This document shows, piece after piece, positions 1-64,000 of a stretch of DNA of 64,000 bases. Numbering within the stretch: the stretch's first letter is position 1; every line of letters begins with the position of its first letter. Under the pieces are notes generated by a model. That model ran no database searches and was not told the DNA's origin. It saw only the letters and a list, made by a program, of their open reading frames with translations. Source of the stretch: Eutreptiella sp. 'Long Island Sound 2002' (Eukaryota; Protista; Euglenida); NCBI GenBank assembly GCA_964036045.1, contig OZ038378.1, forward strand, positions 150,536,001 to 150,600,000, given 5' to 3'. The position numbers were made by a program, and so were the translations under genes.

Positions 1-607
1 TGAAATTGGGCAAGTGGCTGACATTGGGTTGTGTGGTGATTGACTGGCGTTGTGTTGGATGCATTCTTTCTGCATACTTTGTGCATTGATGGCGTGTGAA
101 GAAGCTACAAAGGCTGCACATGCCTGTGCCCGAGTGGCTCACACTGAGTTGCCCCCAAGATTGAGGGTCAGAGTATGCAGTGGTGGAAGGTGGGCTGAAA
201 CTACCCATATGAACAACTGCCGCGAATGAACCACGGCTCCTGCCCTGAAACCCCACCGAGGGACAACAAGACACAGCTGGAGATCGTGCCTTGGGGAGTC
301 AGGTGGCCTCCTGTGGCTGCTACTGTCACACATGCAACCCATGCCAACCACACCTACAGACAGTGCTCTGCAGAGCCACCAATGTGGAAATTCACCAAAA
401 GTCTAAGGACTGTCGAACTACGTGGGAAGTTCAGTGCAAATCAATATATTGCAACGGCGTGGCAACCTGCCTGGGCACAGGTGCTGGATATCTCCTCGGC
501 GGCAGCATGACCCCTGGGGACTCAAATAAACAAAGTGCCCTCGGCTAAACGCTTAGAAATGCTGTACGCAGTGCAGTAGTGCTGCAGTACTACTGTTGCC
601 CCTGAAC

Positions 608-1954
608 TTACCCATTGCCTGCCACTTGGTTGCCATCGAGATGCAGATGCAGACTCACGGTCGGTGCTGAGTCCTTCATAGCCACCAGAGCCTCCATGCC
701 ACTGACCCCTATTCTGTTGTTGGAGACGTCGAGCTGCAGCCGGCGCAGTGCCGCACGATCCTGAAAAGCGGCCAACGCACACGCGCCTTCGTCCCCAATC
801 TGATTCTTCGCCAGCCCCAAATGGAGTGTTCGTACCGATTGTGCGCCCATCAACGCCGCCAGTGATTGCGCCCCAGCAGGTCCCACATGGTTCAATGCGA
901 GATTCAAATGCAATGTGTGGCATGGGGCACACTTGAACTCCGCAAGGGCCTGTGCCCCACTGGGGCCGATTCGGTTGATGGACAAGTCCATCTCCAGGGT
1001 CTGCAGGATCGCAGCCTTGACGGCAGCAAGTCCGTGTGCACCATCGTCGCCAAGCCGATTATTGGCCAGCTTCAACCGTAGGCTTCGCAGTGATGCACCC
1101 TGCAACGCGGCCAGCGCCGCCGCGCCATCGGCTCCGATGTCGTTGTTATCCAGAATGAGCTCAAGGGTGTGCAACGACGCCGCGCACCTCAGCTCTGCCA
1201 GTGCTGCTGCCCCGGCATCCCCGACCTGATTGGAGGTGAGATCCAGATGTAGCCTTTGGAGTGCCACCACATCCGCCAGGGCTGCCAGCGATGCCGCGCC
1301 CCTATCCACAATCTGATTGGCGGTCAGATTCAGATGCAGGGTGCGCAGCGAGGCGGCACCCTTCAGTGCCACAAGAGCTTGTGCTCCATGGTAGCCCACA
1401 CGGTTGTAACTCAGATCCAGGCACAGGGTGTGCAACGCAGGCGCCTCTTTGAGGGTCGAGAAGGCGCGAGCCCCCCCCACCCCAATGCCATTGGACTCCA
1501 AATCGAGGTGCAGCACCTGCAGTGCAGGGGCGCCCTTCAATGCCGCCAGCCAATTGGCGCCCGCGTCTCCAACACTGCAGTAGCACAGATCCAAATGCAA
1601 GCCACACAGGTGGAGGCTCTGCTGCAGGTCAGCCAACGCTGCCCCGTCGCTGTCCCACAGCGCGCCTTGCCATTTGAGGGCCAGCGTGCGCACCAAGGCC
1701 TGCCACTTACGCAGTATGGCCCCCGTGTTTGGGCCATGGCGCCCGGCACACCGGATGTGTTGCCCCTGCAACGCGCGCCAGAGTTTCGAGCACGCGTGGC
1801 TCAGGGCTGCGGACTGGAGGAAGTCAGCGATGCGCTGCCAGAGATCTGCGGACCAGCGGTGCAGCAATGGATGGCGCAGGTGGTGGCCCTGAGGGTCTGT
1901 TCCCCCTGCGCGCACCGGGCGGGACCCGGCCATCCAAATCAATGTTCCGGCCAT
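608..1954 (-). CDS. F-box-like N-terminus + ribonuclease-inhibitor-type leucine-rich-repeat protein (~12 repeats of 27-29 aa)
   Basis: Long open frame with high GC3. Repeats such as LQVLHLDLESNGIGVGGARAF, LHTLCLDLSYNRVGYHGAQAL and LQRLHLDLTSNQVGDAGAAAL. N-terminal WSADLWQRIADFL..LSHACSKLW resembles an F-box. First in-frame ATG is at 1954 (track start 1978 is GTG). The stop TAA overlaps a GG|GTAAGT donor, so the 3' end may be spliced. Confidence 0.9.
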   Translation of the reverse strand: MAGTLIWMAGSRPVRAGGTDPQGHHLRHPLLHRWSADLWQRIADFLQSAALSHACSKLWRALQGQHIRCAGRHGPNTGAILRKWQALVRTLALKWQGALWDSDGAALADLQQSLHLCGLHLDLCYCSVGDAGANWLAALKGAPALQVLHLDLESNGIGVGGARAFSTLKEAPALHTLCLDLSYNRVGYHGAQALVALKGAASLRTLHLNLTANQIVDRGAASLAALADVVALQRLHLDLTSNQVGDAGAAALAELRCAASLHTLELILDNNDIGADGAAALAALQGASLRSLRLKLANNRLGDDGAHGLAAVKAAILQTLEMDLSINRIGPSGAQALAEFKCAPCHTLHLNLALNHVGPAGAQSLAALMGAQSVRTLHLGLAKNQIGDEGACALAAFQDRAALRRLQLDVSNNRIGVSGMEALVAMKDSAPTVSLHLHLDGNQVAGNG

Positions 1955-2356
1955 CTTTCCCAATGCTGTACCCCCCACACACCCAACTAAGACTAACCCT
2001 TGGATCCCGCAGGTGACCCGGACCCGAAATGCGGCAAAAAAATGAAAATGGTATTTTTGGAATCAGCACGTCAAGGGGGTTCAGAAAAAACATGATTTGC
2101 AATGTATTTGGTGCAAAAAAAAAAAGACCATTTTCAATGCTCAAAAACTTTTTTTGGTGCCTTTGGCGCCACAATTCATAATATCTGATCAATGCACGGG
2201 GGCCGCCTCCAGCCAATGTGTGACCCCGAGGGGTGTGCGACCGTTTTGGGGCTGTAGGGGGGGGGGGGGGGCTTTGGTTGACCCAAACCTTGGGGGTCGG
2301 CGGGTCGGGCGGTCAGCCACCGGGCTGCCTGGGGGGGGGGGGGGGTCGGTGGGTAC

Positions 2357-3480
2357 CCCAACAAACATCCCTCAAAATGATCCCCATGACACGCTGATCA
2401 TTTTGAATATGCACAAGTGGGGTAAAAGAATTTCAAACAAAAAATTGCCCATCAACTCAGGCTCCCATCAGCCAAGGCCCGACCCGGAGGCCGGGTCGGG
2501 GTCAATATCCTTTTTTGTGCTTTTTAGCCATTTTTGAATTCTCCACGAAATTCTGAGTATTTTGAGTACAGACACATCGGGTCGAACAAAAATATTTCCC
2601 CCTGCCGTATGCCTAAAACAAAATCTCTGGCGCCCACAAAACCCATTGATCTGTACAACCATTTTGGGGTCTGTAGAGGGGGGGGGGTTACCCCCCCCCC
2701 CACTTTGGGGTCGGGTCCTGACCAGGATCGGCCCCCGTGGATCAATGGTCCTGTCAATTGAGCTGTTCTCCCAAACCCCCTCCCCAGTTTTGGGGGCTCT
2801 ATCAAACCCCCCCTCCCCCGCCCCCCGCGGAGTTGACAACCCGACTTCCCCTAGTTGGCCCAGTGCCATGCGTGTTGTGTCACGTGCTGGCGTGTCGAGG
2901 CCGGGGAGTTGGGCTGGGGGAATGGGGGGGGGAGGGTGGCAAAGACGCAATTTTGTGGGGTGAGAGGACACTATTTGTCTCACTGCTCGCAATTGTGGCA
3001 TCAGTGCCTTTATGGCGCCCACTGCCCTGTAAGTGCCGAGCGGAGGCGTCGCGTTCGGTCATTCCCAAACCGTGTAGTTTGGGAGAGGGGGTGGTAGAAG
3101 GGCGCTCAGAGCCCATTGAAAATGCGCGAGGGGGTATGCTCAGCATTTGGTGTCTCCACCCTCCGAAGTGGCCAACCCCGGGAGGGACCACACTTTTGGA
3201 CAAAAACCCCTTCCCAAGGTGGCAGGAAGACCAGGAAGACCAGAAAATGGGCATAGTCCTCTGTCCTTTCCCGTCAGACGGGGATTGCTGTTACAACAAG
3301 CAGGCACCGTAATGCAACTGGGGGTGCCCAGGTGCAGCGGTTGACCCTGACAACCCTTCAACATTTTCCCCGCCCCCCAATGGAGGGAGGGCCGAGCTGG
3401 GGTCCCGGGTGCCCCAACAAACATACCTCAAAAGGATCCCCTCGTCGCACTGATCATTTTGAACACACATATGCGGGGGT
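2357..3480. repeat. Two copies (2357-2420, 3416-3480) of a dispersed repeat segment AACAAACAT(C/A)CCTCAAAA..GATCCCC...CTGATCATTTTGAA
   Basis: Direct alignment of the two segments. The downstream GAAATTCTGAG(T/C)A(T/C)TTTGAGTA block (~2546, ~3562) is also shared. Confidence 0.7.
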
Positions 3481-3619
3481 TTTTGCAAAAAAACCTCCTG
3501 GAGGGTCTGGTCAGGGGTCAGAAAAAATTTCACGTTTTGCATACATATTTGGATTCCCCATGAAATTCTGAGCACTTTGAGTAAACATACCCCCCCCCCT
3601 TTGTATAAGCTACGCCAAA

Positions 3620-3990
3620 GTCCCAAATTAATACGGTCCCTACGCCTAATGTGGCTTGGACACGGGCGTCGCTTGCGTGCAACACATGCAACTACCAACA
3701 CCGGGCGCCCAGGTTCAAAAAGAGAAGATTGCATGGTGAGCCGGTGCAAGAAAGGGGCATATAATGCACAAACATCCCCAAAATCAGAGCTATGTGGGTT
3801 CAAGTGGCAAACACTCACAACAAATGTGTCCATGACTCTATGTGACTTGCAAATCCGTCACCAAACCCATGTCTTATGTGGCTGCACTACATTTGGTACC
3901 AAATTAAAATTAGGTCCCAAATTAATACGGTCCCTACGCCTACTGTAGCTTGGACAAGGGCGTGGCTTATACAACGGGGGGGGGGGGACA
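3620..3990. repeat. Dispersed repeat family CAAATTAATACGGTCCCTACGCCTA..GT.GCTTGGACA.GGGCGT (copies ~3624, ~3918; related copies ~36300 and ~36558)
   Basis: Near-identical ~50-nt blocks at 3624 and 3918. ACGGAA(T/C)CAACGCCT.GTG.TGCTTGGACA occurs twice near 36.3-36.6 kb. Confidence 0.65.
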
Positions 3991-5134
3991 TGGGGCAAAA
4001 AGAAAATTTCACTCCCCACACCATATGCCAAAAGAAAAAAATTCCGGCGCCGAATTTAGACCAAATGTGGTCTGGACCTTCTAAACATTCTGGCCACTTT
4101 GGGGGCTGGGGGGTTGTTGGGGTCAAGGGCTGCAGCTGTGCACCCCCGGTGGTAATGCAGGTTTGGACAGGAACTGGTACAACGCCTGACCACACCACCC
4201 TCAACCAAGGCACAATTAAAGTCCAAAGCGTTGATGTGACCGCACACTGCGACAAGAGGGTGAATTCGCAGTATTTTGCCTACCCTTGTTGCCAAAGGTT
4301 ACACTGGTTTTCATTGATGGATCAGCTGGGCTTTGCATTGGAGTTGCACATTCGTAAGTATTTGGAGTGATTCTCAAATGTTGTAGAGCCATGCTCTGAA
4401 GTCAAACACACGCACACACACACACACAGAGAGAGAGAGACTCCCTCTGCTTCCACAGCCTCTCAGGCTCATCCTTACTCCGCATGGTGTTGGCCACTCT
4501 AAGAAACCATTACATCACCCGCATCTGCAACACTGCCCCTACGCACAATGGAACACTGGAACGACATCACCAACCCCTTTTGCATAAGTCAATACAACCC
4601 AGCCCCAGGCCCCGGATATACCCAAGAATACCACTTAGCATACCCAGTGGAAGCTGGACCAAAGCACAAGGATACATCAAAGGCACTGTAGGGACAAATT
4701 CATGTGAGGGCCCCGCATGGCCTGGCAAATTGTTAGCATCGCCACATTCTTCTTCTGGTTCTTCCATATGGCTCTAGTGACACAACAGAAGCTGACAGAA
4801 GAAAACGGTGATTCTTGTTTGAGGCATGTTGCATGCACAGTGCGTGGCTAACAGCAAACGCCACCAACGGATTTGCTGTGGACTCCAAACTCACGAACTT
4901 ACCCACTGAAATGCAACATTGAAACTTCAAGTGGCATGTCAGGACAAAGGGTTCATGGGCAGCCAAAACATGCGTGCCCTGCACCCCCCCCCCAGCGGGG
5001 TTGTGTGTTTGGGCCACTCTGTGTCTGCATGAGCTGCAAAAAATCTCGTTTCAGGAAGAGACCACGACAATATGAGCCCCACAGTGCAATGTGTCGTCCG
5101 TTGAGAAATCACGAGCCGCCCATGGGGGACTGTG

Positions 5135-5590
5135 TGCCCGGCGTGTGCCCGGCGCGCTACCTTCGTATTAAGTATCCTGGCTCTAGCCCCAAGTTTATCC
5201 TCACCTACCCCCCGCCCACCTTGTAATCCCCCCCCCTAATGTCAGGGCTGTCCCCCCCATGGGGGGGGGGGGGGGCACCAAGTGCCGGTCCCCCCCCAAC
5301 CCCAATCCCAGTGTAACCTAAAGAAATTTTTTCTTCGGCACCTTCGGCGCTTAGTGTTTCCTATGCCCCCACATGGGGGGGGGGGGGATTGCAAGGGGTG
5401 GGGGAGTACAAGGGGTGGGGGGTAGAAAAGTACCCCAAGTAGACCGCACTGGACCGCAAACCTTCCTTGCAAAGCACCTGTGGGCGGAATGGGTACATCA
5501 CCCCTGCCTTCTCGGGGGTCTCCAATAGAAGGGGACCAAACCAGAAGTGGCTACATCACCCCTTGCTTCTTGGGAGCAGATTGTTTGGTG
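5135..5590. mobile_element. Composite dispersed repeat: GCCCGGCGCGCTACC block followed by (GCTACATCACCCCTGCCTTCTCGGGG..)n block
   Basis: The same two blocks occur in the same order at 5135-5590, 7715-8170 and 20915-21035. The second block also occurs at ~25865 and ~32085. Confidence 0.65.
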
Positions 5591-5966
5591 AGGGGGGGGG
5601 AGGGGGGCAAAAACAGGCACGCGTGGGGAATGGTTTAAAAAAAAAAAAGATGCCCGGCACGCTAACACTCTCCCCGTTGTTTTTTTTTTACCTCGTGGCC
5701 GAAGTCCCACCAAGTGTCCATTGAGTACACATAGCAGGTCATTGGTCAGTGACAGGGTCGGCTTTGGTTATGGGTTAGGTATGACCTACCCTCACCAAGA
5801 CGGCTGCGGTGGGGTGGCGGGAGGAACGAGTCCCGCGCCTTGCCCCACCCCTGGCGCCCCGTTTGCACAAGTATGCGTGTCCTCCCGGACCTCTCGGGGG
5901 TGTCACAATCCAGTCAAGACAATGACATCGCCCATGTCCTCAAGCGGGATCTCCATATCCTGGAGA

Positions 5967-6635
5967 TCATTGGGAACTTCCAGTGCCTCTGTCCTGCATT
6001 TCTCGTGCCTCTGTCCTGCGTTTCTTGTGCGTCTCAGGTGGGTTCTCGTCCCGCAGGCGCTTCATGCGCTCTGCAGTGGCCCCTCGGATGTCCCATCGGG
6101 GGTCCGACAAAGTCGTCCGCCGTAAGGCCATAAGGGTCACTGCGTGCACTTGAGACATATGCCACCGTGCGGACGCTTCATCCGCTTGGATGATGGTGGA
6201 CAGCGAAACATGAGCCTGCTCCCAACACGAGGATGCCGTGGCGAGCTTGCGCGACGCCGTGGACCGCGCCTCGGGGAGGACAGCCGTGCGCCACTGGCGG
6301 AAGCGCAGTCGGCGGGAGTCCGCCGTCCAGGACAATTGGTAGACCGCCTGTTGCGCCTCTATGTACCACCGCGCCATGTGCTCCTTATAGAGGAAATACA
6401 CTTGCCGGCACAAGTGTTCGTGGTGGTGTGCCAAGAAGAGGGACTTCCGTGCGATGGCTTGTCGGGCGAGTGCTTGCACCACCTCTTCTAGGCAGAGTCG
6501 CGCGGCTTGCATTTGGGTGTGTAGCATGGCCCGCCTTGCTTGCTCCAAGAAAGGTCCGGTAAAGGTAACACTCCCCCCATTGTTAAATTGATATGGTCTC
6601 GGAACTGCCTGACTGGCAAGCCTTGAGGAGAGCAC
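5967..6635 (-). pseudogene. Unknown 222-aa frame, probably the 3' part of a retroelement ORF, frameshifted by a 22-bp tandem duplication
   Basis: GC3-biased codons. A 22-bp duplication (5984-6027) shifts the frame; without it the protein continues ...RRTEALEVPNDLQDMEIPLEDMGDVIVLTGL*. An A10 tail lies downstream on the same strand (T run 5680-5689). No family recognised. Confidence 0.4.
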
Positions 6636-6831
6636 AGATCAATGAATGCTCTCTTACAAAAGGTGTCTTGTGATGCATTTGAAACAGGTTATCTTGTATC
6701 AATTGTTTGATTGTCCACTGCTTACTCAGCTGATTCAAAGCAAGCCCTGACAGAAGCTCCGAAATTCAGATTGTCGCTAGCCGGACGTCACAAATGGATT
6801 ACTAAAGAATTGGCACATCCTCTGGACCACC

Positions 6832-7506
6832 GTGCACTCCACCAATCCACATCATTTGCCCTCTGTGAGTTTAGTGGGAATGAAGGAGATTATTCTACGC
6901 GAAGGTCGCTGGAAGGTTGAATTTCATGACTGCGAAGGAGCTGAGTTCTTCATCAAGATGGTCAACAACAAGATTAAGTACAAGGGTATTTTACTTCAAG
7001 TTTTTCCTTGGGTTTTTTCTTATTCTGTGGATCAAGTCTGGGATCAGTTGGAAAAAATTGCCAATCTAGAAAGGCAAAAAGCTCAAGATTCCAAGGGATT
7101 TGGTACCAAGGTGAACGCTGTGACCAACAATGGTTGTGCAGTTTCTCTGTCTATGGGCAAGGACCAACGTGCAGCTACACATTCCACGGCCGATCACCTT
7201 TGGCAAGCTTCGGATGTGAAGTTTATCCAAGGAAAAGTTGCTGATCCAAGTGCGAAAGGTGGACAAGAAAAAAATCGCCAAAATGACCACGTGCGGAATC
7301 AGGACAAGCATCAAAGTGGGAAAGGAAAAGGACAGTCTCAGGGCAAGAACAGGGACCGGGAGGCAAAAGATTACTCGCAGCAAGGCAGAGATCAATACGG
7401 ATCAAAATGGACAAAATCGGGAGGAAAGTCAAGTGGAAAAGGAGGAAAAGGCCAACAAAAGACTGGGAATCAAGAAGATTCTCAGGTGAATGGGAACCCT
7501 TTCTGA
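6832..7506 (+). other. Gag/ORF1-like remnant (RRM-like segment, VNAV, GKG-rich basic tail)
   Basis: RWKVEFHDCEGAEFFIKMVNNKIKYKGILLQV has RRM-like spacing. It is followed by a helical segment ending VNAV and a GKGKGQ/GGKSSGKGGKG tail. Composition is more A-rich than the host exons. Inference only. Confidence 0.3.
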
Positions 7507-7714
7507 CAGTTTTTGGAACCCACCACCTCTACGTGCAACACCCACAGACACAGCGGCCACCGTTGATTTCTACCTCAAACTTTGGGTGATTCCACTTCAT
7601 AAGCTGGTGTATCATCCACTTAAGAGGGTACGTTTGCCCGGCACACCCAGCATCCAAATCAATGTCCCGGTCGTCCATCCCAATGCTTTACCACTAAATA
7701 TCACTCCCTCCTCC

Positions 7715-8400
7715 AGCCCAAGGGGGAATGTTTGCCCGGCGCGCGCCCGGCGCGCTACCTTTCTATTAACTATCTCGACTTCAGCCCGAGATTTACCCTC
7801 CGATGGAGAAGGTCCCCCAAATAGACCATGATGGACAACGCACCTTCCCTACAAAGCACGTTGCAGAATTAGACAATCGCTATGAATTCAACAACTCCAA
7901 ATGTCATTTGTATTGTACTTAACAAACGGTACTTTGCCTTTACCTTTCCCATACATTTCGCTATGGTAATGAGTCCCCAAGCTGCAAGCAGTTTGGACGG
8001 GGTTTCTGCCTCACGTCACAAGAACGAAGCGCAAACTCAGTATGCGCTACATCACCCCTGCCTTCTCGGGGTCCCCATGGTGGGGAGAAATCAATATGGC
8101 TACATTACCCCTGCTTTCTTGGGGTCCCCATGGTGGGGAGAAATCAACCTAGTAAGGAGTGGATGTGGTGGAAACGAGCAAAAAATGGAAGAAAATTGGT
8201 GAAACTGGGTGAAAATCCAAATATACCATATCCCGAATGTGAAAGACCTCTGATAGCGTACATGGGGCATTGGCACCACAGAATTCACCTCCATTGTGTG
8301 GGTGATGTGTGTGCTGGGGGGGGGGGGGGGTTTGAGGGGCAGAACGTGATGGGCTTGCGCCTGCGCCTTATACGTGCTGAGCGGGGGTCCGCGCTGCGTG
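7715..8400. mobile_element. Second copy of the composite GCCCGGCGCGCTACC / GCTACATCACCCC repeat, with an extension homologous to 25865-26125 and 32085-32340
   Basis: Shared GGATGTG.TGGAA..GAGC.AAAAATG and GGGTGAAAATCCAAA.AT.CCATATCCC blocks with the 25.9-kb and 32.1-kb copies. Confidence 0.65.
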
Positions 8401-10290
8401 CAAGTTACGCGCCGGTGCTGTGACAGCTCAAGCCGCCCCGCAAAAATCGAAAATCGCGTTGGACATTGCGAACTTCCAACTAAAAACATCGCGATTTGTG
8501 GTCGCTACAACTGCTTCTAGCGGGGGAACCTCCCATGTTACGGCATTCAGTGCGCCGGTCGCACAGGACCTCCGACTTGCAGTGCCCGCACGCCAGTGAA
8601 ACCAGGTCATGCGTCAGGCGGGCGCGTGCGCTCAGATGCTGGTAGCTAAACTAACGGGCCTTGGGAGTGCATTTGACTTTCCTGGGCAAAGCGCCTTGAT
8701 GATGGTGAGAGACTCATAGCCGAAGTTGGCAAACAATTGCCCCCATGCGGGGGCCAGCATTCGGCCATGCCTGCGTATGTTCCAGGCGCCAGCAGTGGGC
8801 ATGCTTGCCTTTGGTTTTCCGCTTGCTCATGATCGGCGAGGCGGGGAGGTCATGCTGGCTCATTGCTGTGGGAGGGTGTGTGGTCCAGCCAAAGTGGACA
8901 GCGTCGTTGTTGTGATGAATGTGCCGAACGGGGGCTGCACGAAGAAAGCCCGCCGGAAACGTGGTGCACCGGTGCGGAGGTGTGGACTGTCCGTCGCCGC
9001 ACGAGGGTTCTCGTGGTTCAACGCACACCCTAAGATCCAGCTGCTCTCGCGAGGCCGTCCACGTCCCCTGGCCACGCTCCGGACCCCACGCACGTGACAG
9101 CACGGCACCTTGTTCCCGACATCCACAATCAGTCCACTCTGCAGGTCCTGCACTTGCTTCATGCTGTCCATCCGTCCCTCCAGTTCAGTGGTGAGGCTGC
9201 TTGCCTTTTGTGCGCTGTCCCCCACAGCAGTCTTCACAAAGCCCTGCAGCTCCCACATGCTCTGCAAAGGATACAGGACGATGGGAGGAGGTGGTTGGAG
9301 GGGAATGGAAGCGGTTGGGAAAGCTGGATTGGGAAGAAGAGGTCAGAAGGCGGGGAAATCACACTAGTGTGCGAGACAGCCCTCTGGGCTGCAGCCAGGG
9401 CATGGCCAAACCACCTCAGAGCAGAGCTGGGGACCTCAAAAAAATTGAATGCCCTGGGGGATATCAAATGCCCCAGGGCATATTGAATGAAATGCCATCA
9501 GAAGAGCTTTATTTCGCTCCAGTCTGCCCGTTCCATTTTCCTACGAGTGGTGCGGTGACTGCTGGATTTTGTGCCAAGGTGGTGGCCCCCCCAGGGTTTT
9601 GCTTAGCCACCCTAGGGGGGGGGGGGGGTTAATTCAGGGACCCACCCACCCAGAATTTTGGCATACCCACAGACCGACAAATGTCCCACCCACCTGACAC
9701 CTGACACCCACCCACCCACCCACCCACCCACGTACCCAACTGAGACATGCAATACAGAAGACCAAGTTTTTCACAGAGGTGAACAACCATCATGTCAGTC
9801 TAATTGTCAGCGTTGCCCCCTTCGCATCCAGCACAAACGACAAAGCATCCTAGCCCCTTTATGGGCGTGGGGCATGCACACGTGATATGCAATGACATGT
9901 AAACACACCATAAACATGTTACACGGAACCTGCAACAGAAGAAAGAAAGAAGTGGCACTGGCTCGATAGACCGAAGGGCCCCCACAAAGTCCCACCCCAC
10001 CCTGGGGGGGGGGGGGGGTGGTTGGACACCCACCCACCCTGAAATTCTGCCAGACCCACCCACCCACCCCCCCCCCGGGGTAGGGTAGGACGGACACTAA
10101 GCAAAACCCTGGGCCCCCCATTGGTGTCAGCATGTATTTTGTGGTGGGACACATCACCAGCAGCGACTCACCAGGTTTTGCACTGCAGAGTCCTTTTGCG
10201 ATGTCGCCATCATACCTTGCAGTTGGGACACAATTTGTTCAAATGGCTGGCAAGTTTCCTCACAGCTGAGTGTTTTGAGACTGAATTCAA

Positions 10291-11698
10291 CTTGGGTGCA
10301 CTACGCGCACACATACAGCCGTAAAACCCCAAACCTAGGGTGCCGTAAAAAATGCACTCTTTTTGAAAACATGCGCACAACAGGGCTCTAACCCCCTGGC
10401 TCGCAAATGTATGACCAATGAAAAAAAATTTTATGGCGCCAGCGCCGTAAACATTGACGAATCTCCTTCAAAATTTGTATTTTCTCTACACCGAGTTGTA
10501 TCTGAAAAACACAGTTCCAGCATTGGTTTAAACTAGTAGCGCAGGATCTGGACCTTGTTCAGATATGCTCGACGGGTCATTGGCAACCCTCGGGGAATGA
10601 GTAAAGCAGACCTACCAAAAGACAGAAGAAGACAGCCACAAGTTGCATTTCCCAGAGAACTTAATCGACATCTCCCCAATTGGATAACTGCAAGGAGGGA
10701 AATGATGATCAAATCAGAACACTCTGCCAATGCACCCGTTTTTTGTAATGTTTGGTGTAGAGATTAACCCTCAATGTCACATCTCCCTGCAAAAATGTTT
10801 AGGGCGCCAGCGCCGGAAAAAAAATCGTCTGCCTGGTGATTGGAAACCAATACTATGACCAAAAAAAAATTTCTCTGAAGGAAAAGGGCAGAGATGGACA
10901 AAAGGGCCTGCATAGTCCATTGTTGCTTCCCATATGTGCTAAATGTGATCCACATCATAACCTATGGCAGCTGGACACACCAGTGAACACCTCCAATGGG
11001 TAGGGGGGGATTAGTCTGTAGTGGGTGCACATTTACGGCGCCATCGCCATAAATATTTACGGCGCTGGCGCTGTAAAATGATTTCATGACCCTGCAGATG
11101 GCAGTTTGTACAGTTTGCAGTTTTAACATCTGTCACTGTGTTTAGATGCACCCTGGACATTTTCTGGCTGGTGTTGGTGAACTGCCACCAAAACCCCATT
11201 GTCACAATAATTGTCGGATTTCCCCCCCTATCCTTTTACGGTGGTGCCATAAATGTGCACTCACTGCAGACTGATCCCCCCCTGCCCATTGGGGGTCTTC
11301 ACTGGTGTGTCCCGTTGGGCTTCTGTGAAAAGCTTTTGAGTTCACCCCCATATCAGCATGATGCAACAAGTGGGTCATGCAGGTTCCTCCCAATGTGTCC
11401 ATCTCTGCCCTTCTCCATCAGACAGGGGTCCAAGGAGGGGTGTAGTCTCTAGGGGTTCGAATCACCTTGCTACCTGACTGCTTCCCCTCCAATACCCCTG
11501 CCAATTTACAGCACCAGGGCCGGAAACGTTTACGGCACTGGCGCCGTAAACGCTTACGTTGGAAATGTGCCAAACTGCCTACCATACCCCCTTTGGCAAT
11601 CCCTACACTTAATAGAAACCTCCGTCGTGTTTACGGCACTTTTAGCAAATGAGCGCCCCGCGTTTATGGTGCTATGCGTGCACACAGTGCACCCCAAG
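10291..11698. mobile_element. Non-autonomous TIR element (MITE-like, ~1.4 kb) with a possible 5-bp TSD TTCAA
   Basis: Left end CTTGGGTGCACTACGCGCACACATACAGCCGTAAA matches the reverse complement of the right end, CTTGGGGTGCACTGTGTGCACGCATAGCACCATAAA, at ~27/36. TTCAA lies at 10286-10290 and 11699-11703. The internal motif GCGCCAGCGCCGTAAA recurs in both orientations. Confidence 0.6.
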
Positions 11699-14600
11699 TT
11701 CAAGCCTGTCGGCCCATTCCTTCTCCAAAATTGTCAGCCCGACTCCAGCCCCTCACCTCCTCCCAACCGGGCCTTCAACTCAACTATGGCAGGAATAAGC
11801 CCCATGGAATCTGCCACTCTGTAACATCGGCTCCTGTCACCTGGGACACAAACTGCAGCCACCATGCCCTTTCAGTTTCGGCTTTGGTTTGTGCTTGGCC
11901 ACAGGTGCTGCTTCTGGGACCTAGAGCTGGGCAAGTTTGCAGTCCAAACCCTTCATTTCGGCTTGAGTTGGGTCAGATTATCCCAGTTTCTTTACAATTG
12001 GGGGCACAGTGTCATATGACCACAGGAGCATCAGTGACATGAGTCGTGCAGGTGGTTGCTTGTTGCCAAGAGGTAACGCCCGAACTCGTGTGGATGGGGT
12101 GGTGGGGAGATGGGCAATAGCTTGGAGAGGATGGATGGAGGGATGAGGCCTGGATGGACAGGTGAGGTGTCGCGGATGGGGAGGCATGGCGGTGCTACAA
12201 CCCGCTAAAGTCCTTCTCAACCTTTGTTTCTCTTTCACCACCAGGGACCACCACCCCGTGGGGACGGTGCTATCTGGATGGGGCAGCCCCACCATTGCCA
12301 GACGCTCACTTCGGTGTCCCCTGGGCACGAGTGGCCAGGAGCCCAGTGTCTCAGCTTGCTGAACTGTGGCCGTGTATGAGTGGGACAGCCCAACAGGATT
12401 GTCCATGGCCTTTACTGTCACAAGAGGTCTTGTCAGGGGCTGGGGGCTCCGGAAGAGATAAGTCATGCCCCAAACACTTGACAAACCTTTCGCAGCTCCG
12501 CCATCTCCGCCATACAAGCACGGATCTGCTGTGTGACTCCCGCGGGAGCAGTGTCCGCCCACGCCTGGGCTGGCACAGGCCGCAACTGCGGGGGACTAGT
12601 GGCACGGGGGCCTGCAGACCCACTGCTGTGCCAAGCCAGGCTGCGCGGGCTGCCATCACGCTGACTGGGGTGGTGTGCAGAGGGGACCGGGGGCCGTGAT
12701 GGCCGCCACACTGGGTCCCACGCTGACATGTGCCCGGGTCACAGCGCTTCAGTTCAAAGGTGTGTGTACCGAGAAGCTGCGACATGCAGCAACTTTGGCA
12801 GCAAAACACATGGCAATGACTGAGAGATGGGGGATGACTGGAGCGAATTTGGTAGTGCAAAAAAGGAACGATCCGTGCACCAGGGGACAGACGTGGGAGG
12901 CCTGGGTGGGTGCTGCATGCTGAGCCCATCAGGGGTTGTTGTGTCCTTCAGCAAAACTTCGGCCCCCAACGGAATCCATCGATGTTTGTTTTGGTTGCGC
13001 CCTGTCTGGCCCACTGGTGTTGGTGGCTGGTAATGGGTCACAGCAGAGCAGTCAAGCTGGTTACAGGCGACAACCCTCAAGTAAATTCGGGGGTTTCACT
13101 GGCTTCGCGATGAGTATACCTGAGATTCGTGTATTTGAGGTTAGAAATGCGCTCTTCCAGGACCATGAAGCCTTTCCTTTGCTGAGAAGTCCTTCCTCCC
13201 CTGGAAAAGACACCTTTTGGGTGTGGGTAGGGGTTCAAGGGGGTTCAAGGCACACAGTCAGTTGTGTTTGCAGCCAATTATTGTGGAATTTTGTGTGTGC
13301 AACGTGCAATGTGTGTGTAGTGTTCGGTGCGTCAGGGGTGCAGAGTATTCGGGGTGCAGTGTGGTGTGCAGAGTGCACAATGTGTCAAGTGTGCAGTGAT
13401 GCTGACGTGCAATGGCGACATTAGGCCGGTGTGATTTTGTACAATCGCGTCACGTTCCGCTGTTCCCTTTGGACTCGGACGGGACATCGTTCATTTAAGG
13501 AGAAATGCACTGAGTTCTGGGAAAGAGGTGCAGTTCATCATCTGGAACGTCTTCTGCTGAACTTGTTGCCACTGAATGTGCACTTCGTCTGCACTCTTCT
13601 ACAAGCAGTGGATGCCTCTATTGCTTGCCTGTCATGCCTTGTTCACGGGGCCACCATGACAATTCTGTGTGCCAAAGCGCATCACATATGGCATGCTCAC
13701 TGCCCACCTCAAGTTGGTGCATGTGACATTGCGATTTTTGAAGAGTTGCAATCATGGTTCCGTTTCTTTTGGTGCACGTCCAGAATCTGCTGCAGTGAAA
13801 AGCTGCCTCGTCACGCTTTCAAGCTTTCAATCGTATGGATGTTCGGGAGCAGTGCAGATGGAAAAGACAGGCTGGATGAGAAGCCACTTAGAGTGAGAAG
13901 TGTTTCCAGCTTTGTGTTTAGTTTCGGATAATGGGGCAGGTGAGCAGGGTTTGGGCAACAGCCCCATATTCGTTGCACACAGAGCGAGGTGTTCGGTGGT
14001 TCCCTGGACTGCAGGCTGGGATGAATCCACATACCCATGAGGACCCCCGTGGTTGAAATTGTGCGGTTTCCGGGGCTTTGCTTGGTGTTTACAGAGGAGG
14101 GTTGGGACTTCTGGGTGGGTGGGTGACCAGCAACCCCCACTTCCCGCGGAAGGGTGTGAGTGGGTGAATTGCACAAGGTACCATGTCCTCAACTCCAAAG
14201 TCCCCCAAATACCACGGGGGGACCCGGAGAGGCTTAGAAGAACCTGGCCCGCCAAGCGCACCCCAGTCGTGCCCCGCGCACACTTGTCCAAGCTACACTA
14301 CCCATAGGGGCCGCTTTTTTGTTTCACCGAAATGATTTTGGTTACAATTTCAATGTTACTATCACAGGCCACCTTTTAGGTCAGATCCTCCCAATTGGAC
14401 GGACGTAGACCGTCAAGAATTTGAGTGCATTTGTGGGTGTTTCTTGTTTCCACCAATTCCAAGCTATATTCTCACCAAGGGGGAGGGGGCAGAAAAAAAC
14501 GTGATTACAACATACGGTACAAGCATACAGCGTTGTTTTTGCAGGCAACCCCTTGGCGCAATCATCATTCAAACTGCAACTGTTCTTGTGTTCGAGAGGA

Positions 14601-16249
14601 TATGCTATGGACAATCTAGATGAAGCACAATGTATTCATCCGTCATAAAACTACATCCATATCTACAATCAAACGGCAACATTCGTGCGTGTTCACCTGA
14701 TGACTTATATATCGGCAAGTGCTGCCTGCATGCGACATACTGTGTGTCTTACCTCCTACTGCTACTGTGATCAAGCACTCCTTCGGCTCTCAGTTGCTGT
14801 GGTAGTCCTATCGTGTGTTCTGCCGTGTGTCTGTGTGTTCAATTGCTGTTGCTGTGTCAACCCCTTGGGGGGGGGGGGTACAAAACTTTTTTCCTTACAC
14901 AATGTCCAAAATTTCCATGAAACACAGAGGTTTCAAGGCGAATGGTTGGTTGATCACATAGAAAACAAACGAGATAAGTGACAAACGGCGCACGTTGATC
15001 TTTTGACCATCGCACCATCAATGTGTGAACACTACGGCCCTGGCTGAATGCGCAAAGAATGGTAGGGAAGTCGCACCCTTCAACTGTGGTTGAGGAGGGG
15101 TGTTACTCCCTCAGTCAGAAGTAGCAGAGGCCCAATACTACTTCTTTCCCCATCCCCTTGGATCATGCAACAACATGTCACACAATGGCAAGTGCTTGGT
15201 TAACCATGGTTGTGTGTAAGTGTGGGTGTGTGGTTCTGGATGTGTGTGTTGCAGCACTCCCTGATTTTTGCACGCACATCGCAACCAAAATCTGTGCACA
15301 TAAACCAAACACCATGTTTGTTTCGGGTTGTGTTTGCTTGCTTGGGGCAATGGGACAAATCTGATGAGCAGAGGAAACAAGATAATTTCCCAAAACAAAA
15401 AAATACACCATATGCGCGTCGGAAGCAGTGTGTTGCACATCGTTCATCCTACATTGCATTTGCCAGCTCCGCCCAAACCTGCCCATCCCAGCACTCTCTT
15501 GACCACCCTATAGTGCACAGCGTGACACTGGCCTCCCCTGCCCTGCATCGCATTCCCTTGGCCCCCAAACTGGCTTACACTATAGGGGTGTCTCCAAAGT
15601 TAGAGCACTCCAAAGTCAAATGACTCCAAAGTCGTGGACCATGTGTTTTGACTGTGGAGTGCAAAAACAACATTCCAAAAGCAAGAATTGCCTCATTCTC
15701 TCAGTGCTTTATTGAAAAACGAAAAAAACATACAAGAGGATGTTTGACCTTGGAGTGCAAAATCTGCCTCCCAAGGGAGGCCTTTGACTTTCAAGTGCCA
15801 TGACTTTCGGCACTCCCTTGTACACTCCCTTGTACACTCCCTTACCTTGTTCAGCGAATGGTGTAGTGGTCTCATACCTCCCAAAAAAGTCCCCCCAGTA
15901 ATGGTCGTGATCTTGGGCTGCAATCGAGATCACGGTCCCATACTCTCCAAGATGGACGTTGTCATCAGACTCCGGCCACGGAGCAAAAACATCAATCTTT
16001 GCCTCACTTTGAAGAGAAAACTGCTCGGGACAACACATCGTGCAGATTCCAGAAGATTTGCAGCGACTATCCACACCAACCACGGCTTCCAAGAAGATGC
16101 CATCCACCAAAATGTCCCACAACAAAGGACGGCCCACCGTCGGCAACCGGGAGACATCCAGGAGACTGTTGTTGGAGGGTGTTTGGGTAGCAACGGAGGG
16201 TCCAAGCACAGGTGGTCTTTGGACACCTCCTTAGATGGCAACTAGCTGG

Positions 16250-19200
16250 TGTGATTTAAAGCGTAATTCAATAATGCGCTCCCGATTGCAACAAGGGCAG
16301 CCACCGTCCTTCTCGGTCTAAGAGCGGACCTTGATCGCTTTGGGCATATCGTCTAGGACTGCGGTCGCAACATCCTTCGACCCATGATCTGCACCTGTAG
16401 GGGGACCAACCAGATGGCGATCGAGGTCCGCACGCGATTTGTGCGAGGGATTCCAGGTACTCTGGGCCCCTAGTGGTTGTACGGGGAGAACATGTGCCGA
16501 CTTGCCTGACACGTACTCGTAGACTTACCACCTATAAGAGTCCGGGGGGTCTCACAGGAGGTCCGCTACTCGGTTACACCGTGCCTCATAGCACGCGGAG
16601 CCTAGGTCAGTCATCCCCGGCATGAACGTAGTGACCGCCCCGTCAGCTTCCACAGAAGAATGAATCTAACCCGACAAGGCGTGTCTTAGATTGGAGCTTT
16701 GACGAACAAGCCAGAAGGTGTCTAGAATGGGTTCGGAGATCCTCCGCTACAGGGTGTGCAAGATCCAATCCAACGCCTGTTGATTGACTAGGGTTGCCAT
16801 GTCTTTGTAGACGCCTTGTCGAATTGCCTGGTGCGCGCTACGGAGGTGGTGCCCAGTTATTGTGGCATCCACAAGATGCAATGCACTGCAAGGCTCAAAC
16901 GCGTGCAGGATTGCTGAAGCGGCTCCTAGTACTTCAACGTCCGGGATTGTGCCGTAGAACGCCCCAACCCATGGGGTGGGGGGGAGGCTAGCTGGCCACA
17001 TTGGTTACCTGTGGACTTTGGGGGAATGCATCCGATGAGGTGCAAGCCTGTGCCCCCTCTTGAGGCAGCCAACAATACCGTCGTGGGACGAACCACACAA
17101 AGTTTGTTGGACTGTACAACTCGGAGTCACCGGAGTCAAGGATCGGGGCCATTGTGGTTAGCAGCTTGACCGCGGAATGACAGCTCCATTGTATGAGTGT
17201 GCCTAGGTGAACGTCACCAGGACAATTGTTTGCCGTGTGAGTTTCTTTGCCCCATACAGCTTGTGTGCAGTGTGACTGGGACGCAAATACACATCCTGTT
17301 TGTAGGGCGGCTGTCTACACTGCTGCCACTGAGGCATGCTTAATTTGGGTAGGGTGAAGGAGACATTCATTGTCGGGGAGGGTGTCACTTGCCGCAAAGT
17401 GCCCTTGGATTCTTGATTGCCATGAGTCCCCCTTCCGTGACGCCATGCTGGGAAGCAGGATGTGAACATGTTCACTGGCAGATTGTTGCACATCTGGTCC
17501 CCATCGGAGGTGGCATTGCCTCCTGATATGAGCGTGCTCATGCAATTTCTCTATCTTGGGGATGCCCAACACTCGTGGATCACGCAGTGTGTATGATGTG
17601 AGCAGCTCCGTGCGGTCTGTAAGTTGCAATTGTGGGAGATGGGCTCCTGGGCAAGTGAGGACAAGACTTATGAGCAAACACCCCTTGTCGCTATCGACCT
17701 GAGTAGCCGCAACGCCGAGTGGTCACCCTGTTGAAGCCTCCAACATGCAGATGGCGGTAGAACTTGGCCGCACGCCGTGTTCTTCGTGGATCCACCGCAA
17801 TAGGGACCGTAGCTCCTATTTGACACGTCTCAAAGAGTGGGGCACAAGGGAGGCTGCCGTCACTATTGTGGCGTCCTTGCATGCTTCCACTACGTCCGTG
17901 AAATGTATGCCGTCCTCCGCTTGTGTGGCCATGCTCGAGAAGTCAAAGGGGAGCTTCTCTGCCCGAAATACCGCTCTGCAAACAGCTTTTTGCAGCATGC
18001 GCAGAGCCGGAGACTGTTTAGAGATGAAGGGCAGAGCATACCGTATAATTCCGCTAACCACGGCCTCGTGGGCTAAGATGCGCAGGGGTTGAGGGCATAA
18101 AGCAGATTCGCACCATCCAAGCACGAAGCTTAGGTGTTGTACATGCTTCATCTGGAGGTCAACTAGGCCATCTACATTCCTCAATTGTCCTAGGTACCAC
18201 ACCCACTTGGAAATGCGCCCTAGTGTCCAGGGGGCGGTTGGACTGTTTGGGCGGAGTCAGAGAAGCAATGCGGTGATGTCAGTGTTTGTCGTCGCCTTGC
18301 ACTTCGATACATTGAGGTCCATACCGATGACGTGCATTAGCTCCTCAACCATCCTAGTGAGGCACACGAACTATTCTAGGTCATGCGCGGCGAGCAGAAT
18401 ATCTTTGGAGTAAGCTTGTATGAGGGCCCTCCAAGTTCCCTCGGGTATCTTCCCTATGTGGGACTCTATCTCTCACAGCATGGGCTCCAGCAGGAGTGCA
18501 AACAAGATGATGCTTTCCGCACGGCCATGGCGCAGTCCGCGCCGCATGTGACCGGCGCAGATAGGCCTTGGGCGTGACAATGCGAATGCTGGACTCGTAC
18601 CTCAGGGTGTGAAAGAGAGGAACAAACGGGTCGAGCACCGCCATGTGCCGCACGAGATAGGCAAGGTGCCCATGAGGGACTGTGTCGAATGCCTTGGACA
18701 CATCAAAGCATAAGGAACTTAGTGCTATGGTGTCGTTGTAGCGGTATTTGCACCATGGAAATGGGGGCTGCTAGCGAGAGACCTAGTATAGCACCAATCA
18801 CAGGACCATCCTTCCTTTCTCCACACCGCTGTGAACCTTCGCATGAGTGGCGCCATCAACATTCGCATGTCTTGTTGCCCAAGAGCAATGGGGCGGTAAG
18901 CATCGAGATACCCTATCAGCGTGGACTTCGGTAAGAGCCACATGAGTGCCTCCTTCCAGGGCTCCGGCGGGTGTGCTCCAGCTAGAATGGCTCGGAAGGT
19001 AGCCACTACGAGATGTTGTAGGAGATGTGGGAAAGCTTGCAAGAGACGTATAGTGGCGCAGTTGGAGCATGTCGCCTTATCCTCCACAATGGCATCATTC
19101 ACCACTTTGTCCACGTCGGCGATGGTGTACTCCATTACCCCATCCTAGTCTTGCACCATCCCCCGAGGATGTGTTTTTGTACTTGCCGGGCACAGGTAGC

Positions 19201-19520
19201 CAGGTGAACTGTCTTTGGTGTGTACCCCTTGTGCCAGCAATCTCGCACCTCGGGCACAACTACATCGGCAGCCGTGATGGCGGTGTTAGCCTTGTCCCTC
19301 GGTCTTACGCTCCACATTCCTGTTGGAGAGTAAGCTTGAACCGAGAGGGCCCCTCATGAAGCTTCCCACCGGAGCTGCATATCAGGCGCATGACTTTTCC
19401 AGAAGTCCTTGATGGACGACCACCTCCAGTGAATGATATGCTCCCGCATCGCTGCTATGGTGGTCCGACTTGCTCCACTTGGCTCTCCATTTCACTGCAC
19501 AAGGCCTCCATGTCCTCAGG
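16250..19520 (-). mobile_element. Degenerate non-LTR retrotransposon (LINE): reverse transcriptase plus probable RNase H-like region
   Basis: RT motifs appear in order across frameshifts: LLPK..YRPIAL (~18900), SKAFDTVPH (~18690), RGLRHGRAESIILFALLLEP (~18520, the RQG-PLSP box), IQAYSKDILL (~18410, decayed YADD), GMDLNVSKC and WYLG (~18310-18190). Ends are approximate. Confidence 0.85.
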
Positions 19521-20249
19521 GTTGAAGTCTAGGAAGTGACGGCATAGTTCCTGAACAACCCTCTGCGCCTCCATGGCACGTACGCCATGTATGTGCACAT
19601 CAAGACGCCAAAGAATTGCCGCCCTTTTGAACAAAGCCCTGTACGAGGTTTAACAATGGCAACAATTTTCGGGTCTCCTTTTGCTCCGGCACGCCATGGC
19701 GAGCATTCTTGGGTTGCGTTCTGCGGCCTACCTCCACCCCCCACGGAATAACAAAAGGTGTAAAGAGTCAAGAAAATTGCATTCACCCTTTCCTACGTAA
19801 GCTCACGCGACTCAGGGTGTCGCAGAGCCGGGGCCGGCATGGGGTCGCACAAGGCTGCCTCTAGGGATTCTGTTGCGGCTTTCTGAACTCTGGGGTCGTT
19901 TGCATCAAACTGAAGGATTTCTGCCCGCAATTTACGAGAATGCTGGGCTTGTTATTCGATGTACATCTTGGACAACTAGTGGCATGCGCATGAGCACCGG
20001 CGAGTGGTCAGACCCTAGGAATGTCTTCGGCCGTTGTGGTTGGACAAGGACCCACTCTTTCGACACCCAAAGGAGAAGAATCGAGGGCCTCAAGAACGAT
20101 TCCAGTCGGTGCTCCCCTCTTGTTGGGAGGGAATCTCGTGAGTCAAGACGTCCCGGAGTGGAAGAAGCCTACAAATTCCAACACGTCAAGGAATGCCCGT
20201 GTTGTCCCGTGTCACAGCATGTTCAACCACAAGTTGAACTCGCCCTCTA

Positions 20250-20915
20250 TCATCATTGGGCCCCCTAATAGGCCCTATAGGCTCCCTAATAGGCCCCCTA
20301 ATAGGCCCCCTAATTGGCCCCCGAATAGGCCTTCTTATAGGCCCCCCAATAGGCCCCGAATAGGCCACTAAAATGGCCCCTAATAGGCCCCCCAAAAGGC
20401 CCCCCAAAAGGCCCCCCAAAAGGCCCCCCAAAAGGCCCCCTAATATGCCCCCCAATAGGCCCCCAAATAGGCCCCCTAATATGCCCCCTAATAGGCCCCC
20501 TAGTCGGCCTCCCGATAGGCCCCCTAATAGGCCCCGGAATAGAGCCACCAATAGGCCCCGTAATAGGCCCCCCAATTGGCCGGCCCGCAAATAAGGCCCC
20601 CAATAGGCCCCCTAGTAGGCCGCCTAATAGGCCACGCAATAGGCATCCTAATAGGCCGCCCAATATGCCCCCTAACAGGCCCCCGAATAGGCCCCCTAAT
20701 AGGCCCCCCAATAAGCCCCACAATAGGCCCCCTATTAGGCCCCCCATTATGCCCCACCATAGGCCCCCTAATAGGCCCCCAAATACACCCCCTAATGGCT
20801 TCCCTAATAGGCCCTGTAATAGGCCCCCTAGTTGGCCGCCTAATAAGGCCCCCAATAGGCCTTCTAATAAGCCCCCCAATAGGCCCCCGAATAGGACGCC
20901 TAATAGACCCCCTAA
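20250..20915. repeat. 12-bp minisatellite (CCCCCTAATAGG)n, ~55 degenerate copies
   Basis: Visible tandem AATAGGCCCCCT; it produces the PPNR/GGLL/IGP ORFs in the track. Confidence 0.95.
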
Positions 20916-21496
20916 GGGGGAATGTTTGCTCGGCGTGCTACTTTTATATTGACTATCCCAACTTCAGCCCTAAATAACTCGGGGCCCCCCAACAAAGGGG
21001 ACAAATTCAAAAGTGGCTACATAACCCCTGCATTGGAAAAGTAGATTCATGATGAGGCATTGGCAAAAAAAAAAAGGAAAAACACATTTCCAGCCCCATA
21101 CCACCCTTATCACCTTGTAGCCCAATGATGTGAGAACCAGAGATGGAACCTAGGACTGTCAAGTTGCAAGTGCAATGCACCACCAACTAGGGCAGTGGCC
21201 ATCTCTGACAACTGGTGGTCAAAGATGGGAAACTAATTTTGTGCTACCTGAAAAGTGCCAAGTTTTGACCATTTTTGAAGTCTCCTACAACATCTGAGTA
21301 TACCGAGTATAGACACATGGGGTGAACACACTTGTTTTACCCTTTTCAATAATGCCCATGGTATCACAAAGTGTCAGGTTCTAGGACAGCTAGACATCCA
21401 AATAGTTGCACGGTACGCGCACTGCGCTTGCTGCACCCCTTAAAAGGTCACCGCCGGGGCACGGGTCAAAAAAAAATGCCCGGCGTGCTAACGCTC

Positions 21497-21860
21497 CCCC
21501 TAAAAGGCCCCTGAGTGGGCCCCCCAAGAGGCCTCCTAATAGGCCCCCTAATAGGCCCCGCAATAGGAACCCCAATAGGCCGCCCAATATGCCCCCAAAT
21601 AGCCCCCTGAATAAGCACCCTGATAGGCCCCCCAATAGGCCCCCAATAGGCCCCCTATTAGGCCCCACCATAGGCCCCCTAAATGGCCCTAAAATACGGC
21701 CCCCGATGGCTTCCCTAATAGGCCCCCTAATAGGCCATGTAATAGGCCCCCCAACAGGGCCCCCAATAGTCCCACCATTAAGCCCCCTAATAGGCCCCCC
21801 AAAAGGCCTCCCGATAAGCCCCCCAATAGGCCCCCGGATAGGACGCCTAATACACCCCCT
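21497..21860. repeat. 12-bp minisatellite (CCCCCTAATAGG)n, second array
   Basis: Same unit; shares variant blocks (GGCTTCCCTAATAGG, AGGACGCCTAATA) with the 20.3-20.9 kb array. Confidence 0.95.
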
Positions 21861-22852
21861 GGGACAGCGTTGTGGAGGAATTTGGGGTTGGGAGAAGCGA
21901 AGCCTCAAGAAGACGCACTGCTTTGTGGATGCACATTGATTGTGCAAAGGGCGTGACAGATGAAGCCATATTCATAACTATTTTCAATATACACCACCAA
22001 ACGAGGCCAAAAAAAGCCTAACCTGTGCCAGCCCAAAGACCCCCACTGAAACGAACTCATTTAGGAAAGAGCAGCAGTACAACAAAGAAATATCTACAAC
22101 ATAATGGAAAACAATGGTATGTACAGTTGTCAGTCAAAGATTTTTTGTTTTGACTGACTCGTTCTAATTGGGATTTGTAATGTACAACGTTTTTTTTGCA
22201 ATACCAGTAGCCAGCAGCAGCTCTGTGAAGGTTGAAAGACCCTCATAAGCGTGAGGGTGATATGATGCGATTTGAACACATGTGCACCAACACCGGCCGA
22301 ACAAACCTAAACCAGAAGGCACCAAATCACTGTCTGATTTGGCTTCAAGTGCAGAACCTACTTCACAAAACCCGTCCTTCTTCCACTGGTTTGCCTGTTT
22401 TCATCAGGTTCTAAATATCAGAAGAAAGACACCGAATACAACATAGATATACCCCGCCCTCCCTGCAGCCCCCCCTCGAGCGGCCGCAAGCTGGCAGAGG
22501 AGAGGGAGCAGGGGGACATGTTTGTGGCGAGGAATTGTCCATTGGCGCGCGAGTAGTGGTCTGCAGCTGATTTAGGTGCGGATCGTTGTTGCAACAGGGA
22601 CCAGGGGGGGGGGGGGGGCGGATGGGTGGAGAAGGACGGGGCCAGCTGCATAACTCAATCCTGTTCCTGTACAGCATGCCGTGATTGCAGGACCAAACAG
22701 ATTTACAGGGGGCATTTGATGCGACAGCTTGTCCTGAGTAAGATTTTTCTGAGGGGGGGGGGGGTAGATCAGGCTGCGCTGACCCCACACGTGTGGAAAT
22801 TGGTGTTGAGGTACAAGGAATACCCGGATGGGCAATATTCTCCCGCCCTCCC

Positions 22853-24652
22853 AACCACCCCCCCAATTCGGCGAAGAAATCCCAACAATTCGGCAGGACA
22901 ATTCGGCGGGCCTATTTTTCGGCGAACTGCTTCCCAGTCAACAGGATTATGACCCTGGCCCCCCAAACACACTGTCCCTTTGGTTGCTGTGTTGTCAGAG
23001 ACATGTGGAAACCCTTGTAAGCTGAAAAATGTTTTGCATCGTGCAGGAGGTATAAGACGAAAAATGATGATGGCAGAGCGAAAATGAGTGGTTGACTGGT
23101 TACAATGCTGGGTTATAAGATGCTGAAATTTTGGATACCCAGGTTCAAACCGCTTTGAGGGTACTTTTGTGACCTGGACCCAGAGTCAAAGACAGGTTTT
23201 TGCAAGTGTCCGGGGGGTAACTTGGGGTAACTTGGTCCCACCGTTTCGGTTTGTGGCGCTTTTGTTTGCATGTGCACGGGAAGACTGTGCACTTTCTGAA
23301 TATCCAAAAAGCGCCGATTGCTTCAACTACATTTTGGAAAAACGGCACCGTTTTTGGGCGGGGTCACCCAGAAAAATGGCAAAACCTGCCCACAGTCAAA
23401 TAGGGGGTTTTGGAGGTGTCCGGGGGGTAACTTGGTCCCACCGTTTCAGTTTGTGGCGCTTTTTTTTGCATGTGCACGGGAAGACTGTGCACTTTTTGAA
23501 TATCCAAAAAGCGCCGATTGCTTCAACGACATTTTGGAAAAACGGCACCGTTTCTGGGCGGGGTCACCCAGAAAAATGGCAAAACCTGCCCACAGTCAAA
23601 TAGGGGGTTTTGGAGGTGTCGGGGGGGGAACTTGGTCCCGGCGTTTCAGTTTGTGGCGCTTTTTTTTGCATGTGCACGGGAAGACTGTGCACTTCCTGAA
23701 TATCCAAGAGGTGTGAATTGGTATAACGACATTTTTGAAATCTGGGCCCGTTTCTGGCCGGAAAAATCACAAAAAAATGAACAACAACAAGAGCACACTC
23801 CTTTGGCACTGCACCCAACCCGCAAATGCAGAGAGAGAACAAAGGCACACAGAAACAAATGCACAGAGATTTCTCAAGCGATGAAAGTCCGCAGTGGGAA
23901 TGACTGCAATCGCAGTCTCAGAGTCCGGAATCCACTGATTGGGGGCCTGTTGATGAGCTGCCCGAAGAACGGCGGCTGAAGAACGCACTGGGCCGTGCAG
24001 AGCGAACACAAAATTCGCAAACTGCCCCCTCACCGGCATCAGGATACTTGTCCCGAAGCAAAGCTTGATCAGCGGAGGACAACGAATCCCAGCGTCCTTT
24101 TGTGGACAGTAAAAACACTGCATGGTGCCAATCTGAATAACCAATGTAAAAAGAAAAGGTATTATGCAGTGTCCCAAAGTAAGGGATGCCTCCAACTCAG
24201 GTGACCCAGAACCCATGAACCCCAACAGGTCGGCAAAACGAGGCGGCAAAGTCCCAGAAACCTAGTGATTCGGCAAAACAAATCGGCGAAATTCAGAAAC
24301 CGAACAATTTGGCAGACCAATTCGGCAAATTCGGCCAAATTCGGCCGCCGAATGGGGGGGTTGGCATTACTTCAAAGGCCAAGCTGAGGACAATTTGCAG
24401 TGCAATGTCAGATTGCAGTGCTACACGCAGCATTGTCCGGTCATCGGATGCAGGCGGGGCGGTTTGCGCCGCGCCCCACACAGCACCAACAATAGGCTGT
24501 TACCACGTAGTACAATCAGCGGCAGAACAAAAAATTAAGACTGAATATCTTTGGCGCACACACATCATGAATGCCTGAGGTAACGAACAATTCGGCAGAC
24601 CAATTCGGCAAATTCGGCCAAGTTCGGCCGCCGAATTGGGGGGGGGGGGGTT
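22853..24652. mobile_element. 1.8-kb non-autonomous DNA transposon with TIRs and an 8-bp TSD (GCCCTCCC)
   Basis: GCCCTCCC lies at 22845-22852 and 24653-24660, with a single copy at the empty site 30870-30877. Left end AACCACCCCCCCAATTCGGCG matches the right-end reverse complement AAC(13)AATTCGGCG. Subterminal AATTCGGC repeats occur at both ends. Confidence 0.85.
23206..23706. repeat. 200-bp tandem repeat, ~2.5 copies, inside the 1.8-kb element
   Basis: CTTGGTCCC at 23231, 23431 and 23631; CACAGTCAAA at 23391 and 23591. Confidence 0.9.
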
Positions 24653-27363
24653 GCCCTCCCCCACCAAGTCCAAACATGGCCCAGCTTCAAAGGACCCACT
24701 GTTTTGGGACAAGGGGGTCGGTACGCAACACGAATGTTACGCACAACAATCTTTCAAATCAGTGAGCTGTGGCGAACATAGCGAAATGGACCTGCAACAT
24801 TGTGTAGCACCAAACACACACAGACACACACACACACATTGACAGGAACCAACACTTAGGGCCACGGGCTAATGGTCATTTGTAGTTGAAAAATTAGCCA
24901 CGCCAGGTCTCTTCAGAACTGGAACCGTCAAATTCGTGATTTGAAAATTGATGGCAAGCTGGCGGTGCCACAGGGTGGCCTTGCTTGGAGGGGATCCTTG
25001 CTCTGCACGCGCACATTGCGCGCATTGCGCACTACTTTTAGACTAGGTTCTCCCCGAAGAGCCCCAGGGCACACCCCTTCCAAACGCCCCTAAATTTAGG
25101 TCACCCAAACTAGCCGAGCTGAAGACAAATGCAAGATACCTTCCCTTCACATAAGACATCATGCAAAATGCGGAAAGCCTAGGGTGTGCCCCTACACACA
25201 AAGCCCAATGCTTGCCACAACCCACCATAGGTCAAAGACATGAAAGGAGCTTAAATAGCGCCAATCCTTAGGCTTTCTCTACAAGCAACTCAGCTAACCT
25301 CAGCAGTTCACCCAGGTTGTTCTGGGACAAATATTCGACCACAACAGAGTTCAAACGCCCATCGGGCAAAAAAAATGCAGGCATCCCTGGTGACCCCGTC
25401 CATGCCATACCCTTCCCAGAGGGCAAGGAAGCGCCAACTCTGACAGTAGCAATGGTGGAGTACTGACTTCACCAAGTAGAAGCCTTCCTTTTGTCGCTCG
25501 CTTAATCCACCATTGAACACCATCATTTGGGGGTCAAGAGGGTGAGCTCCAATGCTTTTCTCATGTATATGGAGCAACATCTCAAGGATCTTGTCTTCTG
25601 TTTGTTTGTTCATTTTTGCCACCTCCTCCTCAATACCACCGGAATGTTAACAATAATTGGCCTGGTTTCCTCAACAGCACTAGCACTGGTCACAGCCATT
25701 CATTCCATTAAACACGGTGTGAACTCAGCAGGGAGTACCTCCACGCACCAAAAAAAAATGGGGCAGTGTAGCATGTCCCCATGTCTCTATGTAAGGGCGT
25801 GTTTGGCGATGCAAAGTGTCTCCATGCCCATACATAGGGGCCTTTTTGGCAGCGCAAAGTGAGCCTGGCTACGTAACCCCTACCTTCTCGGGGTCCCCAT
25901 GGTGGGGAGAAATCAAACTAGAAAAAGAGTGGATGTGATGGAACTGAGCGAAAAATGTGTGCAAAAGGGTAGAAATGGGTGAAACAGGGTGAAAATCCAA
26001 AAATGCCATATCCCCAATGCATCAAAACCTACTACCAAACAACAATGATGCCCAGAGTACCACAAAGTATGGGTTTCTACTACGGCCAAACGCCCAAAGC
26101 GCGCGCACTGCGCTTAGGGCGCCCCCTTGGACAAGGGCATCTTAGAGCAAAAGAGGGTGCATCTGAAACAGATGAACCTTTCATATGCAATGGCAAACAT
26201 GAAATATATAGGGATATCTAAAGGATGTGCTTGCTTCTCCTCGAAGGAGAATAGGAACCCGATGAGGTGGCAGGCTTACGTTTTCTTGAATGAAGATGCA
26301 ACACATTGTTGGTCTTGCTGTACAATTTGTCTCCTTCCATCGTATTGGGTGGTCCCGGATCGTATGTGCAGCTGCTCGGGCTACGGAAGCATGCCAGCAA
26401 AGGCCAGAACTTTCCATAACGTGCGTGAGAAACAGGCGTTTTCGTGCAGACATGCATCGACGAGATGAGCGCGATGCTTGAGTGACCCCTTGCAGAGAGT
26501 AGTTTATCCACACCATAGCCGCCGCAGGGTGAGCCTAGGGCAGTGCGGCCCCCATGCACTCCCCCCCCCCCCGTCTCAGCCACCACCGGGGTGCTGTCAA
26601 ACTTAGGATGTTGGTGGAGTACGTGCTGCGGTGCATCAGCATCAGCCTGAACAGCCCGAGTGGGCATTGGGATTCCAAGGCCACGGTTGTGGTTGTGCTG
26701 CTGCTTGATTCCATCGCCGGGCCTTGGCTTCAGGTTCAGCAGTGGGTGACATTGGGAACATCATTGGACGTTTCTCAGCGGAACCCCGACGCTGGCAGCC
26801 ATGCTCTTGCCTTGGTACCCATACGAAAACAGGGTCTCCGCACTTGGTGCACCCACCAGGAAATGTTGTAGAGTACTCATTCCAGCCACACTTTGGGCAC
26901 ATTTTTGTGTCATGAAACGGCATCAGAACCAGCAGATCGTTCCTGGGGCATAAGAAGGACGAGACTTGAAAGCTGGTCAAGAGGCAAAACGACTTGTTAG
27001 CGGGTGTGGGATTTTCGGCTACTTTTACTGTGTGCAGAACCGAAATCCCAACCTAGCCCTGTGACATGCAGTCGCAATAAACACACTCACTTGCCATCTT
27101 AGCACAAACAATCTACTGCACAGAAGTCATACCACTCAGGCGTACGCAGTTCAAGCAACCTACAGAAAACCTCAGTTCCTAAAGCAGAACATCATGACTG
27201 TGGGTAGGATTGTGGGTCGGTTGCTGCAAACCTTGACCCATCCACAGCTGCTCCTTGGCCCCACACATCATGCGTAAGACAAAGACACGAGCACATCATT
27301 ATCCGCCTCGGGGGGGGGGGGGGTCAAAGCACCGCCAAGACTGTTCTCAAACTGCAGCAGCAA

Positions 27364-27364
<1 letters not shown>

Positions 27365-27394
<30 letters not shown>
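27365..27394. repeat. (AAC)10 microsatellite (second copy 33584-33613)
   Basis: Direct reading. Confidence 0.95.
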
Positions 27395-29504
27395 GTTCAT
27401 AACCAGTTCGTGCAATGCACAGACCTTGGGCACCACCCATTTCACTTAACTCCACTGTTTCCCGAGGCTGTACCGCCACAAGTGCCCAGCTCGCCAATTG
27501 AGGCACGTGCGGGTGGGTACTGGTGGTCCCCTTTGTTGGCATCCCAACCAGTGGAGTCGGGGCTGCTTCCTCTGCGTTTGGGCACAAGGTGGAACCTTCG
27601 GTGCGGGTCTACCCCTGCCCTTCTCCAACCGCCCTCCTTCTCCTGCCCTATTCTGCCCTCCTGCTCCTGCCTACCTGCTGTGTGCCCCATGGCTCCCTCT
27701 GAAGCCTAGCATGGCCCTGTGTGTGGGCCCTCTCACCTCACCTGCCCACTATGCCAAAATTGGTTTGCACACAAACATATTCCTAGGACACGGAATTGGC
27801 CAAACCACCTGACAAAGGTGACAAAGTGATCCACTGGCACCATTGATCCCTTTCAACAACAGTCGTGCGATAGCATTTTCATTTGCTCAAAAACGGATGA
27901 AAATCCAAGATCTCGAAAGTCATTTGAAGAATTTTTGTGCCAATCTAATGCCACCCCCCACTCGCCACCCACCTGCCAACGAGGGTAGCTGATTAGATGA
28001 AGAGGTGCAACACGGTATGTGTGTGCATGCATGCGTAGGTGCAGCTAGCGTTTTGACATGGATGGCCACCGCTGTTGATGCTGATCACTTGTGGCAGAAT
28101 AGTGATGTCCGTGGCAAGTCTTGCAGATACCGTATCCAACGCTCGATGGCTCATTTCAGCCACTTCGTACTACCAGTGCCAACAGGTCAGCGGCATAATA
28201 CCCATATCGCATGCCAGTGATGGACATTGCCAAATCCTAAGAACTGTACAGCTTGTGCTCATTGGGGTATCCACCCTTGCCATTGCTCAAGATCAGCGGG
28301 GCAACGTCCCTACACCGCTTTAACCTCACCACACGGCACCGGGTGTCGTTCTACGCTTTCAAAACAGCTGCGTTATGGCGCGATATCAGTCACTTGGGGA
28401 AGCAGTGGCGGCACTTTGTTTTTGCTACAGTCGCCGACCGCCTAGCCCATCTGCCAATCTTTGCCAACGCCGGACGCATTGCAGTCCGCCCTCAGATTGG
28501 GACACCATGAGATAACTTGGGTCCCATTGGTGCAGGAGCACATGTGCGTGCCAAAGTGCTGCCTTGGTCTGTGGTGTGGGTTCTTGGACGTGCTTCTGTT
28601 CTGATTGGCGCTAAAAGGAGGTATATGGCCCCCCATATGGCCCCTTGCTGGTGACGACTAGGACTAGTTAGGCTGTTTAGTGTCACCCGAAGAATTTCAA
28701 ATTCGACGTTTTCTTTTTGAAACCCTTCTGTCGCCCCTGAGATGGGTTGGGGTGACAATATGGGTACTTGATCACTCCTGGGGGCCCACGTAGTGGCTGC
28801 TAGGCCCATGTGGCCAGAGCTATGGGCCCCCAAAAAGCCCCAAAACTGCTGTTGCTTAGGCTATTTTTGAATTTTGAAAATTCGAATTTTCTCTCTCTTT
28901 GAGGTGCTTTGCCGAAGGCCGATTTTCTCCGTGCCCACCCCCCACCCCCTACATACACTTAACCCACCCCCAAGGCACAACTAAAGTTTCTTGCGCAACT
29001 ACAATTTTGTTTGCCCTCGCCTGACCCTGCCCATCACCTGGCACTATCCTCCCATGAACTCACGGACAACACTCATGCTGACAAGTGCATCCATCTTGCA
29101 TCTTGGGTAACGAGTGTACACCCTACCCAAGGCGATCTGAGGGAACAAGTATGGTTGACAGCCCTCTGGGTTGGACATCTGATACCATACCTTGAGGGAT
29201 GCGACGCGAATGACCCCCAAAAGGGGGTATATGGGGCCCAGGCCTACTTGATCTAACAACCCTCTTCGAGGTGATTTCTTGTGCTACCTCCATTTGATCT
29301 CTTTCCGTCAACCTACGACTCAAGAGGCCCACACTGCTTTGGAGTGCCCTGCGTGGCCATCTGTCCTCTTCTGTGTCATTTTTGTGTGCATGATACCATG
29401 TTGGGGCAGGCTGCGGCATTTTGCGTAGTTGGCCTTGCCCTGCCTCTGCCCATCACCCATCCCAACCCTCAACTATACTCATAGTGACCTCACAAACCGC
29501 ACAG

Positions 29505-32500
29505 GCTAACCCTCTAAAAGGCCCCTGAGTGGGCCCCCCAAGAGGCCTCCTAATAGGCCCCCTAATAGGCCCCGCAATAGGAACCCCAATAGGCCGCCCA
29601 ATATGCCCCCAAATAGCCCCCTGAATAAGCCTGATAGGCCCCCCAATAGGCCCCCAATAGGCCCGCTATTAGGCCCCACCATAGGCCCCCTAAATGGCCC
29701 TAAAATACGGCCCCTGATGGCTTCCCTAATAGGCCCCCTAATAGGCCATGTAATAGGCCCCCTAATTGGCCCCCCAACAGGGCCCCCAATAGTCCCACCA
29801 TTAAGCCCCCTAATAGGCCCCCCAATAGGCCTCCCGATAAGCCCCCCAATAGGCCCCCGGATAGGACGCCTAATACACCCCCTGGGACAGCGTTGTGGAG
29901 GAATTTGGGGTTGGGAGAAGCAAAGCCTCAAGAAGACGCACTGCTTTGTGGATGCACATTGATTGTGCAAAGGGCGTGACAGATGAAGCCATATTCATAA
30001 CTATTTTCAATATACACCACCAAACGAGGCCAAAAAAAGCCTAACCTGTGCCAGCCCAAAGACCCCCACTGAAACGAACTCATTTAGGAAAGAGCAGCAG
30101 TACAACAAAGAAATATCTACAACATAATGGAAAACAATGGTATGTACAGTTGTCAGTCAAAGATTTTTTGTTTTGACTGACTCGTTCTAATTGGGATTTG
30201 TAATGTACAACGTTTTTTTTGCAATACCAGTAGCCAGCAGCAGCTCTGTGAAGGTTGAAAGACCCTCATAAGCGTGAGGGTGATATGATGCGATTTGAAC
30301 ACATGTGCACCAACACCGGCCGAACAAACCTAAACCAGAAGGCACCAAATCACTGTCTGATTTGGCTTCAAGTGCAGAACCTACTTCACAAAACCCGTCC
30401 TTCTTCCACTGGTTTGCCTGTTTTCATCAGGTTCTAAATATCAGAAGAAAGACACCGAGTACAACATAGATATACCCCGCCCTCCCTCCAGCCCCCCCTC
30501 GAGCGGCCGCAAGCTGGCAGAGGAGAGGGAGCAGGGGGACATGTTTGTGGCGAGGAATTGTCCATTGGCGCGCGAGTAGTGGTCTGCAGCTGATTTAGGT
30601 GCGGATCGTTGTTGCAACAGGGACCAGGGGGGGGGGGGGGGGCGGATGGGTGGAGAAGGACGGGGCCAGCTGCATAACTCAATCCTGTTCCTGTACAGCA
30701 TGCCGTGATTGCAGGACCAAACAGATTTACAGGGGGCATTTGATGCGACAGCTTGTCCTGAGTAAGATTTTTCTGAGGGGGGGGGGGGGTAGATCAGGCT
30801 GCGCTGACCCCACACGTGTGGAAATTGGTGTTGAGGTACAAGGAATACCCGGATGGGCAATATTCTCCCGCCCTCCCCCACCAAGTCCAAACATGGCCCA
30901 GCTTCAAAGGACCCACTGTTTTGGGACAAAGGGGTCGGTACGCAACACGAATGTTACGCACAACAATCTTTCAAATCAGTGAGCTGTGGCGAACATAGCG
31001 AAATGGACCTGCAACATTGTGTAGCACCAAACACACACAGACACACACACACACATTGACAGGAACCAACACTTAGGGCCACGGGCTAATGGTCATTTGT
31101 AGTTGAAAAATTAGCCACGCCAGGTCTCTTCAGAACTGGAACCGTCAAATTCGTGATTTGAAAATTGATGGCAAGCTGGCGGTGCCACAGGGTGGCCTTG
31201 CTTGGAGGGGATCCTTGCTCTGCACGCGCACATTGCGCGCATTGCGCACTACTTTTAGACTAGGTTCTCCCCGAAGAGCCCCAGGGCACACCCCTTCCAA
31301 ACGCCCCTAAATTTAGGTCACCCAAACTAGCCGAGCTGAAGACAAATGCAAGATACCTTCCCTTCACATAAGACATCATGCAAAATGCGGAAAGCCTAGG
31401 GTGTGCCCCTACACACAAAGCCCAATGCTTGCCACAACCCACCATAGGTCAAAGACATGAAAGGAGCTTAAATAGCGCCAATCCTTAGGCTTTCTCTACA
31501 AGCAACTCAGCTAACCTCAGCAGTTCACCCAGGTTGTTCTGGGACAAATATTCGACCACAACAGAGTTCAAACGCCCATCGGGCAAAAAAAATGCAGGCA
31601 TCCCTGGTGACCCCGTCCATGCCATACCCTTCCCAGAGGGCAAGGAAGCGCCAACTCTGACAGTAGCAATGGTGGAGTACTGACTTCACCAAGTAGAAGC
31701 CTTCCTTTTGTCGCTCGCTTAATCCACCATTGAACACCATCATTTGGGGGTCAAGAGGGTGAGCTCCAATGCTTTTCTCATGTATATGGAGCAACATCTC
31801 AAGGATCTTGTCTTCTGTTTGTTTGTTCATTTTTGCCACCTCCTCCTCAATACCACCGGAATGTTAACAATAATTGGCCTGGTTTCCTCAACAGCACTAG
31901 CACTGGTCACAGCCATTCATTCCATTAAACACGGTGTGAACTCAGCAGGGAGTACCTCCACGCACCAAAAAAAAAATGGGGCAGTGCAGCATGTCCCCAT
32001 GCCTCTATGTAAGGGCGTGTTTGGCAATGCAAAGTGTCTCCATGCCCATACATAGGGGCCTTTTTGGCAGCGCAAAGTGAGCCTGGCTACGTCACCCCTA
32101 CCTTCTCGGGGTCCCCATGGTGGGGAGAAATCAAACTAGAAAAAGAGTGGATGTGATGGAACTGAGCGAAAAATGTGTGCAAAAGGGTAGAAATGGGTGA
32201 AACAGGGTGAAAATCCAAAAATGCCATATCCCCAATGCATCAAAACCTACTACCAAACAACAATGATGCCCAGAGTACCACAAAGTATGGGTTTCTACTA
32301 CGGCCAAACGCCCAAAGCGCGCGCACTGCGCTTAGGGTGCCCCCTTGGACAAGGGCATCTTAGAGCAAAAGAGGGTGCATCTGAAACAGATGAACCTTTC
32401 ATATGCAATGGCAAACATGAAATATATAGGGATATCTAAAGGATGTGCTTGCTTCTCCTCGAAGGAGAATAGGAACCCGATGAGGTGGCAGGCTTACGTT

Positions 32501-33582
32501 TTCTTGAATGAAGATGCAACACATTGTTGGTCTTGCTGTACAATTTGTCTCCTTCCATCGTATTGGGTGGTCCCGGATCGTATGTGCAACTGCTCGGGCT
32601 ACGGAAGCATGCCAGCAAAGGCCAGAACTTTCCATAACGTGCGTGAGAAACAGGCGTTTTCGTGCAGACATGCATCGACGAGATGAGCGCGATGCTTGAG
32701 TGACCCCTTGCAGAGAGTAGTTTATCCACACCATAGCCGCCGCAGGGTGAGCCTAGGGCAGTGCGGCCCCCATGCACTCCCCCCCCCCCCCGTCTCAGCC
32801 ACCACCGGGGTGCTGTCAAACTTAGGATGTTGGTGGAGTACGTGCTGCGGTGCATCAGCATCAGCCTGAACAGCCCGAGTGGGCATTGGGATTCCAAGGC
32901 CACGGTTGTGGTTGTGCTGCTGCTTGATTCCATCGCCGGGCCTTGGCTTCAGGTTCAGCAGTGGGTGACATTGGGAACATCATTGGACGTTTCTCAGCGG
33001 AACCCCGACGCTGGCAGCCATGCTCTTGCCTTGGTACCCATACGAAAACAGGGTCTCCGCACTTGGTGCACCCACCAGGAAATGTTGTAGAGTACTCATT
33101 CCAGCCACACTTTGGGCACATTTTTGTGTCATGAAACGGCATCAGAACCAGCAGATCGTTCCTGGAGCATAAGAAGGACGAGACTTGAAAGCTGGTCAAG
33201 AGGCAAAACGACTTGTTAGCGGGTGTGGGATTTTCGGCTACTTTTACTGTGTGCAGAACCGAAATCCCAACCTAGCCCTGTGACATGCAGTCGCAATAAA
33301 CACACTCACTTGCCATCTTAGCACAAACAATCTACTGCACAGAAGTCATACCACTCAGGCGTACGCAGTTCAAGCAACCTGCAGAAAACTTCAGTTCCTA
33401 AAGCAGAACATCATGACTGTGGGTAGGATTGTGGGTCGGTTGCTGCAAACCTTGACCCATCCACAGCTGCTCCTTGGCCCCACACATCATGCGTAAGACA
33501 AAGACACGAGCACATCATTATCCGCCTCGGGGGGGGGGGGGGTCAAAGCACCGCCAAGACTGTTCTCAAACTGCAGCAGCAA

Positions 33583-33613
<31 letters not shown>

Positions 33614-35725
33614 GTTCATAACCAGTTCGTGCAATGCACAGACCTTGGGCACCACCCATTTCACTTAACTCCACTGTTTCCCGAGGCTGTACCGCCACAA
33701 GTGCCCAGCTCGCCAATTGAGGCACGTGCGGGTGGGTACTGGTGGTCCCCTTTGTTGGCATCCCAACCAGTGGAGTCGGGGCTGCTTCCTCTGCGTTTGG
33801 GCACAAGGTGGAACCTTCGGTGCGGGTCTACCCCTGCCCTTCTCCAACCGCCCTCCTTCTCCTGCCCTATTCTGCCCTCCTGCTCCTGCCTACCTGCTGT
33901 GTGCCCCATGGCTCCCTCTGAAGCCTAGCATGGCCCTGTGTGTGGGCCCTCTCACCTCACCTGCCCACTATGCCAAAATTGGTTTGCACACAAACATATT
34001 CCTAGGACACGGAATTGGCCAAACCACCTGACAAAGGTGACAAAGTGATCCACTGGCACCATTGATCCCTTTCAACAACAGTCGTGCGATAGCATTTTCA
34101 TTTGCTCAAAAACGGATGAAAATCCAAGATCTCGAAAGTCATTTGAAGAATTTTTGTGCCAATCTAATGCCACCCCCCACTCGCCACCCACCTGCCAACG
34201 AGGGTAGCTGATTAGATGAAGAGGTGCAACACGGTATGTGTGTGCATGCATGCGTAGGTGCAGCTAGCGTTTTGACATGGATGGCCACCGCTGTTGATGC
34301 TGATCACTTGTGGCAGAATAGTGATGTCCGTGGCAAGTCTCGCAGATACCGTATCCAACGCTCGATGGCTCATTTCAGCCACTTCCGTACTACCAGTGCC
34401 AACAGGTCAGCGGCATAATACCCATATCGCATGCCAGTGATGGACATTGCCAAATCCTAAGAACTGTACAGCTTGTGCTCATTGGGGTATCCACCCTTGC
34501 CATTGCTCAAGATCAGCGGGGCAACGTCCCTACACCGCTTTAACCTCACCACACGGCACCGGGTGTCGTTCTACGCTTTCAAAACAGCTGTGTTATGGCG
34601 CGATATCAGTCACTTGGGGAAGCAGTGGCGGCACTTTGTTTTTGCTACAGTCGCCGACCGCCTAGCCCATCTGCCAATCTTTGCCAACGCCGGACGCATT
34701 GCAGTCCGCCCTCAGATTGGGACACCATGAGATAACTTGGGTCCCATTGGTGCAGGAGCACATGTGCGTGCCAAAGTGCTGCCTTGGTCTGTGGTGTGGG
34801 TTCTTGGACGTGCTTCTGTTCTGATTGGCGCTAAAAGGAGGTATATGGCCCCCCATATGGCCCCTTGCTGGTGACGACTAGGACTAGTTAGGCTGTTTAG
34901 TGTCACCCGAAGAATTTCAAATTCGACGTTTTCTTTTTGAAACCCTTCTGTCGCCCCTGAGATGGGTTGGGGTGACAATATGGGTACTTGATCACTCCTG
35001 GGGGCCCACGTAGTGGCTGCTAGGCCCATGTGGCCAGAGCTATGGGCCCCCAAAAAGCCCCAAAACTGCTGTTGCTTAGGCTATTTTTGAATTTTGAAAA
35101 TTCGAATTTTCTCTCTCTTTGAGGTGCTTTGCCGAAGGCCGATTTTCTCCGTGCCCACCCCCCACCCCCTACATACACTTAACCCACCCCCAAGGCACAA
35201 CTAAAGTTTCTTGCGCAACTACAATTTTGTTTGCCCTCGCCTGACCCTGCCCATCACCTGGCACTATCCTCCCATGAACTCACGGACAACACTCATGCTG
35301 ACAAGTGCATCCATCTTGCATCTTGGGTAACGAGTGTACACCCTACCCAAGGCGATCTGAGGGAACAAGTATGGTTGACAGCCCTCTGGGTTGGACATCT
35401 GATACCATACCTTGAGGGATGCGACGCGAATGACCCCCAAAAGGGGGTATATGGGGCCCAGGCCTACTTGATCTAACAACCCTCTTCGAGGTGATTTCTT
35501 GTGCTACCTCCATTTGATCTCTTTCCGTCAACCTACGACTCAAGAGGCCCACACTGCTTTGGAGTGCCCTGCGTGGCCATCTGTCCTCTTCTGTGTCATT
35601 TTTGTGTGCATGATACCATGTTGGGGCAGGCTGTGGCATTTTGCGTAGTTGGCCTTGCCCTGCCTCTGCCCATCACCCATCCCAACCCTCAACTATACTC
35701 ATAGTGACCTCACAAACCGCACAGG
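29505..35725 (+). repeat. Tandem segmental duplication, copy 2 (no 1.8-kb insertion); includes the third 12-bp array at 29515-29880
   Basis: Near-identical to copy 1, with only scattered SNPs and 1-3 bp indels. The junction is CACAAACCGCACAGG|CTAAC at 29505. Confidence 0.95.
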
Positions 35726-38117
35726 AATGTTGGTGCTGCCTGATGAGTGAGGCACCAAGAAGGGGCTCCTGGAAGCACAAGCACGACCCAATGCGGCCTT
35801 TGTGGTGTGGGAACAGCACAACTCCATCCGTGAAATGGTCGACGCGTTGGCAAAGGGACATGCATAGGCATGAATATGGCAATCTATGTGGCAAATAAGA
35901 GGCGGATATGACTATCGCGGTCCTCCCTGAGCAAATGGAACAACCGTCGCTCCACAATACTTTGCAGGAATCACCAAGCGGACCGACACAGCACAATGCA
36001 ATGGACCGGGGATGGACCGGGGCCGAGTCCTTTGCTCAAAGCTTCGCAAAGCCCCTGCCACCCCTGGTCCTCTTGAGGGATAGCTCAGCAGAATGGGGAC
36101 CAATTGAAACTGTAGGCAGCAGAGAATTGGACGTGCAGAAGCTGGACCATGATGGCCTCCATGAAAGCACCCAAAATTGGCCATCGAAGAGGACATAGAC
36201 ATAGCCAGCATGGAATCTCGAGGATCCTGAGGGTGAACATGCTGCATGTTCAAATTACCCCCCCCTCCTTGTCCAAGCAACAGTAAATGACCAGAAATTG
36301 ACGGAATCAACGCCTAGTGCTGCTTGGACAAGGGTGTTATTTACGCGCCGCAACTTGCGTGATACACGTGTAGACATGATGTACTATTCTGAAAACCAAG
36401 AGGCAAAACACGCTACAAATGCCCTCTTGGCCAACAGAGCTGCCGTGACACAAAATATGAACTTCGTGCCTCTCAAAACCAAGGCATCACGAAGCACACA
36501 TGGCACACGGTGGAACGAATTGAAAAACGCACCGCCAAAATCAACGGTGCAAAAATTGACGGAACCAACGCCTGGTGTTGCTTGGACATGGGCGTTGCTT
36601 GGACAAAGGGGGGGGTGGGGGTACCAAATGAGACATACATGCAGGTGCAACTGGTGTAGCAATGTCGCTGCCATCAAATACCTTCAACTTCATGGCAGCC
36701 AGGGAGGCCAGTGTCGCCAAGACCGGACGAACCGGTAGTAGTATGGGCTGGTGCGGTAACTTCCTCTCCGCAAGCATGCGGGACCCCACACAATACAGAC
36801 CCGCAACCAAAACCCAGGAAGAATCGCTGCAACACGGTTAGGCCAGCCCTGTGACACGCGGGCAGGCCGGTTTCAAAAGGGAGGGCAGCTCCACGGTGAG
36901 GCACTCCTGCAGGGACCTGTTCCACCACCGGCGAAGGGGGTGGGCGACAGAAAAACTGCCTAAGTATGGAAGTGCAAACAAAAGTTGAAAAAGTCGAAAA
37001 AGATACCACGAGCCTACAGGAAAGGATGCACAACAACACATACCAATGCACTAGAAATGTGGGCAAAGCATGCATGCAACTCACATAAATGCATAACAAG
37101 GCTCATTGTTACGGGTACTAGGCACTACTATGCAGGTTGGGCATGTGCACAGCGCGGGCACAGCGCGCAAAACGCCCCCCATTAGAGACTTCCGACGTAA
37201 CCAGCCTAACTGCGTAGGTGCACGTTTGCAAAGAAATCTGAAAATGCATTTGGTAACAGTAGGTTGTCCGTGGTCCGAATGGCTGATAAACTACAGGTTG
37301 TGTCCCCCACCTGACATAGATTCTTATCTGCCGCTTATGCATGCTGGATCAGCGATTGCACAGTCCTACTGTTGTTCTGACACGAGGTTGTTCTCACAAA
37401 AGGGGGGGGGGGGGGGGGCGACCGTATACAAATATGGGCAATCCTGGCCTCAGAATAAAGTGCACTGTGAACGCTGTCACACTGGCACATATAGACAGGG
37501 GTGAGGGTGAGGGTATTTGTTGACATTGGCAATGGTACACTGCCTTCTTGGACCTATCATACACAACAACTTTGGAACGTCGTGGATGGTATCACAGTGT
37601 GATATCACAAAGGAACAAGTGATGGGTGCTGCACCTGAAATGCCTCATTCTGCAGGTGCTACGGTGGGATCATTTGGGAGCATCGGACAAAGTGGTAAGT
37701 CTGGGAGAAAATAAAGCAACACACTTGAGGGCTCCCTCCTGTGGCAACATATCCGCCCCCCCGAAAATAGAAACGAGCGCAACCCTCGAATGTGAAAAAA
37801 GGCGCCCCACGCAGAACCACATGGCCTCCGCTTCCAAGTTCAATTTGCACGGTGCTCCTCCACAGCCTCCGCCGTTGTCCCACCGAACAGCCGCTTCGGA
37901 TGCGGCTGGCACAGAATGGGCTTTGGGTCAAGTGAGAGCCTAAGGAAAACGGACGCAAACGGACGCTGCCAAACGCCAGAACGGACGTACGAGGACAACT
38001 CACCCCGGAACATGGACACGAAGCCAAAGCGTACACAAGATGTCCGTCATCCTAAGCCTGGCTTGTACCACATTCTATGTCACAACAGCGAACCCCCGGC
38101 CTTGATGTCTCTGCACG

Positions 38118-38549
38118 TCACAGGGAATGCCCCATCATCACCTTCAAGGTCTGCCCCACGCATCGCGCCTGGGCATTGACCTCGTAGCCTCCCTCCAACA
38201 CCAGCAACAACCGCCCCTCACACAGCCGCCAGGCCAAATCCCGCAGCACTGCCGTGAGCTGTGCGTAGCCGCGCTCCGTTACAGTGAAGGTCCCCAACGG
38301 ATCGGCCACGTGCGCATCATATCCGGCACTGACCAGAATGATGCCGGGCCCGAAGGCCTCCGCTGCGGGCACCAACTCCTCCTTGTAAAGCGAAAGCAGA
38401 TCCGCATCCCCCGCCCGTTTCAGAGGGAAATTCATCACATTTCCCTCTGCGGAGCCTGCGCCCCGCTCATGCCTGTGACCGGTGCCGGGGTAATCGCCTG
38501 CGGCATGGGTGTGAAATTGCAGGACCCGGGGGTCCGTCCAGAACGCGGC
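38118..38549 (-). CDS. HDAC-family Zn-dependent deacetylase, exon 2
   Basis: Acceptor CTGCAG|GCC at 38550/38549. Encodes AAFWTDPRVLQFHTH..YPGTG..ERG.G..EG..MNFPL, SAGYDAH..DPLG and LEGGY (catalytic Tyr). Phase 0 joins it to exon 1. Confidence 0.93.
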   Translation of the reverse strand, partial: AAFWTDPRVLQFHTHAAGDYPGTGHRHERGAGSAEGNVMNFPLKRAGDADLLSLYKEELVPAAEAFGPGIILVSAGYDAHVADPLGTFTVTERGYAQLTAVLRDLAWRLCEGRLLLVLEGGYEVNAQARCVGQTLKVMMGHSL

Positions 38550-40053
38550 CTGCAGTGGGAGGGCCCGGAGCAGTAGCAATGGAAAGTGCGTGGGGCAAGG
38601 ATGTGCTTGAGGGGTGGCTGGGTCTGAAGGGTGGTTTCGAGAGCCGTTGCAAAAGCGGTTGCCTGTGGCTAGAGCAGCGGTTGGGAGGCAAGGTCTTGGG
38701 GGGGGGGGGGGGAGATCGAAGAGCGGGGCACCCCTCCCCTCCCAGGGATCTTGCAGCTCGTGCATACCACGTTGCATCCCAGGCGAGCCGTGTTTGGGGG
38801 ACTCGACAGGGACAACACTACTGCCGTCGGATGGAGTGCAGACAGTGCACAGAGGGGACTGCACAGGGGGGTCGCAGCCCTCCCTGTCCACAACTCCTGC
38901 GATATATGAGGGGCGCGCCCGCTGAGCAACGCTGGTTGCGTTTTGATGGCACGCTGCATTTTACGCAGGGGGTCCCTTCAACAACGAGAATTGCTTCTAG
39001 TATCAAGGACCGCCTCTTGAGAAGCGGCATTTGATGGCCCATTCTTTGTTGATCCAGTGCCGACTGCGGGAGAAACGTCATATTTCTTCTCTTTACCCAG
39101 AGACATTTCACACAGATGTATCACTGAGTCATTCAAACAATTGCTGTGTTGGCCTGCTTGCCTTCTCCCTGGCGGTGCGCATGTTTGTTTTTGGTGTTGG
39201 GACCCCCTGATTGTACGTGGGACATATGGGCTCAACACATTTGCAGGCACGGGTTTGGAACCCCCCTTTAGCCCCCGAAGGAACTCTGGGCTATTGCACG
39301 GGTGCACAAGAGGCAGTCAGTACAAAGCGCAGAAATGCCATGGACAGGCATCTAATGGCCTGCTTCGTCGACCCGCGCACAGTTTTACACACACTGTGCA
39401 CAATCTGCAGCCACGGTGCATACACCGGTACCCGTGTGGGGGGCGTTTCTGCACAGCACGCGCGCAGCATGGGCACAGCGCCGATCACACAGATCTAGAC
39501 GGCGATCCGGCACTTTCAGTGTGAAACACGGCTTTATCTGAGGGTTTGGACTTGAGTAGGAATCTGAGCAGTCATGTGTCTGGGACCACGGCAGTGACTG
39601 CGGTCACCTTGGCCATCGGGGGAAACGGGTCCAAAATAGCCTACTTTTCGCACAGCGCACGGTGCGCCCCCACATTCCGCTTTCTGGGAGGCGATTGTAA
39701 TACGTACAGGGGTTTTTGTGCAAAAATTCCAACCACCCTGTTTGAAGGCCAATGGGGCCTATATATTGGCAATAACCCCATTTTGGGCCCCACAAAAAAG
39801 CAATCTAAATGGGATAAGGCCAATTACAAACCATGGGGCAATTGTTTTCAACCCTTAGGGAGGGGAGAATCCAACTTGGGAGACGGTCATCACTCATTGC
39901 CTTCGCGGTTTCTTTTTGCACAAGTTCCAACTACCCTGTGTGGCACAGTGCATTGCACATCATGAGCATTACGCGCAATTGCCGACCGTCCTTCCCAGGA
40001 GCATTCTACTGGCCCCACACGACCCCGTACATGTGCTGAGGGGGCATGCATAC
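38550..40053 (-). other. Spliceosomal GT-AG intron (1504 bp) of the HDAC gene
   Basis: CAG|GTATGC donor and CTGCAG acceptor. Splicing restores HHGNGTQ-AAFWTDPRVL, which matches the family pattern HHGNGTQxxFxxDPxVL. Confidence 0.9.
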
Positions 40054-40731
40054 CTGGGTCCCATTCCCATGATGGTAATCGAAGTCCACAATCAAGGCCC
40101 TCCTAACGTCATGCACCGCAAGGGCATGCGCACATGCAATCGCCACGTTATTGAACACGCAGAACCCCATCCCCCGGCCCGGCTCTGCGTGGTGCCCCGG
40201 CGGTCGCACGCACGCAAAGGCGTTCTTCGCACGCCCCTGCATGATCAAGTCAACGCCATCCACCGCAGCACCGGCAGCCCGCAACGCCGCACGCCAGGAA
40301 TCGCGGCACACCAGAGTGTCGCCGGTGCGCAGGGCCCCAGCGTCCCCTTTGATGTCCTCCTCCACCGCATCCAGATACCCTTCCGTGTGCACACGCGTGA
40401 TCGCCTCTCGGGAGGCGAGGGCAGGGGAGTGGTGCAGCAGGTGCCCCCACACAGTCCCCGTGCCATACCGTTCCCTCCTCAGCCGGTCGTGGATACAGCT
40501 CAGCCGGAGAGGGGACTCCGGGTGGCCCGGCTCAGGGTCATGAAGGGCAAAGTCTCCGTGGGAGATAAAGGCTGTAGGCAGGCGAGAGGCACTGCTGGTG
40601 AAGCAGGCTCTCTTCAGGATACATGGGAGGAGGGCGGTGGGGGCACTGCGCCACGGTGGCATCATGGTAATGGCTCCAATTGGTACGCCAGCAGCCTCAC
40701 ATGCTGTTTGAACTCTGATGCAGAATGCCAT
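40054..40731 (-). CDS. HDAC-family Zn-dependent deacetylase (class II-like / HdaH-type), exon 1
   Basis: HPESPLRL, RPPGHHA, GFCVFNNVA and DFDYHHGNGTQ motifs are all intact. Start is ATG 40731 (alternative 40665). The spliced product is ~369 aa. Confidence 0.93.
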
Positions 40732-43394
40732 GAAATGGGTCTCTATTCTTACCGAATTGTCCCTCCAGTCCCCTCCCCGCACGCGCCCCCCCCCCCCAAT
40801 TCTCTGCACCTCTTGCGCCCTCCTGCAGACTACCGACCAGTCCGTAGAGGACTAGTTCCAATGCCTGCCTCACACACTACTTCTAGGCAAGTGTTTTAAA
40901 AATTAGTCCCATTTACCATTGGTATGCGCATAAAAAAATTGTGTTGGTACTGTAATAGACCTGGTAACCATCTGGGCTTAGGGGATAGGGGGCTGAATCC
41001 TGTGCCGACATTTTGGGTTGCATCTGGACAAAAGTCCTTGGACTCCAAGAATGGTAACATTTATTGGTGTTTGCTGCGCACTCCGTGATGAAACTGGTGA
41101 TGACTGAAACGGCTTGTCATTTTCTGGACTTGAGCTGGGTACTCCAGGACCTAAGGCTCCACCAGCTGGCAGAGAGGCAAGGGGTCCCAGGGCCACCCTG
41201 TGTGCATGCGTGCATGTCTGTGTGCTGGCCCGTGTGCACACATGTCGGTCTTCAAAATTTTCAGTTGGTCGCAAAACGCCATTTGCACTGGGGACATGCC
41301 CAATGACTGTCAATTCCACAGCTTGTCGTCAGCCCGCGAGTAGAAAATAAAACAATGGAGTGCCATCGCAGTAAATCCTGTAGCTGCAGGGATATTAAAT
41401 TTGCTTCCGCGTGCCCATCCATCCCCTGGGTGGGGGCTTGTGCACAATTGCCTGTAGGATGCCATGACACTGTTGACCCACGCGTTCCAGCCTGCTGTTG
41501 CCAACAGAGCTCTCAGCCAAGGCCGTCATATCGCAGATCGCTCTTTGTCCAATGCTCCCCAACAAGTGCTAAGTAGTGAGAAATTCGTGTTGACCCAAAA
41601 AATCCTTTTTCCAGCCCAGTATCCCCCATCCCCCAATATTGGGGGGGGGGGGCACCACTGACCCACCGCTCCGACTCCCCAGCAGTGTTGCACCATCTGA
41701 GCACAGGGGGTGGTGCCTCGGGGCACACAACACCTTCTGGTGCCGACCTGGATGCAGCACGGCAATACTCGCTACCACGGGTACTGCAATGGTTTCGGGA
41801 ACACGCAACGATCCCTCATCATCAACAGCAGGGCCACCCTCTTTGGGAGTCACAAAATAGCAGTAATTCTGGGCAACCTAAAGGTACCTCCAACTATTTG
41901 TCGACCAAAGTGGCCAACACCAACAGGAACAAGAGTTCTAGGCCCCTAATTGGTATCGGCCTTACGCTTCCATCCTAGCCGCGTTTTAGTGTGAAGAAGC
42001 AACCTGCGAAGCTACCAAAGTCTAACATCTGAATGCTTGCTCCCACAGGGTGTGCCAAGCAAAGCCGAGGGTACTCCAAGACTACGCCGATGCCTTTGGC
42101 TTTCTCCGCTCCAAGAATTGATCTCTCTGAACCCTTGGGGGGGGGGGGGGGGCGACCCCTTGGTTGTGGACGCCAACCAACCCCCCAACTAACTGTTGGC
42201 CGGAGGCCCCTTGGGGGGGGCGCGGGGGCATTGGAGGGGAGGTGAAGGGAGGGGCGATGGGGGGGGGCGGGCTCCGGGAGGGTCGGTCGGGCCATACGCA
42301 GATCACAAAGCGCTCCACACATGCACGTCCTGGTATGCATATGCAGCAATGTTCAGCAGTTCCACAACTTGTGGCCAGGGCCACTGAATCGCTATGCTAC
42401 ACATTCGATTGCTGTCGCTTATGTACATATGGGCCTTATTTTGTCAACCCCGGGAGGTTTGCATGGTACAAGACGGGAAAGGCGCATAACTGGTTCATTA
42501 ACTTGCCTGTGGCTGACCCCAGTTGGTCAAATAATTGCTGCGCCATGTGACCGTAGCAGAAGAGTGAGCTCAAGGCTCATAGAAGGAAGGGAGAGGGGGG
42601 ACATCACTGTGATGCCCGGAGTCTAGCGTGCCAAAGCTAGGCTCTGTGCTTGGTGAACATGATTGGCATTGCCTGCGCTTGGCCGGCCGCGCCATGGGCA
42701 GCAGCCCAAGCAGTCTACACGTTCCAAGAGAATTGGTGGAATCTGATTCAGTGTCGCTTGAGGACCATGCATGCGAGACGGTTGTGGCTATGATGGCTGT
42801 ATCTATTGATTGCCTGTCTACAGATCTAAACGCTGAACGGGTATGTTTGTGTGGTAGGGAGCCACAACTAGACTGACTCTCTGGAAGGGGGGGCATCCGC
42901 AGACTAAGGTAGCCGCTACTTGAGTGGTAGCGCATCCGGTTTGACCCCTATTGCCGCCGCGCGACGGACGAGACCTCCCCTCGATCCCTTCGAGTACCGG
43001 TGGCGGCGCGCGCTGCTATAGGTGTGTGGTACCGTGACGTGTTTTTGCTTGGCTCAATCATGGTCGGTAACAGATACTGGATGCCCCCGCCCAGGCAATT
43101 CCAGCCAATGTTCCATGAGTTCCGCACACAATCAAACTGCTATGCTACATCCAGACAGAAAGTAAGCTACAGCCTGTTATGTACAGCATAAAACGTGTGG
43201 TACCAGGCAAAATGTCTGCACTTGTCAGAAGGCAGGCTATGCAGACAGCACCAGACAAGCAGGGAGAAGCCATAACCTATTCACGGCCGTCATCCCTGAG
43301 CACCTGTTGAAACCATAAAAGTGAAAGATGAGACAAAAGGTAAACAAAGTGGCCAACGGGAGGGAGATATCTATGGACGATGTCGCCACACCCA

Positions 43395-43475
43395 CCAGTT
43401 ACGAGCCCCACGATTCGAACCTACCCCCGGGAACCCAGGGCGGGGTGACTGTCCACTACAGTGCCACGACGATGG
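43395..43475 (-). mobile_element. tRNA-like (A-box/B-box) SINE head or tRNA pseudogene, copy 1
   Basis: Minus strand TGGCACTGTAGTGG ... GGTTCGAATC; no convincing acceptor stem. Confidence 0.45.
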
Positions 43476-43559
43476 CTTATTTCACACGCCCATCTGCTTA
43501 CACCCACGTGTGATCCGTTAGAGGGTGTGTCACGTCCACGAAAAGTGAGAGCGGGGCCG

Positions 43560-43645
43560 TCGGCGCCATTACCTCCACGGTGGGCATCGAACCTACGCCC
43601 TCCGGGACGAAGCCCCCGTGCACTTCCATTATGCTACGCTACCGA
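43560..43645 (-). mobile_element. tRNA-like SINE head or tRNA pseudogene, copy 2
   Basis: Minus strand TAGCATAATGGAAGTGC (D-stem GCAT/GTGC) ... GTAGGTTCGATGCCCAC (T-arm). The anticodon loop is 6 nt and the acceptor stem is broken. Confidence 0.55.
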
Positions 43646-43929
43646 TGTGGTATAAAACCCGAAACCAAGACCACCGGTTGATAATGAAGCAAAACACTAC
43701 CGGTGCCAAGTGTATGCCCTCTTCCGATAGACCAAGAACAACAACTGTTCATGGGGCGGCCGGCGCCGTCGCCTCCACGGTTCGCGACGGCCCGCGATGA
43801 CGGAGCGCACTGCAGGCCGGGCCCCCGTGCACTTTCAGGTATGCTCATATCGCCATGCACATGTGCCTTAAACACTGCCTAGATATTTAGCTTGCAAAAA
43901 GGTGACTCGTGAATGGACCGTTCAGTGGA

Positions 43930-44005
43930 TCCATATCCTCCTCGGGGTTCGAACCAGCCCCCGTGGGATTGGGGACGAGTGCACTACCAACTACACCAAG
44001 TGTTC
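43930..44005 (-). mobile_element. tRNA-like SINE head or tRNA pseudogene, copy 3
   Basis: Minus strand TGGTGTAGTTGGTAG ... GGTTCGAACCC; the acceptor stem is not complementary. Confidence 0.55.
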
Positions 44006-45696
44006 TATGTACCCCTATGACAGGGAGGGGCCGTACCACTCACCGTGGATTTAGTAGGAAAGGCAAGATGCAGAGGCCATAAGCATTATTCGCTGCACGA
44101 GGTCGAGGGGCTGCGGCCGGCGTCTCTATGGCAAAACAAGTTTCGTGCTAGGGGGCGGGGTTGTCTCCCCGAGGGAGTCCCCCTCTCACTGCAGGAGTTT
44201 TTGCTTGTTGGGGGGGGGGGGGGGCAGAACAGGAAAACAGACGAGACCTCCACCCGATCCACCGGCAGTACCGGCGGTGGCGCGTGTTAATGTAAGGGCA
44301 GGTCCCAACGATGCCCACTGGAAAGCTCTAGGTGCAAGGGAACTAGGAATCAAACCCCCGCTCATGACGACTGAAGACTACTATGCTCTCCGCTGGGCCG
44401 TCTATGTCTCTTACCATCCGCACAATGAGACCTGTAGCGGAAGAGTGAGATCAAGGCTCAAAAGAGGATGGGAGAGAGGGGACATCACTGTGGTGCCCAG
44501 AGTCCAGCGTGTCAGAGCTGGCCTCTGTGCTTGGTGAATGTGATCGGCATCGCCTACGCTTGTCTGGTTGCACCATTGGCGAGAGCCCAAGTAGTCTACA
44601 CGTTTCAAGATAATTGTTGGAATCTGATTCAGTGTCGCTTGAGGACCACGCGTGCGAGACGGTTGTAGCCGTAATGGTCGAATTTGTTGACTGCCTGTCT
44701 AAAGAGCTCATCGAAGAATGGGAATGACCGTGTGGTAGAGAGCCACGATTGGACTGCCTGTGACTCATATGTTCATCGCTAGATACCTCATCCAAAAACA
44801 GTGCTTGGGGTTGCAGCTCAGGAGGATGGTCGTCCTGGTCGTTACGGATCAGGCCTGCCATGCCTAGAGTAAAGAGGTTTCGGGCCGGTTGTCCAGAGGG
44901 GTATGATTGCTCAAGGCTCCAAATGGTCTACTGGTGGTCATCCATCACCAGATGGATCTCCCTGAGACAACAAGACATCATGGCCAAGGGAACCTCCATA
45001 CAAGAAGTTAGCGCCACACAGTACAAATACATTGACGCCGTGTGAGTCCTACGGAGTACAGCGAGTGTGGGTTTTTCCCAACCAAGTGGCGGACACTAAT
45101 GCGCATGCACCGTGCCAACCTCCACATCAGTAGGGCCTCCTGAATTCTTGTGGGTGACTGCGTGGTTCAAGATACATCTCCGCTCCACAGTTGTGTGTGT
45201 GTTTGTATGTGTGTCTGTGTGTGTGTCAGAGGGGGTTTTGGCATGACGCCATGGTGTGATGATCTCGTCTGCAGCTGGCGGCGCCTACTGGCCGATCGCC
45301 ATTCGCTACCCTTCCCTTGGACCCTTTCCCTCCGTGTCGGAGAGGGGGTGCCCCCATCATTCCCGTGTTCAGTGAGTTGTGTGTGGCCCACGCCTTGGAA
45401 TGGTGGTAGGAGAAGGGCGTACACAATACACAGCAACAGAGAGCAACCCCATGTCCTTTGTGCCCCGGGGCAAAAAAATGTTGCTCGACTGCGGACCCCA
45501 GGCATGTGTGATATGGTCGCAATTTGAAAGGAAAGAGGGAACCAGAAAGAAAAACAGGAAGAATGGTCAAGAGAAAGGCAGTTGCAAGCCCGCCCCAGAA
45601 ATTGCCCTCACCCTCCCTCCCGCCCTGTTCTTCATGCCTTTTCTTTGTGACACGGGCGAAGCCAACAGTTCAGCACCTCCACTCCACCCTCCATAC

Positions 45697-46010
45697 CTGT
45701 TGCCCAATTTCCAGGTTTCACACCTGGCCAAAAATCCGGTGGTCATAGCACCTAACACAAAGCTGCCGAAAAGCTGAAGCCCAGCAATGAGGCATCCAGT
45801 CCCAGTTGCGGGGTCTCCAGTGACCAGAGCAATGGCCGCCTTGGTGGTGATCCCCGTCACGTGACTGGGGGTCTGTTCCAGAACACTCAGCAGAGTGGCA
45901 GCATTCACGAACCCTGCGACTGCTGCCAGACTGGTCCCAATGAAAGCAATGACCCTGTACTCAATACCTTTCAGATTGTTGCCAGCCATACCGACCCATG
46001 TCTCCCTCTC
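45697..46010 (-). CDS. Exon of a YoaK/DUF1275-family membrane protein (N-terminal half)
   Basis: LAAVAGFVNAATLL...SHVTGITTKAAIAL...LFGSFVLGAMTTGFL...LGNR matches the family pattern. Acceptor TTTGCAG|GAG at 46011/46010; donor AG|GTATGG at 45697/45696. I could not find the downstream exons. Confidence 0.8.
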
Positions 46011-47092
46011 CTGCAAAGCAAACAACAGGCATTGACTACCTGATTACCTGGCTGACATGAAAATGCCACCTGCCCTGGCAGCGCATGAAGTCAGATCATG
46101 TGGCTGCCCAAAAACCCCCAAACAAACGACTGTTGTCCCTCATGGGGGATTTCTGACTGTGCACTGGTGTAAGCCCCGTGGTGCTGGAAAGCCTGTTGAT
46201 TGATCCCGACACACTTCTGATGTTTTGCAGTTTTCAAACGGATTGAGGGATGGATCGGACTGTTGAGTTTGGTCCTTTAAACATTCACAGTTCTGTCAGT
46301 GGAAACCCCACCCCCTTGCCCTGGAACATAACGCGTCATGTGTTTCCACAACATTGCAGCCTCTCCACAGTTCGGGCTTCGTCCTGATCGCATGGAATGC
46401 TGGGCAAAATAATTTCCATCTTTAAAAGTGACAGGAAGCCGAGGACCAGGGGAACCCTGATCAGCTCACCCCCCCCCACCCCCCATCCGGCGAGAAACCC
46501 AGGCGTCTTGCACCACATAGGTTCACACAGGAGACCAGACCACACACAGCACAGGCTGACGGTGGGGTGCGGTAGCATCCGAGCGACAACGAGCTCCTAT
46601 TGGACGAAAGATGGACCCTTCAGAAACATGCGATGGGTTTGATCTCTTGTGTTGGATCCAGATTCAGGTTCTGCAATGGTCTTGCAATGGAGTCTCATGT
46701 AGGTGGGCAGGTCAACCCACGCCCAACCTCAGCATTCTGCCTTGAACATAAAGGAGACTTCCAAGTTTGCAACGTTGGGGGACCATCACTTCTCCACCCA
46801 TGACTGGGTTGCAGGGCAGTTTGCGGGGCCCAAAAGGGCTGTTTTGGGGCACAAAATGCTATCACTGTGTGCACAGCCCCGAGTCTATTGCTAGCAATGG
46901 TGTTACTGCCTGCTCCCCACAATTCAGCTGGGGCCACTCTTCTTGCTGGGAAGTGCCTCGGGGTCAGTGCTGCATGCTGATTTGGCAAGAAGTTCCATCA
47001 TTGATGGGACAGCATTAAACCACCCTGCGCTTCATGTGGGTGCCATCACACGTGGGTGAGGTGGGGACTGAAGGAGCAAAAGGCAGGCGGAG

Positions 47093-47330
47093 TTAGAGAA
47101 GCAGATGCATCCACCGAATCAGTGGCCACATGAGAAGCGAGCCCTCGCAGCCCCGCCAGAGGCATCTCCAACCCGACCTCTCCAGTTTCAGGACCCATTC
47201 GGTCAGCCCCTTAAATGCCCAATCTGAATCCACCACCACCAACAACAGTCCATCTACACTTTTGTGCCTTGCCGCATGCAGCACTGCCCGCAGCTCGCAG
47301 CCGGCTCTCTTATTTGTCTGCTACTCGCCT
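47093..47330 (-). pseudogene. RNase HI domain fragment of a retroelement
   Basis: QTNKRA..ELRAVLHA and VVVDSDWAFKGLTEWVLKLERSGWR match the RNase HI TNNRAEL and TDSxY..GI..W...W..NGW motifs. The fragment is cut at its 5' side by the element starting at 47341. Confidence 0.75.
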
Positions 47331-47340
47331 AGCGGCACAT

Positions 47341-48911
47341 ATCAAGACTCGAACTAGGACCGAGCTGGGTCCTAGTCTTGCTTAACGCATTGGAGATCAC
47401 CGTTGAACAAAGACCGCATGCTTTAGAGATATGCCTCCACGGTCAGGACGATCGTCCTGAAACACAGATCAAAAACGGCTCATTTTCACCTCCAAAATCA
47501 CCACCGTGTGGCATCACAGCATGGTACATGCCGTATTGAACACCCATTTGCCATCATTTGATAGCCCGATCGCCATGGAAGAACAACGGCCCTCATTGCA
47601 AACGCCCACTTGACACACCGGCGATCGTCCTGAGTTTTCAGGACGATCGTCTTGAAAACAGCCCAAAAACGGCCGTTTTTGGGCACTGAATCGGCCGTAG
47701 AACGGGCTAGACGGCTCGAAACGGCACAAAACTTGTTTGTGGTGATGCGCCTTGGCTCCCCGGTCGTTTTGAGCTACTTGGATGCCGGTTTTGAGCCCTG
47801 GTGTGGTCGCAAGGACTTTTTAACCGTCTGCTGCTGCTGCTGCTTGCTGCTTGCTGCTTGCTAAAACGTGTAGCTCATCCTTGGACCCTACAAGGTGGTG
47901 TAAAACCTCGACAGGGTAAACCCAGCTCGGTAATCAAGACTCGAACTAGGACCGAGCTGGGTCCTAGTCTTGCTTAAGGCATTGGAAATCACCGTGGAGG
48001 AAACACTGCCTGCTTTGGAGATGTGCCTCCACGGTCAGGACGATCGTCCTGAAACACGGCTCAAAAACGGCTCATTTTCACCTCAAAATGGACCGCCGCA
48101 TGGCACCACGGCATGGTACATGCCTCATTGAACACCCATTTGCATTCCTTTGAGAGCCCAATCGCTATGAAAGAACAATGGCCCTCATTGGAAAGACCTA
48201 CTTGGCACACCGGCGATCGTCCTGAACTTTCAGGACGATCGTCTTGAAAACAGCCCAAAAACGGCCATTTTTGGGCCTTCAGTTCCTACCTTGATGGTCA
48301 CCCGCGTTCCATTAATCAAGACTCGAACTAGGACCGAGCTGGGTCCTAGTCCTGCGTAACGCATTGGAGATCACCGGTGAAGAAAGACCGCTTGCTTTGC
48401 AGATGTGCCTCCACGGTCAGGACGATCGTCCTGAAACACGGCTCAAAAACGGCTCATTTTCACCTCAAAATGGACCACCGTGTGGCACCACGGCATGGTA
48501 CATGCCGTATTGAACACCCATTTGCCATCATTTGATAGGCCAATCGCCATGGAAGAACAACGGCCCTCATTGCAAACGCCCACTTGACACACCGGCGATC
48601 GTCCTGAGTTTTCAGGACGATCGTCTTGAAAACAGCCCAAAAACGGCCGTTTTTGGGCACTGAATCGGCCGTAGAACGGGCTAGACGGCTCGAAATGCAA
48701 CGAAACTTGTTTGCGGTGATGCGCCTTGGCTCCCCGGTCGTTTTGAGCTACTTGGATGCCGGTTCTGAGCCGCGGTGTGGTCGCAAGGACTTTTTAACCG
48801 CCTGCTGCTTGCTTGCTGCTGCTGCTGCTGCTGTTGCTGCTAAAACGTGTAGCTCACCCTTGGACTCTAAAAGGTGGTGTAAAACCTCGACAGGGTAAAC
48901 CCAGCTCGGTA
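47341..48911 (-). mobile_element. Palindrome-rich ~595-bp element in three units (47341-47932, 47933-48276 truncated, 48315-48911); Helitron2/Helentron-like non-autonomous element
   Basis: Each unit starts ATCAAGACTCGAACTAGGACCGAGCTGGGTCCTAGTC (9-bp hairpin); full units end GGGTAAACCCAGCTCGGTA. The 12-bp ACCGAGCTGGGT/ACCCAGCTCGGT pair forms an asymmetric inverted repeat. Units 1 and 2 are joined head to tail. No TSD seen. Confidence 0.6.
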
Positions 48912-49109
48912 ACCAACCATTGAGAACCCCCGCCTATCAATGACCAACTGGTTGCAGTTGGGCGCCAGCCATAGAGATGCTCGATGGAGGTGTCTCTCTA
49001 ACATGCACATGAGAGTGTGCGCGTTTTGTTTTCACGCACAGCAGGAGAGCACACGTTGCACAGGCCCAGTCCGCATGAACATCAACGGCGAGTTCTCGGA
49101 AAGAAACGG

Positions 49110-50260
49110 TGTTTACCAAGGACATGATCTTGTGCAAAAGTTGGCAGTGCTAACTCGTTTTCGGATGCAATTGCACGTCCCCCGTGCAAAATTTGGATGT
49201 GCAAAGTTCAACCCGACAGTCCAATACCAATCTTCAACACGAAGAATGGTCACAGCACACCACAAGCTGCATGCAGGCAAGAAAACAGAAGAGTAATCAC
49301 AACAAAATGTGCCGTCTTCGTGGTGACCCACTCATCAAGGCTGTTGTGGGAATCCAAAAGCAGCAGAAGTGCTGAATGGTGAATGGCGAGACAAGATGGG
49401 CCGGAACGTCTTGCAAGTGCTTGTTGGTCTTTTGGTGAAAAAGGACCCTCGATGGTAACCGAATAGATCGTGCGGGGGTCGGGAAACAATGTTTAGCGAA
49501 AGATCGGAATCCTTACGTCGTAGAATTGGTGGACAGTGCACCCTCTGGGTGCAAACCACAGGCACATTCCAACAAAATGAAGGTGAACACTTTTCCAGTC
49601 GGTCCGCAAGCCCTTCAACTGGATGATGATGCCATGTGAACTGGATGATGCTGAAGACCCGTGACGATGTGATGCAGACCCCACCCTACCACCATCATTG
49701 CGCCGTGCGGAGCAAGTCCATGGGCACGAAGATCCCATCGAGGGACACACCCACTGCGCCCATGCCATCAATCAAATGCTGCCATTTTCGCCTTCGGTGG
49801 GTCTTCCTCTACGACCGTAAGAAATCCCTGATGGTTTTGCTTGTCCATGTGGATGGCAACTGCACACAGGGCGGGTCACTAGATGTCCCTGAGTGTTGAT
49901 TTGCTGTATCCTCCGAAGGGAGGCATTTTGGGTGCCCACCGTTGTCAATTCTTTCTGCGACATACTGTAACACCGCAGTCATGGTCTGTGATTGGACCTG
50001 TTTCAGTATTGGTTCTGGTGCTATTTTTCCCACAACAAGTGCCCAAGCCAAAAGCAGACCAATCACTCACTTCCACATGTGAGAACTCATCAGGGACGTG
50101 GATCCAATCGGCACTTCTTCCAAAGAATTTTACTGATGCAATATGACCACACATTCATTCGAGTCTTTGTTGACATGGTTACTGGGGGGGAAACAGCACC
50201 GACACCACGCCTGAGGCATCCTCTCTTGTAGCTTTGGTTTTGGTGAAAAACTCGTTCGTT
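49110..50260 (-). pseudogene. Possible decayed PIF1-family helicase (Helitron RepHel-like) fragments
   Basis: CAVTILRVED..TVGLNFAHPNFARG.......RVST has PIF1 motif V-VI spacing (AVTIHxxQG..VGxxxxxPxFAHG.......RV). SPPV......RMNVWSYCISKILW resembles the motif III region. Key residues are altered. Confidence 0.35.
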
Positions 50261-52549
50261 GGGACTGCCTCGGTAAAACGGACGCGCAGATGGGAAAGGG
50301 GGCCGAGAAATCTGCTGGGTGTTATAGACAGGTGAAGAGAAACGTGACGACATGGTGCAGAATGTGATCATACGTTTTCTAGGTGTGTGATTGGTGAGAG
50401 TTGTGTTCAAGAGGATACGTATGGTGTCACGGGGGCCTGGCTGTCTCACGTGGTTGTGCATAAGCTGATGCGCAAGACCATATGGCTGGTGGGTGCAGGA
50501 CACAAGTCGTGCGAGTGTGTCGGTGTGTTTAACAGGTCTTGTGCACAAATTGAGAAGCATGCCAAATGCGGTTGGTTGAGGTTGTGCTCAAGAGGCCAGG
50601 CATGGTGTCATGGGGGACTGGGTCTCTCACGTGGGTGCGCACAAGTCGACGCGCAAGACCATACGGCTGGCGGGTGACACAAGTGATGCGAGTGTGTCGG
50701 TGTGTCTACCAGGTCTTGTGCACAAATTGCCCAAAGGTCTGAAAGTGCCCATAATGGCATTTGAAAACCAATTCAAAACTCAATTCAATGAAAAACATCC
50801 AAGCCCAAAGCTCTAAATGTCGCAACTCATTTTTTGATTTAAAATATCCAAGCCCAAAACTCCAGCCAAATGTGGTAACAATTGCAGAACCCAACACAAC
50901 AACAGAGTCCAACACAAAGACTGCCCAAAGAAACACCCCACGGTGCTATCAGACGGTCTGCACTCTGCAGGTCACAAAATCAGTCACAAACCTGAGGGTC
51001 AGTGTTTTTTAAGCCGCGCAACTGGATGTTGCCCCATGTGGAAGCGATAGCATGCAAGCCACAAGAATACTCCAGGCAAATGAACGTGAACACTATGCAT
51101 AGGTCCGCAAGCCGTGCAACTGGATGATGCCCCATGTAGAAGCGATAGCATGTAAGCCACAAGAGGATGAACACGACCTACAATACAAGACATAGTGTTG
51201 TGCATTAGCAAAGCCACAATGATTGGGGCTGAATGATCCTTTTGCGATTGTTCAGCATAAAACCTCGAAAATAGAGAATAGGAAACCCTAACCAAAACCG
51301 AATGAATGAAAACCAGGATGCAACAATGGAAATTGGGGTGTCTGCGAACAGTGCACGTGTGCAACATTTGCCAGTCACGCATGCATCATGCCAGTGCCAA
51401 AAGCTCAGCATTGAAACCAATACTGAGAATCGATTTCGGAGACGTTTGGGTTCAAAGCTGAATTTGGCATCAGAAACTCCAACTACCGAGCAAACTTTAT
51501 AAATTTGCAAAACCTGCATTTTTGCAAAGGCCTCCACCGCAGAATTTTTTTTTGCAATTTCTTTCAGCTTTGCGCCTAGAACTTTGATGGGCCAGCGAGA
51601 AATTCATTATTTTTTTGCGATTGTTGTTTTATTTGCATCTGCAAACAAAACCAGTGCATCTCAGTTGAAACGCCTAGGCGTACGAATGACAGAACTGTGA
51701 GGCCACAAATTAAATCAATACATCCCAATTGATTTGTCCAGGTACACAAATTTGAAAGTCAGCAAACAGGGTGGTCCTGGATTCAAAATTCAGCACACAG
51801 GGATCTCTTGGAGTCAAAATTCAGCAAAGATCCAATATACGAATGAAAGCACTGAAGCACAGCGGTGTACTGCAGTTTCCTGTGGGATCGCAGTAAAAAA
51901 AATGTTGCATGGTGAACATGGTGGAAATGGTGCTGAACACAAGGGAATGAAAACACACAAAAGGGGGGGCAGCCAAAAGTGTGGGACCTGCAAGGAGGAA
52001 TACCCGTGACATGATGCGCAGAAGTGATCAATTTTTTGCGATTGTTTTGAATTGTGCGTCATCTTTTTGATTGTTGGGCAATAATTAACTTTTTTTCGTA
52101 ATTATTTTTTTCATTCGTTAATTTGCTTTAATTTTCTTAAAGTTTCCTCGGTATGATTGCCAAACGGGGTGGATGCATCTGCATGTGGTGCACGTGCACG
52201 TGGGGTGCAAGAAGATGGTGAGCAAAACAGGCATGCGCCTGCATGGCGTAGGGTGACAAAGCTTTGCTTGACCGTGTGTTGCAAAAGAGGTCCAGTGTAC
52301 TACTATCAAACTGGAACATGGCTGGACGTGGCTGCATGCCAGGTGGATGCGCTTGCATGCACATGGACGCGCCTGGATGCGGGTGCATGCCAGGTAGAAG
52401 AGAGTGTAGAAGAGAGTGGATAGGCCAACCACAAGACCACACAGAGCAAGACGAGCCAAAGCCGGACCACTATCAAACCAGAACACGACTGGATGTGGGT
52501 GCATGCAAGGCAGATGCGCTTGCATGCACGTGGATGCGGCTGGATGCAG

Positions 52550-52960
52550 GTGCAACATGCTCTTTGCAGTGGCTGCATCGGCCACAGAGGTGCAGTCGGC
52601 CTTGTTGGAACAGCCATTTTCGAAGAGCCAGGCCAGCCCATTCATCCGGGCGGACCAGCGTCCCTCCGCCGACAACATGGGCCAGCGCCACATGGCCGTC
52701 GGCAAGGTCACGATGCGGATTCCGGCCGCAGGTCAGCAGCTCCCATGCCGGACCCCTCGATTCGCCCGCTTCAGCCGCAGGTCACTGTACAGGTGGCCCT
52801 TGAACCCCTTTTTGTTGTGCTCGCCGGCGCATACGCTGCTTCTGTGAGGCAGGGGCTGTCCGAAGCGTAGGCTGCGGTCAGCGCGGTGCTGCCATTGTAA
52901 GGGCCAAAGGGAGCTGAGGCAGGCCCGCACATGGCCATGCCTCTGGCTTCCAAAGCATCC
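52550..52960 (-). pseudogene. High-GC3 coding frame of unknown product, interrupted by one in-frame TGA (52733-52735)
   Basis: Track ORFs 52733-52930 and 52118-52711 are in the same frame. Codons such as TTC AAG GGC CAC CTG TAC...ATC CGC ATC GTG ACC...CTG GCC TGG CTC TTC match the host exon bias. Confidence 0.5.
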
Positions 52961-53254
52961 GCTGCTCTCGTTCAGTCAGCCACATGGCGGCTGTTGCGTC
53001 CGGCGCAAATGCCAGCGTCACGTGAGTGAAAAGCACATACACATACTCAGAGGGTGCAAAAGCTACAGAGAGCGGGGAAGAATGGGGGCCAATGTGTAGC
53101 CCTCATGAAATGGCTGTTGGTGTTGTATAGAGGCAAGGTGGAGTGCAGGACTGGACGAAGTGCAAGGGCATGACGGAGGATGAGTGCTTGGGGCAAACAG
53201 TAGCACAGGCGGGACCTATCTGAGCGCCATTCCTTTAGACTATCATTTACAGTT

Positions 53255-53556
53255 GTTTTTTTTTTTTTGACTCAGACTCACAAGTTCATCGTAAGTGCTC
53301 GGCCAGACGGGCCGGATCAGTAATGAAAGTGTAGGTACAACATATGTTATCCCGTGCGATTCCTGGGTCGCAAACCACCATTAGTGGTGGGACGTATATT
53401 TGAGACTCACCTGTTGTCTGTCACTCACTCATGCAGTATCAGAGACTGCCACGCCACTGAGGCATCGAAAAGAAAAAGGAGGATGACATGTGAAACATGA
53501 CTGCTGTGGGAAAAAGTGGGGGGGGTCCAGTTCAGTGGCCTCCTGCACGTGGGCGT
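53255..53556 (-). mobile_element. 302-bp retroposed insertion with a poly(A) tail and 21-bp TSD
   Basis: TTTAGACTATCATTTACAGTT at 53234-53254 and 53557-53577; T13 run at 53256-53268. Confidence 0.8.
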
Positions 53557-54168
53557 TTTAGACTATCATTTACAGTTATGACCCCGTTCCCTACTGTGAA
53601 GCAGCGCTCCTCCAGACAGCCCTCAGACCCCCCCCCTCTACTCCCCCCAAACTGACCTCGACCCGCAAGCAGGTCAGACAAAAGATATGGCACCAGAAAC
53701 CGGTGATACAGGTTCAGCCTTTATGACTTCCCTAATTTTGCCAAACGGATTATGCACGCACATGCACTTCGCCTTGTGCACTTCACCGCAATCAACAACA
53801 ATCAACCACAACTAAGCACACTCAACCACACTCAACCACAAACAAACCACAATACTCGTGGACAGGGCTCGGGATGAGGTTTCATGACTGGTCTGCACAT
53901 TCGTTTGTGGCGCCCAGCCCACACCCACAACACCCACATGAGCTCACCACCCTCCTGGAGGTGCGTTGGGGCGTTGGTGCTTCATGATGTAGTGCAAAAG
54001 CTCCCGTCGGTCCGTGGGCAAGTTTGCGAATCCCCTATTTCCGGCTGAATGCATTGATGTGGTTTCTGTGTTTCCCTACCACAACACCACCACTAATGCA
54101 TCAACAACTCTGGCTAATCTGTTCAGGGGAAAGGGCGACAGAAAAGGCGACAATCAACCCATCAACCC

Positions 54169-54256
54169 ATCAATCTGTCAACGTACCAATCCACCTATCA
54201 ATCTGTCAACGTACCAATCCACCTATCAATCTGTCAATGTACCAATCCACCTATCA
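54169..54256. repeat. 28-bp tandem repeat x3 (ATCAATCTGTCAACGTACCAATCCACCT)
   Basis: Direct reading. Confidence 0.9.
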
Positions 54257-55979
54257 ACCGGTCAATCAACCGGTCAATAAACCTATCAACCCCCAGCCCC
54301 CCAAAAAACTCGTCTGCTGCATTTGCATGGAGGGGAGAACTACGTGGACAGCATAGGTTGTGAAGCAACGGTACACTGGGTAGAACATACAGGGCAAATG
54401 GCAACGATTCAGTGGCTGTGCACAACACCGAGATTCCGGACATGATATTCTGTGCTTGGGGACCCGTCTGTGACCTGTGAATGTGCTGATGCCAGCCGCG
54501 CGCCTTGGGACAAATAATCAGGTTTTTGAAAGCATGGAGTCCGTGTGCTTCTCACTGATATGCAGTTGGTTCCATGCGCCATGTGACTGTGCTAGCATTG
54601 AATGCATGTGTTTGGATGGATATATCAAGGACAAGCCTTGATCCCGATATTTCAAAGTTGGGTCTCACCATTTTAAGGCTCTGGCAGCAGTTCAACCTGT
54701 TTCAGCACTGGTACACGCTTTCAGTGCAAGATATTGAATGTCACATGCTGCATTCAGATCGCGCGCACAGCCGCTACAGCGTGCACTGCATGCGCACACT
54801 TTGATGTGCGAATATATGATCCAGAAGCCTCAGATTTAAACGATGCTGCCTGAGTGAACGACGTTTTTATTTTGCGCTGCTATTTTTTGCATTGCTAATG
54901 ACGACTGTCAGTCGCTGCTGCAGATGATCTGGTTCGGTGAGTTTAGTTTATGTGGTTAGGTATACATGTTTAGTCGTACGGCCCTGTATGTTGTGCTACA
55001 CAGAAGGCATTTGAATAATGCACGATCAGATCGCTCAATCAAGCTAGGTACATCCGTGGTGGCCAGCCCCAGCGATTGTTCATTCTATAGTTGCAGTCTT
55101 TGCACCATCACGCGGCCTACTGAGGGTACTCACCATGAAGCATTACTGATGGATTCTGCAGCCTGTGTACGCGTGTTTGGCCCGACCAGATTGTCCCAAA
55201 TGTAAATTTCGTTTTTTTCCCATAATTATGGTCTCTTTGGTCTGGGGAGGGGGGATTTTGGGCGAGCCCCCCTGCCTTGGTTTTTAATTAGTCCAAAGAC
55301 CAGCCCTGCCGGCAAAGTACAGTGTGCCATGGGTGAGTTTTGAATTCGCAAGGGCAACATGAAGCCTACGCGCCCGGCCCGGAGCATGCCCCTGTACAAG
55401 CTCTACTCCCTGGATATCCCTGTGCCTGAACCCTGCACCCCTGTCTGTGCAATACGCACAGGGCTTGCACATTCAGAAGCCAAGTGACCGAAGAGAGCTA
55501 AATGCGTCCCCGGCAGCTGATTGGCACACATGAGCACGCATGGGCAAAGCACTGGCAAACATTGGCCTGAGGTTTGGCAAACACCAACACACATTGGCGT
55601 TCTTTTGCAATTCTTTGGCACACGTTGGCGCACATTGGCACGTAAGAGTAGGTGGTTGCCATATGTAGGTACATGGTGGCATTCAATGGCAGGTGATCAG
55701 AACACCCCAGAATGCACCTGCACCTGATTGGCACACATTGGCATGCATGAGCAGGTAAGTGACACGTATCGCGCGGCATTCACAAGTGATTGGCAGGCAT
55801 TAGCAATCGACTGCCTTCGACTGGAGACGGCTATGCCCTCAGCAACCTGCAACCGAAGAATGCTGTTCAGTTCCCCAAACTGAGGTGTGCCCCAGAACAC
55901 AGTATGCGGCGGACGTTGATCCACCTGGTGTTTGGTCCACAGCCGTCCCCACCACCTGCAAGTGCAGACCATTGCAAGA

Positions 55980-56406
55980 TGTATTTTTTTTGGGGGGGGG
56001 GGGTCAGACTAAGATGAGCTGGCGTAGCCTGCTCACTTCACAGTACTCAAGATAAACTCATGGAATCAAGGTTCAGAGGTCAGAGCTGTCCAATGCTACG
56101 ATGATCCCACAATGGCCGTGGTAGCGGATCTGGCACGTAGTGAGGATTAGCTGAGTCTGAAACCAGGTGATGCAGTGGGAGACTGCCACGCCCGTAGGCT
56201 TCAGTAGTGTGCACGAGGCGCGTAAAGACCGTAGGCTGAAAAAGACAGCGGGATGAAGACTGAAGGCTGAAATGAATCAGCGGGTTGCATCTCATACACT
56301 ATCAGCACCAGAGAGGGAGGGGGATGGCATTCAGGTAACAGTTGGTGGCTATTCGCTTGGGACAGGGAACACGGCTGTCCCCATTCCAGTTGAGTGGCTT
56401 GCAATG
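55980..56406 (-). mobile_element. 427-bp insertion flanked by an 18-bp direct repeat (probable retroposon with TSD)
   Basis: GTGCAGACCATTGCAAGA at 55962-55979 and 56407-56424; a T run followed by a G run at the left edge. Confidence 0.6.
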
Positions 56407-57209
56407 GTGCAGACCATTGCAAGACGCATTTGAACGGTCACGTTCCGGTTCGAAGGGACTGGCTGGGGTTCTCGCAAGAAACCCCTTCCGCGGGGGCAGC
56501 CAAGGCAGGCCCCCCCCCCCCCAGTGTCATGCCTGAAACACGGGCACGGCGTCGGGGTTCAGCGCGGCGGCAACTGCAGACATACCACCGGCGAAGACTG
56601 GAAGGTCAGGACTCAGGAAGGGGTCCCGCTGAACGGGGGGGGGGGGGGGGGAAGCGGTGAGGGGTGGGCCGGTGGAGCGCTGTGCAACTAAATGCACATC
56701 GAGCGTGCAAGCGACCACTGGAACGGGGCGTCCAGATCTTCCGATCCCCCGGGCTAAAGTAGGGCTGGCGGGATTTCCATTGCCACACCGGACGTCTGCG
56801 AAGCGAAAGTGCTCAAGGCAGTTATCAACTACACACCCGCATGACCTGCCCCTACACTTGTCCAGCCTAAGTCATCTCCGACGTTTCCTGGCATTCCGAC
56901 AAACCCCAACCGCAAATGTAGTAGAACACCGGCACCGCCGGATGCCTGTCCAGCATCCTGCTTGGATGGTACCATACATGTTTGTGAAAGATGGGCCGCA
57001 AACCCTCGGAGGCTAAGTGTGTTGGAGGAGGGAGAGGGGGGGGGTGGTGACTTGTTTTGGAGTAACAGGGGATGGACATGCAAAAGTAAACCAGGGAGAC
57101 CAGAGGAGTATCTCTCGGTCAGGGCATGCGCATGTGCTTCCCGATGAAGGCACCGGACCAGCAACACGCGGTCTGTGTGTCTGGGTGCGGCGGGGGCAGG
57201 GGGCGGCAC

Positions 57210-57922
57210 TTAACTCATCATGTGAACCCCCGAGGGCAACAGAACCTCCCGCAAATGCACTATGAAAAGCTGCCCCGCATGACCCAGAGTGCTCACCACC
57301 CGGAGCTTGACCCCCGGGTACAGCAGCACCTCCTCCTCCGCCGCGTCAAACACCGAATACTTCGTGATGTCCACCGCCGAATGGACCTCGATGTTGAAGA
57401 GGGTGCCGGGGCCCTCGTACCCCAGAAAGCCGCCCCGCGTCAGGGCCTCCAGGCTCTTTGTTGCCGACGAGAACGCCCACCAGTAGACCTCCTTGTCCTT
57501 GGGGTACTGCGCCCGCAGGTCCAGCCCCTTGACCCCGCGCCACACGGTCCCCGTGAACTTGGGCAACTTGCCCCTGGCGTCATGCATCAGCTTCAGGTAC
57601 GGCAAAAAGGGCTGCAGGGCCTGCCGGCGCTGATCCCGGAGCAGCTGGTTGAGCCGCGCGTAGAGCGGGCTCTCCATCGTGTACAGGACCAGGCTCCCGG
57701 CCTCATCGCCGTCCAGCCCGTGGGGGTCCCCTGCTTCCGCCACTTCGGCGCCCCTCTCAGTCGCGACGAACGCGTAGTGGACCATCTCGTCCAGGCCCAT
57801 GGCCGCCACCGCATCCATCAGCGGGACCTTGGGGAGCTTGGCCAGCCCCGTGATGGGGCTCAGCATCTTCAGTGGTCTGCGTTCACGTCCGCAAACCGCA
57901 CGGGCTGCTGCTGCGGATCCGC
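57210..57922 (-). CDS. Terminal exon of the WD40-coiled-coil-ART gene: NAD+-dependent mono-ADP-ribosyltransferase domain (R-S-E clade)
   Basis: LYTMESPLYARLNQLLR, VWRG (R), WWAFSSAT (S) and AEEEVLL (ExE). Acceptor CTCTCCCAG|GC is phase 1; stop TAA at 57210-57212. Confidence 0.92.
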
Positions 57923-57937
57923 CTGGGAGAGTCAGGC

Positions 57938-57954
57938 CCACACACACACACACA

Positions 57955-57999
<45 letters not shown>

Positions 58000-58192
58000 G
58001 ACGCAAAGCGACCAAATCGCGGCACAGCCGAAGCAACGCAGGCACTGCTCGTCAGTAGATTGTCGTCAGGCCGCTGACATTCAAAGAAAACTCATGACCA
58101 TCGGCGACAAGGCGCCTTTCTGCAGGAAACAGGCGCACAGCCGCAGCCCCGAACTCCTGAACACACACACGCGCACACGCACACGCGCGCGT

Positions 58193-58234
<42 letters not shown>

Positions 58235-58400
58235 GATGCGGAAACACACACACACTTAGTGAAGGGAACAAGAACCAACAGATAACCAATGCAGATACAA
58301 ATGCACCGGGAGGCACTGTGGGTACAAGTCTCTGGCATCCTCATTAGAGGAGCAAAAATGTTGGCGCTCAGACACACACACACACACACACACACACACT
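57938..58400. repeat. Intronic (CA)n and (CT)n microsatellites
   Basis: (CA)n(CT)n at 57938-57995; (CA)n tracts at ~58160-58256 and ~58372-58398. Confidence 0.95.
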
Positions 58401-58737
58401 TTGTGAGAGAAACCAACGAACCGACGACCAATGTGGACGGGCACAGGCAGGCAGTCACAAGGCCCTGGCTTCAAAACACCTCATCGGGCCAACAAAACAG
58501 GATCTGTGGGGTCCACAACAACACGCATCCCGTCCGGCACATGGCAGCACCATGTGCTGCTTGCTCACCGCATGCAACTCCAAACCTCCGAACTATGAGC
58601 GTGGGGCGGACGGTTATCAGGATCCTCGGCAGCGGGTTCTTGGCCCGGCATGCCCACAACGGGTGAGATGCGATGCTGCTCTGCCAAGGCCACGAGGTGC
58701 ATACACTTGGAGTGCATGGAGCTATGACTCCGCGCAC

Positions 58738-58915
58738 CAGCGAAATTCGAAGACCTCTGAGCCTTCAACTTCTCCTGATTCCAATAATCGGCGTCCCGTC
58801 GGTATTGCGGAAGCTGTTCTGCAAAATGACGACCTTGATCCTGCGCCTCCTGCTCCGCTTCAGCAGCAGCGACTTGCAGCCGTTCCCGGAGGGCATGCTC
58901 CAGCTCCTGGCGTTC
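58738..58915 (-). CDS. WD40-CC-ART gene, coiled-coil exon (178 nt, phase 0-1)
   Basis: Acceptor CCTTGTGGCAG|GAA; encodes ERQELEHALRERLQVAAAEAEQEAQ...; donor G|GTGCGC. Confidence 0.75.
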
Positions 58916-59536
58916 CTGCCACAAGGACACCAACGGTCGAGGGAAAGGATTGGCAGGGACGTGTGGGTGTAGCACGGCTCGAAGTGACAGTGCCAGGGAA
59001 GCCGACGTGCAGTCCGAATCGTCCGCTGACACATCGTCAGGGGACGAACTGAGGGATGATCTGTTGCACTTGTGAGTCTCGGTGGGTGGGACGGCGCAGG
59101 CTGTGCTGCTCCATCGCGGTGGTCGGCGGGAGGCGTACGCCCCCACCCCCCGCGGACACAGCGGCCCCGTGCTGCGCCGGACTGCACTGCCGGGCTCCAC
59201 ACGGATGCCGGTCCAGAGAAATGGGGACACATGAGGCCCGGCAGCGCTGCCGGCAGCAGCCGGACTGTTCATATCCGGATATCCGCGCAGGAATGCACGC
59301 ATCGCACCCCCCGAGGGAGAGGCAAACGGACAACAGAGGCAGCCCGGAGGGAGGGAGAGAGAGCGCAAGGTCAATGGAACCGGGAAACTGTCGTGATTCC
59401 GCGCAGAACGAACGGCAGCAAAAACAGGCGATCAGAGGCTCTTTGGCTTTTGGGGGGGGGGGGGGGACTCCAGAACACCGCAACGAATGCATGCATCTGC
59501 CCACCCACGCACACGCGCCACGCATCCCGTGAGCAC

Positions 59537-60010
59537 CTGCAATGCCTCCTGAGCTTTCGCGGCGGCGGCCTGGCACCCCTGCCGCAGTCGCCCATAGACC
59601 TCCTCCTCCCGTTGCTGGTCCTTGTCCGTGTCCTCCAACTCCGCCATCCTCCCGCGGCACGCCGCGGCCTCTGCGTTGGCCTCCCTCAGCATTGCCTCCA
59701 GATCGGCCACGCGGGCCTCGACGCACTCCAGACGAGCTCGCGTCTCCGTGGAGTCCAGGGCGGTGGCCGCCCGCTGCTGCTGGCATTCCAATCGCGATCG
59801 TGCCGCGCGCGCGCTCTGCTGCTGCGCGGTGGCGACCAGCCCTTGCATGGCCTCGACGCCCTCGGCTCCGGCCCGCAGCATTGCCTCGACGCCCGGTGCT
59901 GCGTCGCGTGCCGCATCAATGCACTGCACGCGCAAATCAGCCGCCGCCACCACGAAGTCCAGGAGCGACATATCCTCGTCGGCGCGCGCCTTGGCAATGC
60001 GTGACACAGC
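59537..60010 (-). CDS. WD40-CC-ART gene, coiled-coil exon (474 nt, phase 0-0)
   Basis: Acceptor CATCAG|GCT; encodes AVSRIAKARADEDMSLLDFVVAAADL...AKAQEALQ; donor CAG|GTGCTC; high GC3. Confidence 0.8.
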
Positions 60011-60489
60011 CTGATGATGCATGAGCGGGGGGCGCACAGGTTTGGGTGGCGCGACACGGAACTGCCGCCACCAGCACAGCACGCCCCCCCGTGTGACAGT
60101 CCGTCGGGTGGCTGTTTCTTTACGGGGCCCCGGACAGTCGCCCGTTCTTCGCTTCGCATGTTGCGTCGGGTCGCTGCGTTCTGTCGGCCGCTGCGGCCGG
60201 TGCTCCTGCTGGTGCTCCCCCCGATGCTGTCTGGTGCCATGGAGGTGGCCCAGGGCGACAGGCATGAGAGGCGGCGTGAGAGGCATGGGGGGGGGGGGGG
60301 GGGATGGGAGGAAGAGGCCATGTTGGGGTACGGGCTGCGGAATGGGATGGGGTTTCTCGGGACTGGAACTCACACACAACCGATCGCAGCCGACAAGTAA
60401 ATTGATAAAAGAGGCGGCAATGTGGGGGTTCCAGTGACGCACGCAGACGGGGTGCGGGGGTGCTGAGCACGGGTGCGAGGGTGGCGCAC

Positions 60490-60701
60490 CTCCGTGAGGC
60501 GACTGTGCAGCTGGTCGCGTGCGCGCGAGGCTGCGGTGTCGAACGTGTTGTACTCCGACCGCAGCGCACGCGTTCTCGCCTGAAACTCATCGAATTCCGC
60601 GGAGACGGCCGGGGCATCCACCGCGGCCAGCGTGGCTTCCTCCATCGGATCCATCAGCAGCGGATCGGTGCGAATGCCAGCCCACAATCTCCGAATCGAC
60701 T
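60490..60701 (-). CDS. WD40-CC-ART gene exon (212 nt, phase 1-0)
   Basis: Acceptor TTCTGTCCAG|AG; encodes ..DPMEEATLAAVDAPAVSAEFDEFQARTRALRSEY..SRLTE; donor GAG|GTGCGC. Confidence 0.72.
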
Positions 60702-61439
60702 CTGGACAGAATGCGCAGCCTCGACAAAGGCGACCCCCCCCCCCCCCGAGCGTCATCGCTTTGTTGAGGATCGCTACGAAGGCTACGTGGGTGTGCTGGT
60801 TGGTATTTCCGGACAAACGGGCATGCGCGCGGATGGTGGGCGGGTTGTCCGCCCCACGGGTTGGTACAAAGGGGGCGGGTCGAACCATCACATGTTGGGG
60901 GGGGGGGGGGGGGGGGGTCGTCCCATCCGTGCAAAACGGGCGAGAAGCAGGCGTCTGGCACTGGCGCTGCCACGGCACGAACGGCGTGCCCGCTTCCCAG
61001 GAAACGCCCCTGAACGGAAAATCGCTGCCCCCGATCCCTGGCTGCCGCCCACTCGTTGCTGCGTTGCCCTGGCCGCCTCGTCATTGTGGGTGGCCCCCCA
61101 AAGGCACCAGCCATGCATCGCTGGAGCCCAGGCGGCGGTGCCCGGCCGAAACAGCAACCGGACCAGACCCGCTGGACACGGCAACGCAGCGGTGGATGGG
61201 GTATTCAGGCACCGCCCCGACGACACGTGCCAGGCACGGCATCGCAAAGCCCCCGCCCATCGCGGCGTGGGCCCAACGGCACAGCGGCGGCGTTTGCCCG
61301 GGCGAGGCCCCGTCGTGTCGCATTGGCGCGGTCGTAAAACAAAAAAGGGCAAACGGCCTTCAGTTTTGGGGACGCCGGGCACACGGGATGGCGGTGGAGT
61401 GTGCGGTCGCGTGCACTCGAGCACGACGAGAACACGCAC

Positions 61440-61487
61440 CTGCCGTGGCCTTCTCCGCCGCCCCTTCCTCAGCGGCCTTCGTCTCGC
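61440..61487 (-). CDS. WD40-CC-ART gene, 48-nt microexon (phase 1-1)
   Basis: Acceptor GTGCAG|GC; encodes ETKAAEEGAAEKATA; donor CAG|GTGCGT; frame-preserving. Confidence 0.6.
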
Positions 61488-61712
61488 CTGCACGACACGG
61501 GGGCGGCGGGTGTGGGTGCGCTTCCTCGTGTGCAATGTGCAGCTGCACGTCGTGCTCTGCCGTGCGGCGTAGTGATGTTGATCAGCCGCCGGGCCTGTGC
61601 CTGCCTGCGGTGCGGCATTCCGCAGGACGGCCCTGCGCAGGCACGAGTGGCGACATACACTCCTCGAGACCGGGCAGGCCACGTACGCGCGCCAGCGTAT
61701 ATGCAGACATAC

Positions 61713-61838
61713 CCGATGCGGAGTCCCAGATCCGGACCGTGTTGTCAAACGATGCGGACACGATGTAGTCCCCGTTGGGCGCGATGGCGACCGCCAGGAC
61801 GTGGTCTGAATGGCCTTGCAGAGTGCGGCGCAGTTGAC
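61713..61838 (-). CDS. WD40-CC-ART gene exon encoding one WD40 repeat (126 nt, phase 1-1); upstream exons not in the window
   Basis: Acceptor CTTCCACAG|GT; encodes QLRRTLQGHSDHVLAVAIAPNGDYIVSASFDNTVRIWDSAS (GH...WD); donor G|GTATGT. Confidence 0.88.
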
Positions 61839-62145
61839 CTGTGGAAGAGGTGTGTTGACGGCGGGCAAGCGGAGGGGGGTGCGTGGGGGGCCAGGGACAG
61901 GGACAGGGACAGGGACAGACCCCGCGGGGGCGCAGGCATTGGGGGGGAGGGGGTGGCGTTCGGCAATGGTTGGATCGAGGCGCGCCCCACGCCCACCTCC
62001 GCCCCGGCGCGCACGCGCAGACATACACAGACACGCACACGCGCACACTGCCAGACACGCCGCCTTGTTATTGAGCCCCTCCCTGATCAAACTTGTTTGG
62101 GACCCCCCCCCTGGCGCCCGGCCCCCGGCGCCCTTTTCAGTGCCC

Positions 62146-64000
62146 GCCCTCCCTATTCGAATTTGTTAGGCAGCCCCCCCTCCCTAGTCAAATTTGTTAG
62201 GTACCCCCCCACCCTATTCAAATTTGTTAGGTACCCCCCCCCCCTCCCTATTTAAAATTTGTTAGGTCCCCCCCCCTCCCTATTTAAATTGGTTAGGTAC
62301 CCCCCCCTCCCTATTTAAATTTGTCAGGTACCCCCCCCCTCCCTATTTAAATTTGTTAGGTACCCCCCCCCTCCCTATTTAAATTTGTCAGGTACCCCCC
62401 CCCTCCCTATTCAAATTTGTTAGGTACCCCCCCCTCCCTATTTAATTTTGTTAGGTACCCCCCCTCCCTATTCAAATTTGTTAGGTACCCCCCCCTCCCT
62501 ATTTAATTTTGTTAGGTACCCCCCCTCCCTATTCAAATTTGTTAGGTACCCCCCCCTCCCTATTCAAATTTGTCAGGTACCCCCCCCTCCCTATTTAATT
62601 TGTCAGGTACCCCCCCCTCCCTATTTAAATTTGTTGGGTGCCCCCCCTCCCTATTTAAATTTGTTAGGTAACCCCCCCTCCCTATTCAAAATTTGTTAGG
62701 TACCCCCCCCCTCCCTATTTAAATTTGTTAGGTACCCCCCCCCTCCCTATTTAAATTTGTTAGGTACCCCCCCGCTCCCTATTTAAATTTGTTAGCTACC
62801 CCCCCCTCCCTATTTAAATTTGTCAGGTACCCCCCCCCTCCCTATTCAAATTTGTTAGGTACCCCCCCCTCCCTATTTAATTTTGTTAGGTACCCCCCCT
62901 CCCTATTCAAATTTGTTAGGTACCCCCCCCTCCCTATTTAATTTTGTTAGGTACCCCCCCTCCCTATTCAAATTTGTTAGGTACCCCCCCCTCCCTATTC
63001 AAATTTGTCAGGTACCCCCCCCTCCCTATTTAATTTGTCAGGTACCCCCCCCTCCCTATTTAAATTTGTTGGGTGCCCCCCCTCCCTATTTAAATTTGTT
63101 AGGTAACCCCCCCTCCCTATTCAAAATTTGTTAGGTACCCCCCCCCTCCCTATTTAAATTTGTTAGGTACCCCCCCCCTCCCTATTTAAATTTGTTAGGT
63201 ACCCCCCCGCTCCCTATTTAAATTTGTTAGCTACCCCCCCCTCCCTATTTAAATTTGTTAGGTAACCCCCCCTCCCTATTTAAATTTGTCAGGTACCCCC
63301 CCCCTCCCTATTTAAATTTGTTAGCTACCCCCCCTCCCTATTTAAATTTGTTAGGTAACCCGCCTCCCTATTTAAATTTGTCAGGTACCCCCCCCCTCCC
63401 TATTTAAATTTGTTAGACAACCCCCCATCCCTATTGAAATTTGTTAGGTAACCCCCCCTCCCTATTTAAATTTGTCAGGTACCCCCCCCCTCCCTATTCA
63501 AATTTGTTAGGTACCCCCCCCTCCCTATTTAATTTTGTTAGGTACCCCCCCCCTCCCCATTCGAATTTGTTAGGTAACCCCCCCTCCCTATTTAAATTTG
63601 TCAGGTACCCCCCCCTCCCTATTTGAATTTGTTAGGTAACCCCCCCTCCCTATTCAAATTTGTCAGGTACCCCCCCCCTCCCTATTTAAATTTGTTAGGT
63701 ATCCCCCCCTCCCTATTCAAATTTGTTAGGTAACCCCCCCTCCCTATTTATATTTGTTAGGTACCCACCCCTCCCTATTGAAATTTGTCAGGTATCCCCC
63801 CCTCCCTATTTAAATTTGTTAGGTACCCCCCCGACTCCCTATTTAAACTTGTTAGGTATCCCCCCCTCCATATTGAAATTTGTTAGGTAACCCCCCCCTC
63901 CCTATTTGAATTTGTTAGGTAAGCCCCCTCCCTATTTGAATTTGTTAGGTAACCCCCCCTCCCTATTTCAGTTTGTCAGGTACCCCCCCCTCCCTACTCA
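62146..64000. repeat. ~31-bp satellite (CCCTATTTAAATTTGTTAGGTACCCCCCCCT)n, ~60 copies, with a 435-bp higher-order duplication; runs off the window
   Basis: Direct reading. Rare variants recur exactly 435 bp apart (e.g. CCGCTCCC at 62773 and 63208), and track ORFs 62448 and 62883 are identical. Confidence 0.97.

Follow-up and report, generated by a model that had tools for sequence, protein, structure and literature searches.

The HET-E, HET-D and NWD NOD-like receptors of the fungus Podospora anserina are the closest described systems to the euglenid genes analyzed here. As in these genes, their 42-residue WD40 repeats show very high internal conservation, with variable codons that lie in pairs round an invariant residue and a spacing of 18 codons between the pairs. 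They likewise form a multi-copy family with pseudogene members and carry the effector on the same polypeptide (PMC1805685).

For the enzymatic part, the nearest known relatives are the R-S-E mono-ADP-ribosyltransferases (mono-ARTs; vertebrate ART2.2 and bacterial Tre1, Vis, HopU1, XopAI, C3 and ExoS/T), with which the euglenid ART has Pfam profile, motifs and predicted fold in common. Several of the R-S-E ARTs matched by fold modify arginine. We know of no cell-autonomous immune receptors described in this protist lineage, and neither ART expansions nor WD40-ART fusions turned up for Euglena in full-text searches of the open literature.

The window, a stretch of 64,000 nucleotides from Eutreptiella sp. 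'Long Island Sound 2002', contains on its minus strand a gene for which an initial annotation had proposed six GT-AG-bounded exons (E1 to E6) in one continuous frame of at least 582 amino acids. We checked these exons by hand and searched them singly, using the natural transcripts L044 and L052 and natural paralogue proteins for longer stretches. The RNA contigs derive from three runs, two of cultures and one of an estuary metatranscriptome, and were compared with a DNA run. The exon bounds and the phase arithmetic (1751 nt, ending at TAA 57212-57210) hold, and introns 1 to 4 are exact: the joints 61487/61713, 60701/61440, 60010/60490 and 58915/59537 occur in RNA contigs of the three RNA runs and are absent from the DNA run. 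The fifth acceptor (57922) was also correct, but the fifth donor, and with it an E5 of 58738-58915, was wrong.

RNA contigs from the three runs are contiguous across the predicted donor at 58737 (records 6, 9 and 17). The true fifth junction leads from 58586/58585 (GAG/GTTTGG) to 57922, as found in the metatranscriptome contig L044, which aligns to 58919-58585 and then to 57924-57247, and in the protein P0048, which reads ...HAHSSE/ADPQQQQ... over the exon 5/exon 6 junction. This junction is in phase 0, versus phase 1 in the initial annotation. The 29 unaligned letters of RNA records 4 and 8 probably correspond to 58586-58614; an apparent contig break at 58614/58615 was rejected as a donor, being a k-mer overlap ahead of the true one. 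An RNA joint at 58510/57689 was rejected as non-canonical splicing because a genomic copy on C1508 has the same 820-bp deletion. Taking L044, the RNA contigs and L052 (WD40-E2-E3-E4-E5) together, WD40, helical region and ART lie on one spliced mRNA. The corrected features are listed in Table 1.

Table 1 Features of the corrected gene model and its surroundings, in window positions.
Feature	Position	Strand	Evidence or remark
E1: one 42-residue WD40 blade, last before the linker	61713-61838	-	PF00400, 50.6 bits; RNA joint to E2
E2: 48-nt Ala/Glu/Lys-rich linker	61440-61487	-	RNA joints on both sides; L052 match 100%
E3: helical region begins	60490-60701	-	RNA joints on both sides; L052 match 100%
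E4: long helices, coiled-coil candidate	59537-60010	-	RNA joints; in L044 and L052; AF2
True exon 5: 330 nt, phase 0 to phase 0	58586-58915	-	L044, P0048; RNA through 58737
True intron 5: 663 nt, GT-AG, rich in (GT)n and (GA)n	57923-58585	-	L044; RNA depth near zero over 58039-58392
Exon 6: 17 codons in the incoming frame, then TGA 57871-57869	57210-57922	-	L044; paralogue alignment
One-base deletion versus intact paralogues (frameshift site)	57875-57876	-	Alignment of copies
ART ORF within exon 6	57866-57213, TAA 57212-57210	-	Pfam, AF2, Foldseek
3′ UTR, at least 558 nt	56652-57209	-	L052 aligns to 56652; RNA contigs over 56800-57209
Dispersed ~125-nt repeat, SINE/MITE-like, inside intron 3	60090-60215	.	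DNA depth reaches 1.6e5
31-bp minisatellite in the intron upstream of E1	62143-63996	.	Runs 2.7 kb beyond the window end

The intron-3 repeat has at least 1358 candidate copies that are 93-97% identical; an Rfam scan over 56500-62200, this repeat included, gave no match. A PADLOC match to Cas6 (18.9 bits) was rejected as spurious, and there was no other PADLOC match.

Only one WD40 blade lies inside 57210-61838. The others are located upstream of the 4.6-kb minisatellite, and candidate upstream blades of this copy were found 13 kb and 37-39 kb away. Genome-wide, at least 143 exons of 126 nt are similar to E1. Seven blades compared with each other show 99.1% identity outside five codons and 59.7% at them, and the introns between blades are 94.6% identical. 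Entropy amounts to 2.1-3.1 bits at blade positions 11, 12, 14, 30 and 32 and is near zero at the others. Four of the five variable codons form two pairs, each flanking an invariant residue, with a spacing equal to that of the fungal codons under positive selection, 7/9 and 25/27 (PMC1805685). This blade variability, new in this follow-up, is the pattern of the fungal HET-E/NWD recognition repeats and independently backs the earlier idea of the propeller as a sensor.

The gene is not unique: at least 13 near-identical copies exist in the genome, with 95-100% identity including introns. Every exon is open in three copies (L031 translations; L057), and in L057 seven WD40 exons precede E2 to E6. 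The proposed fusion architecture is thus in frame in L031-L033 and L057, where exon 5 joins the ART exon in frame, but the ART is out of frame in the window copy. The link between the putative coiled coil and the ART (CC-ART) is broken in 9 of the 12 characterized copies, by the one-base deletion, a 37-nt deletion, the 820-bp deletion or truncation as a retrocopy. Since the copies are so nearly identical, introns included, they are too recent for a selection test on the ART. A more divergent subfamily, a tandem array of at least 10 copies on C20, has the putative coiled coil and the ART colinear and is expressed (MMETSP and JGI data); its P0054/P0067 proteins share 42-54% identity with the window family over the helical part and 34% over the ART. 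Searching by words with the 413-aa product of a natural transcript yielded only same-species fragments and generic WD40 proteins, longer fusions being outside the length range. We conclude that the locus is one broken member of a recently amplified euglenid gene family and that the WD40-helical-ART fusion is genuine in sister copies.

The profile searches recovered both end domains that had been annotated, with E6 matching PF01129 at 42.7 bits (cut-off 22.3) and the paralogue P0054 at 48.3 bits. The R-S-ExE triad is likewise borne out: the exon contains VWRG, FSSAT and EEE (R, S-x-S, E-x-E), and among 16 homologues R110, G111 and S134 never vary, while at least 90% keep E177 and E179. As phmmer found no match of the ART exon among PDB sequences, a fold search was needed. 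The AF2 model (pLDDT 90.1) gave a Foldseek probability of 1.0 to Vis, Tre1, XopAI, HopU1, ExoS/T, C3 and ART2.2, with E-values of 1e-11 to 1e-8 against Vis, Tre1, XopAI, HopU1, C3 and ART2.2. TM values were 0.6-0.66, and identity to solved structures was only 14-23%. By profile, motifs and fold, the domain is therefore assigned to the R-S-E clade, and transfer to arginine is predicted. Ahead of the domain, the motif R-[IF]-A-D-V...E-P-L is conserved in homologues. When metagenome contigs were scanned for an exact pattern of the ART 5′ region, there were zero matches; L044 contains this pattern, so the collection evidently omits relevant samples.

For the helical region of ~340 aa, AF2 on a single sequence predicted helices at 31-81, 87-155, 159-197 and 203-290 (pLDDT 66, moderate confidence); the region is a coiled-coil candidate.

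The N-terminus of the family can be read from the retrocopy L038 only, which consists of a spliced leader, then an ATG, seven intronless blades and the C-terminal part of the ART. The protein would start with a 16-residue non-hydrophobic peptide followed by seven WD40 blades. By eye, neither a signal peptide at this N-terminus nor a hydrophobic tail at the ART C-terminus (...LPSGVHMMS) was seen, in agreement with the absence of signal peptide and GPI tail noted before. No NACHT/NB-ARC NTPase was matched by Pfam on L052 or the single exons, and in the retrocopy the leader-to-ATG stretch adjoins the blades directly; the earlier term 'NLR-like' does not apply in the strict sense. The L038 leader matches the published E. 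gracilis spliced leader (PMC6242988). The Euglena-type leader motif occurs 4471 times in the genome versus 0 in the control, which places the organism among the euglenids. The dinoflagellate spliced leader had 0 matches in the genome, and a dinoflagellate origin was rejected on that ground.

The best explanation, which we regard as probable, is that of an amplified family with a frameshifted copy in the window, encoding a WD40-helical-ART receptor with a putative role in defense or cell fate. The family product would be a protein of ~900 aa with the 16-residue N-terminus, seven WD40 blades encoded by one 126-nt exon each, a 16-aa linker, the ~340-aa helical region and a C-terminal R-S-ExE mono-ADP-ribosyltransferase. 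The top face of the propeller may bind a variable, probably non-self ligand, and the helical region may oligomerize or restrain the enzyme. Upon ligand binding, the ART would modify a target protein at arginine with NAD+ as substrate and so function as an effector of defense or cell fate. Broken copies may provide a store of blade exons or act as truncated regulators. More tentatively, these genes could be euglenid immunity or allorecognition receptors lacking an NTPase, with an exon-per-blade propeller shaped by concerted evolution and by positive selection at five surface codons, a helical stalk and execution by arginine ADP-ribosylation, the broken copies again acting as reservoir or regulators.

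Among the alternatives, an unlikely one that still carries some weight regards the copies as transcribed, decaying segmental duplicates and retrocopies, in which the fusion has no current function. Repeats and retrocopies abound in the genome, most copies have lost the CC-ART link, the near-identity of the copies extends into the introns, and the type IV ART P0002 lacks 8 residues adjoining the catalytic Arg. Against such decay, blade exons outside the five codons exceed the introns in conservation and these codons are far more variable, a pattern that does not arise neutrally. The three fully open copies and the expressed subfamily, which keeps the CC-ART order at 35-50% divergence, also argue against it.

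The one-base deletion of the window copy lies 47 nt into exon 6, and the true frame ends at its TGA two bases ahead of the ART ATG at 57866, which puts the ART ORF in a different frame from that arriving from exon 5. The extra base at 57875 had a depth of 14 of 127.7 in the DNA run and of 5.8 of 61.5 in estuary RNA; the two culture RNA runs lacked it. A frameshifted form dominates the culture RNA, and the fusion protein may accordingly be rare. For this copy, the predicted product comprises WD40 and helical stalk but lacks the enzyme, and the intact ART ORF is probably not translated. On a further, improbable reading, such split copies would themselves be functional, as WD40-stalk decoys or regulators, perhaps releasing a free ART by re-initiation 2 nt past the stop. 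Two independent lesions, the one-base and the 37-nt deletion, bring in the same TGA before the same ATG, the ART ORF is open in all frameshifted copies, and the frameshifted form prevails in RNA. However, the coincidence has a chance of 1 in 2 because only two wrong frames exist, and the copies are too young for the open ORF to carry weight. Eukaryotes also re-initiate inefficiently once more than 600 codons have been translated, which counts against functional splitting.

Still less probable are two separate genes, with the WD40-helical gene ending upstream and the ART expressed alone, from its own start or after spliced-leader trans-splicing at 57922. Trans-splicing of most mRNAs is known in euglenids (PMC6242988), the ART ORF opens with an ATG of its own (57866), other N-termini occur on many homologues of 200-360 aa, and some transcripts (L052) include the beginning of intron 5 and end at TGA 58567-58565. 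The L052 form, however, comes from a genomic copy with the 820-bp deletion, and no leader sequence was seen at 57922. Expression of the ART exon apart from the WD40 and coiled-coil exons, which had been raised as an argument against the fusion, is not what L044 reports, a single contig over E4-E5-E6. Depth along the spliced path (28.9 and 45.6) comes close to the depth over the exon upstream (32.8 and 50.6), and in homologues the coding sequence upstream of the ART Met is conserved.

The initial model, in which 58738/58737 is spliced to 57922 to give at least 582 aa from this copy, is the least credible and largely refuted already: its phases match on paper with GT-AG at both sites, and minor use of the donor is possible (there are 54 RNA joints beyond those listed), but the RNA contigs of three runs pass through 58737, L044 and P0048 use 58586, by frame arithmetic the donor would throw the ART out of frame in L031-L033, and over the opening 56 nt of exon 6 its frame disrupts the R-F/I-A-D-V...E-P-L motif. 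Its open frame arose because the wrong donor offsets the one-base frameshift; the mRNA instead stops at TGA 57871-57869. A frame-consistent GT-AG model may thus be wrong by silently offsetting a frameshift, which calls for caution in annotation.

The intact, frameshifted, deleted and retro-copied members of the family constitute a natural experimental series. The ARTs P0004-P0028 of related protists, which stand alone or are fused differently, are 55-59% identical and share the ART module together with the R-[IF]-A-D-V...E-P-L motif; their N-termini differ, with Ala/Lys-rich repeats, a transmembrane segment or another small domain, and no WD40 was seen in this search of 120-381 aa proteins. 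Unlike the vertebrate ecto-ARTs, the euglenid family has no signal peptide or GPI signal, and unlike the bacterial ART toxins, its ART is not secreted or injected but sits behind a WD40 propeller and helical stalk. Compared with HET-E/HET-D/NWD, no NACHT NTPase was found in the euglenid family, the sensor is N-terminal and the effector C-terminal, opposite to the fungal order, an ART takes the place of the HET domain, and each blade is its own exon with its own duplicated intron, in a euglenid host. If the proposed role is correct, repeat diversification of the HET-E/NWD kind would have arisen in a protist lineage, with no STAND NTPase involved and an ART serving as output.

Re-checking the gene bore out the six exons, their GT-AG borders and the length arithmetic of the initial annotation, but not all of its splicing. 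We aligned RNA contigs (from two culture runs and an estuary metatranscriptome) and the contigs of one DNA run to positions 56800-62100. Introns 1 to 4 are exact to the base, with RNA joints at 61487|61713, 60701|61440, 60010|60490 and 58915|59537, none of which occurs in the DNA run. For the fifth intron the predicted acceptor at 57922 was right and the predicted donor at 58738|58737 was wrong, since RNA contigs run unbroken through 58737 as far as 58615 (records 6, 9 and 17). A protein retrieved with the exon 4 query (P0048; HMMER, 1.84 billion representatives) continues from the end of exon 4 through exon 5, past the predicted donor to ...HAHSSE, and directly into ADPQQQQPVRFADVNADH and a stop. 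Its source, the 1238-nt JGI metatranscriptome contig L044, aligns in three blocks (59765-59536, 58919-58585 and 57924-57247), and both together therefore place the true donor, GAG|GTTTGG, at 58586|58585. We infer that the 29 unaligned letters of RNA records 4 and 8 are 58586-58614, and that the depth of the spliced path (28.9 and 45.6) nearly equals that of the upstream exon (32.8 and 50.6).

Features of the WD40-stalk-ART family located in this analysis.
Feature	Position	Strand	Details
Real exon 5	58586-58915	minus	330 nt, 110 codons; L044 and P0048
Retrocopy L038	L038:889-2290 = G000:C26:3595588-3596989		processed; spliced leader at 5′ end

Read from the true phase-0 junction, exon 6 gives 17 codons and then TGA at 57871-57869. 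The ART ATG at 57866 lies downstream of this stop in a different frame, so the single WD40-coiled coil-ART frame proposed for the window copy does not exist in the mRNA; that frame stayed open because its phase-1 donor happens to offset a lost base, and the same donor applied to intact copies throws the ART out of frame. The intact, type I copies (L031, L032 and L033) carry one extra base at 57875/57876, with one additional CAG, and read ...FADVNAEPLKMLSPITG... directly into the ART. As this stretch matches a motif upstream of the ART that is conserved in homologues of other organisms, type I represents the ancestral state. The one-base deletion is shared by the window copy, its 100% identical twin 124 kb away (L043) and L010, whereas the frame is likewise broken by a 37-nt deletion in L034-L037. 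The one-base deletion is no assembly error: both culture runs show it in their Illumina RNA contigs, and it recurs in L044 and in a separate ENA assembly (P0059). The intact form is expressed to some extent, since a minor contig of the estuary RNA run (depth 5.8 of 61.5) retains the base.

Further variants were seen among the copies. In addition to the 37-nt deletion, which lies where exon 6 begins, the four copies L034-L037 have intron 5 enlarged by a 4-kb insertion, and a protein of this type (P0002) has lost eight residues in frame right after the catalytic arginine. An RNA joint at 58510|57689 is not splicing, as a genomic copy on contig C1508 has the corresponding 820-bp deletion (91/91 identical). 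In this copy (L053, G000:C1508:22154-22244) little of intron 5 is left and the ART exon has lost its first 233 nt, and a copy of this type is transcribed (JGI contig L052). In all three RNA runs, contigs agree through the WD40 exon and 37 nt into exon 2 but diverge at 61451 into a different sequence, which hints at paralogues with an identical propeller but a different C-terminal part.

The proposed WD40-helical-ART architecture, lost from the window copy by the frameshift before the ART, holds in the type I copies, where exons 5 and 6 are both open in phase 0. Intact copies lie at C16:19.08 Mb, C16:22.59 Mb and C10:40.21 Mb. In the type I copy on ENA contig L057, a 4.5-kb gap separates the first four of seven 126-nt blade exons from the last three, and exons 2, 3, 4, 5 and 6 come next in this order. 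A second, older and divergent subfamily is represented by P0054, a protein 100% identical to C20:24329743, which is one of at least 10 copies arranged in tandem about 24 kb apart. It has its own PF01129 match and is colinear with exon 4 (42-54%), exon 5 (42%) and the ART (34%), with no introns between these equivalents; transcripts comprise one MMETSP transcript and a 1951-nt JGI contig. The stalk-ART link is therefore older than the split of the two subfamilies. The P0054 array (G000:C20:24.18-24.33 Mb and 20.47-20.52 Mb; L045-L051) lies among large ORFs with DUF5906 (primase/helicase-like) matches and may belong to a larger unit that is repeated or virus-like.

The processed retrocopy L038 reads spliced leader, 18 nt, ATG, MATETHDRQQGIEKPG, seven intronless blades and then the ART, of which the C-terminal 133 residues remain in a shifted frame. 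As a retrocopy comes from one mRNA, a single transcript once carried both the blades and the ART. Its 5′ part gives the probable N-terminus of the family, in which there is no signal peptide, as originally noted. The retrocopy adjoins an ammonium-transporter exon.

A 22-nt stretch at the 5′ end of the L038 retrocopy matches the spliced leader published for Euglena gracilis (PMC6242988) and occurs 4471 times genome-wide, whereas its reversed control occurs 0 times; the genome does not contain the dinoflagellate spliced leader. The window (G000:C1:150536001-150600000) belongs to a eukaryotic assembly of 2.28 Gb. Runs with the locus include culture RNA, estuary metatranscriptomes and runs from 2024 whose type is not recorded (treated as DNA), and near-identical proteins are present in the MMETSP and JGI transcript sets. 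Taken together, these leader, run and protein data place the host among the euglenids. The 4471 motif sites are scattered over the chromosomes, which suggests very many leader-bearing retrocopies besides SL-RNA genes.

Exons 2 to 5 matched no significant Pfam family. For the natural transcript product of exons 3-5, a single-sequence prediction yielded four long helices (pLDDT 66), which upholds the helical part of the earlier assignment and makes the stalk a candidate coiled coil. Relatives of the stalk beyond the source species are essentially absent (10 matches in 1.84 billion representatives).

The ART domain in exon 6 was recovered by a Pfam search of the exons (PF01129, 42.7 bits, cut-off 22.3). 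Among 16 homologues, R110, G111 and S134 are invariant and E177 and E179 nearly so, in agreement with the R-S-ExE triad recognized earlier. An AlphaFold model built with this alignment (pLDDT 90.1) retrieved Vis, Tre1, XopAI, HopU1, ExoS/T, C3 and rat ART2.2 in Foldseek (probability 1.0, TM up to 0.66). Vis, Tre1, HopU1 and ART2.2 modify arginine, and the E-x-E motif accompanies arginine specificity in the R-S-E clade. The genome holds at least 146 ART matches, several within open frames that run for 2000-7554 codons without interruption, which points to a large and so far uncharacterised expansion of ARTs that includes giant proteins.

The WD40 assignment of exon 1 stands for one repeat (Pfam, 50.6 bits), a single blade in this exon. 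Across 25 distinct blade exons drawn from the family loci examined, variation is nearly confined to positions 11, 12, 14, 30 and 32 (entropy 2.1-3.1 bits), and the other positions of the 41 full codons have an entropy near zero. In WD40 structures, the pairs 12/14 and 30/32 correspond to the top-face positions at strand-a entry and before the Asp. The seven L057 blades are 59.7% identical over the 15 variable nt and 99.1% over the other 111 nt, compared with 94.6% for the duplicated introns between them. The exons are otherwise better conserved than the introns and these few codons far less, a pattern of the kind that concerted evolution with diversifying selection would produce.

About 4.6 kb of the intron upstream of exon 1 is a minisatellite with a 31-bp unit (window 62143-63996 and L041:1-2758). 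The next blade exons oriented like exon 1 are at C1:150610908 (one exon) and C1:150634813-150636777 (five exons); with exon 1 these make seven, and their linkage to it is putative. Intron 3 harbors a dispersed repeat of about 125 nt (60090-60215; at least 1358 candidate copies, 93-97% identical; DNA k-mer depth up to 1.6e5) without a match in Rfam, probably a SINE or MITE.

The analysis shows the domain order, splicing, frameshift, motifs, fold and variability pattern. In the proposed mechanism the propeller face would bind a variable ligand, the helical region would oligomerise or hold the enzyme back, and the ART would ADP-ribosylate arginine on a target protein as output. These roles would make a protein in which sensor, stalk and effector work together with no NTPase switch; the window copy would yield sensor and stalk only.

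In the literature on Euglena we found no description of ARTs or of a WD40-stalk-ART fusion. The window ART is a member of the PF01129/R-S-E ARTs, but neither an ecto-ART nor a secreted toxin. The NLR-like label does not hold in the strict sense, as the probable N-terminus read from L038 has no NTPase domain, the domain that defines NLR/STAND proteins. Despite this difference, the repeats behave like those of fungal NLRs. In Podospora HET-E/NWD, positive selection acts on codons 7/9 and 25/27; both pairs lie on the propeller interaction face and flank a conserved residue each (PMC1805685). In the blades of this family, positions 12/14 flank V13 and 30/32 flank D31, with an identical spacing of 18 codons.
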